Positions 1 through 64,000 of a DNA stretch of 64,000 bases are shown here, one piece after another. Source of the DNA: Octopus vulgaris (lineage: Eukaryota). How positions within the stretch are numbered: the stretch's first letter is position 1; the number at the start of each line of letters is the position of its first letter. The DNA lies in the NCBI GenBank assembly GCA_951406725.2, contig OX597830.1, positions 57,660,001-57,724,000 of the forward strand, read 5' to 3'. Under the pieces are notes generated by a model. That model made no database searches, had not been told where the DNA came from, and worked only from the letters and a program-made list of their open reading frames with translations. Made by a program: the position numbers and the translations under genes.

Positions 1-988
1 TTCGTCAGCAGATTATAAAGCTTCGAAGGAAAGATAATTTAAGTATTGGATCTATTGCAAAGATTGTTAACAAGTCAAAAAGTAATGTACACGGTATTCT
101 TAAGGTCTACGATGATTGTGGTTCGTGTGAAGCAAGAAAGTTTACAGGTAGGCCAAGAAAAACGACCAAGAGAGAAGATCGTGCTATGGTAAAGTTGGTT
201 AAAAGGGACAGATTTAAAACTGCTGCTGCTGTTTCTCGGAAAATGAGCATTGTATTAAAGAAAACTTTATCTCGAAAAACTGTCTCGTCGTTTAGTTGAA
301 CATGACCTACAAGCAAGAGAACCTGCAGTGAAGCCACTGATCAGCTCCAAGAATAAAAAGTGTCGTCTTACCTTTGCAAACAAACATGTGTTGAGGTCTC
401 AAGAAAAATGGCAAACGGTGCATTTCAGTGATGAATCTAAATTTATGTTATTTGGCTCAGATGGGAAAAGGTACGTTCGAAGAAAAGTAGGTGAAAAATT
501 GTTGCCTAAATGCCTTAAGACTAGTGTTAAATTCGGTGGAGGAAGTGTCATGGTTTGGGGAATGATATCTGGAGATGGTGTGGGCCCTTTGGTGCAATTA
601 CATGGAAAGTTAAATGCAGGAGTTTATAAACAACTTGTAAAAGATCCTGTCTTGCCTGTGCTGAGAAATTCAACTAAGCGACCACCCATATTCATGCAGG
701 ACAATGCCCCATGTCACAAGGCTAAGGTGGTCATGAACTTCATGAAGGCTGAAAAGGTTATTGTTATGGATTGGCCAGCTCAAAGCCCAGATCTCAATCT
801 TATTGAAAATGTATGGAATATTCTAGAACGTTCGAAAGCCAGAAATCCTAAAACAACTGAGCAATTATGGAATGCCCTTCAGGAAGAATGGAATAAGATC
901 ACCCAGCAAGAAATTGAAAATTTAATTTCTCATGCAGTCAAAGATGTCAAAGTGTGATTGAAGCTAAAGGGCTTCACACTAAATATTA
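1..988 (+). pseudogene. Tc1-like DD34E transposase, frameshifted
   Basis: ORF 328-957 has FSDESKF, SVMVWG, FMQDNAPCH and WPAQSPDLNLIENVW. The upstream GRPRKTT HTH region and the C-terminal VIEAKGLHTKY* lie in other frames. Confidence 0.9.
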
Positions 989-1038
989 AATAATTCCAGT
1001 ATTCTCTGTCATTTTTTATTATTTTGTTATTTTTTCAA

Positions 1039-1265
1039 CCATTCTGATCATTTTGGCCGCCATGGGTTTTGCAGTAAATCACTAAATCATCCATAACTTT
1101 TGTATTATCCTCTCAAATTACACCAAAATCTCAGACAATAACAATACAATATTATATTCTATTTATTGTCTGTAAAAATTATAGAATATAAAACTACTTT
1201 GATAAAAATTTATACTTACTTTTCTGACGAAAACAATGCCGTTCTGAACATTTTGGCTGCAAATG
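1039..1265. repeat. IR/DR-type right terminal repeat of the Tc1 element
   Basis: Inner DR ccattctgatcattttggccgc (1039-1060) and outer DR ccgttctgaacattttggctgc (1239-1260) lie 200 bp apart, as in Sleeping Beauty/Minos-type ends. Confidence 0.75.
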
Positions 1266-1815
1266 TATATAACTAAAGTATACAGAAAAAAAATTGATAT
1301 TTTGTTTCTGAAAGTATCAGTAATGATGATGATGATGATGAATGAGTTTGACATGGTAAAGATACAGCGAGGAAACAGCTGTGTATCTCAGAGCTACAAC
1401 AGAGCAAGGAAAGTGAAAACAGGTAGGTCTATTAGATAACCAAGGAAGGTGGCCAAAAAAATACTAACCCCCAACTCATCATAGCATTTCCGTACAACAA
1501 AAAATTTATGTATAGATAACATGGAAAAATCTTTAAAACAAAAATGGGAATTTACAAGTTGAAAGAGTTAAAATTTGTATATCAAGACTTGAAATGAAAT
1601 CTAATATACTAACCAGCTTTGTTTTTATTTTTCACACCATTTAAATATATCTTTGCACCCTATTCTTACATGTAGATCAATAGATATACCAAAAAAGTTC
1701 ATAAAAAAACAAAACCAGTCACAAAAAATTTTTATCAAAAAAGCTTAACTGAATATCACAAAAAATTAGAACAAGTCATCAAAAGTCTAGTCACATATCC
1801 AAAGAAAGTAACCAA

Positions 1816-2140
1816 GAGTTAGCTGTGTGGTAAGAAGCTTGCATCCCAACCACATGGTTCTGGGTTCAGCCCCACTGTATGGCATCTTGGGTAAGTGTCT
1901 TCTACCATAGCCTTGGGCCAACCAAAACCTTGTGAGTGGATTTGGTAGATGGAAACTGAAAGAAGCCTGTCATATATGTGTGTGTGTGTGTCCACCATCA
2001 CTTGACAACCAATGTTGATGTGTTTACGTCCCCATAACTTAGCAGTTCTTCAAAAGAGACCAATGGAATAAGTACTAAAGGTGGTGCTCCAGCATGGCTG
2101 CAGTCAAATGACTGAAACAAGTAAAAACAATAAAAGAATA
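1816..2140 (+). mobile_element. tRNA-derived SINE family A (CORE-like, OR2-like)
   Basis: A/B-box head (gctgtgtggtaag...gggttcagccc), CORE-like ggcatcttgggtaagtgtcttc, tail gcagtcaaatgactgaaacaagtaaaa; matches 19944-20350. Confidence 0.8.
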
Positions 2141-3267
2141 AATATGCCAAGTCATGCATTTTGCTGCCATGTTATAGAGAATTTTAGATTAAGGCAATGT
2201 ACGTTGAAAAGTTCAAGACTCATAAATCAGACTTCTTGTGAAGAGAAAACAAACCAATAAAAAACCAGATTGGAAGACAATGATTAAATTTCAGTAAATA
2301 ATACTTAAAAGAATATGAAGTTTTATTTACAACCAAATCATTTGCTTCATTGAGGAATTAAGCAGGAAACTCAAGAAAACTGAATTGGCTCAGGTAAAAT
2401 GAATTGAGAAAGGCTATATACCAAAGCCATATAAAGAAAAAAAACTGGTCAAAATTCAGTAAGTGCCAAGGTTTCCCAAAAGCCTGTTTTAGAGATTCAT
2501 TTAGGATTAATTTTCCAATGATATTTCAGGGATCTTGTGTCACTTTTAAATCAGAGACCTTGTTCAACTGCTTGCAACAAAGAAAACACCACTAAACATA
2601 CCCATGGGCCAGGTGATGCTAAATAAGGCACCAGATTAAACCCATCAAAGAACAGTACTAAGTTCTGTTCAACAAATTTCACACAAGTGGACCTGGTCAA
2701 GACTATGACAGAAGACGCCCATATATACGATTCCACGTTGATTTCTCTAAGAAAATCAACCAAATATTTTTCTTTCATATACTAGTGCAACAAACATATT
2801 AAAACACCTCTGTACCAAAAACTACAGAAATAATTCACACATAAAACTCTTAGTAAACCTTGCATTTCAAAAGAAAACAAGAAATATGCCATGTGAATAA
2901 TATTCTCTTAAAAAACTCTTTGCTACAGTATTATATGAGGCTGATTACATCCACTCAAGTATGAAGCAGTGTAAAAATTTAAATTCACTGTAGTTGTCAT
3001 CCTTTAAGGGTGTGGCTGACAAAATAAATCTACAGAAAATCTAACATCAGAAATGCTTAAAAGTAATATTAGATTCTAAATACCTTACTGGAAGAAAATC
3101 TAATTTATTGAATAAACAAATTAGTTTTTTAGCATCTCAGTCATCTACTATGCAGAAAAAAGAACAAACTTCTATAAGGCAGAATACAATGTTAGAAAAC
3201 TGATTGGAAGAGGAACCCTACCAAGAATAACCAAACATACTAAAGTTACATGCTGCAATGGAAGTTA

Positions 3268-3418
3268 TCGTCATCGTTTAACGTCCGCTTTCCAAGCTGG
3301 CTTGGGATGGATGGTGAGCCAGAGGCTGCACCAGGCTCAATCTGATCTGGCAAAGTTTCAACAGCTGGATGCCCTTCCTAACGCCAACCACTTCGAGAGT
3401 GGAGTGAGTGCTTTTACA
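3268..3418 (-). mobile_element. RTE LINE 3' UTR fragment
   Basis: Reverse complement of the 3' end of the RTE at 10800-10980 (gcgttaggaagggcatccagctg ... gacgttaaacgatg). Confidence 0.8.
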
Positions 3419-4015
3419 TAAATTAAACAAAAACCACTGTGCAAGCAGCAATAAAGTGTTGGTCCAATCAGTAGAAACCTATCACAGGCAAAGTTTTCCA
3501 GTAACCAAAGCCACTGGAGTGAAATTTGGTAAAGAGAAACTAAAGAAGCCTGTTGGAGAGACGGCTGCTGTTCTTGGATGTTAGACTTTATCTGGTGTTA
3601 AAATAGTCAAGAAAATAATTCTGAAAACCTTGCGTAGACAAAAATCAAGTTAAAACAGAAAAAAATATAGAAGTAGAAACTTGAAGACAATTCAAGAATT
3701 AATAAGAAGAGGGCAGAAATAGAAACAAGTGTGGAAAATGGCACCGTAACATAAGAGTATAACAGAGAAATGTCTGGAATGAACAACTGCAAATGACAAT
3801 GCTAGAAACTTTCAAACTGATAATGTCTAAAAGTTCACAACCTATATCAGAAATATTGACAGTTTATTAAAAACGACCTAAAAATTAACCTGACAAATGA
3901 AACCTTTGCAGAAAGTCATAAAATGAGTTGCAGAATCAAAAGCAAATACTAAGTTACTGACCCTGACTAAATGTAATAGAATGCATTAAAATTGCTAATT
4001 ACATAGGCACCAATT

Positions 4016-4598
4016 TAAACCATTAGCATTTAAACCAGCCATATCCAGCCCAAATATTCTGTTTTATGCTCAATCTGACCAGATCTGGCTTCTACCTGAT
4101 ATCATTCTCAAGGTAATCACATTACTGACATCTCAAGCAAGATGTGATATTAAAGCCATTTTCGCCTAAATACAATTGTAGATACTGTGAAATTTTCCAA
4201 TGTTTCAAATAGAGATGGATTTTTTTGTTTTTGTAATTACTGATATAGCTTCAGCAATTACTGATTCTGACCTTGAAGGATTTACAAAATATGAAAAAGT
4301 AAATAATAGTGGCTTGTCTTCAGACGAATAAGATGTTTCTGAATTTTCTTCCGACAAGAAAGAGTATTTTGATAAGAAAATTGATGAAAACCTTCAAAAC
4401 ATCATTCGAAACTGGTTAAACAATACAACACTATTACATATTCCTTATTTTATCATGAATCATTGGTATTTATGCACCTTCTGACAAGAAATTTAAGTTA
4501 CAAATATTTTTGATGGCCCCTTTTTGAGCTTGATTAATTCAAAACAATGTGAATAAATAGCATTACATTTGACGGTAATTCCAAATACTAATAGGTTA
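4016..4598. mobile_element. Decayed TTAA-flanked MITE (piggyBac-type) with internal insertion
   Basis: Starts cattagcatttaaaccagcc and ends ...tactaataggttaa; related to 43488-43713 and 53226-53455. Confidence 0.5.
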
Positions 4599-5424
4599 AA
4601 AATCAATCCGATTTAAGGACTTCTATGAAGGAGGATCTGGTCAAAGTAGTTCTGCTACTAAGAACAGGATATTAATATTTGATTTAACTATCCCATTTAT
4701 TATATAAGGTTCCTTTTAGAAATTTTAAAGATACAAACTTTTGATATAATTTTTATTTCAAACGTTAACATTTTGGTGAGATTAAAGTATTGTTGGAATG
4801 TGAAATCGAAGTTATGAGTATATTTCTTTGAAAACAACTTGTGAAGTTGACTCAGGTGTTCAATCTTCTAGTTATTTTCTGTTGCAGTATGTTTTATACT
4901 TTATTATTTTTATATCATTTTACTTTTTACAGCTTTTTAATAAAAAAAATTTTATCTATATATATATCATGGAAGATGGACATTAAATGAGGATGATGAT
5001 TATATATGTATACATATCATGGCAGATGAATGTCAAACAACAATGAGATATATATATATATATATATATTTATTTATTTATATTGAGGGCATATATATAT
5101 ATATATATAATTTATATTAAGGGCATATTAAGGGAATAATTATAAATCTTTCCCTTATGAGGTTTTCACACTGACTACTTGATAAATTCTTATAAAGATT
5201 TTATCCTATTCTAAATTTATATATATATATAAACCACAATGGCATAGCAGCAACCTTTAACACTAAACAGGTTAAGGTGCCAAAAAGTATCCTGACAATT
5301 CACCTTGTCCATGTATGTTGTATACTTCCAATTATTAAGAAATATGGTAGGTCTAATTAAAAACAAGAACATCGAAATAAAGCTCCTGAAGGCATTAATT
5401 TTGGCCTGTTGCACCATTTCAGAT

Positions 5425-5690
5425 TTTGAAACAAGGTGCGACTGGAGAATGCTGAAGATCAGCTGGACTGACCATTAAACAAGACAGTCGATACCTGGGG
5501 AGGAAACAGAAAGAGAATTTTTAGCAACTGTTAGGAAGAGAAAGCCCAGAACCTCAGCAACCATAATCTAAGAGAGAAAAGTCACTGGAAAACAAGACTG
5601 AGAAGACATTAACTATACAACATCAAAGAATGAACTGGAAAACTCCAGGCTGAATGCTCAATTATAGCCACAGGCAGGAATTGATGGTGT
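5425..5690 (+). mobile_element. RTE-like LINE C-terminal fragment
   Basis: Translates FETRCDWRMLKISWTDH, matching the RTE FE..C.R.ML.I.W motif. Confidence 0.5.
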
Positions 5691-6004
5691 CTATATCCAC
5701 GATCCCTGGTCCTCAGCAATGTAGATGGGAATAAGCAAGGCAGTCATACAATTACAGAGGAATCAAATTTGTGGTACCATAAATCACAGTTGATTCCACA
5801 CTGCAACTTTTACAGCCATCATCACAAAATAAATGTTATAAAACATTGTTACGACATATACAAAGTGTATAGAATTGTAAATGAAATTGGAAGAAGCTAA
5901 AGGATACATCTAAGAGGCCAATAGAAAGAAAACTAGCAGCAAAAGCCACACGGCAAACATAGCTTGGAATGTGTAGGTCTTCAAAAAATATAACTCATAA
6001 TTTA

Positions 6005-6360
6005 GTTGTTCCAGTCACTGGAGTGTGGCCATGCTGGGCCACCACCTTCACTGGGCTTTAGTCAAACATATCAAACCCCACTACTCATTGTTTTAAGCCT
6101 GGTACTTTTGGTGAACCACTAAGTCATGGGGATATAAACAAACACCAATTATCAAGCAATAGACAGGAGGGGAAAATACCAAGATATTGAGGCACAGGTA
6201 TGGCCTAGCTAGGTTAAGAAGTTTGCTTTACAACAACATGGTTCCAGGTTTAGTCTCATTGTGTGGCACCTTGGGCAAGTATCTTTTATAGTCACCGGCT
6301 GACCAAAGCCTAATGAATGAATTTCGTAGACAAAAACTGGAAGAAACCAGTCATATATGT
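6005..6360. mobile_element. Two decayed SINE family A pieces (minus 6005-6170, plus 6190-6360)
   Basis: Similarity to the SINE A tail (reverse) and to the head/CORE (ggcaccttgggcaagtatctt). Confidence 0.6.
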
Positions 6361-6596
6361 ACGTATACGTGTTAATCTCCTTGCCTTCACATCACATACA
6401 AGTGGTGGCTATTTCCTATCTTCCAAGAAAATATGTCACGGGGAAAATGTTACCTTATTTGGCAGTAGAAAATCCACTTCAAAAAATTCTGTCTGGCCCA
6501 AAGTATAGAAAATGGACATTAAAATGACAATGATTATATATATACATATATATATATGCACACACACACAATACATACATATATATATATGTATAT

Positions 6597-7250
6597 ATGG
6601 TGGTTGTCTACTCCTTATGCAGAGTTTGGCCACCACCTGTACCTACACCTTAGAGCCATCATGGCATCTGATGTGGCTTTTTAAACCAGGCAATGTTCTG
6701 AAAAGACACCCACATAGATTGCACATCTGATTTGGACTACCAAGAGCTGCTGATTTTTGTGGATCTTAAAATGATTTTTGAGGCCTCCCTTAGATTTGCA
6801 GACCTGGCATACATTGCACTGAAAGGAGTGCACAGACATACAGACAGAATAGTTGGTGGAGGTTGGTTTTCCATGGGTTCACAAATGAGATTTGAGACCA
6901 GCAAAAGAAAGGTATGGTCTACCATAAACTGTGCACACAAAAGGGTCATTGCGATTCACCTTCTTGATTGTAACATTCTTCCTTAAAACTTGAGTCTTGC
7001 ATGCATTATCCTGGCCTCTTCAAACGCTTTCACTCCACTTCACTTTTGTTTGCCATCCAGCTCAGTCCGAAGCAAGGGTTTCTATGTCCTCTGGATCCAT
7101 TCCAAGTGACTTCATAGTAGTCTTTATGCCATCCTTAAACCTTTTTTTAGGTTTATGCTGCAAACTCACCATAAAACAGCTGTTTGGGTGTGAATTCAAC
7201 TGCCATTCATACAATATGGCCACACGATCTCATTTGGTTTCTGAAAATCA
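6597..7250 (-). mobile_element. RTE (BovB-like) LINE 3' end with C2H2-like tail
   Basis: Minus translation KQMRSCGHIV..PKQLFYGE, then a Cys/His-rich tail; homologous to 21975-22460. Confidence 0.7.
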
Positions 7251-7314
7251 TAACTTTAATTGAGGTGATGCCTGCAGATATATATATATATACTTACACA
7301 CATAAATATATAAA

Positions 7315-8560
7315 ACCTAAGTTTTAGTAAGTGGAAAGGCGGACAAATCACAAATCCCTTCAGGTAGCTGGCCCTGCTCGATCTGTAGAAAAGGTGTAGG
7401 TAGAAACTCCATAACATGTACTTGGTGCAAGCTATGGACACATAAGAGATGCAGCAATATCAAAGGAAGTTTAACTAGGAAGATAGTTTTCGTGTGTGGC
7501 AGATGCACAGATGCAATAAACACCAAAGATGTACAGAAAACAGATTCCGTCACCTGCTAGAGGGAAAAAACTAGAAATAGTTGATAGCTTCTGTTACCTA
7601 AATGACCATGTCAGTAGCGGTGGGCAGATGCTCTGAGAGTGTAGCTGCTAGAATAAGAGTAACCATGGCAAAGTTTAGAGAGCTCCTACCTCTGCTGGTA
7701 ACAAAGGGCCTCTCCCTCAGAGTAAGAGGTAAAGTGTATGATGCCCGTGTGCAAACTGCCATGCTACATGGCAGTGAAACATGGGCTGTAACATATGAAG
7801 GACATGCATGGGCTTGAAAGAAATGAAGCTAGTATGCTCTGCTAGATGTGCAATGTCAGTGTGCATACACATCAGAGTGTAAGCACCCTGAGAGAAAAAT
7901 TGGACACAAGAAGCATCAAACGTGGTGTGCAAGAAAGACCACTGCACTGGTATGGTCATGTGTATGGTTGAGGAGAGCTGTGTGAAATGTCAGACCCTGA
8001 CAGTGGAGGGAACTTGTGAAAGAGAGATACCCAGGAAGATATGGAATGAGGTGGTGAAGCATGACCTTCAAACATTGGGCCTCACAAAGGCAATGACAAG
8101 CAACCGAGACCTTTGGAGATATGCTGTGCTTGAGAAGACCCAGCAAGACCCAGTAAGCCAAATGAGATCCTAGTTGTAACTGGTGCCAGTGTCGCATAAC
8201 TGGCCCGTTTAAAACTACTCTTCAATTGTCAGGCAAAATGCCATGCTTGTGAAGACCTGTTGAACCGAGTGAAATCAGAGTCATGGCTGATGCCAGTGCC
8301 ACCTGACTGGTATGTAAAAAGCACCATTTGAGCATGGCCAATGCCAGTGCCGTCCGACTGGCTCCTGTACCGGTGGCACGTAAAAAGCACCAACTACACT
8401 CTTGGAGTGGTTGGCATTAGGAAGGGTATCCAGCTGTAGATACCTTGCCAAATCAAATTGGAGCCTGGTGCAGCTTCCTGGCTTGCCAGTCCTCAAACCG
8501 TCCAACCCATGCCAGCATAGAAAGTAGATGTTAAACGACAATGGTGATGATGATGATGAT
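7315..8560 (+). mobile_element. RTE LINE, 5'-truncated and decayed
   Basis: Collinear with 9690-10980: WPCSICRKG, AKFRELLPLLVTKGLSLRVRGK, LHGSETWAV, 3' UTR and (GAT)n tail. Confidence 0.9.
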
Positions 8561-8584
8561 ATATATATACATACACACATACAG

Positions 8585-9190
8585 AGGATTCAGTATAGCT
8601 TGTCTACCAAATTCACTCTCAAGACATTGGTTGGCTCAGGGTGTTTGTAAAAGACACTTGCTCAAGGTGCTGTGTAGCAGGACTGAACCTGAAACCATGT
8701 GGTTGCAAAACAAATCTCTTAACCATATATCCATGTGTGAACATTTTCAATATATTTATTTTCCAATTATAAATTATAATTCTATTATTAAGTTTCAATA
8801 TTGCACTTGTATACATAAAATATCTTCCTTTCCCCACAAAATTTTACACTTCCAATGAGGCCTAGCTGGATGCAATATGGCCATATTGCACTCCTTTTAC
8901 TGTGTAAAAAGAATTCATCCCCAAGAGACAATACACTCATTGGAAAATAGATGCACTCTTTCGATGTTTGATTTGGTTATTGAACTGCTAAGTTAAGGGA
9001 CACAAACACACCAACACCAGCTGCCAAGTGGGGTGGGGGACAAAAACAACACACAAACATATACAACAAGCTTCTTTCAACTTCCATCTACCAAATCCAC
9101 AAGGCTTTGGTTGGCCCAAGGAGCTACACAACAGAACTGAATCCAGAACCATTGTGGTTAAGCAAACGTCTTACAACAAAACCATGCCAT
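8585..9190 (-). mobile_element. Two decayed SINE family A pieces (8585-8740, 8960-9190)
   Basis: Reverse-complement similarity to the SINE A head (ggactgaacctgaaaccatgtggttg; tccatctaccaaatccacaaggctttgg). Confidence 0.6.
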
Positions 9191-9336
9191 TTAAGCTTTT
9201 TGATTATTATTATTATTATTATTATTATTCTGTATTTATATATCATATCTTTTCAATCTATCTCAACTCATCTAACAGTGTGTTGCTTGGAAATCTGGTA
9301 TTGTTATTGGTGAGATTGGAAGACATTTTGAAAGAC

Positions 9337-10980
9337 GTGGAAACTAGGGATAGATGAATGGCTGGTGATGAAGGGCTGTGCAAGCCATGTACAGAGATGC
9401 CGTAAGTAAGGTTAGGGTTGGCAACATGTACACAGAAGAATTCAAAGTAGAGGTTGGGGTCCACCAGGGTTCAGTACTCAGCCCCCTCCTATTTATCATA
9501 GTCCTCCAGGCAATTACGGAGGAATTCAAGACAGGTTGCCCCTGGGAGCTCCTCTACACTGACGACCTTGCTCTAATTGCTGAGTCACTATCAGAACTGG
9601 AGGAGAAGTTCCAGGTGTGGAAGGAGGGTTTAGAATCGAGGGGCCTTAGGGTCAACCTAGCTAAAACCAAAGTACTAATAAGTAGGAAGGTAGACAATCC
9701 ACAAATGTCTTCAGGAAGATGGCCCTGCTCGATCTGTAGAAAAGGTGTAGGTAGAAACTCTATAAGATGTACCCAGTGTAAGCTATGGGCACATAAGAGG
9801 TACAGCAATGTCAAAGGTAGGCTAACTGGGAAGATAGTTTTTGTATGTGGCAGATGCTCGGGAGCATTAACCTCCGAAAATCTGCAGAAAACAACTTCCG
9901 TCACTTTCCAGGGGGAAAAACTAGAAGTAGTTGATAGCTTCCGTTATCTAGGTGACCAAGTCAGTAGTGGGGGGTAGGTGTGCTGAAAGTGTAACTTCTA
10001 GAATAAGAATAGCCTGGGCAAAGTTTAGGGAGCTCTTACCTATGCTGGTGACTAAAGGCCTCTCGCTCAGAGTAAAAGGCAGACTGTATGATGCATGTGT
10101 ACAAACAGCCATGCTACATGGCAGTGAAACATGGGCCGTGACTGCTGAGGACATGCGTAAGCTCGTGAGGAATGAAGCCAGTATGCTCCGATGGATGTGT
10201 AATGTCAGTGTACATACTCGACAGAGCGTTAGTACCTTGAGAGAAATGTTGTACCTAAGAAACATCAGTTGTGGTGTGCAAGAGAGACGATTGCGCTGGT
10301 ATGGTCATGTGGCGAGAATGGATGAAGATAGGTGTGTGAGAAAGTGCCAATCCCTAGCAGTTGAGGGAACCCATGGAAGAGGTAGACCCAGGAAAACCTG
10401 GGACGAGGTGGTGAAGCACGACCTTCGAACTTTAGGCCTCACTGAGGAAATGACCAGCGACTGAGACCTTTGGAAATATGCTGTACGTGAGAAGACCAGG
10501 CAGGACAAATGAGCCCAGCCCACTCATGAATGCCTTTCCTCCCTTGGACACAAAGACCTCGATATAGAACCTCATCCGACGACAGGCACCCATGCCAACC
10601 CCCTTTGCTTGCGAAGACATGTTGGGGCAAGCAAAAGCGAAATCAAATTGAACCAGCCAGGATCCCTGGTCTGGTGGTACGTAAAAAGCACTATCCGACT
10701 CATGCCAGCGCCGCCTCGACTGGCTTCCGTGCCGGTGGCACGTACAATACACCAATCCGACCGTGGCCATTGCCAGCCTCGCCTGGCACCTGTGCAGGTG
10801 GCACGTAAAAAGCACCCACTACACTCATGGAGTTGTTGGCGTTAGGAAGGGCATCCAGCTGTAGAAACATTGCCAGATAAGACTGGAGCCTGGTGCAGCC
10901 TTCTGGCTTCCCAGATCCCCTGTCGAACCGTCCAACCCATGCTAGCATGGAGAACGGACGTTAAACGATGATGATGATGA
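9337..10980 (+). mobile_element. RTE-clade LINE, 5'-truncated, relatively young
   Basis: ORFs 9378-9977 (GVHQGSVLSPLLF, LLYTDDL, FRYLGD) and 9952-10464 (LHGSETW, RLRWYGHV, GRPRKTW), a ~500-bp 3' UTR and a (GAT)n tail. Confidence 0.95.
9378..10464 (+). pseudogene. RTE reverse transcriptase C-terminal half, frameshift near 9970
   Basis: RT motifs QG..LSP.LF and YTDD, a Cys-rich insert C..C...C..C..W.H...C..C, and RTE C-terminal motifs. Confidence 0.9.
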
Positions 10981-13900
10981 TTCACATAAGCTTCTTGGAA
11001 ACACTAATATTCTTCACAAGTGTAAAAACCAAAGAGAATTTATGATTTGAACTCAGAATGTAAAGAAAGGCAACCACAATATATTTTATCTGACACTCCG
11101 CTGATTCTGCTATCTAATCCACCAATATTATCATCATTTTAACATCTAATTCTCTATGCTTACATTCATCATCATTTAACGTCCATGTTCCATGCTGGTA
11201 TGGGCTGGACAGTTTGACAAAGAGCCAATGAGTCAAGGACTGCATCATACTCCAGTACCTGTTTTGGCATGGTTTCTACAGCTGGATGTCCTCTCAGACA
11301 AAACTTACTGGGACTGGTTTCCTACAGTTGGTCTCCCTATTGCCAGCTCTCAACTGCTTTCAAGCAAGGCAGTATTTTTGCTATTCCTTGAAACAATGAC
11401 CACTTCAAAATTTGCAAGAAATATTGCAAACAAATGGCAACTGTTTACAATCAGAATGCTAATGTCAAGAGGTTGATACAAACATGCACGCCTATACACA
11501 TGATGGAATTCTTACAGGTTCCATCGACCAAATTTTCACAAGGTTGAACTGGGAAGATAAAAGATACTTGCTTAAGGTTGCACAGTGGGACCGAAACCAA
11601 AATCTTGTGGTTGCAAGCAAATTTCTCCATCACACAGCTATGCCTACATGCAGTGCATGTGTAGTGTCGCAGCATTGCCACAGCTGAAGAGCTGAAACCC
11701 TTAAATATTTCCATATACTTATAAAATGCCAGGACAAAACCTCTGCAGCAGGAGAGCAAACATCTGTTTTAACTCACTGACTTGGCAGACTGAAGCCTTT
11801 CTTGAACACAATCCACCTGTTTGGCAGCCAGGGCACTGTGAAATGGCACTATTTATAACACCACCACATAGTATCTTTTTACATATGTGAGAACTGCACA
11901 AATTTGATGGTACTTACATATAGACTGATGTATGGCACAGCAACATGGTACATATTTACAGCTAAGTGGACTGTACCACCAGATGGAATCTATACTGTAC
12001 CATTCAGTGGTTATTTGTGGGAACTACCCCTTTCTCAATGTCACTGAGACAATAAGATGTAGATAGCTCTTATTTCAAATATTTGTATAGGCCTCCATCT
12101 GGCAGCTACTTGAAAACTTTGAGAGATGACAAGGTGAACTCCTTATCCACAGATCCATTCCTGCATCTTTGATGAAGGAGAATGTGACTCCTGATGGAAG
12201 TTACTGAGCAGTTTCTGCACATTTTCCATGTACTACTAAATTTCACCGAAGGTTTTGATTTCATCCATGTCCTTAAGTTAAAAAACATTTGCCCAAAGTA
12301 CTGCACATTAAACGAGAACCAGAAATGACACGATTGTAAATACCTCACTGCTTAATATTTGTCTTAGAAGCTATAAATCTTCAGTATGTGGCCTAAATGA
12401 CCATATAACAGGACTGCAACCTGAATCAAATATTAGAGCAAGTTTTTACTGATAACTACTGCTGAGTCACATCTCTTAGCATATTCTTCTAAACCATCCC
12501 ATTTTACCTATTAACTCATGTGAAAAATGAATCACCACTGATGCTTTACTGCCACACACTCCAATAAACAAAGTACTGAATTCTTTCTTCAAAACTGCTT
12601 TGTCTTGGGAATATTCTTGTCCACATTTTAAAATAACATTCAGATACATTCAACTTTTGAGTTGCTCGCCATTCCCTGACTTCAGAAAATCCTTCACAGA
12701 AAACCAGAGCTCATTAATTCCTCTCTGAAATTACTCACAGAAAAATATATAAATTCAAAAGTTAACAGTTCTCTTAACATATGGAAAAACAGCTGTTTGA
12801 GATTAGGAATAATACTCTGTATGAGTATAACAGATAATGATTAAAGAATATTCTATAGGTAAACTACAAGCAAAACGAATACCACACAAATAGCCAAAAT
12901 GTTAGAGTCCAAGTTGAAATGAGAAAAGTTTTGCCTTGTCCAAATGATTTATATATTCATGCATTTGGAGTCTTTCCAAAATCATCAGTGATGATGAGAA
13001 AACATTTGCCATTATGAATCAGCATTATTAGAAGCAAATGGCTTATAAAATCAACAAAGGTATGTCTATATGTGTGTTTGTATATGTATATTAATTTATG
13101 TTCAACCAATGGCTAAAGTATTAAGTCCTGGTGAATTAGTTTCATATTACACAGGAAATACAAATACAAAGTAAATTGCTCATATCTAACAAAAAGTGAC
13201 CATAAGTAATTTTTCTATTCTTTGAAAGAAAAGAGATCAAAATGGAATATTGAAGTGTGATATCAAGTTAATAAAGATAATTTTTTAAATTACACACAAG
13301 AAAAAAAAGCCAACACAGCGTCTGCATGCAAAAGCACATAAGACCTGATGAGATAGTTTAACGTTTGTTCCTGGGTGAGGTTGTTTGTTCCTGGCTGAGG
13401 TTGTTTTTGGGGTTTTTTGTACAAGTTTCGGTGACTTACCAAAAACCATTAAATGACTTCCTGCTTTTCTCTCTCATACACACACACACATACACGGGTG
13501 TGTGTGCATATATACACACACACATGCACTACATTAAATGAAAAGCATATTTGCCTTATACGCTACAAGAGATGCAATAGGTATCATAATTACTGTAACA
13601 TCCTTTTTTATACATACAAATATATTTTATCAGTGAAAATTCTGTATTTTCTTATGTTTCAAATAGAAAAGGAAATATAGTGCTCGTCCAATTTATATCC
13701 CCTAATATCGAAACTGAAGAACTTTGTCTCAGTAAACCAAGAAACCATTCCTTCGTGAAATTTGATGACAACTACATTTGGTTTTGGCAATAAATAGACT
13801 GACTTACAGAACAGATGGTGGAACCAAGAACAGATAACTAGCATGAATCAAGACTAAGAAGATCAAATAAATATTGAAATAAAACAAACGTTACATGTAA

Positions 13901-14054
13901 AACTTGTATCTCACAGAGATACATATTAAGTAGATTCTTTTTGCAAAAAAACCCATGCTTCAAATAAATACAAAATTGTTCGAATTAGAGTTTTATCACC
14001 TTCATCAGAAAAAAACATTTTATCTGCAACATTCCAGCGTTTATTTTATTTTAT

Positions 14055-14356
14055 TTTCACTTGCTTGAAGTCGGACTGCGGCCATGCTGGGGCGTGATCT
14101 CATTAAGTCTGGTACTTAATCTATGAGACCCTTCTTGACAAAACCTCTAAGTTACAGGGACGTAAGCATACCAACGCCGGTTGTCAAGCGGTAGAGGAAC
14201 AAATTCGAAGACGCACGCTCACAAACAACAGTCTTCATCTATCAAATTCACTCACAAAACCCTGGTCGGGTCGACACTTTGCCCCTGGTGCCACGCAGGA
14301 CTTAATCTGTACCACGTGGTTGCAAAGCGAACTTCTAAACCACACAGCCATGCCTG
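14055..14356 (-). mobile_element. SINE family A copy
   Basis: gactgcggccatgctgg, ggacgtaagcataccaacgccggttgtcaagcg and a reverse tRNA-like head at 14290-14356. Confidence 0.7.
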
Positions 14357-17300
14357 AACAGGAGACGAACACACAGAGTCAACATGAAACGAAAAACAGC
14401 GTAGGGTTAAAACCTACGACAGCTTAAATTATAAAGAAATATTGTTTCATTGAACACTTATAAAAAAAAATACGTAACAATTTGGAATTAAGGAATCTAT
14501 ATACATAGTGATCTGTTCCAAAGAGTAGAGCATAGCTTAATTTATGGCTATCAAGAATATGTACGAAATAATAAAGAGGGTGTCTTTCCCAGCTTTCTAA
14601 ACGATGGGATTTTTCAAAGCGAACATTTCAGAATAATCGTTTTGCTAACTTATCATAAATTATCTTAATAGAAAACATCAAGATATTATAAAAAGCCAAG
14701 ACGAAATGCGTCGCTGTATTTAGTTACGTCCCTTTACGTTCCGAGTTCAAATCCCAGCGGAGTTTATATTTGCCTTTCGTAAGCATTAAAATATTGGAGT
14801 TGATTAAATCGACCACACTACTCCACAAAAAAAGAAATTAATTAATTTGCTGACCTCGTGCTTACGTCTCGTTATTATTTTTGATATGACTAACAAAATA
14901 AAGATCCAATCTTGTACTTGACTATTCGGTTCGGTTAATTGCAGCTGTTCAAATTTTGCCGACTTTTGTCGATTTGAGCATTCATTCATTTGGAGTTTTA
15001 AGAACCGGTAAGATATTAGATCGATTCCATAAGTACTACAAGTATCCTTTCTTACAACATCAGGCTTGTCTCTAAGAAGAAGAAAAAAACGATTATTGTG
15101 ATTATTATTATCATTATTATTAGTCTGTCCTCGCTACCGCCACCGCCATTTTTACGTTGATGAGGGTATTAAGATGAAATCATCAGTTAGACTCAGTAAA
15201 ACAATACTAGGATGTCGGGTAGATTGGGGCAGGAGGACTTACAGGGTGATTCTATACCGTTTGTCTCAATCATTTATTTCATAATCCATCAAACACACAC
15301 ATATTTGAGAAAAAAAAAAAAATTTTTTTCTTTTCCCCCATCTTTTACGCGTCGATAATACTTGCTAATAATTTCAACAATTGCAACAATAACGACATTA
15401 ATAACAAACCGAATAAGGAATAGGGATTTAAAAGGGGGAAACGAATATTGTAAAACTAACGGTTAGACTTTTAAACAATGAGATTTTTATATCAGTAAGA
15501 AATGACAGCAAGTGAGAACGGAAGCAATCATGAAGTGAGAAGAAGAAGAGAGACAAGAGAAAAGAGTGGAAGGAAACGGCCGAAAATCCACCGACACCAA
15601 CTATTAATATAGACTAATTAAATGAACCGATTTGCCAGAATGAATATATTAACTCGGTCTTAATATAGAAAGGGGTCCGTGTTAAAAAGGATAAAAGAAA
15701 AATCTGCTACTGGCCGGGCATCTTTCTGCCTTGCCTCAGCCAATTTATGTCTAGCGTCTGGGACACTACCGTTCCGTTTATTCAACATTCCCCGACCCCT
15801 AAGCATGAACAATACAGAATGGGGGGGGGAGGCGGGATTTCGGTGAAGAGGGAAAGGGACAATGTGCAGCCTAAAATATACGCAGATGAATGGAGTTGGC
15901 GGCGATCACTACTTCTCTGTGAGAAGCTTCCATTTTTAATAAGATCTCACTTCACAAGGTCAAATATTAATCACATGGACATAACTTATAAACCAAGTAA
16001 CCCCTATGGATGATTTACAAAAATTGTGGGGCGGGGGATAGGAAGTTGTGGCAATCATGCATCTCCTTAACATTAAGCGACAAGTGAATAAGTTCCAATT
16101 TAGGATTCGAAATCAGATTCACCAACAATTACAAATTTCTTAAATAGGAATCAGATCCCAAATTTATGTTGGAAGAAATTAAGAAAATGTGACGTTCATG
16201 CTTTGCCCAATGCCATCTTTGGATTGGCAGACAATTCGACAAAATAATATCAATGACAAAACATGTATGACAATGAAATAAGAACAAATGTAGATGTGGA
16301 AGTGTGAATGTATCTGTCTATCCTCACACACAAATATATATATATAGCTTGATTTTTAATAGAATCCAAGCTTTTTAAAATAAAAATTAAAAAAGTACGT
16401 CGTATATCGTTTTCGAATCACTGATTGTACTGAAAACAATTAAAATAAATTCAATAATCTTCATCAATTGAAATGATGTCAATGTTTGTCTGAAGCACTA
16501 AATTTAGTCATTTGAGGTTTAATACGAAAGAGGTGTTAGTTCTTTCCCACTAACTTGACCGAATTCACAGCAAAAACTGGAGGATTTCTTTGTTTCCAGA
16601 ATATACCATAATAGACAAAAGAGGCAAAAAAACACAAACTAATAGAATCATTATATTATTATTATTATTGCTATTACGATGTGAAACACTAGTTCCGATT
16701 TTTTCCTCTCCTACAAATTCCAAATCTTACATGCCGACATTAAAAGATTTTTTTTTTAATCAGTATTATTTTTATTATTATTATAGTGGCCAACGCAGAG
16801 TTGAAACACTAAGTTCGTGACAAAGTGAATCCATAAGTCAGGTTTCGAATCCTACACACGAAAAATTTCCTTTCCTTTATCTCTTAAAACATGAACGTAT
16901 TAAGCTCCTATTTTTCTCGATCGCCAGACTTGGCTATCAAAGCAAGAAGCATCAGGATTTTTTTCCTCCTTTCTTTTGGCAAGCTCTTAGTGATGAGGAA
17001 CAGTTACCCGGTTTCCTTTCCTTGCTATAATTCCAGCACTTTGTTAGATTCTTATTGCCTTAACATGACGACGGTGACTATTTGTCCCCTATAAATCTTA
17101 GCCAGTCCCTAAGATGTGGCTGTCCCTTAAAACACTTTACTCATTATTAACATTACACCCCGTCAAGACCCATCTTAATTACAATATGACATTCGATTGG
17201 AAAGTAGCATTCGATATCTTTAATTTCAATTACGTATTATAAAAGAGAGGAGACCAGTGCTGACAACCTCTTCCCATTGTAAGAATCTCTGCAATCTTAT

Positions 17301-17648
17301 CTCGAAAAGGTTCTTCTTTTATAGCAGACATGACACACGTGACCACGTTCAGAGTTTCACCACGAAAAACGGCAGAAACACGAACACACACACACACATA
17401 TATATATAGATATATATTAAATGCACACATTAATTAGAGCATGGAGCAAATAGAAAACGGGCAGAAAAAGCACCAATGTTAACGAGCAGATGAAATTTAA
17501 TGATTTTCTTTTTACGCTCAATACTTGTAATTTCTTTTGCGCTTTAAATACATTAAATCTAAAATATTTCTGCTGAGACTCACATCTCTGGCATGGAATT
17601 GCCATCATCCGGTGCTTCAAAGAGAACATTCCAACTTTACAATATATT

Positions 17649-17716
<68 letters not shown>

Positions 17717-17900
17717 TAAATATATAATGTGGACATCAAATAGAGACGTTTCGTAAAATGAAGACCGAACGAGGTGTTTAGAATGAAAGTGTGCGAGTAG
17801 GAGAGAATTCATTAATTGTACAAAATGTAGGCAATTTTTTTTCTAACATGAAAAAGCATTTTATGAAGAAATTTTTTCTGGTCTTTTTAAATGTTACTCA

Positions 17901-18092
<192 letters not shown>

Positions 18093-18259
18093 TCAAACAG
18101 GTCAGAAAAAAATTAAAACAACCACGAAGGTAAATGATATCTATATATATTAATAAATATATAGATGTAGATGGATATATACACTATCCAAATGCAACAC
18201 ACAATAGTTTGAATGAGTCGCCACTCGACGATAATCTTGTGAAATTGTAATTGTTGAAA

Positions 18260-18540
18260 TCAATCAAGATGGCCTATTGCATGCCATCCATCCACACATC
18301 CAAATTAATGTACACCTTTGAAGACTTCAACGAATGCCTTCCCTGCAAAAAAGGAAGGAATTTTTCAACTGGGACAATTAATAAATGTTAGATAAGTCGT
18401 CCATAAATCGTTTCGTGTTGCTTTCAGTTCACCAAAAAGCATTATTGAGGCAACAGGTATAAATATTCCACATTCACATCTTTCAAACATTGGCCACAAT
18501 ATGGCGTCTAGAGTTGGCCCGCCAAGTGGAAACGAGGCTG
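18260..18540 (-). promoter_or_regulatory. Putative CK2alpha promoter / 5' UTR region
   Basis: CpG-retaining, repeat-free stretch upstream of the ATG with YY1-like motifs (aatatggcg ~18498, aagatggc ~18266) and a possible minus-strand acceptor ccttttttgcag near 18343. Confidence 0.35.
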
Positions 18541-19943
18541 TCACCCCTCCAAGAGAAGTTATTTGCCCTTTTTTACTTCGCTCTCTGGTGTTTCTCTCAG
18601 CTCTGCAAACAACAAATAGGAAACTGGAAAAGATGACATTTGATAGAGTTTAGGAGAGCAAGGCGATGATAATGTCATCTGTAGCTAGTTCTCACTCAAG
18701 AGGATGGACATATATTTAATATCTTACATGCGCATGCTTCTCTTCCTATATACGCATGCATGTATATGCAAAGATAAAATGTGCAATGTCTATATAGAGA
18801 ACCAAATTAGTATGGTGGTGGTGGTGGTGGTGGAATTGGATGAGACCAGGCAAATTTTGTTCATGAATCAGCTTTTCTTATTTTAAGACTTCATTTTAAT
18901 CTGAAATGTGTTATCTGATAAGTTTTTTACATTGTATTCACTTTCTTGGAAATATTAAAATATAGTTGACTCTATTTTCTTTTATTTATATATTTTAATT
19001 ATAAAAACTACACTTTTTCTTTATGTAAAGTTATTAAGAAAAAGTTCAGATATGAAGAATATTTTGTTTACTCCATTACAAACCAGCAATTTGCCATCAG
19101 TAAATAAATATATAAACTTTCAATAGAGCCTGTCTAGACTTGCTTGTTGCATCTCATGAAAAATCTTTTCTCTGTACAGTTTACATTTTGTTTTATTTAT
19201 TTATAGGACTAGACCCTATTCATATTTGCCAGTGGGTCTCTGTTTTGCCCCTGTGGATCCCTTTGATTCCTGTTTGATTCTACCGGACCCTCAGAGCCAT
19301 TTGATTTTTTTTAAATCCAATTGTAGTTTTAGAATTACATATTTGGAAATGTATAAAAAATTGCTAAGATATTTTGAATATTGTAGAAGCATAAGCAATT
19401 TATGGCAAAAACGTTTTAGCAGCTAAATCTTACTTGGACCCTCAAGAGTCATATGCACGGACCCCAGTTGAGGACCACTGATATATATATATATATACAT
19501 TGCCACATTGGAAATAATCTGATAGCAGAAATTAAACTTTTAATAATACTTTGCTACTATTGCTGATATAATTTTAAAAATTTGGTATATATTCATGTAT
19601 TTATGGGCAGGTGAAACTCAGAGTAGCAAGAGACTCGACCAAAATAAAGTATATCATTAACCTCTCCTACAGGATTAATCATTTTTCTGGCAGTCAACAA
19701 ACGACACATATTTAGAATCCGAATAAATCCAGAAGTATTTCTCTGCTGCTTTCTTCTGCCATCCTGCAGTGCAAAATGCTTATATATATATAATTAGGTG
19801 TTTTGAGGTAGAGCTGAAAATCTAAAAACAAACATGCAAACATATGCACAGTAATGTCTAATTAGAGAAACATATATTTATATATTTTAACCCATGCCAG
19901 CACGAAAAACAATGGTAATGCTAATGATTATGTATGCATGTAT

Positions 19944-20350
19944 GAGTGGCTGTGTGGTAAGTAGCTTGTTTACCAACCACATGGTTCTGGGTTCAGTCCC
20001 ACTGCGTGGCACCTTGGGCAACTGTCTTCTACTATAGCCTCGGGCCGACCAAAGCCTTGTGAGTGGATTTGGTAGACGGAAACTGAAAGAAGCCCGTCGT
20101 ATATATGTATATACAGATATATATATATATATATATGCATGTGTGTGTTTGTCCCCCTAGCATTGCTTGACAACTGATGCTGGTGTGTTTATGTCCCCGT
20201 TACTTAGCGGTTCGGCAAAAGAGACCAATAGAATAAGTACTGGGCTTACAAAAGAATAAGTCCCGGGGTTAAGTTGCTCGATTAAAGGCGGTGCTCCAGC
20301 ATGGCCGCAGTCAAATGACTGAAACAAGTAAAAGAGAGTAAAGAGTAGAG
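19944..20350 (+). mobile_element. Near full-length SINE family A (CORE-like, OR2-like)
   Basis: Head tggctgtgtggtaag...gggttcagtccc, CORE-like domain, internal (TA)/(TG) tract and tail aaacaagtaaaagagagtaaagag. Confidence 0.85.
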
Positions 20351-21253
20351 AATATATTTGTATATGCATATATATATGTATATATATATATATATAAAAT
20401 GCAAATAATTAGAAAATGGAGAAATTATTTACATTGGTTCCTGTTAAACTCTTGCTTATCCTGTTGTTATCTGCACTCTACATTTATGGTGTTCCTGCAC
20501 ACCAATGCCTGAGGATAATACAAGTAACGGATACCGACAGTAAATACAGATATTTTATCCCTTAGTTGGTTATTATAACTGCTAACTCTATTTACACTAT
20601 ATATATATATATATATACAAGCTTAAACACCTCACTCCATGTAGACTTTTAAGCTAACTCCAGCAGAGAGCTAATTGGGCCTGTGGCCCAAAACTAAACT
20701 CAGCTAAATAGCATGACTATAATATGTCTATAATAACTATAAGACTTGATAGTGTATGATCAGAGGTTAAGGATGGGTGAGAATTATTAATTCTATAATG
20801 CAGTCCCAAGTTGAATTCCAACCGTTGACCAATTTGTCCCAAAGTTCTTATCTCAACATGAAATTAATGAAGTGAATGTCATTTATCTCCCCCTTGGTCT
20901 CTGACGTCATCTGACAAGTGCCAACCAAGATGGCATGAATCAGCCAAGCTTTACCTGCTAGAAATAGCAATCCAAATGCTTTTAAATAAGATCCCAGTTC
21001 TGGATGTTCAAGAACCAAATGAAGAGCTGATCTTCAATCCTGAGATCATCCTGATTCCAAAATGCTATAATATCTCTATGTAGAGCAAATGTAGACTGAA
21101 ATACAGGGGACCCAGACAGAGAGAGAGAGACAGAATTTTGCTTTTATTGTTATAGTTATATCAGTATTACTTATCTCTCTACCCTGAAGACGGATGCCAG
21201 AGCTATCTAATGGTTATATGCTTCTGTATACAACAGGCTTCTTTTCAATTTTT

Positions 21254-21284
<31 letters not shown>

Positions 21285-21384
21285 ATAGTAATTGTTTGAC
21301 AACAAAACAATGAATGAGACCTTGATATTATGTAAATAGAGGAATTTATCTGTAATATAATATGTGACAATTATTTGGTTGCCA

Positions 21385-21445
21385 TAATAAAACTGAGTTT
21401 CGGATGGTGGGGCAGAAATCTGCTCCGACATCTCGTCAGTTATTA
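21385..21445 (-). ncRNA. Type I hammerhead ribozyme with intact core
   Basis: Minus strand: UAAUAA-CUGACGA-GAUG(ucggagcagauuucugccccac)CAUC-C-GAAA-CUCAG-U-U-UUAUUA. 6-bp stem I, stem II, near-palindromic ACUCAGU stem III, GUU site. Confidence 0.8.
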
Positions 21446-21470
21446 AGACTATCAAAACATATATACATAT

Positions 21471-21886
21471 ATATTGTTATATTTCGGAATGGTCATTTTG
21501 CCAGTTTAGCCAATAAAAACACACGCACTATATATTTGGTGTTATTTTGCTTCAGTGTTATTTATTTTTTACATTAATCTTAATCTTATTTCGGCCAGAG
21601 TTCTTTCATCACACTCCTGTGACCGCATCAGTGGTCCTTTGTTTTCTTCTTTCTTATTTGTGTCTCTCCATGGCTGACGGTTAGTAAGGAGAGACACAAA
21701 TAAGAAAGAAGAAAACAAAGGACCACTGATGCGGTCACAGGAGTGTGACGAAAGAACTCTGGCCGAAATAAGATTAAGATTAATGTAAAAAATAAATAAC
21801 ACTGAAGCAAAATAACACCAAATATATAGTGCATGTGTTTTTATTGGCTAAACTGGCAATATGACCATTCCGAAATATAACAATAT
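21471..21886. repeat. Fold-back palindrome, 199-bp arms, 18-nt spacer (PLE-type inverted terminal repeat)
   Basis: 21471-21669 is the reverse complement of 21688-21886 with 3 mismatches (2 at CpG). The right arm continues ~54 nt as an unpaired tail; flanked by (TA)n. Confidence 0.95.
21720..21764 (+). ncRNA. Minimal hammerhead-like motif with variant core (mirror copy 21593-21637 on minus)
   Basis: GGACCA-CUGAUGC-G-GUCAC(aggagu)GUGAC-GAAA-GAAC-U-C-UGGCC; A9 is replaced by C. Confidence 0.6.
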
Positions 21887-21940
21887 CTGTTTCAACACAC
21901 GACTTCACATAAAAAATCTTGCACAACAAATATTTAAACG

Positions 21941-21974
<34 letters not shown>

Positions 21975-21978
<4 letters not shown>

Positions 21979-22460
21979 GTGGTTGTCTACTCCTTATGCA
22001 GAGTTTGAGCACCTCCTATATCTACACCTTAGCACCATCATTGCATCTGATGTGGCTTTTTAAACCAATTTTCTGAAAAGACATAGATTGCACCTCCGAT
22101 TTGGACCACCAAGGGCTGCAGATAAGTTCTGCTCTTTGAGGATCTTAACATGTCTTTTCAGGCCTCTGTTGCATTTGCAAACCTTTTGCCATACACTGCA
22201 TTCAAAGGTGTGCTCAGACATATTGGCAGAATAGTTGGTGGAGATTTATTTTCCATGTGTTTGCTGATGAGATTTAAGGCAGCAAAAGACAGGCCTGGTC
22301 TGCTACAGACTGTGCACACAAAAAGGTCATTGTCCTTCACCTTGTCAATCGTTACATTCTTCCATAGATCTCTTTTGAGTCTTACTTGTGTTATCCTGGC
22401 CTCTTCGAATGCTTTCACTTTTGTTTACCATCCAACTTGATCTGAAGCAAGGGTTTCTAT
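21975..22460 (-). mobile_element. RTE (BovB-like) LINE 3' end
   Basis: ORF 22158-22418 KAFEEARI..FVCTVCSRPGLSFAAL..KH; same family as 6597-7250. Confidence 0.7.
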
Positions 22461-22484
22461 ATATATACATCCATATACTTTCTT

Positions 22485-22878
22485 TTTCTTTTTTTATTTG
22501 TTTCAGTCATTTGATTGTGGCCGTGCTGGAGCACTGCCTTTAGTCAAGCAACTTGACCTCAAGACTTATTCTTTGTAAGCCTAATACTTATTCTATCGGT
22601 CTCTTTTGCCAAACCGCTAAGCTACGAGGACGTAAACACACCAGCATCAGTTGTCATGCGATATTGGGGGAACAAACCCAGACACATAAACATATACATA
22701 CATACATATATATATACGATGGGCTTCTTTCAGTTTCCATCTACCAAATCCACTGACAAGGCTTTGGTCGGCCCAAGGCTATAGTAGAAGAACTTGCTCA
22801 AGGTGGCATGCAGTGGGACTGAACCTGGAACCATGTGGTTGGTAAGCAAGCTACTTACCATGCAGTCACTCCTGTGCC
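22485..22878 (-). mobile_element. Full-length SINE family A
   Basis: Reverse complement of 19944-20350. Confidence 0.85.
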
Positions 22879-24235
22879 TATATATATATATATATCAATA
22901 TTACTTATCTCTCCACCCTGAAGACAGAGGCCAGATCTACCTAATGTTTATATGCTTTTACTACTGACTGCATATCCTTCAATTTTCGCAGACTAGATCT
23001 GCCAAATTTATGAAGTAATTCTGAGTTCCCAGAAACTGCTGTCAGCCCTGTAACACCATATCTTCTCCCCTTAATTTTCTTTGTTTTTGTATTCTGTGTA
23101 AGTTTCCTCTGGTAATATATAATTTTTTTTTCTTTTACTTGTTTCAGTCATTTGACTGTGGCCTTTGTGACTATCAGAGTCAACATTCTCCTGCAATTTT
23201 TCCAACCCTTTCTTACTCTAACTATTACTATACTTTCATAACAGCTACCAACACTAATTGGGAGAATAAATATCACTGATAAACTGTCAAAGTTCTAGGC
23301 CTTCATTCCATAAATTTGCCTAGCAGAAACCATGCCAGTCCATCTATTACATCCAAAGTCCTGCTTCTCTGTTTGCACAGCTATTCTTATACTCATTGCA
23401 CAGAGTACAATGTTTTACATTCACATTTTCCTATATTTTATAGAAAACTACTCTACAGTTGGTAGTGAAATTTTGCCCTCTGTTATTAATTACTATTTTG
23501 ACCTTTGTCATATTGACCTTTAGGCTTACTTCAGGACATTCTTCCAAACTTTAAACTTTTTCAGCAGCCCTTCAACAAATTCTGCAACAAATACATAATA
23601 ATGATGATGGATGTCATGTTAAAATTGACAAAGGATATTCCAGTTGTTTGACTCAAAGAACTTGGAATATTCCACAGATACTAAATCAGTGACATTGTGA
23701 CTGTCAAGGCCAACTCATTGAATAAAAAATTCCTTTGATGAATACCACAAAGTTTCTATCTAACCTCCTTAGTGGTTAGCAATGCCTATACCTATACATC
23801 ATATAAAATATATAGCTGAATCAAACTGAAATTAAATGAATGTACATGACTGGTTGGAGAAAATTCAAAGAATTTTTACCTCTATTGCTAATGAAAGTCC
23901 TCTCTCACAGAAGCAGATTGTATGATGCTTGTCTGTCTATATTCTCCTCATTTCTAATGCCACTGAGGTCGACTTTTACTTTCATCCTTTTGGGGTTGAT
24001 AAAATAAGTACCAGTCATGTACTGGGATCGTTGTAACTGACACTTTCCCCAAAACTGTTGGCCTTGTGCCAGAATTTAAAACCAGTTATTAATCATTAAG
24101 CTGATGCTATGTTTTCCTTCCCATCTGTGGACTGGTACACCATGAAGTGTCCAGTAGCTGACAATCTGGTGCCTCTTCTAATGCAGGCATTATTATGTGA
24201 CAGACACTTCATAAATTTACAGTAACCATTATTAA

Positions 24236-24446
24236 CCCTTTCGTTACCAACTCAGCTGAAACCGCTGAGTACAAATGTCTTGTTTTCATAAGGTTTGAAT
24301 TAAAATCTTCCACCAAACCTTAGTCACAATTTATGTTCCTGACACTAGCTGAATGATAACTAAGTTATTTTACTAAATTCTTTGTTATATTTAAAGTAAT
24401 TGAAAGAAACACAGAACATCACAAAATAAATACAGTAACGAAAGGG
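24236..24446. mobile_element. piggyBac-type MITE
   Basis: TTAA-ccctttcgttac ... gtaacgaaaggg-TTAA: perfect 12-bp TIR with TTAA target duplication. Confidence 0.9.
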
Positions 24447-25717
24447 TTAATAACCTTTTCACTGCCAAGCATTCATGACACATTTGTTTATACACAAGCA
24501 ACATATTATTCTCCTCCTAACCAACTACAATAATATAAAGATGCAAAAATATTTAAAACTAGATCTAACCCTCTGCTAAACCCTGAAAGACTCTCTTTGT
24601 GAAAAGCAACTTAAAAGATAATTTCATGCCGGCATGGAAGGTGGATGTTAAACGATGATGATGATGATGAATACAGTGTTCCAGTATGAAAGAGGAAATA
24701 GTAAATATACACCCTTCACAGTTATTCTTCAAGAGAGAGTCCAGTGTGGGCCCAGTGGCTAGGCAGTTAGTATGTGGCATTAGAATTTGTTTTAAATAAT
24801 GTTTCCTTTAGATTTTCATTGTTGAAGCAGTGGAAGAGCGTTTCTAACTTTATAGCATGTTGTGAAGAATTAGTTGCAAAAACGTTATTAATAAAAAAGG
24901 CGGTGGTCTTCTAGGAATTTACTCAGAATTACTATCACATGACCTCTTTTAATCCAGCACAATGGATAATCTGGTATGAGCCTGGAACTAAAAATGCCAG
25001 AAAACTTGTTGGTGTGCCTGTATTTCTAATTAAAGATACTTCTTACATTAAATACGTTGGCACTGAATTAACAGTAGAGAAACGGTCTGAGTGAGATTGG
25101 TTCCAGCAGACTATGACACACTATTTGACAAGGACCTCCCCCCCCTCCCGACACTGCTGACCTAATGACCTATTAACAGTTGTTGATAGACATTGCTTTT
25201 GCTGGATTTTATTTTTCTTTGATCAAGAGAAAGTTATTTACAGAACCAAGAGTGATTTTTCACAGCTCAAAGAAAAACATTGTTCTTGTTTTCCTTAGCT
25301 TTTTTTCTTAATCTAATTTTTAACCGATTTAAATATTGATTTCTTACATTAGCCCGAAATTGTTATTTATTTGTTTAGCCCCAGGTCAGATCTAATCAAG
25401 CAGTCTTATGTATATAAGACACTCCAGTCATGACCATCTCTGTTTTTTTTTGTTTTTCAGTCAGCATATTAGTATGTTGTATCCTTTTATTTTTAAGAGA
25501 GTAGAGTGTGATCTGAGTGATATGGTTGCTTTTTTTTCCATGTTAACTGACCACATAACGGTTCTCTCATTAGCATGGCAGGCTTGAGATTCATTAGGTG
25601 TGAAGAAGGATTATGGGACATACATACCATTCTCTGAGGCTGTACCTATGTAAGAGCAATCAAATATTTTATTTAGATTTATCAAATCCATGGAAACTCC
25701 AGTAAAACAGAAGTGGA

Positions 25718-25865
25718 TGGTGGTAGTGATGGTGGTGGTGGTGGTGGTGGTGGTGGTGGTGGTGGTGGTGGTGGTGGTGGTGGTAGTGGTGTTGGTGGTG
25801 GTAGTGGTGTTGGTGGTGGTGTTGGTGGTGGTGGTGGTGGCAGCGGCAGCGGCAGCAGTGGTGGC
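25718..25865. repeat. (GGT)n microsatellite
   Basis: Direct reading. Confidence 0.95.
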
Positions 25866-25869
25866 AGCC

Positions 25870-26870
25870 TGGAGAACAATGATGAAAAGTAGGGGACAGA
25901 GGAATGAGCATCAATGAACACCTGCCTGTACACCAAATTCTTTGCTGTTCTTGTAGTTAACTCTCAACTCTCGCCTTTCAAACAGTGTCTCTGTACATGG
26001 CCTGTACAGCTTTCACAAGTCACTCTTGTACCCCTAGCCTCCTCAGAGACCACTATATCACACAGCAGGGTACTCTACCGAAAGCTTTCTCTAGATCAAC
26101 AAATGCCAAGTATAATGGTTTATTCTTGGCTAAGTATTTCTCTTGCAATTGCCTGACTATAAAAATGGCATCACTCGTGCTTCTCCCTGGGGTAAAGCCA
26201 AACTACCTTTTGTTTCGCCTAATTCTGCTCTTAATTAATTGAGCTGTAACTCTCTCTGTAATTTTCATCACCTGGTCCAGAAGTCTGATGCCTCTACAAT
26301 TCCTTCTAAGGTACCTTATTTACCCTTGTAGCAGCTAACAATAAAGCTGCTACACCAGTCACTGGGTATTATGCCTTCCTGAATAACCTGACTGCATATG
26401 CAGGCGGCTAGTCTATATCCTACCTCACCAAACATCTTGAGCATCTCAGCAATGACTACAGATGGACCAGAGGCTTTACCTGATTTTATAATTGCCTTGT
26501 CTACCATACTGTTTCCCATGAGGAGAGTTGGTCCCTCTCTTGTGTTCCCTTCATGCAGTTCATTCTCCCCATTCAATAACCTTGCATAGTAACTCTTCCA
26601 CAACTCTTTCCTGTCTGAATCACTAAGTTCAAGCATACCAACCATTCCTACTTACTTCTCTCCCACAATATCTAGATTCTCTCTGATACACGGTCTTACA
26701 ATCCAGAATGTCTCAAGTCTATTATCTTCATGTTGCAGGACGTTGGCAAACCTCTTCCTTTCTACATCTGTCCTAGCTTGGTAAACCTGACAGCAAGCTT
26801 CCCTTTTAAGCTTTCTGATATGATTCTTTGCTACCCACTTTTTTCCATTCTTTCCAGACCCATCTCTTCT
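25870..26870 (-). mobile_element. RTE LINE fragment (N-terminal RT region)
   Basis: Minus translation WKSYYARLLN..KSGKASGPS..AEMLK..IPSDW..YKGK, GFTPGRSTSDAIF, FVDLEKAF. Confidence 0.85.
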
Positions 26871-27369
26871 CTTTTATTCTATATATGATGGACTCTCCCA
26901 TTGAAGACAATGTATGAGCAGTGTTCAGCTTTTGGCAAATGACCTGCACAAATGATTTGTTTAAAATGAACAAATGTCTGCACCATACATTAACTCACTC
27001 TCTCCATCAAATTGATGTTACCTGAACAGGTGTACAGGTGAGCCACGCGTCAGGTGTTGAAGTGATCACAGAGCAACATGAGATGAAGTGTTTTGCTTAA
27101 GAACATAGTGCACCACCCTGTCTATGAATTGAAACTACAATCTCGTAATTGTGAAAGCAACACCCTAACCACTACGCCATGCGTCCTCACAGGGTGCTAC
27201 GGGTAAATTGTTGCCACTTCACATTTTTACTTTCATGCATGCACATTGTTTGTTTTTGATTTTGTCAGCTACACAATATAGTAGGGTCAGTTGGGCACCA
27301 TCTGTGAAAAAAACAGCACCATGACATAATTCACCCTGTCAGAAATTTGGAAACAACATTCTAGTGGTA

Positions 27370-27822
27370 ACAGTCTCTGAGCATCCACCTCCACTACTAA
27401 CTTGGTCACCTGGATAGTGGAAACTATCAACTACTTCTAGTTTCTCCCCCTGGAGTGTGATGGAATCTGTTTTCTGAGTATCTGTGGTATCTATTGCCCC
27501 TGTACATGAAAGCTATCTTCTTGGTTAATTTTCCTTTGATGTTGCTGCACCTCTTGTGTCCATAGCTTACACTGGGTACATCTTATGGAGTTTCTACCTA
27601 CACCTTTTCTACAGATCGAGCAAGGCCACCTGCCCGAGGGGGTATGTGATGAGTTTGCCTTTCTGCTTACTATAACTTTGGTCTTTGCTACATTTACTCT
27701 AAGGTCCTTTGATTCTAAACCTAGCTTCCACATCTGAAATTTCTTTTCTTGTTCCGGTAATGATTCTGCTATGAGGACCAGGTCATCAGCATAGAAGAGC
27801 TCCCAGGGGCAACCCGTCTTGA
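27370..27822 (-). mobile_element. RTE LINE fragment (YADD to YPGD)
   Basis: GCPWELFYADDL, RVNVAKTKV, WPCSICRKGVGRNSIRCTQC; same family as 9337-10980. Confidence 0.9.
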
Positions 27823-28027
27823 AATGACAGACTTCTTTCAGTTTCCGTCAACCAAATCCACTCACAAGGCTTTGGTTGGCCCAAGGCTATAGTAGAAGAC
27901 ACTTGCCCAAGGTGCAAGTCTGCTTTCCATGCTAGCATGGGTTGGACGATTTGACTGAGGTCTGGCGAACCAGACTCCAATCTGATCTGGCAGAGTTTCT
28001 ACAGCTGGATGCCCTTTCTAATGCCAA

Positions 28028-28115
<88 letters not shown>

Positions 28116-28692
28116 TTATAGCATCACTTTGTAGGTTGATTTTAAAGGTTGAAATAGAAGAGACCAAACCAATTTGGATGCATAAAGGTTAGTAGTTTAC
28201 TGATCATGGTTCAAATCCTGATGAGGTCATCTCAACATTTCATTGATCTCACCCCTTAATGTCATGTCTTATTCTTTTATTCAGGGAAATTTCATTGTAG
28301 CACCATCATCATTATCATCATCATCATCTCCCTTTTCATTTTGTTTTTTTTAGATGTTTGAGTGTGCTTAATGATATGTTGTCCTTTTCCTAAACCAGCT
28401 TAACTAATTGAGGTCCCTAATTTTCTTTTTAGGGTCTAATGTTCTTCCCCCCCCCCCTATCATGCATTCATTTTAAGAAAGACAATATACTAGAGTTACA
28501 TCAGTCATCAAAAGGACATATATTTAATTAATAAGTAGAGAGGGCACATTACCAACGAGTCGGTATTTATAGACTTTGTCTATCAACTGTAACAAAGTGG
28601 GAAGTGAAAAAACTTCCTAGGTCTGCCTCTGCTAAGTGCACTTTCTACTACAGCTGCTGCTGCTGCTACTGCAGCTGATGCCAATGATCATG

Positions 28693-29003
28693 ATGGTGGT
28701 GGTGTTAGTGGTGGTGGTGGTGGTGGTGGTGGTGTTAGTGGTGGTGGTGGTGGTGGTGGTGGTGGTGTTAGTGGTGGTGGTGGTGGTGGTGGTGGTGGTG
28801 GTGGTGGTGGTGGTGGTAGTGTGGTGGTGGTGGTGGTGGTGGTGGTGGTGGTGGTGGTGGTGGTGGTGGTGGTGGTGGTGGTAGTGGTGGTGGTGGTGGT
28901 GGTGGTGGTGGTGGTGTTAGTGGTGGTGGTGGTGGTGGTGGTGGTGGTGGTGGTGGTGGTGGTGGTGGTGGTGGTGTTAGTGGTGGTGGTGGTGGTGGTG
29001 GTG
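28693..29003. repeat. (GGT)n microsatellite with GTTA interruptions
   Basis: Direct reading. Confidence 0.95.
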
Positions 29004-29444
29004 TGACTGTTACTGCTGCTACTGCCTTATCTCCTCTTACTCTTGCTTCTGCTTTTGCTTCCACTCACCATCCTCCTCATACACTACTACTACTACTACT
29101 GCTGCTACTACTTCTACTATTAATACCACCACCACCACCGCTGCTGCTTCTCCTGTGGCTGCTAGTGTTACTATCTGACTGCAGCTTTTCAACCATTTAT
29201 ATATATATAGTCCATTCTGTTAATACAAGTCCATATCTGTACAGTCATCTCTGTTATGTACTATGACCAATACCTCTTCTACGACTTACTAATCACTTGC
29301 TTCCTCAAGCCTGAATTAGATTCATTCCAACTTAACATTATGGCTAGATAAACACAATCATTTTCTTTACCACACAATTTTTTTCTTGTTAGCGTTTTTC
29401 CTGATACTCCATGCATTAAAAATGTTGACAATGACTTACCTTTT

Positions 29445-29481
<37 letters not shown>

Positions 29482-29848
29482 CATCTAAGATCAATTTATT
29501 CTTTGAACATGTCTGCATTTTCCTGTGCAAACCAATATACATTTTATATATTTACTTAGTGATTCTCTCACCTCTCCTTTGATGACTATAAAGTCTTTCT
29601 TAACTGAGGAGGTCTAATGAGACCAAACATGCATGGAGTTATCTCCCATACTTTCTGAAAGTATCAAAATAATATTGCTTAGCCGTAGTTCACCCATTGC
29701 TACATTCTGAGTACACACTATGTACAAAACCATATATATAGCACCCTATGCATAATACCAACATGAACTTCCAACTTGTTGTCTCTTGAGGTCTCTGGGT
29801 GAGACTTGGAGCCAACTTGTACAAATGTAAAGCAAAATTCAAACATAA

Positions 29849-29904
<56 letters not shown>

Positions 29905-29909
29905 TCCTT

Positions 29910-30100
29910 ACTTCTAAAGGCACAAGGCCTGAAATTTTGATGGGAGGAGAATAATCAATTACATCAACCCCAGTGTTTCACTGGTACTTAATTTATCAAT
30001 CCTAAACAGATGAAAGGCAAAGTCGACCTCAGCAGAATTTGAACTCAGAATGTAGCAATGGGTGAAATACTGCTAAGCATTTCACCCAGTGTGCAAACAA
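29910..30100 (-). mobile_element. tRNA-derived SINE family B (Meta-domain-like, tentative)
   Basis: ctggtacttaatttatc...gatgaaaggcaaagtcgacctc...atttgaactcagaa; followed on minus by (ATT)n. Confidence 0.75.
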
Positions 30101-31150
30101 TCCTCATGTTTTATATTAGACCACATTGAGAATAATTCCAGTGGCATGCTATTAATGAATAAACCCTAATCTTTACTTTGCTAACAGAAACCAATCCTTG
30201 AACCTATGACTTAGGATTTTATTCTCTTTTAAACTTTCTTCTCTTCCAAGAATGCCATCAACACTTTCTATGGAAATCTCCACACAGTTAGAAATAGTAG
30301 AAAAACATAGCTAAATCTCCCTCGGCCCATACACTGACATCCAAACAAGGACAATGTTGTGCTAAATATGAAATAAAGCAAGTTAATCATGGCTGGAATG
30401 CTAGAAAACGTTGAACAATTAGGGCTTAGCTAGAGCTTGGCAAAAACAACTTCTTAAATGAAGAGGGTTGCTTTTACATCATCATTACCAGTAAGGCACT
30501 AACAGAGACTGACTCTCCCCAGACACAACAAAATATGCTTCAACACACGAACTCATATAAAGAATCTTGCAAACCAAGTCCAAAAACGCAATATGTATGT
30601 ATGTTTATATATATATATATATATATATACTACTTGTCCTGTTTTCTTTTTTCCTCTTATTGTTTGCGTATTTAACTCATTTGTTTTTGTATTTCATGTT
30701 GTTTATACAGTTGGTGACATCCTGTACCCATATATGATTATATATATATATAAAGTTAATCTAAACAAGAAAGCACAAAAAAAAACACAACAACGCGAGG
30801 ACGTGGAACAAATATAGTATTATTGGACGCTCAGGAAAGAAGGAAAGATCCAGAGAAGGGAAGACAGAGGAAAAAAAATCGCCAACGATATATATATGCA
30901 TACACCCCATACATACACACATATCCCTCCTATGTGAGACAGAAGCACTTTCACACACACACAAATACACACAATGGACTTTAATTTCCACCCACCAAAT
31001 TAACTCAGAAGGCTTTGGTCAGCCCAAGACTGTAGTAGGAAACAATTGCCTTTGATGTCATAGAGTGCAATTGAACCCAAAACCCTGTAGTTACATAGCA
31101 AACTTCTTACCCATACACCCATGCCTTCCCCAATTATATATATATATACA

Positions 31151-31372
31151 CATGAGGGATGCCCAAAACTTCCTGGCCTTAAGTGTATCATGAAAGGCCT
31201 GGTTGGAGGCCCAACCATCTGAGTTCCTTTACAGAGTTTAGAGTGAACTGAAAGACCACTGCAATGAGTGTGTGAATCTGAGAGGAGGGGAATATGTTGA
31301 ATCAAGTCATGATTAACTGATCCTCCTGTATTTTCTTTAACCCAAAGCCAGGAAATGTTCAGCACCCCCTTG
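31151..31372. mobile_element. Non-autonomous mariner-like element
   Basis: Imperfect TIRs catgagggatgcccaaaacttcctggc and gccaggaaatgttcagcacccccttg, followed by TA. Confidence 0.7.
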
Positions 31373-31456
31373 TATGTGTAAGTGTGTGTACATATGATAC
31401 ATACATACATACATATATATGTATGTATACACACACACACATATATATACACATAC

Positions 31457-31507
<51 letters not shown>

Positions 31508-31864
31508 TATACACAATATTTTTATTGGAATATATATCCGTTGCTTCACTGTTACCAATTCCTGCATGGAAAGTGTCAAGAATGTAGAATATTGACTTAT
31601 AAATCTACATTTTGTTTGCTGAAACACCCGTTTATTCAGGTGTGAAATATAAAGAAACAAGCTGTTGAAATTCTCTGAGCTGAAGGTCAATTTGTTTATC
31701 TTCTGCTTGACCTTTTTGGAGACCACAACTGCAGCCAGCACTGGTTGTGACCATAACTACAACTACTCCACATGTAAATACTGCTGTCATCAAGTGCTCA
31801 CTTATTTACAAAACTTGTAAGGCCATTATATAAGACTATGAATTGACTGGAAATAACGTGGTCT

Positions 31865-32215
31865 TTGAATGAACTGACTGACACTCTGTCAGTTATGATG
31901 GTCTGTTGGTTCCAGTCGATCCAATCAATGGAACAGCCAGCTCGTGAAATTCACATGCAAGTGGCTGAGCACTCCACAGACACATGTACCCATGTACCCT
32001 TAATGTAATTCTCAGGGAGATTCAGCTGGACACAGAATGCGACAAAGATGGCCCCCTTTGTATTACTGGTACAACTCATTTCTGCTAGGTGAGTGGACTG
32101 GAGCACTGAGAACTAAAGTGTCTTGCTCAAGGACACAATGCAGTGCCAGGAATGGAACTCATGACCTTACGATCATGAGCCAAATACCCTAACCACTAAG
32201 CCAAATGCGTTCACA
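31865..32215 (-). mobile_element. tRNA-derived SINE family D, decayed
   Basis: Shares gtggctgagcactccacagacac and a reverse tRNA head with 32732-33114 and 61948-62266. Confidence 0.75.
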
Positions 32216-32731
32216 TTGTCTTTGAATTAACCCTTAACAAATTTCAACCCCTGGCAGTATAACGACAAATTCTCAAGCTAACTCCTGTTAACAAGAAAGT
32301 CACCTCGGAGCACAATAACTGAGAAATACTATAGCTGCTACATTAATGACCACATCCAATCATGTCTTGTTTTGCAGGCATAACTATGTGGCTGGCAAAT
32401 TTGCTTCACAGCCATGTGGTTCTCTGTTCAAATCCCATCACAAGGCACTTTGTGCAAACATCTTCTACCACATACTTGAGCTGATCACTGCCTTATAAAC
32501 AGAATTCTGGTTAACTGAAACTGTGCAGAAGCTGTCATATAGATATATCATCATCGTTATCATCATTGCCATCATCATCACCACCACCATTACCCTCTTT
32601 GGCTTTAAGTTCATTTATAACAAGCAGCAATAGCATGCCAATTGTTAAATCTGGGATACACATAGCATGTATATACATACATACATGCATGCATGCATAC
32701 ATACATACATACATATATACATGGGATGGGA

Positions 32732-33114
32732 TGGAAGCACTCCGTCGGTTACGACGACGAGGGTTCCGGTTGATCTGAATCAACGGAACAGCCTGCTCAT
32801 GAAATTAACGTGTAAGTGGCTGAGCACTCCACAGACACGTGTACCCTTAACGTAGTTCTCGGGGATATTCAGCATGACACAGAGAGTGACAAGGCCGGCC
32901 CTTTGAAATACAGGTACAACAGAAACAGGAAGAAAGAGTGAGAGAAAGTTGTGGTGAAAGAGTACAGCAGGGATCACCACCATCCCCTGCTGGAGCCTCG
33001 TGGAGCTTTAGGTGTTTTCGCTCAATAAACACTCACAACGCCCGGTCTGGGAATCGAAACCGCGATCGTATGACCACGAGTCCGCTGCCCTAACCACTGG
33101 GCCATTGCGCCTCC
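32732..33114 (-). mobile_element. tRNA-derived SINE family D, young copy
   Basis: Minus head ggcgcaatggcccagtggttagggcagcggac...ggtttcgattccc with A and B boxes; CpGs retained. Confidence 0.85.
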
Positions 33115-33271
33115 ATATATACATACATACATGCATACATACATACATACATACATACACACATATATACATACATAATACATACACACATAATACATAC
33201 ATAATACATACATACATACATACATACATACATACATACATAATACATACATACATACATGCACACACACA

Positions 33272-33600
33272 CACAGGGTGCAATGAATAAACTGTTGTCT
33301 AAATTACACAAAAATGTAATTAACACTGACATCACATTTTAACAGATATATTTACCAAAATTGCATAAAAATATCTTGAAATACTAAAGAGTAAATTTAT
33401 TCGATAAACTCGCCATAGACTTCAACCATGGCCTCCAGATGACTTTGGAATCTCTTGCAACTCTCCTTGTTTATGTTGGTGAATGCTGCCATAATTCTTG
33501 TCTTCAGTTCATCTTTGATGTTACAAGGAGTTTTGTTGATCTCTCACTCAACTGTACCCCACACAGGGGGTTCCAGTCTGAGGAGTTAAATAACCAGATG
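33272..33600 (-). mobile_element. Tc1/mariner (maT-like) transposase C-terminus and terminus
   Basis: Minus translation IWLFNSSDWNP..VWGTVE..NIKDELKTRIMAAF..RFQSHLEAMVEVYGEFIE*; terminus cagggtg. A probable 5' end of the same type lies at 27190-27360. Confidence 0.7.
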
Positions 33601-33929
33601 TAAAAATTTTTCTGGAATAAGTAAATCAGTAACACAAATTCATCATGAAAAAGTACATCAATATACCAAATTTGAAAAACACACACACAGGGAGAAGAGT
33701 CACAATATTAGATGTTCTGGGAAGGAAGCACTAGGCAAAAACGTAGACATGGTGGTTAGCATAGGGTCCATGGGATTGAATGCAACAAAGGAGAGGTGGA
33801 GAAACAAATGGCTAGGGTACATGAGTGATAGAGATGAAGACCAACAAAGGTCTGAGGAAGAGAGGAAAAGAGAGAGAGAGAGAGAGGAGACAATACAGCT
33901 GTAGGTGAAGGGTTGGAGTATGTCCATTA

Positions 33930-34330
33930 ATGATTGAATGCCAATTAAATGACTCTTCTCAAGGTGTGGTCCAAGCTGTTTATGTGTGTAGCATCAATGA
34001 CATGTCTGATGGCGGAGCGTTACATCATTGTAGACTTCACTTGAACTTTGTAGAACATCACTAGCTGTTAAGAACTAAAATATTTTCTGACCCCGAAGTG
34101 AAGGACCAGTCTTTGGGACATGGTCCTAGTTAAGCTGGACAGATCTTCAATGATGATGAGGCACTGCATTCAGAGGGATCAACATAGCTTTAGCTGAGTG
34201 TTGCTTGTGTTTAGTAAGGGTAGGATGTAGCAGATTGAGGTAATATTACTTCGAGACATGGCCGTGTTTCAATCTGTGTCACTTCAGCCAAAGTTGACCC
34301 CAGATTAATGTTTTGATCTTCAATATTCTG
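33930..34330 (-). mobile_element. CR1/Jockey-like LINE fragment
   Basis: Minus translation QLVMFYKVQVKSTM...THINSLDHTLRRV resembles LYK..VRP.MEY...LD..Q.RA. Confidence 0.45.
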
Positions 34331-34333
34331 TAG

Positions 34334-34560
34334 ATGGTGAGCTGGCAGAATCATTAGCACACCGGGTGAAATGCTTAGCAGTATTTTGTCTGCTGCTATG
34401 TTCTGAGTTCAAATTCCGCTGAGGTCGACTTTGCCTTTCATCCTTTCGGGGTCAATTAAATAAGTACCAGTTATGTACTGGAGTCAATGTAACTGACTTA
34501 ATCCCTTTGTCCTTGTTTGTCCCCTCTATGTTTAGCCCCTTGTAGGCAATAAATAAATAA
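34334..34560 (+). mobile_element. SINE family B
   Basis: gagctggcagaatcattagca, B box gagttcaaattcc, gcctttcatcctttcggggtc. Confidence 0.85.
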
Positions 34561-35115
34561 ATATTCTGTGTATACATGAAATACAACAACAGTTAACATA
34601 TTCATGTTCAAATATGCCCAGAACATATTAAGAATGGATTTGTAAGTCATTGTTTTCTTATTAATTTCTGAATTTCTAACCTCATGATCATTATTTTAAA
34701 ATGAGTCGCAAATAAACTAAAGCATGCGGGGAGGATTTGAGGAGGATTTGTTGCAAACTAAAATTCAGAAGGGCAGAACTTAAGATAGTTAATGAGAAGC
34801 ACTGATCCTCACAAGTGTGCAGGGCAGTTAGTTGTTCTGAACTGCAACTCCCAGGACCACATGACCCCCTCAAGCATCCTTCCAGCAGCCACCCCCCTCG
34901 ATGGTCTTCCTTCAGCAGATATGATAAGCATTTTTTTTTACTTGACTTGTGTTTTACTTTTGGATCTGGCTTTGCTATCGAAAAGGTGTCGACTGTTCAT
35001 TACAAGGGAGCCATGGGGAGATGGACGTCCAAAGTGGATGAAAGTGCTGAGAATTGGTAGCGGAAGATGCACACATTGAAGACAGATGAGAGAAGACATG
35101 GGAAGAAACTGTGGA

Positions 35116-35560
35116 AAGACTTCCTTCTTTCCTCTCCCCATTTCTTTTTTGTTTTGTTTTTGCCAAAAAAACTCCGTTTTCGGATACAGACATTCCAGAA
35201 AATTGCCAAAAATCAGCAATTTGAAATTTCGCTCCCCTTTCCCCACCCACCCCAATTTTTTCCTTTTTGACTTTTTTTCCCCTAAGCCTAACCCTAAAAC
35301 CTTAACCTAACCCTAAAATCCTAACCTTAACCTTAACTACAAAAATTATCGGAAATGTTTTTCAGAATCATAATCTCTGTATTTTTCCGCATATTTTGGG
35401 AAAAAAATTTTTGAAAAAAAAAAAAAAAATGAAGAAATTAGGTGTGGAAGTAATTTCAAAATGCCGATTTTTGCCAACTTTTTGCAGATTCGTATTCTCC
35501 GTAGCCGGGGTTTGTGGTGAAAAAAATGGGGTGTTTTTGGAGGGGTACAAAAGGAAGTCT
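35116..35560. mobile_element. MITE/foldback element with long imperfect TIRs and internal telomere-like repeats
   Basis: aagacttcct (35116) versus aggaagtctt (35560); aaaatcagcaatttgaaatt versus aatttcaaaatgccgatttt; degenerate (CCCTAA)n at 35280-35337. Confidence 0.7.
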
Positions 35561-36174
35561 TGCCGAAACTGTTTAGTATGAATAAGCAGCAGAAGAGGTG
35601 CACAACTCCATTGTAAAGTTTTACAAGAATTATGAGCAAAGAAAAATATATGAAACTATTGTTGTTGTGAGTGTTGATGATGTTTCGCTGCAGGTCGAGC
35701 CTTATTGAGCAAAATCTCGTTCTAATCACACCGGATCATTTTAGAAAAGCAATACACAAACTAAATAATATAGTACTAGGTACGCTATGTCTGAAAAAAT
35801 AACGAGATGGTCACAGCTGGAGTGCCTGTCACCATAGATCTGCTTAATCAGCGTTCACTTGAGATTTAACAACCACAACATACAGGACAGTTTTCGCCTC
35901 GGATGCGGTAAGGTGGGGAATAGAGACTCGTCTTTCGCTGCCTCCAGAAACATTTAAGTGCGTCACCTTAACGGTGACTGGCACAGGTAAACAACACCTA
36001 TTTCATGGCTAACCTTGAAAAGACAATGGAGATAAGTTAACGACCGAACTTCCTTCGTAAAACTCCAGAAAAAATCTTTGTTACCTTGAGAAATCAAATA
36101 TTTTGATTTACATAACGTACGCAGGTGTGTGCTTGTGAAAGTAACTAAACATGAGAATACAGACATAACATACA

Positions 36175-36193
36175 CATAGACAGACAGACAGAC

Positions 36194-36285
<92 letters not shown>

Positions 36286-36290
36286 GTAGG

Positions 36291-36345
<55 letters not shown>

Positions 36346-36378
36346 GTAGATAGATAGATAGGTAGGTAGATAGATAGG

Positions 36379-36413
<35 letters not shown>

Positions 36414-36510
36414 GTAGGTAGATATATAGATATATAGATAGATAGGTAGGTAGATAGATAGGTAGATAGATAGATAGATAGGTAGATAGATAGATAGGTA
36501 GATAGATAGG

Positions 36511-36593
<83 letters not shown>

Positions 36594-36636
36594 GTAGATA
36601 GATAGGTAGGTAGATAGATTGATTGATTGATTAACT

Positions 36637-36666
<30 letters not shown>
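36175..36666. repeat. (AGAT/AGGT)n microsatellite
   Basis: Direct reading. Confidence 0.95.
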
Positions 36667-36667
<1 letters not shown>

Positions 36668-37804
36668 CGCTAATTTCTTTTTTAGCGACGAAGAATAAAG
36701 TTTTATGAGCAAAAGTAAAGTTTAAAGAATAGTGAAAGTCAGGTAGGAAACGAAAGCAGATTCACTTCTCATCGTTCTCTTCTCACCTACACCCTTCCTG
36801 TGTGCGAGTACCTGTGTGTGTGTTTGTGTTAGTGTGTATGAGAGTGAGAGAAAGACAGAATAATATCTCAGGCGGTTTTAACCAGATTAAGTTTATGTGA
36901 GAAATTATAATCAACTGCGACAGTGGATGGGTGTGGTGATGGTGGCGGCGGTGGTGGTGGTGATGGTGGCGGCGGTGGTGGTGGTGATGGCGGCGGCGGC
37001 AGTCGGTGAAGTGAGTAAGCAAAGAAAAACACAAGTCGAACGAGTCAGCGGTGGCGGAGCCTGTACGTGGTTACTCGACTTGCTAGAAATAGTTGATAAA
37101 TACTTCAGATCACACCTGTCATTTTTTAAAAAAAAAAAAAAAGAAAAGAAAGGTACATATTGGATAATGCAGTTCTAGATACACTTAGCTTGGTGGGGAA
37201 AAAGATGAGAAACTAATAGCTTGCGTGTCTTTGATCACGGAAGCTGACCTGCTGTGAATGAACTAAGATGCAAGGAAACCGTGATGGTCTAATCATGGTA
37301 ACTAAACTGTGAATTAAACTTATCCAAATCGGTTTAAATGTGTTGAAATTACTGTTTGTTTCAAGGCAGAATCTTTCGCCAGAGAAGACCTGAGGCTCGT
37401 TTTTATTCCAACAAAGAGCCTTGTATGATGAGGTTAGAATTCTCAAACTTATTCAATTTTGTGAATGAGGCACAAGATAGACGACGACGATGATGATGAT
37501 GATGATAGTGATGATGACGATGATGATGTCAATGGTGATGGTGATGATGACGATGGTAGTGGTGATGGTGGATGGTGATTTTGTAACAGTGGATCAATGC
37601 CACACATTTGAAGAAGAGAGGAGCAGATTAGAAATGCGATCTAAAAGAAAATAATTCTGGCGTAGTCAAACTACGACAAAACATAAAAAAAGAGAAATAT
37701 TTCTAGTATAAGCGACAATGATTACAATGACAGAAAGAGTTGTGGATCAGAGTTGGACTGGAAAAGACGAGGAATACATATTCACACACACACATATACT
37801 CATA

Positions 37805-38037
37805 TTTTCTTTACTACCCACAAGGGGCTAAACACAGAGAGGGGACAAACAAGGACAGACAAACGGATTAAGTCGATTATATCGAGCCCAGTGCGTAACT
37901 GGTACTTAATTTATCGACCCCGAAAGGATGAAAGGCAAAGTCGACCTCGGCGGAATTTGAACTCAGAACATAACGGCAGACGAAATACGGCTACGCATTT
38001 CGCCCGGCGTGCTAACCACTCTGCCAGCTCGCCGCCT
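37805..38037 (-). mobile_element. SINE family B, young CpG-intact copy
   Basis: Reverse complement of 34334-34560; near-identical to 39560-39794. Confidence 0.9.
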
Positions 38038-39399
38038 TTACACACATATACTCATGCACGCATATACACAAACACAATTACACACACACACACGCACACA
38101 TGCACACACAACGGCAACGATGACGAAAAAGGAAGAAGAGGAAAAAGAAACAAAGAAATGTGGGAAGAAACTGTAGACGCAGCATGTGTTGTGAGATGTA
38201 TATATATATAGAGAGGGGGATAGAGAGAGAGGGAGAGAGAGAGGGAGAGAGAGAGAGAGAGAGAGTGTGTGTGTGTGTGTGTGTGTGTTTGCTCGCTTCT
38301 CGACGAGGCGAGGGTTTCCCCTTTGACTTCTCTCTGACAAAACGTCAACTGACGACGTTTTCACTAAATAAAGAAAAACTGGAGTGAGAGGGAAAGTGAG
38401 CAAATCATCTTTTTTCACTTGAACCATTTTCTGCTTTCTTTCCTCCTTTCCCCACCACCACTTTACTACTATTGCTGTTACGACTACTATTACTATTGCT
38501 ACCACCACCACCACCACCACCAGTATTATTGCTACTGCTGTTACTACTATTATTACTACTTGTATCCCCGTCATTTCTCTTATTTCCCCTTTTTCGTCTT
38601 TGTCATCTGTTCTCAGTATTTTAAGACTCACAAGCCCGCTCCCCGGGACACACGCAGACACATTTTATGTTTTATACGTGCATATATGTGTGTGTGTGTG
38701 TGTGTGTGCGTATCAATACATTTATGTATATACACATACACGTATCTCTCCCAGTATCTATACGTGTGTGTGTGTGTGTGTGAGATAGATTTGTGAGCGG
38801 GTTTGAGAGAGATAAAATATGTGAATGAGATTTACAAGTAGGTTACAACTACAAACGAGTAGCCGATTGTTGTAGTTTTACTTTTGTAGTCCCCATTCTT
38901 TGTCTGATGGAAGGGAAAGACGGAGACAAAGAATGTGTGTGTGTGTGTACGAGATAAAAGAAGCGAGAGAGGAAAAAGTTTCTCAAAGGCTGAGATAGAT
39001 ACAGAGTGAAATATTGTGAGACAGGAGAGAGAAGGTAAATAAATGTGTAAGATTAAACCTTGGGACAAAATCCAATCGAGCAGGAACGGTTAACGAGTGC
39101 GTACCTAACAGTAAGGGGATATTTATGAGTATGCTTAGAGCTGAGTGTGTGAGTGTGGGTGTAGGTGTATCTATTTAAGTATGCGCGTGTGTGTGTGTGT
39201 GCGTGTGCACATACACCTATGTGTTCTAGGAATGAAGAATAAGAAAGCAGAAGGATCAAATCAGATGTGTGTGTGTGCACACACACCTATAAAAAATGTG
39301 CGGGACATGTATATATTCTTATACATGTATGTTGGTGATCACATATATACACATGCGCCTGTTCAGAACAACTGAAGCAAATCTATTCTTAGAACCGTT

Positions 39400-39794
39400 T
39401 CTACTCTAGATACAAGGCTTGAAATTGTGAGGAGGAGACAAGTTGATTACATCTACCCCAGTGTCTCACTGGTACTTCATTTATCGACCCCCGAAAGGAT
39501 GAAAAGCAAAGTCGACTTCGATGGAATTTGAACTCAGAACGTAGCGACGGGCAAAATACTTATTTCTTTACTACCCACAAGGGGCTAAACGTAGAGGGGA
39601 CAAACAAGGACAGACAAACGGATTAAGTCGATTATATCGAGCCCAGTGCGTAACTGGTACTTAATTTATCGACCCCCGAAAGGATGAAAGGCAAAGTCGA
39701 CCTCGGCGGAATTTGAACACAAAACGTAGCTGCAGACGAAATACCGCTAGGAATTTCGCCCGGCGTGCTAACCACTCTGCCAGCTCGCCGCCTT
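39400..39794 (-). mobile_element. Nested/tandem SINE family B copies
   Basis: Partial copy 39400-39560 abutting a full copy 39560-39794. Confidence 0.85.
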
Positions 39795-39901
39795 AATCTA
39801 TTCTTATAATGGATGGATGGATGGATGGATGGATGGATGAACGGATGGACGGGTGGACGGACGGACGGATAGATAGATATGTATCTCTCTCTCTCTCTCT
39901 C

Positions 39902-39951
<50 letters not shown>

Positions 39952-41534
39952 GCACACACACACACTCAGACATCTGACGCGTGCGTTTGGGTGTGATTTT
40001 GAATGTGTTAGAGTTTTTGTCGGTTGATGGGGATAAATATCGGCTGGCTTAAAATATGTTTGCTTCTACTCCTTTGTCAACACTCATTCTCCACTTAGAT
40101 CAAACATCTGCTGCAGTACCAAGGTTGGCACAAAACAGTTCTGGCCTCTTTCACTCCTTTCCCCTTACTCACAGACGACGCCCTGAAACACGCGCGCAAT
40201 GTAGACTGGATGAATGACAAGCTCCGTACACACACACACACACACACGTGTATATGCTTGTGCATATACATGTATAAATGTATGTGTATGTGTGTGTTTA
40301 TACACGCACACACACACACACACACGGGGAGAAAGTGAGATCGATATTAAGGACAAAATACTGGGGGGGGGGGGGAATGATAGAAGTCGAACAACGGATC
40401 AACAACCAAAATATTTTTTTCTTCACATTGAAGCAAGACCTCAGAATTTGTAATTTGTCTGTTTTAACGAACTTGGTGAAGTCCCCATTTCAACAACCCT
40501 GGAGAAGTGAAAAATAAAGTCGATATCGGCGATATTTTGAACTTACAACGCAGAAAAGAGAAGTTAAATTATGTGACATTTTGTTTTATTGGAAGTTGGG
40601 TCGATAATTGAAAACCAAGCATGGTACTGGATCGACATGGACTGTGTATTCCTTCTACGAATTGAAATCCTTTTTCAAGGCGCCAAATTTGCAGAATCGT
40701 CAGAACAAAGGATAGAAGGGTTTGAAGTATTGTTGTAACGAGATTAACTTTTCCTTTCATCCTTTCAGAGTCGATAAATAAAGTACCATTCCAATACTGG
40801 AGTTGGTTCTTCTATTTCTCACAATCGTCTAAGATAAGGATCATGGGAGACTACTCAACATCCCTTTGTCTGGGAATGGGGAAGAATTGAAAGAGATGCC
40901 AACAACCCTCTTTTCATAGTTAAATTGCTGGTGGCATGTGAAAGCACTCATTACACTCCCAGAGTGGTTGGTGTTCGGAAGGACATCCAACCATAGAAAA
41001 CCATGCCAGATTGGACTGGAGTCTGAGGCAGCATTCCAGCTTACCAGCCCCAGTCAAACTAGCCACAAACACACTGATATTCATCTTTACGTTCAGAGTT
41101 CAAATTCTGCTGAGATTGAGTCTGCCTTTCATCCTTCCAGGATCAATAAAATAAGTACCAGTGGAGTACTGGGGCCAATGTAATCGAATAGCCACTGCTC
41201 TACTAAACTTGCTGGCCTTGTGTCAAAATCTGAAACCAATATGGGTAAATTAATAGAACGGAATTAACTTTAGAAATATTCTAGTCTACTCTAGACACAA
41301 GGTCTGAAATTTTGGGGGAGGGGGCCAGTCAGTAGCTCGACCCTAGTATGCAACTGGTACTTAATTTATCGACCCCAAAAGGATGAAAGGCAAAGTCAAC
41401 CTCAGCAGAATTTGAACTCAGAATGTAAAGACAGACAAAGTACCGCTAAGCATTTCGCCCGACATGTTTAATGTTTCTGCCAGCTCGCCACCTTTAACAT
41501 TAGAAATATTATTAGAGATTAGAACAATAAGCTT

Positions 41535-41850
41535 AGAACATGGCAGTGAAACATGGGCTGTGATAGCCAAAGACATGTATAGGCTTGAAAGAAATGAAGC
41601 CAGTATGCTTTGCTGGATGTGCAATGTCAAGTGTGCATGTTTGACAGAGTGTAAGCATCTTGAGAGAAAACTTAAGCATAAGAGGCATCAGATGTGGTGT
41701 GCAAGAGAGACGACTGCACTGGTATGGTCATGTGATGCATATGGACGAAGACAGCCATGTAAAGAAGTGCCGATCTCTAACTGTGGTGGAAACCTGTGTT
41801 AGAACAGACCCAAGAAAACATGGGATGAGGTGATGAGGCATGCTGTTGTC
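41535..41850 (+). mobile_element. RTE LINE C-terminal fragment
   Basis: HGSETWAV..LERNEASMLCWMCNV..RPKKTWDEV. Confidence 0.85.
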
Positions 41851-41899
41851 ACATAACTAGCACTTGTGCTGGTGGCATGTAAAGGACACCTTTCAAGTG

Positions 41900-42941
41900 T
41901 TGGGTATCGTGGAGGCACAGTGGCTGAATTCCTTTCGAGCACTGGACTTCAAGGAGACTAAGAGGCAGCGTTCTCTATCAAGTGTTGGGCCTCATGAAAG
42001 CAAAATGGCTGAGTTCCTTTCAAGCATTGGGCCTCATGAAAGCAAGGTGGCTGAGTTCCTTTCGAACATTGGGCCTCATGGAAGCAAAGTGGCTGAGTTC
42101 CTTTCGAACATTGGGCCTCATGGAAGCAAAGTGGATGAGTTCCTTTTGAGCATTTGGCCTCATGGAAGCAAAGTGGCTGAGTTACTTTTGAGCATTGGGC
42201 CTCATGGAGGCAAAGTGGCTGAGTTCCTTTCGAGCATTGGGCCTCATGGAAGCAAAGTGGCTGAGTTCCTTTTGAGCATTTGGCCTCATGGAAGCAAAGT
42301 AGCTGAGTTCCTTTTGAGCATTGGGCCTCATGGAGGCAAAGTGGCTGAGTTCCTTTCGAGCATTGGGCCTCATGGAAGCAAAATGGCTGAGTTCCTTTTG
42401 AGCATTTGGCCTCATGGAAGCAAAGTGGCTGAGTTCCTTTCGAGCATTGGGCCTCATGGAAGCAAAGTGGATGAGTTCCTTTTGAGCATTTGGCCTCATG
42501 GAAGCAAAGTGGCTGAGTTACTTTTGAGCATTGGGCCTCATGGAGGCAAAGTGGCTGAGTTCCTTTCAAGCATTGGGCCTCATGGAAGCAAAGTAGCTGA
42601 GTTCCTTTTGAGCATTTGGCCTCATGGAGGCAAAGTGGCTGAGTTCCTTTCGAGCATTGGGCCTCATGGAAGCAAAGTAGCTGAGTTCCTTTTGAGCATT
42701 TGGCCTCATGGAGGCAAAGTGGCTGAGTTCCTTTCGAGCATTGGGCCTCATGGAAGCAAAGTAGCTGAGTTCCTTTTGAGCATTTGGCCTCATGGAGGCA
42801 AAGTGGCTGAGTTCCTTTCGAGCATTGGGCCTCATGGAAGCAAAGTAGCTGAGTTCCTTTTGAGCATTTGGCCTCATGGAGGCAAAGTGGCTGAGTTCCT
42901 TTCGAGCATTTGGCCTCATGGAGGCAAAGTGGCTGAGTTCC
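41900..42941. repeat. 42-bp minisatellite, about 24 copies
   Basis: Unit gagcattgggcctcatggaagcaaagtggctgagttcctttc; flanked by an RTE ORF end and an RTE 3' UTR (42942-43235). Confidence 0.95.
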
Positions 42942-43487
42942 TCAAGGAGTCAATGACTGAGACCTTTAGCATTATATTGTGCTTGAGAAGAAGACCCATC
43001 AAGCCGAGCAAAATCGCAGTCGTGAAAGATACTGGTGTCACACAAATGGCACCCATGCTGATGGCATGCGAAAGCACTCATTACACACCCAGAGTGGTTG
43101 GTGTTAGGAAGGACATCCAACCATAGAAAACCATGCCAGATTTGACGGGATTCTGGTGCAGCATTCTAGCTTACCAGCCCCAGTCAAACTGTCCAACCCA
43201 TGCCAGCATGGACAACAGACATTAAATGATAATGTTAAAGCAGTAGAGCACTAGGCTAAATACCTCATCACATTTCGTTTCATCCTTCTTGTGCACAGAG
43301 TGCTGACCTTGCTGGTATCAAATTTGCTTTCCATTTCTCCAAAGTTTTAATGGAGTATTCTTGTTGACTGGTTTTAGTTGAGCTGTTCAAAGACATCCTT
43401 TGCTATTTCCCCACTTTCATTACTTTAACCGGTCCCTGCCACTCTGTGCTCAATACACAAAAATCAATTTATATTTCCCCAGCCATT

Positions 43488-43713
43488 TTAATCCTTTTGC
43501 ATTTAAACCAGCCAGATCTGGCCAAAATAGTCTCCATTGTTTTTATTCTTAAACAGGCCAGATCAGGCCTCTCACACTTACCCTACAATATTATTCCAAA
43601 AATAAACAATGTCATTGAAATTTTAAAGCTACAAGATAATGCATGACTAACTCAAATAAATATAAATAAATAAGAATTATTTTTGACAGAAAAATCTGAT
43701 TGCTAAAGGCTTA
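43488..43713. mobile_element. TTAA-flanked MITE (piggyBac-type), decayed
   Basis: ttaatccttttgcatt ... attgctaaaggcttaa; reverse relative at 53226-53455. Confidence 0.6.
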
Positions 43714-43909
43714 ATATTTATCATCACCATTAATAAATCATACAATATGTTTTAGTACATTATTTATATTATTTACATTTGACTGATATTTGTCCTCATC
43801 TTGTTTGTTGTTAACACAACATTTTGGCTGATATACCCTCCAGCCTTCATCAAGTGTCTTGGGGAAATTGCAAACCTGGGTTCTCATTCTTAAGGTATTT
43901 TTTGATGTT

Positions 43910-44342
<433 letters not shown>

Positions 44343-44642
44343 TCACTGCCTGGAATTAAACTCAGAATCTTGGGGTTAGTAGCCCACACTCTTAACCACT
44401 ATGCCATATAAAGCTAGAAGAGTAGCGGAAAGGGCAGGACATGCCCTCGTCCGTAAGAGAATCTATTACAACCATTGGGAAAAAAAGTCCACAGGCATTT
44501 GGTGCAGTGGTTAAGAACATGGGCTACTAACCCCAAGATTCCAAGTTCGATTCCAGGCAGTGACCTGAATAATAGTAATAATAATAATAATAACATCGAA
44601 AAATACCTTAGGAATGAGAACCCAGGTTCGAAATTTCCCCAA

Positions 44643-44688
44643 GACACCTGATGAAGGCTGGAGGGTATATCAGCCAAAATGTTGTGTT
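44643..44688 (+). ncRNA. Minimal hammerhead motif, mutated (G12A); mirror copy 43813-43858 on minus
   Basis: GACAC-CUGAUGA-A-GGCUG(gaggguauau)CAGCC-AAAA-UG-U-U-GUGUU. Confidence 0.6.
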
Positions 44689-45869
44689 AACAACAAACAA
44701 GATGAGGACAAATATCAGTCAAATGTAAATAATGTACATAATTCCTCATCTCTTAAACATAGAACAATATGTTTTAGAGTTGTCATCAAATTCATCTTCA
44801 TTCCCCCTCCCCCCCTCTCTCTCTCCACCTGCGGCAGATGGCACACTTACATGAGGCAATTGTCTCCATTGTATGAATGAATGTTATTGGCCAGTCTACC
44901 TCATTTCGTCAGCCACACTCTTCCATGCTGGAGGAGAATATTCATTTTGCAGTTCTCCTTCTCCTCGTTTCATTGCATTCACTTACAATTACTTTATTAA
45001 AAATTCTACATTAATTTCAATTCAGGAGTTGTCACTCCAACACATCTTGATGAGAACCAGTTTTCAAAAAAATGATTTATTAAACTCAGAATTAGGAATT
45101 GTCAAAGTAATTGACTTATGTTTTCTTTTCTTTCTTTTTTGTTTTTAATCTTTGGTCTAATTTTAAAAAATATGAATATTTGGTTATTTTAAGATTTCAT
45201 GTAGAGATTGGGTTCCATAAATCATTTGATGGTAAGAATCTTCAAATACTTTTCAAACGTCCAGGATGAAATTTGCATCTGAAAATGATCTGCAAAACAA
45301 TCTTTCAGTTCTTCTTTCAAATTTTCTGAAATATTTCCATTTGCTTCTTGTTCCAATGAGAACAGACTTATTGAGAAACCAGACTTATCTGGTCTGCAAA
45401 CAGTTTCTTCTAATTTTCAGTTTTTCAGAATGCTCACATCATATCCTGGTCCAAAGTTCCATTGGATTCTAAACTAAACACAGGAATATATGAATCCAAA
45501 CAAATCTGACCACTTCTGAATGTGTATCACATAATCTCCACGAGTATGAATGTTCCTGGTTGGAATTGTTCAAAACTATAAATAGAAAAAGTGTCAGTGT
45601 GTTTTAACAAAAAATTCCCTCTAAATATGAACTCAAAGAAGAAAATATAATTCCTACTAGTAAGGTAAAATATGTATTTTGTTAACTGTTTCAACTTTTG
45701 TGCTTAAATGCAATGGATATGAAAGTTATTTGCACAGAATGTTCAGGACCAATCAGCCTTTTCTAAGCCCACTCCATAGTGATGCATCCACAAATTTAGT
45801 GGTATCAAAAGCAAGTAAAGGAGATAGTTTGCATACTTAATAGATGTTTTGTGTGATTTCTTTCTTTGC

Positions 45870-46345
45870 TACAAAACCTCTTTGTCTTATATACTAAGAA
45901 TATGTTTCTGTTGAAGAACTCAACATCTATAAGATGATATTACAAGACCTACCATGGTGAAATCATAACAAGTATTCTGGACAGACAAGGGAAGATGTCA
46001 AGCAATTGAAGGCTAGTTTCAACAAATTAACACCAGGAAAAGCAATGAAAATGAAGGAATATTCTTGCCAGCTACAAAATCTCAAAACATATTGCTGAAA
46101 AGATGAATCCTTTTACAGACAAAGAGTTTATCAAAGAATTCTTACTGGCAGTGGAAGATGTTGTTTGTCTTGAAAAGTAATCTTTATTTGAATGTATCAG
46201 CAAGAATGAGTTGAAGAAATGCCAGTAAATGTTTAAAATGGTTTTAGAGATGTTTGCAGAAAATTACAATTTTTTTCTATTGCATTTGATGAAAGTAGTG
46301 CCGAGAGCCACTGCTCAACTCTTAATGTTTGTGCGGAAATTGGTT
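45870..46345 (+). mobile_element. hAT (Charlie/SPIN, GTF2IRD2-like) transposase remnant
   Basis: KPLCLI, ASYKISKHIAEKMNPFTDKEFIKEFLL, FSIAFDESS..TAQLLMFVR, with stops and frameshifts. Confidence 0.8.
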
Positions 46346-46420
46346 TTAAGTTTTTTGAAGATATTTTTAATCAGGCAGACATTTTTGAAGTTTTGTTGAA
46401 TTGACATCAGGATTTTTGAG

Positions 46421-46540
46421 CAGCAGTCACCAATGTTTTCTGCTCCATGAAGTGATTTCATGCAAGACAATTTTTCCATGGACCAGAGGATCACACACAT
46501 AACAAAACAATAAAATGTGTAACGCAATGAGAGTAGACAA
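46421..46540 (-). mobile_element. hAT-Charlie (MER1-like) terminus
   Basis: Minus ggtccatggaaaaattgtcttgcatgaaa...aaaacattggtgactgctg resembles Charlie/MER1 ends. Confidence 0.6.
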
Positions 46541-46559
46541 TTGTTATATGTTGGAGACA

Positions 46560-46990
46560 AGGACGGCCATTGGACTCACTATTGTACAAATGGGTAGAAG
46601 CATCCTGTGATAAAGGTAGCAAGAAGTTTAAACAGTCAGGTTCCATCCATAGGGAATAATGGGATTTGCCCTGAAAGCTTAATGTAATCCTGAAGTTTAC
46701 AGCGTTAAGTTGGTGAAATAACACAGCTGTTCATTTTGAAGTAATGCCATCTGGAGTAATGTCCTTCTGAAGTCCCACATGAAAATAGCTATACTCTCAA
46801 AGTCTTCTGCTAACTGCTGGCTGGTTGACTGGAACCGAATCTCCTTTGTTCTGGACAGATGACATTGTATTTATAGCTAGCTATTGAAAAAGGCACGAAA
46901 TACTGCTTGGTGGAAGCTGCTGTTCGTATTAAATCTGCAGCCAGCCATAGCACTACCGTGCTAATACACGACAACCAAAGAGCAATTCTT
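46560..46990 (-). mobile_element. RTE AP-endonuclease region, heavily decayed
   Basis: IASYKYNVICPEQRRF and ..DCLNFLLPLS.. recall LARYNIDIAALSETRF and DRLMTLRLPLS. Confidence 0.45.
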
Positions 46991-47199
46991 TGACTCACTA
47001 CAAGTGCATAATATATAATTTTTAATAATATATAATCCTTACATATTAAGCACTTTTAATGGGGTAGAACTTTTGGGTCTGCTGTAGGCAATATGTGCTT
47101 TTTGTAGCGTCTAGGGGCAGCAAATGGAAGGGCCATTCTGGGTGGCACACACTTTAGCTACGTTAGTGGCCTTAAGCCCCACTATTTAATATTAAACAC

Positions 47200-47620
47200 T
47201 ACTCTGACAAAGAATCTCAGTCATGGTAATTCCATTCTTCTTAATATGTTCCCTGATAGCTTCATTTCTATATCTTTCTTCCATGCTATTCATGTACCTT
47301 TGTTGAACATTTCTCTTCTTCAAAATGCTGAATTTCTTCACTGAATTTATTTCACCTGTCTTCGTTAATCTGGTGAGATTTCCACTTGTTCCATGTCCGT
47401 CCAAGTCTTGCTTGTTTCTTCTGCACTGTACCAATCACTTCTTTCATTCCCAGTCTACTTTCTGTCATCTCAACAGCTTTTTCCACATTCCATTTCCTTC
47501 CTGACAACATTCTTGGTTTGGCTGCAGAACAACAGAATCCACCAAATTTCATAGCATCACATGACACTGATTTCTGCTACCATAAACTCCTCCTCTGCCA
47601 CCGAAAAAGACAGCTGGAGT
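47200..47620 (-). mobile_element. HERO-like non-LTR retrotransposon fragment
   Basis: SGRKWNVEKAVEMTESRLGMKEVIGTVQKKQARLG matches the GRKW...AV..AESRL...D.VG.V..GR.GLG motif. Confidence 0.65.
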
Positions 47621-47826
47621 TCAATGCTTCTACTGAACAATACAACTTTCATAAACACATTCAATGTAAATAGTACACACACACACACACACACACACAC
47701 ATGCACATGCATACATACTCACATGCACAAATTTATGCTTGCTTGCCACTTAACTCTTCCATCCTGTTTTGCAATCAACAATTATATTCCATCTCAAATT
47801 CCCTCCACCACTGGCATCCTCTCCCC

Positions 47827-47877
<51 letters not shown>

Positions 47878-48648
47878 TCTCTCTCTCTCTACTCTTTTTT
47901 GTTTATCTTTGACTACTCATTGGGTTTCTTTTCATTGATTAATTGCAATGAATGAGATTGTTTGTTTTTAATTTGGGCCATTAATTACATGTTGAATAAA
48001 GTCAACCAAGAAAAATGCATGCAATAGATAGGAGTGTCTCCAGCCTCAGCTTTGCCAATTTGTCTCCTGTGTACCCAGAAAATATTCAAGGCATGCAGTA
48101 TCACAGTGATGACATCAGTAAATCTGGGCAGTCAAGAAATTTGCTTTTTAATTACATTGTTCAGAGTTCAAAATACTGTGCAGCATTATGGGGGAAGTGT
48201 TTCTATGTGACTAAGATAGGATAAAGATCCTTCCTGATTCAATATAGACACATAGGCCCAGTTTCCCAGTTTCTGTGGTGCATATATTCCCCCTGGATGG
48301 GACACAAGTCCATCACACAATTACTCATTTCTGCCAGCTGAGTGGACTGGAGCAATGAAGTGTTTTGCTCAAGAACACAATGCATCACTTGGTCCAGGAA
48401 TTGAAACCACAATCTTACGATCATGAGTCCAGCACCTTAACCACTACTCTAGGTATGTCTCAATGTTTCTGAGTGAATTAAAGAGGATAAAATTATGTGG
48501 ACATCTATTGGATGGTAAACTTAATTAGAAAAATAACCAAAAACTCAAACCAGTTGGGAAAGACATCTGCTGTTTTCAGAAAAATCTTCCAGTAATTATA
48601 TTTCTAGTCCATGGCAACCAGCAAAGCCCATGGGAACAGTTTCTTTCT

Positions 48649-48824
48649 ACAGTTCTATATTTAACAGATAAGGAATTATGTACATTATTTCAATTTGACA
48701 GATATTTGTTCTCATCTTGTTTGTTGTTAACACATCATTTCAGCTGATTTACCCTCCAGCCTTCATCAGATGTCTTGGGGAAATTTCAAACCTGAGTTCT
48801 CATTCCTAAGGTATCTTTCGATGC

Positions 48825-48856
<32 letters not shown>

Positions 48857-49083
48857 TCACTGCCTGGAAACAAACTCAGAATCTTGGGGTTAGTAGCCGG
48901 CACACTTAACCACAATGCCATATGCCCATGGGCATAATAATAATAATATTGAAAAATACCCTAGGAATGAGAACCCAGGTTCGAAATTTCCCCAAGACAC
49001 CTGATGAAGGCTGGAGGGTAAATCAGCCGAAACATTGTGTTAACAACAAACAAGATGTAAATAACGTCAAATGTAAATAATGT
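48649..49083. mobile_element. Inverted tRNA-head/(AAT)n/hammerhead element, locus 2
   Basis: Full minus copy 48649-48928 plus an inverted head-less copy 48933-49083. 13-bp TSD acagtttctttct (48636-48648) / acagtttttttct (49084-49096), one mismatch. Confidence 0.85.
48996..49041 (+). ncRNA. Minimal type I hammerhead motif with intact core; mirror copy 48729-48774 on minus
   Basis: GACAC-CUGAUGA-A-GGCUG(gaggguaaau)CAGCC-GAAA-CA-U-U-GUGUU; stem III reduced to ACAU (inferred ancestral palindrome ACGU). Confidence 0.7.
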
Positions 49084-50227
49084 ACAGTTTTTTTCTTTAG
49101 AGTAATTCAATACGAAATGAAATATAAGAAGCTTTTACATATAACAAAAGCATTCTCCCCATTTTCTCTACAAAAGTAATCAGATACATTCAACCATATA
49201 TTCCACTGGGAAAAATAATGCAGTGACTGTACTGACCAATAAACTATCTTCAACTGTTGGCAAAATTTGAGCCATGTTGCAAGATTCCCATCAACAAGAC
49301 CTGCAACCTTTAGTAGAATTCAGAAGATCACAGACAAAAAGTGCTGACCAAAACGAACTATTTTATTCATTAAGGATTTCTTAATGGTGAACAATTGCAG
49401 AAATGATGCTGGAATGTTTTTGATTGGTTCATGCATTGTACAACCCAGTAATTCATTAGGTTGGATTTAAACCTGGAGAGGGACAATACAAGATCAATAC
49501 AAAATCCCCTTTGCACAATCTTCAGCTGACTTAGCTCTTCCAGTTTATATGTCTTGTTCAGCAGAGGTTCATAACAACAACTCAAAAAGAGAATGGCTTC
49601 TATACACGGCTAAACATTAATGTTTAGAGGCCTACAGTCTTGGTGACAATATCTCACATTTGAAAATGAGTATGGCATGGAAATCCTGCAGATAAAAAGG
49701 GTCCAGGGAGACATTTAAAGACTGAATTGCACAGAGAGTTATGAACATGACAACTTTGTGGCATTGATTTTTAAAATTTTCTGAAGACTTTTGTTTTGAT
49801 TGATTTGATGGATACAAGATGACTGAGAGGAAGCTGCACAAGTTCCTATTGATTTATTGCCTTCCTTGTGTTGTCTTCCTCCTATTTTCCAAGCGCCGTA
49901 TCGAAGGAAACAACACACAATAAACAAATACATAGCATTGTATTAATAGCAAACTCCATGACACCATTGCAAACCCTCAGTGTGACATGAAACCTTCTTT
50001 TAAAACATTGAATTCAGCTTTTGTTCTGCAGCACACATTTTGATAGCTTCTCCTTCTGTGTTAAATCATATTATGGCCTTCCCTTAAAAATTCAAGTTTT
50101 AAAAATACATAGAAAATTTCATTTCTGTTGCAGAATGCATGTGCACGCATACATGCACATTTCCCTTTCTTACTCTTTGCCTGCAAATGTGTGCGCCCCC
50201 CCGCCCCCGCTCTCTATATATATTTCT

Positions 50228-50618
50228 CTTTTTCTCTCTTTTATTTGTTTCAGTCATTTGACTGCTGTCATGCTGGAGCACCGCTTTTAGTTGAGCAAAT
50301 CGACCTCAGGATTTATTCTTTGGAAGCCTAGTACTTATTCTATTGGTCTCTTTTGCCAAACTGCTAAGTGGCAGGGACGTAAACACACCACCATCAGTTG
50401 TCAAGCGATGTTGGGGGACAAAGACACACAAACATATACACACACATACACATATATACATATATACGATGGGCTTCTTTCAGTTTCTGTCTACCAAATC
50501 CACTCACAGGGCTTTGATTGGTCTGAGGCTATAGTAGAAGACATTTGCCCAAGGTGCCACACAGTAGGAATGAACCCTGAACCAAGTAGTTGGTAAGCAA
50601 GCTACTTACCACACAGCT
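50228..50618 (-). mobile_element. Full-length SINE family A
   Basis: Reverse complement of 19944-20350. Confidence 0.85.
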
Positions 50619-50640
50619 ACTATATATATATATATATATA

Positions 50641-51236
50641 TAATTAAATAAGGGTAGAAATTGATATTAATCAATTAAAACCAGTGGCCTGGCATATTTA
50701 AAAAATCCAAAGATTAAAAATCTTTTTACATACAAAATTTAGAGGATTGACCACTAAAAGTGGACAGCCTTTTCCACGGAGAATGTGTTCTCAAGAAAAA
50801 ATTCAGCAAAAAACCAAAATGTAAAAATAAGCAAGACAAATGAAAATATACAAAATAAAAACGATTACCCATGTACTAATTAGTTTACTTGTTAATAATT
50901 TACGTATATGAATACATAAACATCTGCAAGATCATCAGCATAGTCTGTCGTTTATGAAACCCAATTTCCAGAACTAGATACATGGCGCTCAACTGAAATC
51001 CATCATTGTATAAAGTTCCACAAATTACATTAAGGTGTATCTTTCAAATGCCTTCACTTTGGCACGCTGAGATCGGAAACTACTCTGTAGTTAATAAACT
51101 ACAGCAGTCAATTTACCGGTTAGAGAACATTTTTTTTATTTAAAATTAAATAAGGGTAGAAATTGATATTAATCAATTAAAACCAGTGGCCTAGCATATT
51201 TAAAAAATCCAAAGATTAAAAATTTTTTTACATACA
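50641..51236 (-). mobile_element. Partial-tandem repeat unit (period 502 bp) with hammerhead; PLE pLTR or retrozyme-like
   Basis: A ~92-bp direct repeat at 50642-50733 and 51144-51236 encloses an HHR-like motif. Confidence 0.7.
50868..50944 (-). ncRNA. Type I hammerhead-like motif with palindromic stem III, G12 lost
   Basis: CUAUG-CUGAUGA-UCUUG(35 nt)CAAG-UAAA-CUAAUUAG-U-A-CAUGG; ACUAAUUAGU is a perfect palindrome; GUA site. Confidence 0.6.
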
Positions 51237-51538
51237 GTAAAGCCAGTCAAGGTGGCTCTGGCATCGGCTGCGTTCGGATGGTGCTTTTTACATGCCATTG
51301 GCACGAGTATCACGACTACAATTTCCATTTTATTTTCATTTTGATGTACTTGACTCAATAGGTCTCCTCAAGCACAGCAGATTGCCCTACAATCCAAGGT
51401 AAGCACAACAGGTAGTCATATGATCCAAGGTACTTTTGAATGGGCTGGGGCTGGTTATGCAAAACTGGTGTAGGATACAGCCTTGAATTCACTTTGTTTG
51501 TCAGGTCTTCACACCATTCACAGACTTGGTCTGTGGCA

Positions 51539-51607
<69 letters not shown>

Positions 51608-53774
51608 CACAGCATGCCTGTGTGCTAAGAAGCTTGCTTCAGTTCCTGAGAAAAGTGCAAAAGAAGAAAGTCTCCTCAAACCAGAGATAGGGCCCAAATG
51701 CTTGCTATAGAGTAGCAAGGGGGTTATGGCAGAATTTGTACTCAAAACACAAAGGACAGGAACAAATAATGGTTTCAAATTATATGAATATATGTATATG
51801 CAAATATACATATATATGATAAATATAATGTGTATATGCACACAGATACACAATTACACATGTACATGTATGTATTCAAATCTGCATACATAGATATGTA
51901 ACTCTAAGGCCTTTCTCTATCAAGAATTTGATCCCCTAACTGCCCCCAGAAAATTCCTCTTCAAGGAGCAGACTTGCATAAGTTTTACTGAGGAAAGCCT
52001 GCAGTTGCCCATGCATGCAAGTCTCCACTTCCCATGCCAGTGATGTTCTTGAGGGCACCATTGATGTTGCAGGAGATGCTTTCAAAATGCAGAGACCTGG
52101 AACAAATACTGCAAGACATCTTGTTTTGATGTTTAACAATTCTGTCAATCCATAGCCCTGGACAAGTACAGTCAAATATAGTCAAGTACATTCTGTATTG
52201 ATCCAGAAAGGCAGAGTTGACCGTAGACACACACACACACATGTAGATTATAAAATTTTATTAGTACTACTTATATTTTATGCTTAGATTTTAGTTAACA
52301 TATCCTTACTAGGGTGAATAATTTCTATTCAAATTTGGAGCAAAGCATGAATGACTCTATCGAGGGAGTTGGTTATCCAACTCATATTCTGCCCCATGTT
52401 GTTTCAAACCACAGTTGATGCTCTTTCAATTGTTGTTAAAGTTTTTGGCTAGAAGTATATTGAGTTCTTCATAACCAGCTGATCTAGCAAGCGGGACCTC
52501 ATATCAGTGAGGGGGGGGGGGCGGTGCACATTGATGCCGTCGAGAGGTAGGCCCCGAAACGGCGCACATTCTCTCCTGATGACCCCATACACTTGCTAGC
52601 TTCCGGTATACGGAGCTTTTAACTGGTAGCACTTGCATGTGCAAGTTGTTTGCAAGACATCTAAGATAGAATGCGTCGTGTATTTGTTGTGATATGATGA
52701 TTTGAGTTCAAATCCCACAGAGCCCAATATTGCCTTTTTATCTTTTAAAGAGTCAATAAAATAGTAGCAATCCAGGATGGGGGTTTGGTAGAATTGTAAG
52801 GAAATTTGGCTGGCACTATTTTAGGTAGCAAACTGGCAGAATTATTTATATACCAAGTAAAATGCTTAGTAGTATCTCATGTCTTTATGTTCTGAGTTCA
52901 AATTGTGCTGAGGTAGGCTTAGCTTTGTATTCTTTCGGAGTCACTAAAATAAGTACCAGTTGAACACTGGGGTTGATATAATCGACTGGCCCCTCCCCTG
53001 AAATTACTAGCCTTGTGCTAAAATTTGAAGCCAATATTTGTTTCTGCCTTTTGCGTTTTGAGTACAAATTCTGCCATAACCCCCTTGCTATTTTATTGCA
53101 AGCATTTGGGGGCCTATCTCTGGTTTGAGGAGACTTTCTTCCCTTGCACTCTTTTCAGGGGTCCTGTAAAGGATCATGGGCATTGTCTTCTCTCATGTCT
53201 AAAAAGATTTTTAAAAATATTTTTTGACCCTTAAGCATTCAGATTATTCTATCAAACAATGCTTCTTTATTCAAATTGGTTTGAATTAATCCTGCATCAT
53301 CTCACTGCTTCTAGATTTCAATGATGTGATAGTATGTTTTTAGAATGACACTGCATGGTTGGTGTGAGTGGCAGAATTTGGTCAGTTTGAACAGAAAACA
53401 TATAGAATACTTGGGCTTCATGTGGTTGGTTTAAATACCAAAAATTCAACTGAAAAGTTAATAGTTTTTTGCAATTTTGTCGGTGCTCAGTATTCTTCAT
53501 TTGTCTCATATTCTAAAACTTGTTGGATCTCTGTGATGGATATAGTGGAGAGAAACCTTACTTTATTCAAAGCATGGAAATTTTAATTCCAAAGGAAAGG
53601 TCCAGAAAATTATTTTTTCCTTTGTTTTGCTCTTTCTAGTAATCCCTTGTGTGAAGCAAGCTTACTTTTCGTTCACAGTTTCTCGTGTCTTTTAGCAATG
53701 GGATTATGGAAATGGAAAAAAAAATATCTAACAAGATTATAGTGGTACTTCATTGTTTAATGGAATTTATGAAT

Positions 53775-53972
53775 CTGGCACCTGTGCGGGTGGCACGTAA
53801 AAAGCACCCACTACACTCATGGAGTGGTTGGCGTTAGGAAGGGCATCCAGTCGTAGAAACATTGCCAGAACAAACTGGGCCTGGTGCAGCCTTCTGGCTT
53901 CCCAGACCCCAGTTGAACTGTCCAACCCATGCTAGCATGGAAAGCGGACGCTAAACGATGATGATGATGATG
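53775..53972 (+). mobile_element. RTE 3' UTR fragment with (GAT)n tail
   Basis: Matches 10783-10980. Confidence 0.9.
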
Positions 53973-54519
53973 TAAAAGAAAGTATTGATGAAAAGTGTAT
54001 TCCTTAAAGAACTGAGGTTTGTCTTAATACTGAAGACATTATATTTGTACATAGAAACAAAGTCCATCTTGAAATGGATAATAATTACAGTGCTTAGCAT
54101 GAATATTTGGTGGAATGGATTTTAGCAGTTGAAGAATTTGATGGTTTTTCATGATGTTATTTAATACACTTCCACTGTGGGAAGAAGTGAAATTATTATA
54201 TGCAATAGTAAATAAAAGGGGATAAAATCTGAGTTTTTTTGTTACTTTTTCAGTGGCCAGCATTTAAAAACTGGAGAGGAGATGCAATGTAAACCCAAAG
54301 AATGGAAAAGCAAGTTATGCCATGAAATGGCATTCTATACTCCAATAAATTAAAGACTAATTCTTTGAGTTGCTAATTTTATGTCCTCTGCTTTTGGTCA
54401 GCATATTTAGTATATGGTGCTAATCTTGATTGTGTTTTCACACAGATGAATGATCAATAAATAAAACAATGAAATAAGTTGGATGCAACTACAATAGGAA
54501 CTGTGTTACAATAAACGAT

Positions 54520-55565
54520 GTGATATTCCACCAAGAATTCTGAGAGCAATAAGTAAGCTATATGAGAAGACCAATGTGAAAGTAATCACTCCTGATGGAG
54601 AGATGGAACACTTTGAAGTCAAAGCTGAAGTATTACAAGGTGACATGCTAACACCTTATCTCTTCACCATCATTCTGGACTATGTAATGTGTAGAACGTA
54701 TGAGGGGAGGGAAAAAGAACTGGGATTCAAACTGCATAGGCAAAGAAGTAGACGACATCAAGCAGTACCAGCAACTGACTTAGACTATGCTGATAACCTG
54801 GCATTACTAACAGAAAGGACAGATCAAGCACTGCTGAGCAGATTACAGCAGGAATCAGAGATTGTACTGTAACGCAAACAGAACAGAGCTGCAAGTATTC
54901 AACCACGAAATGCCCATGTCAGTGAAAGTGAGAGATGGTGAGTCACTGAGGGTAGTTGAAGATTTCTAATACCTTGGTGCATGGACACAAAGTACTGAAA
55001 AAAGACATCGTAGCAAAGAAAGCTCTTGTCTGGAGTGGATGCCATAAATTGAGAAAGGTATGGAGTTCAAAGTTAGCCAGGAAATTGAAAGTGAGGTTGT
55101 TTCTGTCAATAGTGGAGTTTGTTGGATGGTTGTTATATGAGGATGCTTAGAGTGGCACTCAGTGTCTCCTGGAAGAGTCATACAACAAATGCCAACTTAT
55201 ACCAGGGACTACCAAAGGTAACATTGAAGATACAGCACAGCAGTATGAGGTTAGCTGGACACTGAATCAGACACACCGTTGAAATTGCTAACAAGCTAGT
55301 GCTTTGGCAACCAACAGAAGGAAGAACAAGGAGAGGAAGGTGGAAGGTGATCTATATCGACAACTTTCTGAAGGATCCTGGTATGGAGAGGGTACAGGAT
55401 TTGAGGACCATTATGGAAGATCAAGATGAATGGGGAAAACGGGTGGAAACAGTCTTAGGGCGTCCTGTGGGATGACCTAAATAGATAGATAGATTGACAG
55501 ATAGATAGACAGAGAGATAGATAGATAGGTAGATAGATAGAAAGATAGATAGATAGATAGATAGA
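54520..55565 (+). mobile_element. Second RTE-type LINE family, 5'-truncated, (AGAT)n tail
   Basis: KVITPDGE..VLQGDMLTPYLFTIILDY..DLDYADNLALL, F*YLGAW, MRLAGH, followed by an (AGAT)n tract at 55480-55565. Confidence 0.85.
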
Positions 55566-58500
55566 TACAATATCACTAGAACTTATGTTGTCAGAGCAAG
55601 GAATTTTATCTTTAATATCTGCCACTTATGAACCTGAGAAGGAAGTCATCTGCAAAATCGAGAAAAAACTGCTTAAATGCAGCAACTTTATTCATTTAGT
55701 TTTTCTTGTATTTATTTTTGCGAAATCACTTGATATTAATCTCAACGTTTTGGAACATATATATTAATTAGAATTCATTTGAATTTCAAAGTTAAGTTGT
55801 CCTGTATTTACCAAATCTGGAAATTCTAGCAGTGCTACCAGCGAAAGTTTCAGGAACCTCCAGCCCCACCCCAGATTAGGTTCAGACAAAAAAAAAAAAA
55901 ATGAAGAGAAAAATTGCGGTGTTTAAAGAGAAATCTAATGGTATTTTGCTTGGTTTTAGTGTAAAACACAATAGTTATTCTTTGTCATCTTCAGTTCTCA
56001 CGAATATTGTTTTCTGTTTGTCTTTGAATTCTTTCCAAGTTTGAGAAACATTTTGTGTTTCATTAGGTTTTTGCTTATTTACATTTCTCAGAGTAACATT
56101 GCAACATTTACAAAAAATTAAACTTCTTAATTATTTTCATTTTGTTGAAGCCAATCTTTAAATATCAGGATTTTGCAGTCATTCTTCTTTAAATAACTGC
56201 ACATACCATTTCCTTTCTTCTTTTTGGAGGGAATTTACATTTTCTCACACATTATTATAATATACAGACTAGCTTAAGGTGACCTGTTCTACGCACGGGT
56301 GAGGGTGTGGTTGTTACTTTCTGTTCCTTATCACCACATTCTCCCTCTTTGTTTCTCTATCCTTTCCTATTTTCCCACTCTCTTACGCTCCCTTTCAGTA
56401 TAAAGGACCTGATGTAGCACAATATATTTATTGTGACAAGCATCAAACTCCACCAGCATATAGATATGTTGTCATGCCAATGGCAACTTAATGACTTAAC
56501 ATCACAAATGAAGAAATCACGAAAAATTCTGAGCTGAGTAACTTCCCATCACTGTGAGACTGCAGAAGATGCTTGACCATGAACCACACATGTCCACAAT
56601 GAGACCAGTAAGAACCTCTCTTGAGTAGAAACCAGAGTTGGTGGGGGTGCACAGGAGGCAAGGCGAATCTACCAGTTCTTGGCTGAGAACTGTGGAAGAG
56701 GACCTAAGAGACATTGGCTTAGTTTTGGAGTAAATTTACGATAGGACTTGTGACCTGGGGTGGACTGAGAGTATTAAGGGCCCTTGGGCATAACTGTTTA
56801 CCAGGCTCCTTAGCATTGATATCAAAGTAGAGTTAACATGCAGAGTGCAGGCCCCTCAGAGCTTCGGGTCCTCGAGCAGTGCCCAACTGACCAATGGCTC
56901 AGTCTGCCCCTGCTTGTGACTGTTCTGGATGGAGATCTTTTGTTATTCAATGGCATCATGGTAAGCTGGAAGAACTAACACACACACACACACACACACA
57001 CGCGCGTGAATCTGTGCCCCACAAACATGATATTTTGTCAAGTGATATTCATTCTTGGAATTAGTGTCTTTTAAACGATCACATCTCAAAAAGAACTGGT
57101 TGGTTACTTGAACTAATCCACTTGAAAGAACTATCCAAAGGAAGGGATGGGAACAGATGCCTGAGTGTTTCACAGGTCCTGCGTCCCAGTTCTGATCCGT
57201 GTATGTTGTTGTTGGCTGTCAATAAATATATACTATAGGGCCCAGTTATTGATCCCCCCGGCAGACTATAATACTGTTAAGACGGTCCTGTCCAAAGAGA
57301 TACTGGAACAGAGATTTTCAATTTCTAATATACATTTCAAAAAGATAGAAATAAAAAATGAGATGACTAAAGAAAGTGGGATGTCTAAAATGTTGCTGTA
57401 GAATCCAACTGTTCTTTCTCTCCCTGTTTAAATCTAGTTCTCACTTTCTCTCTCCGAACTTTCGACTTTCACAAACACACGCACATCTTTTCATGAAGAT
57501 GTAGTACATCTTACTCCATCTAACCATCATTCTTCCTGTCTTTCACCTTTCCTCATCACACCCAATCTCTCTTCCTTTTCGCTTCCACTCGTGTTTTATA
57601 TTCAAAGACAACGGGGTGAAAATAAATACACAAACACATGACATATTGTGTGAATCTAATGCACCCGAAGTCCTATGAGGCTGAGAGCTGAATCACATTG
57701 TTTCATACAGACACACAAACACGCCAATACCATGCGTTCTGTTAGTGAAGCGACAGTTAAGAATGTTTTATTGTTCAAATACTGCTCACTTATAAAACAC
57801 TTGCTTCATGTGAACTGTACATTAAAAACATAGCTAAAAATACAAATGTCAAATGCAAAAATTTTTACAAAAGTATCTTCGAACATTTCTATTATTTTTT
57901 AAAGTAAATACAGAGCAACGTTGCAATGTAGAGCATTCTTCCTTCTACAAGAACACAAGAAACTCAAGAGAAAAGGGAGGGAAAACGCCTACATTAGGAG
58001 GAGAAAGAGGGGAGGGGGATTTGCGCGTGGTTTACTTCGTGCAACTCCGTCTATTTCCGGCCATCACGTCATCATTCTCCAGATAAGAGAAGACCGGCCG
58101 GTCTTCTTGAAAATAATTACACGTCAATTGGCTTCTATTCTGTCCCCCCGCCTTCTTCTAAACGTATGACTTACGTTTTAACATCGCCGACTGATCCACT
58201 TTTCTTCTTGAGGTGAACTGCTTGTCAGTTATTTATTTGACTCAAAAATGACGATTAAAGAATTTGAGGATGTGTTGAAATGTAACGGGGATTGATTATT
58301 TGGGTGGGAAAACCTAAGATCCATTATTATGAATGATCTTATGTCATCTCCAATTCAACTACCATCAACGCGATGGTCATCATAGAGATGGATTTGTGAT
58401 CAACAAGTTCGTCTTGCAACTATCTACGCGGTTTCACTTCAATCTCAATGCATGGCAACCCAGGCAAAAAATATTTTCTAGCAAAGCATCTTACGAATGA

Positions 58501-59155
58501 AATTTGATGGGAACCGTGTGAAAACCCATGGGAGGCATTGTTCCCTTAATCCGATGTCCTGTTTAACAACACTACCAAATCCTTGCAATGCACCGAATAT
58601 AATTTATCAATCAGCACCTATTATCATTTACTTTGGCGACCGGCATAATTTTTTAAATTTTATTTCCAAAGTTGTAAAAGATTCGTCTTCAATTCTGGAA
58701 TTGTTTATTTTTGATACACACCTTCACACACACATACATACAGTATGTTCCCAGTTTCTATATAACGAGTGATGTCAGGAATGGGAACACAGAAACGAAA
58801 GCCAAAAGCGAAAGTTGTGAACGAGATATGGTCCTTTGATATTGATTTAATGAAACACACACACCATCATTTAACGTCCATTTTCTATGTTGGCGTGCGT
58901 TAGACGGTTTGACAGGATCCAGTGAGCTACAAGGTTGCATCAAGCTTCAGTGTCACCTTTGACATGGTTTCTACAGCTGGATGCTCCCCCTAATGCCAAC
59001 CACTACAGTTTGTATGTGCCCCGGGCAGTAGTGAGGTTTCCAAGCAAAAGAGAAAAGGACCAAGGAAAAAGCTCATGCCCCAACTAAGTGGGGGAAGTAT
59101 TTGAGAGAGATGGAATTATACCAGGTGTTGAGCAACTAATATCATAGAGGAAGAA

Positions 59156-59192
<37 letters not shown>

Positions 59193-59567
59193 CTTGGAAA
59201 TGTATGTGTGGTGTTCAATCACATAATAATATAAATTATATATATATACATACATATATACATACATATATACATACATATATACATACATATATACATA
59301 CATATATGGGTACAGGACGTCAAAAGAACGTGAACTAAATGAAAACGGGAATATAAAAAAACAAAAACATAGAAAACGAACTTTTTTCTGAACAACTAAA
59401 GAAACAAATGGAGAAACAAGACTGGCAACATAAAGAAAAATCCCTTCATTAGTTGTCCCCTCTTTTATCTATTCCGTGTTGCGAACGTTGTGTACCCATA
59501 TATGTATGTATATACATATATATGTAGGTATGTACATATATGATTGTATATATGCATATATGTTATA

Positions 59568-60100
59568 TCATCATCATCATCATCGTTTAACGTCCGTTCT
59601 CCATGCTAGCATGGGTTGGACGGTTCGACCGGGGATCTGGGAAGCCAGAAGGCTGCACCAGGCTCCAGTCTTATCTGGCAATGTTTCTACAGCTGGATGC
59701 CCTTCCTAATGCCAACCACTCCGTGAGTGTAGTGGGTGCTTTTTAGGTGCCACCTGCACAGGTGCCAGGCAAGGCTGGCAACGGCCACGGTCGGATTGGT
59801 GTATTTTATGTGCCACCGGCACGGAAGCCAGTCGAGGCGGCGCTGGCATCGGCCACGAGTCGGATAGTGCTTTTTACGGGTCCTGGCTGGTTCAATTCGA
59901 TTTCGATTTCGATTTCACTTGCCCCAACATGTCTTCGCAAGCAAAGGGGGTTGGCATGGCTGCCTGTCGTCGGATGAGGTTTTATATCGACTTCGCTTGC
60001 CTCAACAGGTCTTTGTGTCCAAGGGAGGAAAGGCATGCATAAGTGGGCTGGGCTCACTTGTCCTGCCTGGTCTTCTCACGTACAGCATATTTCCAAAGGT
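59568..60100 (-). mobile_element. RTE 3' UTR, young copy
   Basis: Close reverse complement of 10465-10980. Confidence 0.9.
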
Positions 60101-60994
60101 CAGAGAGCGTCTTTCAGTTTCCCTCTAACATCCACTGACAAGGCTTTGGATTGACCCAGGGCTAAAGTATAATCTTGCCCAAGGTACTGTGAAGTGAGAT
60201 TGTACCCTAAAATTTTACCTTCCCTGTTAGTTTACACCAAATGATTAAATGCTGGACTATACAGAGTTATAAACTAAAAAAAAGAGTGAAAAAAGGAGCA
60301 CCACAACACATCTTAATTGCAAACCAAAATACTGAAAGAAAAATACCCAGGTAAAAAACATGATACTAATGATTGCTAAATGACAAAAGTGAAAGAGGTA
60401 TAATAAGCTCAAGGATGGTCAAGATGTCCACTCTCTTGCAAGGATTAGGAAGAGGCGTCTGTTCTGATGATAATTTAATCTCTTTTATCCATTATTCTCA
60501 GAGGTCAGAAGTGCTACCATTTCCCCTCTCCCTATGTCATGTAAAAGGAGTATATTTTACACACACACACACATAATATAAGTGTGTGTATGTGTATCAT
60601 GACCATCATCTATCAATCTCTATGTCCATGCTGGAATGGGTTGGGCAGTTTGACAAGATCTGATTGGTTCAAAGACTGCATTGTGCTCTAATGTTTGCTT
60701 CGTTCGGCCTGGTTTCTGTTGCTGGATGTCCTTAATGCCAAATACTTAACAGAACACACTGGATGACTTTTTCATGATACGAGCACTTGTGAGGTCACCA
60801 TACCGCTTGCAAGACCAAGATCCCTTTTGACTGAGTACTGCTACAGTAGAGAGGGAAGCAGCTTTATGCTTTACACATACATATAGGTATACATACTTGT
60901 ATGTTTGTGTGTGTGTGTGTATGTGTATATATATCATCATCATCATCATCATGTATATATATATATATATATCTTCATGTATATATATATATTG

Positions 60995-61570
60995 TTACAA
61001 CAATCTTGGACAAAACACAAGGTTTTGTATCCACAAAGCCAAAGTCACGTGGACAGCTCATCAGACTCTATATAAAAGACAAAAATTTTAAATTTCTACA
61101 TTGTGGACGTGAGGAAATGTTCAGAAACATATCTTAGCCTAAAAATGGTTATGCAGACGGGTTGTCTCCCCTGAATCAGAGGATAAAACAACCCTTTTAG
61201 ACCCAAAAAGGCCTAACCAGCAAATGGAGAGATCCAATTTTCCAGTGGGTAACGCTTAAAGTGGACACATTTAGGAAACACCTCTTTGTGACTATTTAAC
61301 ACGGCAGGTTTAGTATAGTCCTTAAGAATTTTGGCTCTCTCCATGATGCAGATCTTGCAACGGCCACTTCCATTAATATATTGGCCCAGATGATCAATTA
61401 ATTTCCACCTGATGTCACACAGGGTCCCTTGATCTTTGAGGTACCGCACAAGGTGGGCCAGGGATGTGACAAACCATCTTTCTAAGACTCTAAAAGATGA
61501 CTGGTGGTTAAGAAAACATCATTTGAAATAGGTACTGGTAGATCCAATATCTTTACAAAGAACAGGATGT
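60995..61570 (-). mobile_element. Penelope-like element 3' end: GIY-YIG endonuclease remnant plus pLTR
   Basis: Minus translation IGSTST..NHQSSF..TSLAHLVRYLKDQG..IRWKLI..Y..GSGRCKICIMER..I..VLNSHKEVFPKCVH matches PLE GIY-YIG C-termini; HHR-like motif downstream. Confidence 0.8.
61002..61069 (-). ncRNA. Degenerate hammerhead motif in PLE pLTR
   Basis: CUGAUGA-GC-UGUCCAC(14 nt)GUGGAUA-C-AAAA-CCUUG(9 nt)CAAGA-U-U. CGAAA appears decayed to CAAAA; the stem I partner is not evident. Confidence 0.5.
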
Positions 61571-61947
61571 GGCCATATTCGCACCCTTGGTAACATGTGG
61601 TGCAGGGCCGGTCATTCCATCAGTGTTGAAGATAATTTTATGGTCATCATCTATGGTGGTGGTACTGGGAACGCCGGATACCTCCTCCATGTCGCTGGTC
61701 CAGGACTGGTCATCATCTCTAGGTGTTGCAATTGCACTTGTGGTAACATATGTTGCAGGCCTGGTTACATGTGTCTATGGTTACATGTGTCTATGGTTAC
61801 ATGTACAACTCATTTTTGCCAGCTGTGTAGACTGGAGCAATGTGAAATAAACTGTCTTGCTTAAGACATTTACTAAAAGGAGATGTTTTACATATATATA
61901 TATATATATATATGTATACATATACATATATATATTCATATATAAGT

Positions 61948-62266
61948 GAAGGCACATGGTTTAGTGGTTAGGGTATTAGGCTTATGGCTGTAAGACCATG
62001 AGTTCTGTTCCTGGTGGTGTATTGTGATCTTGAGCAAGACACTTAATTTCACATTACTCCAGTCCACTCAGCTGGCAAAAATGAGTTGTACTTGTAATTC
62101 AAAGGGCCACTCATGTCACATTCTGTATCACACTGAGTCTCCCTGAGAACTACATTAAGGGTACGTGTCTGTGGAGTACTCAGCCACTTGCACATTAATT
62201 TCATGAGCAGGCTATTCTGTTGATTGGATCAACTGGAACCCTCATTGCTGTGACTGATGGAGTGCC
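61948..62266 (+). mobile_element. SINE family D
   Basis: Head ggcacatggtttagtggttaggg; body matches 32732-32920 in reverse. Confidence 0.8.
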
Positions 62267-62439
62267 ATGCACACACACACACACACACATATATAAATAT
62301 AATTATTATTAAGTTGATAGCCTATTTTAGTTTCACAAATGGCTGAGCTATTCATGACTGTGGGGACAGGAGAGATATCTGGAGTTTATATAGGATTCAG
62401 TTAAAGTTAGGCGTGTTAAAGTGATGTGTAGCTACAGTC

Positions 62440-62690
62440 ATGGTGTTCTTGGTTGTGTGTACCCACTGAACAATGCTTTCAACTTCTCCTTTCATGTTGT
62501 AAGCAATGAAAAGCTGGTTTGATGTTCTCAGGATGCATGTTTGTGATATTCGTGTGCAGAAGGTTAAAGCTGTTCGAAGTAACAAGTTGGTCGTTCATGT
62601 GAAGAAGCAAAAGCATTGCATCCAAAATTGAACCTCAGGGTACACCTGAGTTGATACATTGGGATTCAGAACATGGCCAGACACGAAAAT
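62440..62690 (-). mobile_element. CR1/L2-like RT fragment
   Basis: Minus translation CINSGVP*GSILDAMLLLLHMND. Confidence 0.6.
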
Positions 62691-62807
62691 TCATTAGAAA
62701 ATTACTATTTTTAAATCTCACAATGAGAGATATTCAGCAACAGTACTTTGGAGTAAAGATTGTTTGCCAACATAACATGGCAGTCCTGGTTTAGGACGAA
62801 TGTTGCT

Positions 62808-63024
62808 GTAATTTAGCCCCAGGAGACATCGTCACCAGCTGGCTATATGACACGATCTGTGTCCTTATATTTTTGAACAAGGGAATCTAGTACCCCGACT
62901 CAGCTCAAAACATTATCTGTGTTTTGAGCTGAGTGGGGGTGCTAGATTCCCTTGTTCGAAAATATAAGGACACAGATCATGTCATATAGCCAGCTGGTGA
63001 CGATGTCTCCTGGGGCTAAATTAC
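62808..63024. repeat. Fold-back palindrome, 105-bp arms, 7-nt loop
   Basis: 62808-62912 versus 62920-63024 reverse complement with ~4 mismatches, mostly at CpG. Confidence 0.95.
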
Positions 63025-63034
63025 GAAAATTAAT

Positions 63035-63560
63035 TTCCTAAAGTTAAGAGTCAGATGGAGCCCAAATGTGGAATATTTAGCTAGGAGGTTCTCATATAAG
63101 ACACAACTGAAAACTTTATTGCTGTTTAGAAACAAAAGGAATATTGCTTTTAACAAAGTTCTAAAGAGTAAAAGAGTATTGAAGGCTAACCTGGGCGACA
63201 AGTCTTTGGAGGAATTAGAAACTGAACAGGTAGTGAGTGAGTGAAGTAAATTTCAAGGTGACATAAGAAGTAGTCATATGTGATTGTTAAGTCATTGAGA
63301 TGTCGAAAGCAATTGAAGTAGTTAGCAGTTTGAGAGAGGGAGCCTTTCTGGAGAATAGGAAGCGTAGTAGTGAGAGGCAAAAACTGGAAGGTTTTAGTGG
63401 AGAAAGGAATTAATTCTGGGCTGAACTTAGGGGAGAAAGGATAGAAAACTTTTAAGATAGGTTGAAATGATAAGAAAAATTTTTGCACTAGTTGAAGGTA
63501 CGGAGAATGAAAGGGAGAGATAAGTTTGAGTGTTTGGAAGCAAAAAATGTAATGGTTTTG
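63035..63560 (-). mobile_element. CR1/L2/Jockey-like LINE fragment
   Basis: NDLTITYD..L (DLGV..D..L) and ..IFHIWAPS (EY...IW.P) on minus. Confidence 0.5.
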
Positions 63561-63571
63561 TCTGTAAAAAT

Positions 63572-63830
63572 CATCATCATCATTGTTGTCATTTAACGTC
63601 CGCTTTCCATGCTGGCATGGGTTGGACAGTTTGACTGAGGACTGGCAAGCCAGGAGGCTGCACCAGGCTCCAATCTAATCTGACAAAGTTTCTACAGCTG
63701 GATGCCCTTCCTAATGCCAACCACTCCGAGAGTGTAGTGGGTGCTTTTTATGTTCCACCAACACAGGACCAGTCAGCCAGCACTGGCATAGACCACGCTC
63801 AAGTAATGCTTTTTACATGCCAATCAAGCA
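63572..63830 (-). mobile_element. RTE 3' UTR fragment
   Basis: Reverse complement of the RTE tail. Confidence 0.85.
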
Positions 63831-64000
63831 GTACTGTTGTCAGCCACGATAATGACTTCACTTGGCTCAACAGGTTTTTGCAACGTTATTTAAAAAGCCA
63901 TCCTAGTTGAGTAGTGGTGCATAGGAGATATGGTAAAATCAGTAGAGACTCTTTTAGCAATAGACTAGAATGCCTTACCACACTTTGGGAGCCAGGGAAA

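What the first reader, a model, noticed from the sequence alone, without database searches (positions are those of the whole stretch)
48636..49096. Second independent insertion repeats the architecture and keeps an intact hammerhead core
Seen: full copy on minus (48649-48928) with a head-less inverted copy upstream (48933-49083) and a different 13-bp TSD (one mismatch). The inverted copy ends at the same aataatgta point as in locus 1. Arms within a locus share private variants (gtaaat in both arms here; gtatat plus aaaatg in both arms of locus 1). The 48996-49041 motif keeps CUGAUGA, GAAA and UH. Across the four copies the stem III variants (TG, CA) fit CpG decay of palindromic ACGU. Inference: the inversion is made from one template during integration, and the ribozyme would need to dimerise to form stem III.
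Basis: partly seen in the sequence, partly recalled or inferred. Interest (0 to 1): 0.82.

Follow-up and report, generated by a model that had tools for sequence, protein, structure and literature searches.

The report
tRNA-headed Penelope retrotransposon with ribozyme scars
This back-to-back repeat is one of thousands of short insertions of a Penelope-like jumping gene in its already-known inverted layout, but the family also carries a tRNA-like segment that likely acts as its promoter, and about one copy in seven has a 3-base gap at the predicted ribozyme cut site, which is likely a scar of the RNA cutting itself during copying.

Summary
In detail: tailed copy, inverted tail-less copy, 13-bp TSD. 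It is not a SINE. It is the end repeat (pLTR) of a Penelope/Poseidon-type Penelope-like element (PLE), about 10^4 insertions. The 'core' is the start of the PLE ORF, holding the minimal hammerhead and the 30-nt tail; 29 of 30 ORF ends run into it. The inverted tail-less copy, tail and dimer-type hammerhead are published PLE traits. Neither copy here is an intact ribozyme. Arms share source markers (80 of 88), but only 2 of 65 are nearest neighbours, and short tailed arms pair with kilobase tail-less arms, so two separate reverse-transcription passes fit better than fold-back. Not found in nine literature searches: (1) a tRNA-Arg-like A/B-box segment inside the pLTR, where 5' ends pile up, with no TTTT in the 2.65-kb unit, suggesting Pol III; (2) a 3-nt deletion at the predicted cleavage site in about 15% of arms, independent between arms and as old as the insertions by a CpG clock (16.1% vs 16.2%), suggesting self-cleavage in vivo. 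New variant of a known kind.

The parts
48636..48648 (+). Left target-site duplication (13 bp)
48650..48680 (-). PLE tail (core 145-175), present on this arm only; in full-length copies it runs on into the ORF
   Evidence: 3,864 exact genomic matches to the tail 29-mer
48650..48824 (-). Core of the tailed arm = first ~58 codons of the PLE reading frame
   Evidence: frame 50% identical over 42 aa to the N-terminus of an 847-aa relative, E=1e-7 (done on copy L011)
48729..48774 (-). Decayed type I minimal hammerhead (U16.1 lost; C88T, C83T, C55T)
48825..48852 (-). (AAT)n spacer between head and core
48853..48927 (-). 75-nt tRNA-like head with A box (TGGCGTAGTGG in the majority) and B box (GTTCGATTC); best match tRNA-Arg among the 30 genomic tRNA loci fetched
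48923..48934 (.). TGCCC-AT-GGGCA palindrome at the junction; it is the native hairpin where the PLE 3' UTR meets the head
48935..49086 (+). Inverted tail-less arm starting in (AAT)n and ending at core 143-146
48996..49040 (+). Type I minimal hammerhead motif; predicted cut after 49036; G89A at 49034 breaks stem III
49084..49096 (+). Right target-site duplication (one mismatch)
43742..44777 (.). Locus 1 of the same family: 14-bp TSD, inverted tail-less arm 43756-44409 with an expanded (TTA)n, tailed arm 44494-44765
44405..44484 (+). 80-nt piece of the PLE ORF between the two heads of locus 1 (94% identical to the majority body)

Best explanation
The locus is a single insertion of a Penelope/Poseidon-type retroelement's end repeat, likely made when the element's enzyme cut both target strands about 12 bp apart and reverse-transcribed its RNA twice, once from the tail end and once from about 30 nt earlier, and then joined the two copies head to head. 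Shown: the unit is ORF - 29-nt UTR - tRNA-like head - (AAT)n - core, where the core is the start of the next ORF and holds the hammerhead and tail; two fixed 3' ends; a TSD around the pair; same source for both arms. Inferred: (1) two priming events, by analogy with the anole PLE that nicks and extends both strands and starts at two sites bracketing the tail; (2) the tRNA-like head is an internal Pol III promoter, so most cDNAs end at the RNA's 5' end and give ~280-nt SINE-like arms without any separate SINE gene (about 50% likely); (3) the hammerhead sometimes cuts the template after GUU, and the RT jumps the break by re-pairing GU with GU, deleting 3 nt (about 45% likely). Some centres were probably reshaped by fold-back at the native hairpin or by later deletion.
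For: Partner: L403-L406 show a broken RT+EN ORF running into head and core; 29 of 30 loci picked by ORF 3' end have the core downstream and 26 of 30 the head; L441, L454, L465 show core+tail continuing into the ORF; locus 1 holds an ORF piece. Two ends: coverage falls from ~190 to ~98 arms after core 145-150; 76 of 86 inverted arms end at 138-154; 41 of 69 tail-anchored loci have an inverted core arm. In ORF-bearing loci the opposing arm is tailed in 13 and tail-less in 5, and no pair has two tails among 11 resolved. Same source. Head: 90 of 142 arms still extending end within -8..+8 of the tRNA +1, hazard 0.040/nt against ~0.002 elsewhere; 734 matches to the UTR 22-mer against 4,372 to a head 20-mer; no T4 run in the 2,654-nt majority body nor in head+core, against 37 in 8,445 nt of five other PLE ORFs; P=0.007, 0.023, 0.045 under three composition nulls. 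Deletion: 38 of ~344 arms, against at most 6 at the 24 other microhomology sites outside the cut; genome-wide 1,457 vs 7,984; in both subfamilies, and not more frequent in the older one; CpG clock 234/1,457 = 16.1% vs 1,294/7,984 = 16.2%, where deletion spread over time predicts 8-12%. Literature: PMC8557442, PMC11167929, PMC4209133.
Against: No intact full-length copy was seen and the clade was not placed on a reference tree. Pfam gave RT at 27.7 bits (cut-off 29.6) and no GIY-YIG hit on the 569-aa natural stretch. Later asymmetric deletion of long palindromes could mimic independent arms. Ends at -3..-7 are confounded with head-to-head junctions. The T4 test compares a majority sequence with single copies and its P-values are modest. 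RNA-seq shows no pile-up of read ends at the head or the cut site (fragmented libraries, species match not known). The segmental duplicates L228/L230 differ at the deletion, along with several other changes in core 85-135, which shows it can arise or be converted after insertion. The clock cannot reject later deletion if it ignores microhomology (r=1, P=0.57). Three head-to-head pairs among the first 100 listed deletion-plus-CA matches point to some conversion between arms. RT slippage at the folded, uncut ribozyme would leave the same mark. In the anole PLE, cleavage was dispensable in vitro (PMC11167929).
Confidence: 0.8

Rival explanations
1. Fold-back: one cDNA from the tail end snaps back at its 3' end (often at the native TGCCC-AC-GGGCA hairpin) and copies itself up to core ~145; later deletions make the arms unequal.
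For: Short 22-26-nt inverted heads without a core exist (L005, L027, L280); several pairs truncate near-symmetrically (L054 33/38, L056 12/21, L216 94/92); source markers agree between arms.
Against: Tail-less arms of 1-2 kb beside tailed arms of 43-170 nt; inverted arm longer in 9 of 28 tail-anchored pairs; the insertion-age deletion is not shared between arms.
Confidence: 0.2
2. The short copies are a separate non-autonomous SINE, with its own short source genes transcribed by Pol III and mobilised in trans by the PLE.
For: tRNA-Arg-like head with A and B boxes; most arms stop at the head; any tailed short copy could in principle be transcribed.
Against: The head is an integral part of the ORF-bearing element (26 of 30); the core is coding sequence; no marker separating short from long copies was seen, although this was not tested formally.
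Confidence: 0.2
3. The 3-nt deletion is not a cleavage scar: it is RT slippage at the folded ribozyme, or a DNA slippage hotspot.
For: L228/L230 differ at it; a 2-nt GT repeat is present; no read ends at the site; clock compatible if deletion ignores microhomology.
Against: Sites with longer microhomology delete far less; the better-matched 5-nt deletion is rarer (7 vs 38); the CpG clock rejects microhomology-dependent DNA slippage (P<=3e-5 for r<=0.5). RT slippage without cleavage is not excluded.
Confidence: 0.5
4. Arm similarity comes mainly from gene conversion between the inverted repeats after insertion.
For: Shared CpG variants 29 vs 20.7+-3.8; three shared variants at CpG sites in locus 1; paired deletion-plus-CA matches.
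Against: Arms are nearly as far apart as random arms (0.063 vs 0.070); the shared variants include linked subfamily markers, also across markers.
Confidence: 0.1

Closest known systems
Poseidon PLE of Anolis carolinensis (PAc; Frangieh et al. 2024, PMC11167929, parts 1-2 of 4 read)
   Same: Hammerhead overlapping the ORF start, AC-rich stretch after it, two RT start sites bracketing a tail, AT-rich targets, both strands cut and extended.
   Different: No tRNA-like segment is mentioned in the parts read; those authors found no reads ending at the cut site and cleavage dispensable in vitro, whereas this family shows a deletion hotspot at that site.
General EN+ PLE layout (Craig et al. 2021, PMC8557442, passages read)
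   Same: Partial tandems forming pLTRs, inverted 5'-truncated copy at the 5' end, 30-40-bp tail on one end only.
   Different: The mechanism of the inverted copy is described as undefined; here arm lengths and markers point to two RT passes from one source.
PLE minimal type I hammerheads (Cervera and de la Pena 2014, PMC4209133, parts 1-2 of 4 read)
   Same: [quoted passage not shown]
   Different: Helix II is 6 bp here (7-8 in their schistosome families); they state that in vivo evidence of cleavage is absent.
Schistosome SINE-like hammerhead elements (Sm-alpha, Sj-alpha; seen only as passages of review PMC6765202)
   Same: Pol III-type promoter followed by a hammerhead.
   Different: Those are non-coding tandem repeats; here the promoter-like head sits in the repeat of a protein-coding PLE, and copies are mostly solo or head-to-head.
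Animal non-LTR retrozymes (bioRxiv 10.64898/2026.07.22.740005, part 1 of 5 and a term search read)
   Same: Short pLTR-related units with type I hammerheads.
   Different: Defined by head-to-tail arrays; the text has no mention of tRNA or polymerase III.

Membership tests
EN+ Penelope-like element | Single ORF with RT | tested here: met
   569-aa natural stretch L443 hits RVT_1 at E=2.7e-6, just under the cut-off; 2,744 homologues at E<=1e-30; 26-37% to the RT of another PLE in this genome
EN+ Penelope-like element | C-terminal GIY-YIG endonuclease | tested here: inconclusive
   Motif CVYSIPCSCGRLYKGET...EEH...ADH in the majority translation; no PF01541 hit on L443; 3 of 120 listed homologues carry PF01541
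EN+ Penelope-like element | Partial tandems forming pLTRs | tested here: met
   L441, L454, L465 have core and/or tail upstream of the ORF; L441 and L465 also head and core downstream
EN+ Penelope-like element | Inverted 5'-truncated copy and 30-40-bp tail on one end | tested here: met
EN+ Penelope-like element | Hammerhead within the pLTR | tested here: met
   4,313 genomic matches to a core-plus-stem II pattern
Penelope/Poseidon clade | [quoted passage not shown] | tested here: met
   None in the majority translation; present in the two other families
Penelope/Poseidon clade | Placement on an RT tree with reference elements | not testable with these tools
   No Repbase or Dfam references available
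Minimal type I hammerhead | CUGANGA, extra nucleotide, G10.1-C11.1, GAAA, palindromic 15.2-16.2, UH, helix I of 4-5 bp | tested here: met
   In the family majority; not in either arm of this locus; 7 of 77 arms fully intact
Minimal type I hammerhead | Self-cleavage as a dimer | not testable with these tools
   Needs an assay; the two-strand energy fold did not give the active dimer
Minimal type I hammerhead | Covariation in helices I and II | not tested
   Copies descend from near-identical sources, so they carry no such signal
tRNA-derived SINE | tRNA-derived head with A and B boxes | tested here: met
   z=7.9 and 7.6 to genomic tRNA-Arg; ARAGORN and Rfam do not call it a tRNA
tRNA-derived SINE | Non-coding element distinct from its autonomous partner | tested here: not met
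   Head and core are parts of the ORF-bearing element
tRNA-derived SINE | Poly(A) or microsatellite 3' tail | tested here: not met
   Ends at AGAACTG(TA)
tRNA-derived SINE | Transcription by Pol III | not testable with these tools
   Indirect support only
Non-LTR retrozyme | Head-to-tail arrays with a hammerhead in every unit | tested here: not met
   Mostly solo or head-to-head; few short tandems

The most novel reading that the evidence does not exclude
A protein-coding Penelope-like element has captured a tRNA gene as an internal Pol III promoter and purged all TTTT terminators from its 2.65-kb unit, so it is its own SINE: internal priming at the tail of the upstream pLTR yields SINE-sized copies. 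A dimeric enzyme primes on both target strands, and the minimal hammerhead does cleave the template in vivo, leaving more than a thousand dated 3-nt template-jump scars, a genomic record of ribozyme activity during retrotransposition.
Probability: 0.25. Interest if true: 0.88.

Novelty: new variant of a known kind. Interest (0 to 1): 0.63.

Why it matters
How PLEs make their inverted copies and tails, and whether their weak minimal hammerheads cut in vivo, are open in the papers read. This family gives about 10^4 natural products to test both. A deletion hotspot at the cut site that is independent between arms and as old as the insertions is a simple signature that can be sought in any PLE-rich genome. 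A Pol III-type promoter inside a coding retrotransposon would blur the line between SINEs and autonomous elements and suggests such repeats are annotated as SINEs. The head-to-head pairs also form ready-made dsRNA, and RNA reads show A-to-G and T-to-C changes of 10-21% at sites that vary by 3% or less in DNA copies.

Tried and rejected
Rfam at E<=5 and E<=10 gave no hammerhead or tRNA match. The young 781-aa Neptune-type family, a young 717-aa family and an old family were each checked as partner and rejected: each has its own hammerhead and 3' end. A tail-only copy beside the old family (L168) was a false lead. A shared sequence after the tail in L228/L230 was a segmental duplication (2 genomic matches). 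My early note that the inverted arm begins with head nt 1-7 was dropped: GGGCA there is equally the native UTR hairpin. 5' truncations at the cut site: 6 of the listed truncations fall at core 92-95, but two are explained by head/core microhomology, so inconclusive. Divergence of deleted against undeleted arms had no power (positive control failed). The intact-ribozyme count came from a faulty pattern and was redone. No run holding the stretch is on record as RNA. Eight metagenome relatives (34-42% identity) have no tRNA call, and the four examined contain T4 runs; too distant to inform. Three look-ups in earlier findings returned nothing. Rows dropped before counts: duplicate loci of one insertion (L036, L050, L055, L058, L201, L203, L205, L206, L208, L220, L226, L230, L246, L247, L250, L260, L410, L438), pairs with under 60 shared columns (65 of 86 kept), and arms not spanning the tested site. 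Literature searches found no report of this family, of a tRNA head in a pLTR, or of cleavage-site deletions; Repbase, Dfam, subscription papers, Lunse et al. 2017 (not held) and the supplements of PMC13282606 and PMC4209133 were not seen and may list it.

Full report
What is there. At 48636-49096 a tailed copy on the minus strand (48650-48927) sits head to head with a tail-less copy on the plus strand (48935-49086), inside a 13-bp TSD with one mismatch. Locus 1 (43742-44777) has the same layout and a 14-bp TSD. The genome is 2.8 Gb and looks like an octopus by size and repeats (my inference). A unit reads: 75-nt head, (AAT)n, 175-nt core (majority of 117 loci). Exact matches number 3,631 for a 28-mer in the hammerhead and 3,864 for the last 29 nt; 39 of 117 tailed arms not picked by their tail match that 29-mer exactly, which gives roughly 11,600 tailed copies.

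The layout is general. Coverage falls from about 190 to about 98 arms after core 145-150. Of 139 loci, 112 had a tailed arm and 86 of these an inverted core arm; these loci were picked in mixed ways. In the tail-anchored set, 41 of 69 have an inverted core arm, 4 an inverted head only, and 24 none within 1,100 nt. 76 of 86 inverted arms end at core 138-154, inside a 9-nt repeat, and 56 of 86 pairs have a TSD of 10 bp or more (mostly 11-15) against a mean of 2.1 in shuffled flanks. An inverted 5'-truncated copy and a 30-40-bp tail on one end are the published PLE layout (PMC8557442, passages), and in the anole PLE the tail lies between two RT start sites used on both strands (PMC11167929, parts 1-2).

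It is a PLE, not a SINE. Three PLE families found by endonuclease searches have other 3' ends. A protein scan of my own loci then showed RT fragments beside some copies. In L403-L406 a broken RT+EN ORF runs straight into head and core. Of 30 loci picked by the ORF's 3' end, 26 have the head and 29 the core downstream; the stop codon lies 29 nt before the head. In L441, L454 and L465 the tail continues into the ORF, and the core's open frame (…TPDEGWRVYQPKRCVNN…) is its N-terminus, 50% identical over 42 aa to the start of an 847-aa relative. The spacer in locus 1 is an 80-nt ORF piece. The RT-EN linker has no extra cysteine cluster, which points to Penelope/Poseidon (criterion from PMC8557442). 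Pfam support is weak on the best natural stretch (RT 27.7 bits, no GIY-YIG hit), and no intact full-length copy was seen.

The hammerhead. The majority fits the published minimal type I descriptor: helix I GACAC/GUGUU, CUGAUGA, an extra A, 6-bp helix II closed by G-C, GAAAC-GUU with no loop 3 (PMC4209133, parts 1-2, where dimers cleave weakly and monomers do not). Rfam does not detect it. The plus-strand motif here has G89A, which breaks stem III; the minus-strand copy has lost U16.1. 7 of 77 tail-anchored arms are fully intact and 35 keep the core letters. 'Intact' therefore overstates the case, and retention in a 5%-diverged dead copy needs no selection.

One source, probably two passes. In 65 pairs, shared non-CpG variants number 25 against 6.1+-2.3 (max 15 in 2000 re-pairings); shared CpG variants 29 against 20.7+-3.8; arm distance is 0.063 against 0.070; the own arm is nearest in 2 of 65. 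A subfamily marked by A60, G129 and head A64 agrees between arms in 80 of 88, 49 of 57 and 33 of 37 pairs. But in ORF-bearing loci the opposing arm is tailed in 13 and tail-less in 5, tailed arms of 43-58 nt face tail-less arms of 1-2 kb, and none of 11 resolved pairs has two tails. Neither arm can then be a copy of the other unless a kilobase was lost later. Short inverted heads and near-symmetric truncations keep fold-back alive for some loci.

The tRNA head. It matches genomic tRNA-Arg best (z 7.9 and 7.6 among the 30 tRNA loci fetched) and has A and B boxes. Of 197 arms that reach it, 90 of the 142 still extending end within 8 nt of tRNA +1: 0.040 per nt against about 0.002 elsewhere (15 of 28 in the tail-anchored set). 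A 22-mer just upstream has 734 genomic matches, a head 20-mer 4,372. A native hairpin sits at the same place, so RT stalling is a rival, and ends at -3 to -7 are confounded with head-to-head junctions. The sense strand has no T4 run in the 2,654-nt majority or in head+core, against 37 in 8,445 nt of five other PLE ORFs; P = 0.007, 0.023 and 0.045 under three nulls. That is what Pol III read-through would need (established knowledge), but it is indirect.

The cleavage-site deletion. Loss of GTT at core 89-91, the three bases before the predicted cut, occurs in 38 of about 344 arms and a 5-nt form in 7; none of the 24 other microhomology sites exceeds 6. Genome-wide there are 1,457 deleted and 7,984 undeleted matches. 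It is what an RT would make if it reached the cut and re-paired GU(92-93) with GU(89-90) (inference). It occurs in both subfamilies (13% and 20%) and on tailed and tail-less arms (18 and 20), and is in both arms in 2 of 20 loci against 18 of 26 for a source marker, so it is not simply inherited. The deletion creates a new CpG, which has decayed to CA in 234 of 1,457 (16.1%) against 1,294 of 7,984 (16.2%) for the original; deletion spread over time predicts 8.3-12.4% unless it ignores microhomology. Against: duplicates L228/L230 differ at it; three paired cases suggest some conversion; RNA-seq shows no ends there; RT slippage on the uncut fold would look the same.

RNA. 9,093 of 12.9 million records in one RNA run lay on the unit, equally in both directions; at 11 sites A>G or T>C reach 10-21% against 0-3% in about 340 DNA arms. 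Editing of the hairpins is likely (this locus folds with 169 pairs), but the runs may be from another species and no matched DNA was laid.

Verdict. The inverted copy, tail and dimer-type hammerhead are known PLE traits, so the finding as written is largely explained. The tRNA module in the pLTR, the missing terminators, the evidence for two passes and the dated deletion at the cut site were not found in nine searches of an open-access library; a 2026 octopus repeat annotation does not contain the word ribozyme (PMC13282606, part 1 and term search). Repbase, Dfam and supplements were not seen. New variant of a known kind; interest 0.63.

Noticed in passing
L168:481-5272; 148 GIY-YIG matches: Young Neptune-type PLE with many intact 781-aa ORFs, an upstream 479-aa open frame, and a hammerhead-like motif with a UUGAUAA core in its 3' repeat.
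   Followed up: partly
L383-L387, L397: Young PLE family with open frames up to 717 aa and a hammerhead-like motif whose core reads CCGAAGA or CCGAUGA.
   Followed up: partly
window 21471-21886: Near-perfect inverted repeat (199-nt arms, 98%, 18-nt spacer); another copy in L164 has both arms further apart, so probably a MITE.
   Followed up: partly
window 62808-63024: Inverted repeat (105-nt arms, 96%, 7-nt spacer); paired arms also in L323 and L010; probably a second MITE.
   Followed up: partly
window 41849-43072: Tandem array of a 42-bp unit, about 90% alike.
   Followed up: no
window 61225-61554 (-): Fragment of a different PLE endonuclease (31-39% to the families in L383 and L189).
   Followed up: no
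L011:1546-1627, runs X21-X23: A>G and T>C changes at 10-21% in RNA reads, typical of A-to-I editing on both strands.
   Followed up: partly
L009, L074, L084, L091, L101, L108: Head-less cores joined through (AAT)n to the 3' ends of other repeats that look like LINE tails; insertion into, or recombination at, AAT tracts.
   Followed up: no
G000:C1, first 5.1 Mb and about 103-115 Mb: Copies are much denser here than elsewhere on the contig (30 of the first 100 matches lie in the first 5.1 Mb).
   Followed up: no
L411, L427: Long copies with an internal inversion near the ORF end, where an inverted piece replaces or follows the last ORF codons.
   Followed up: no
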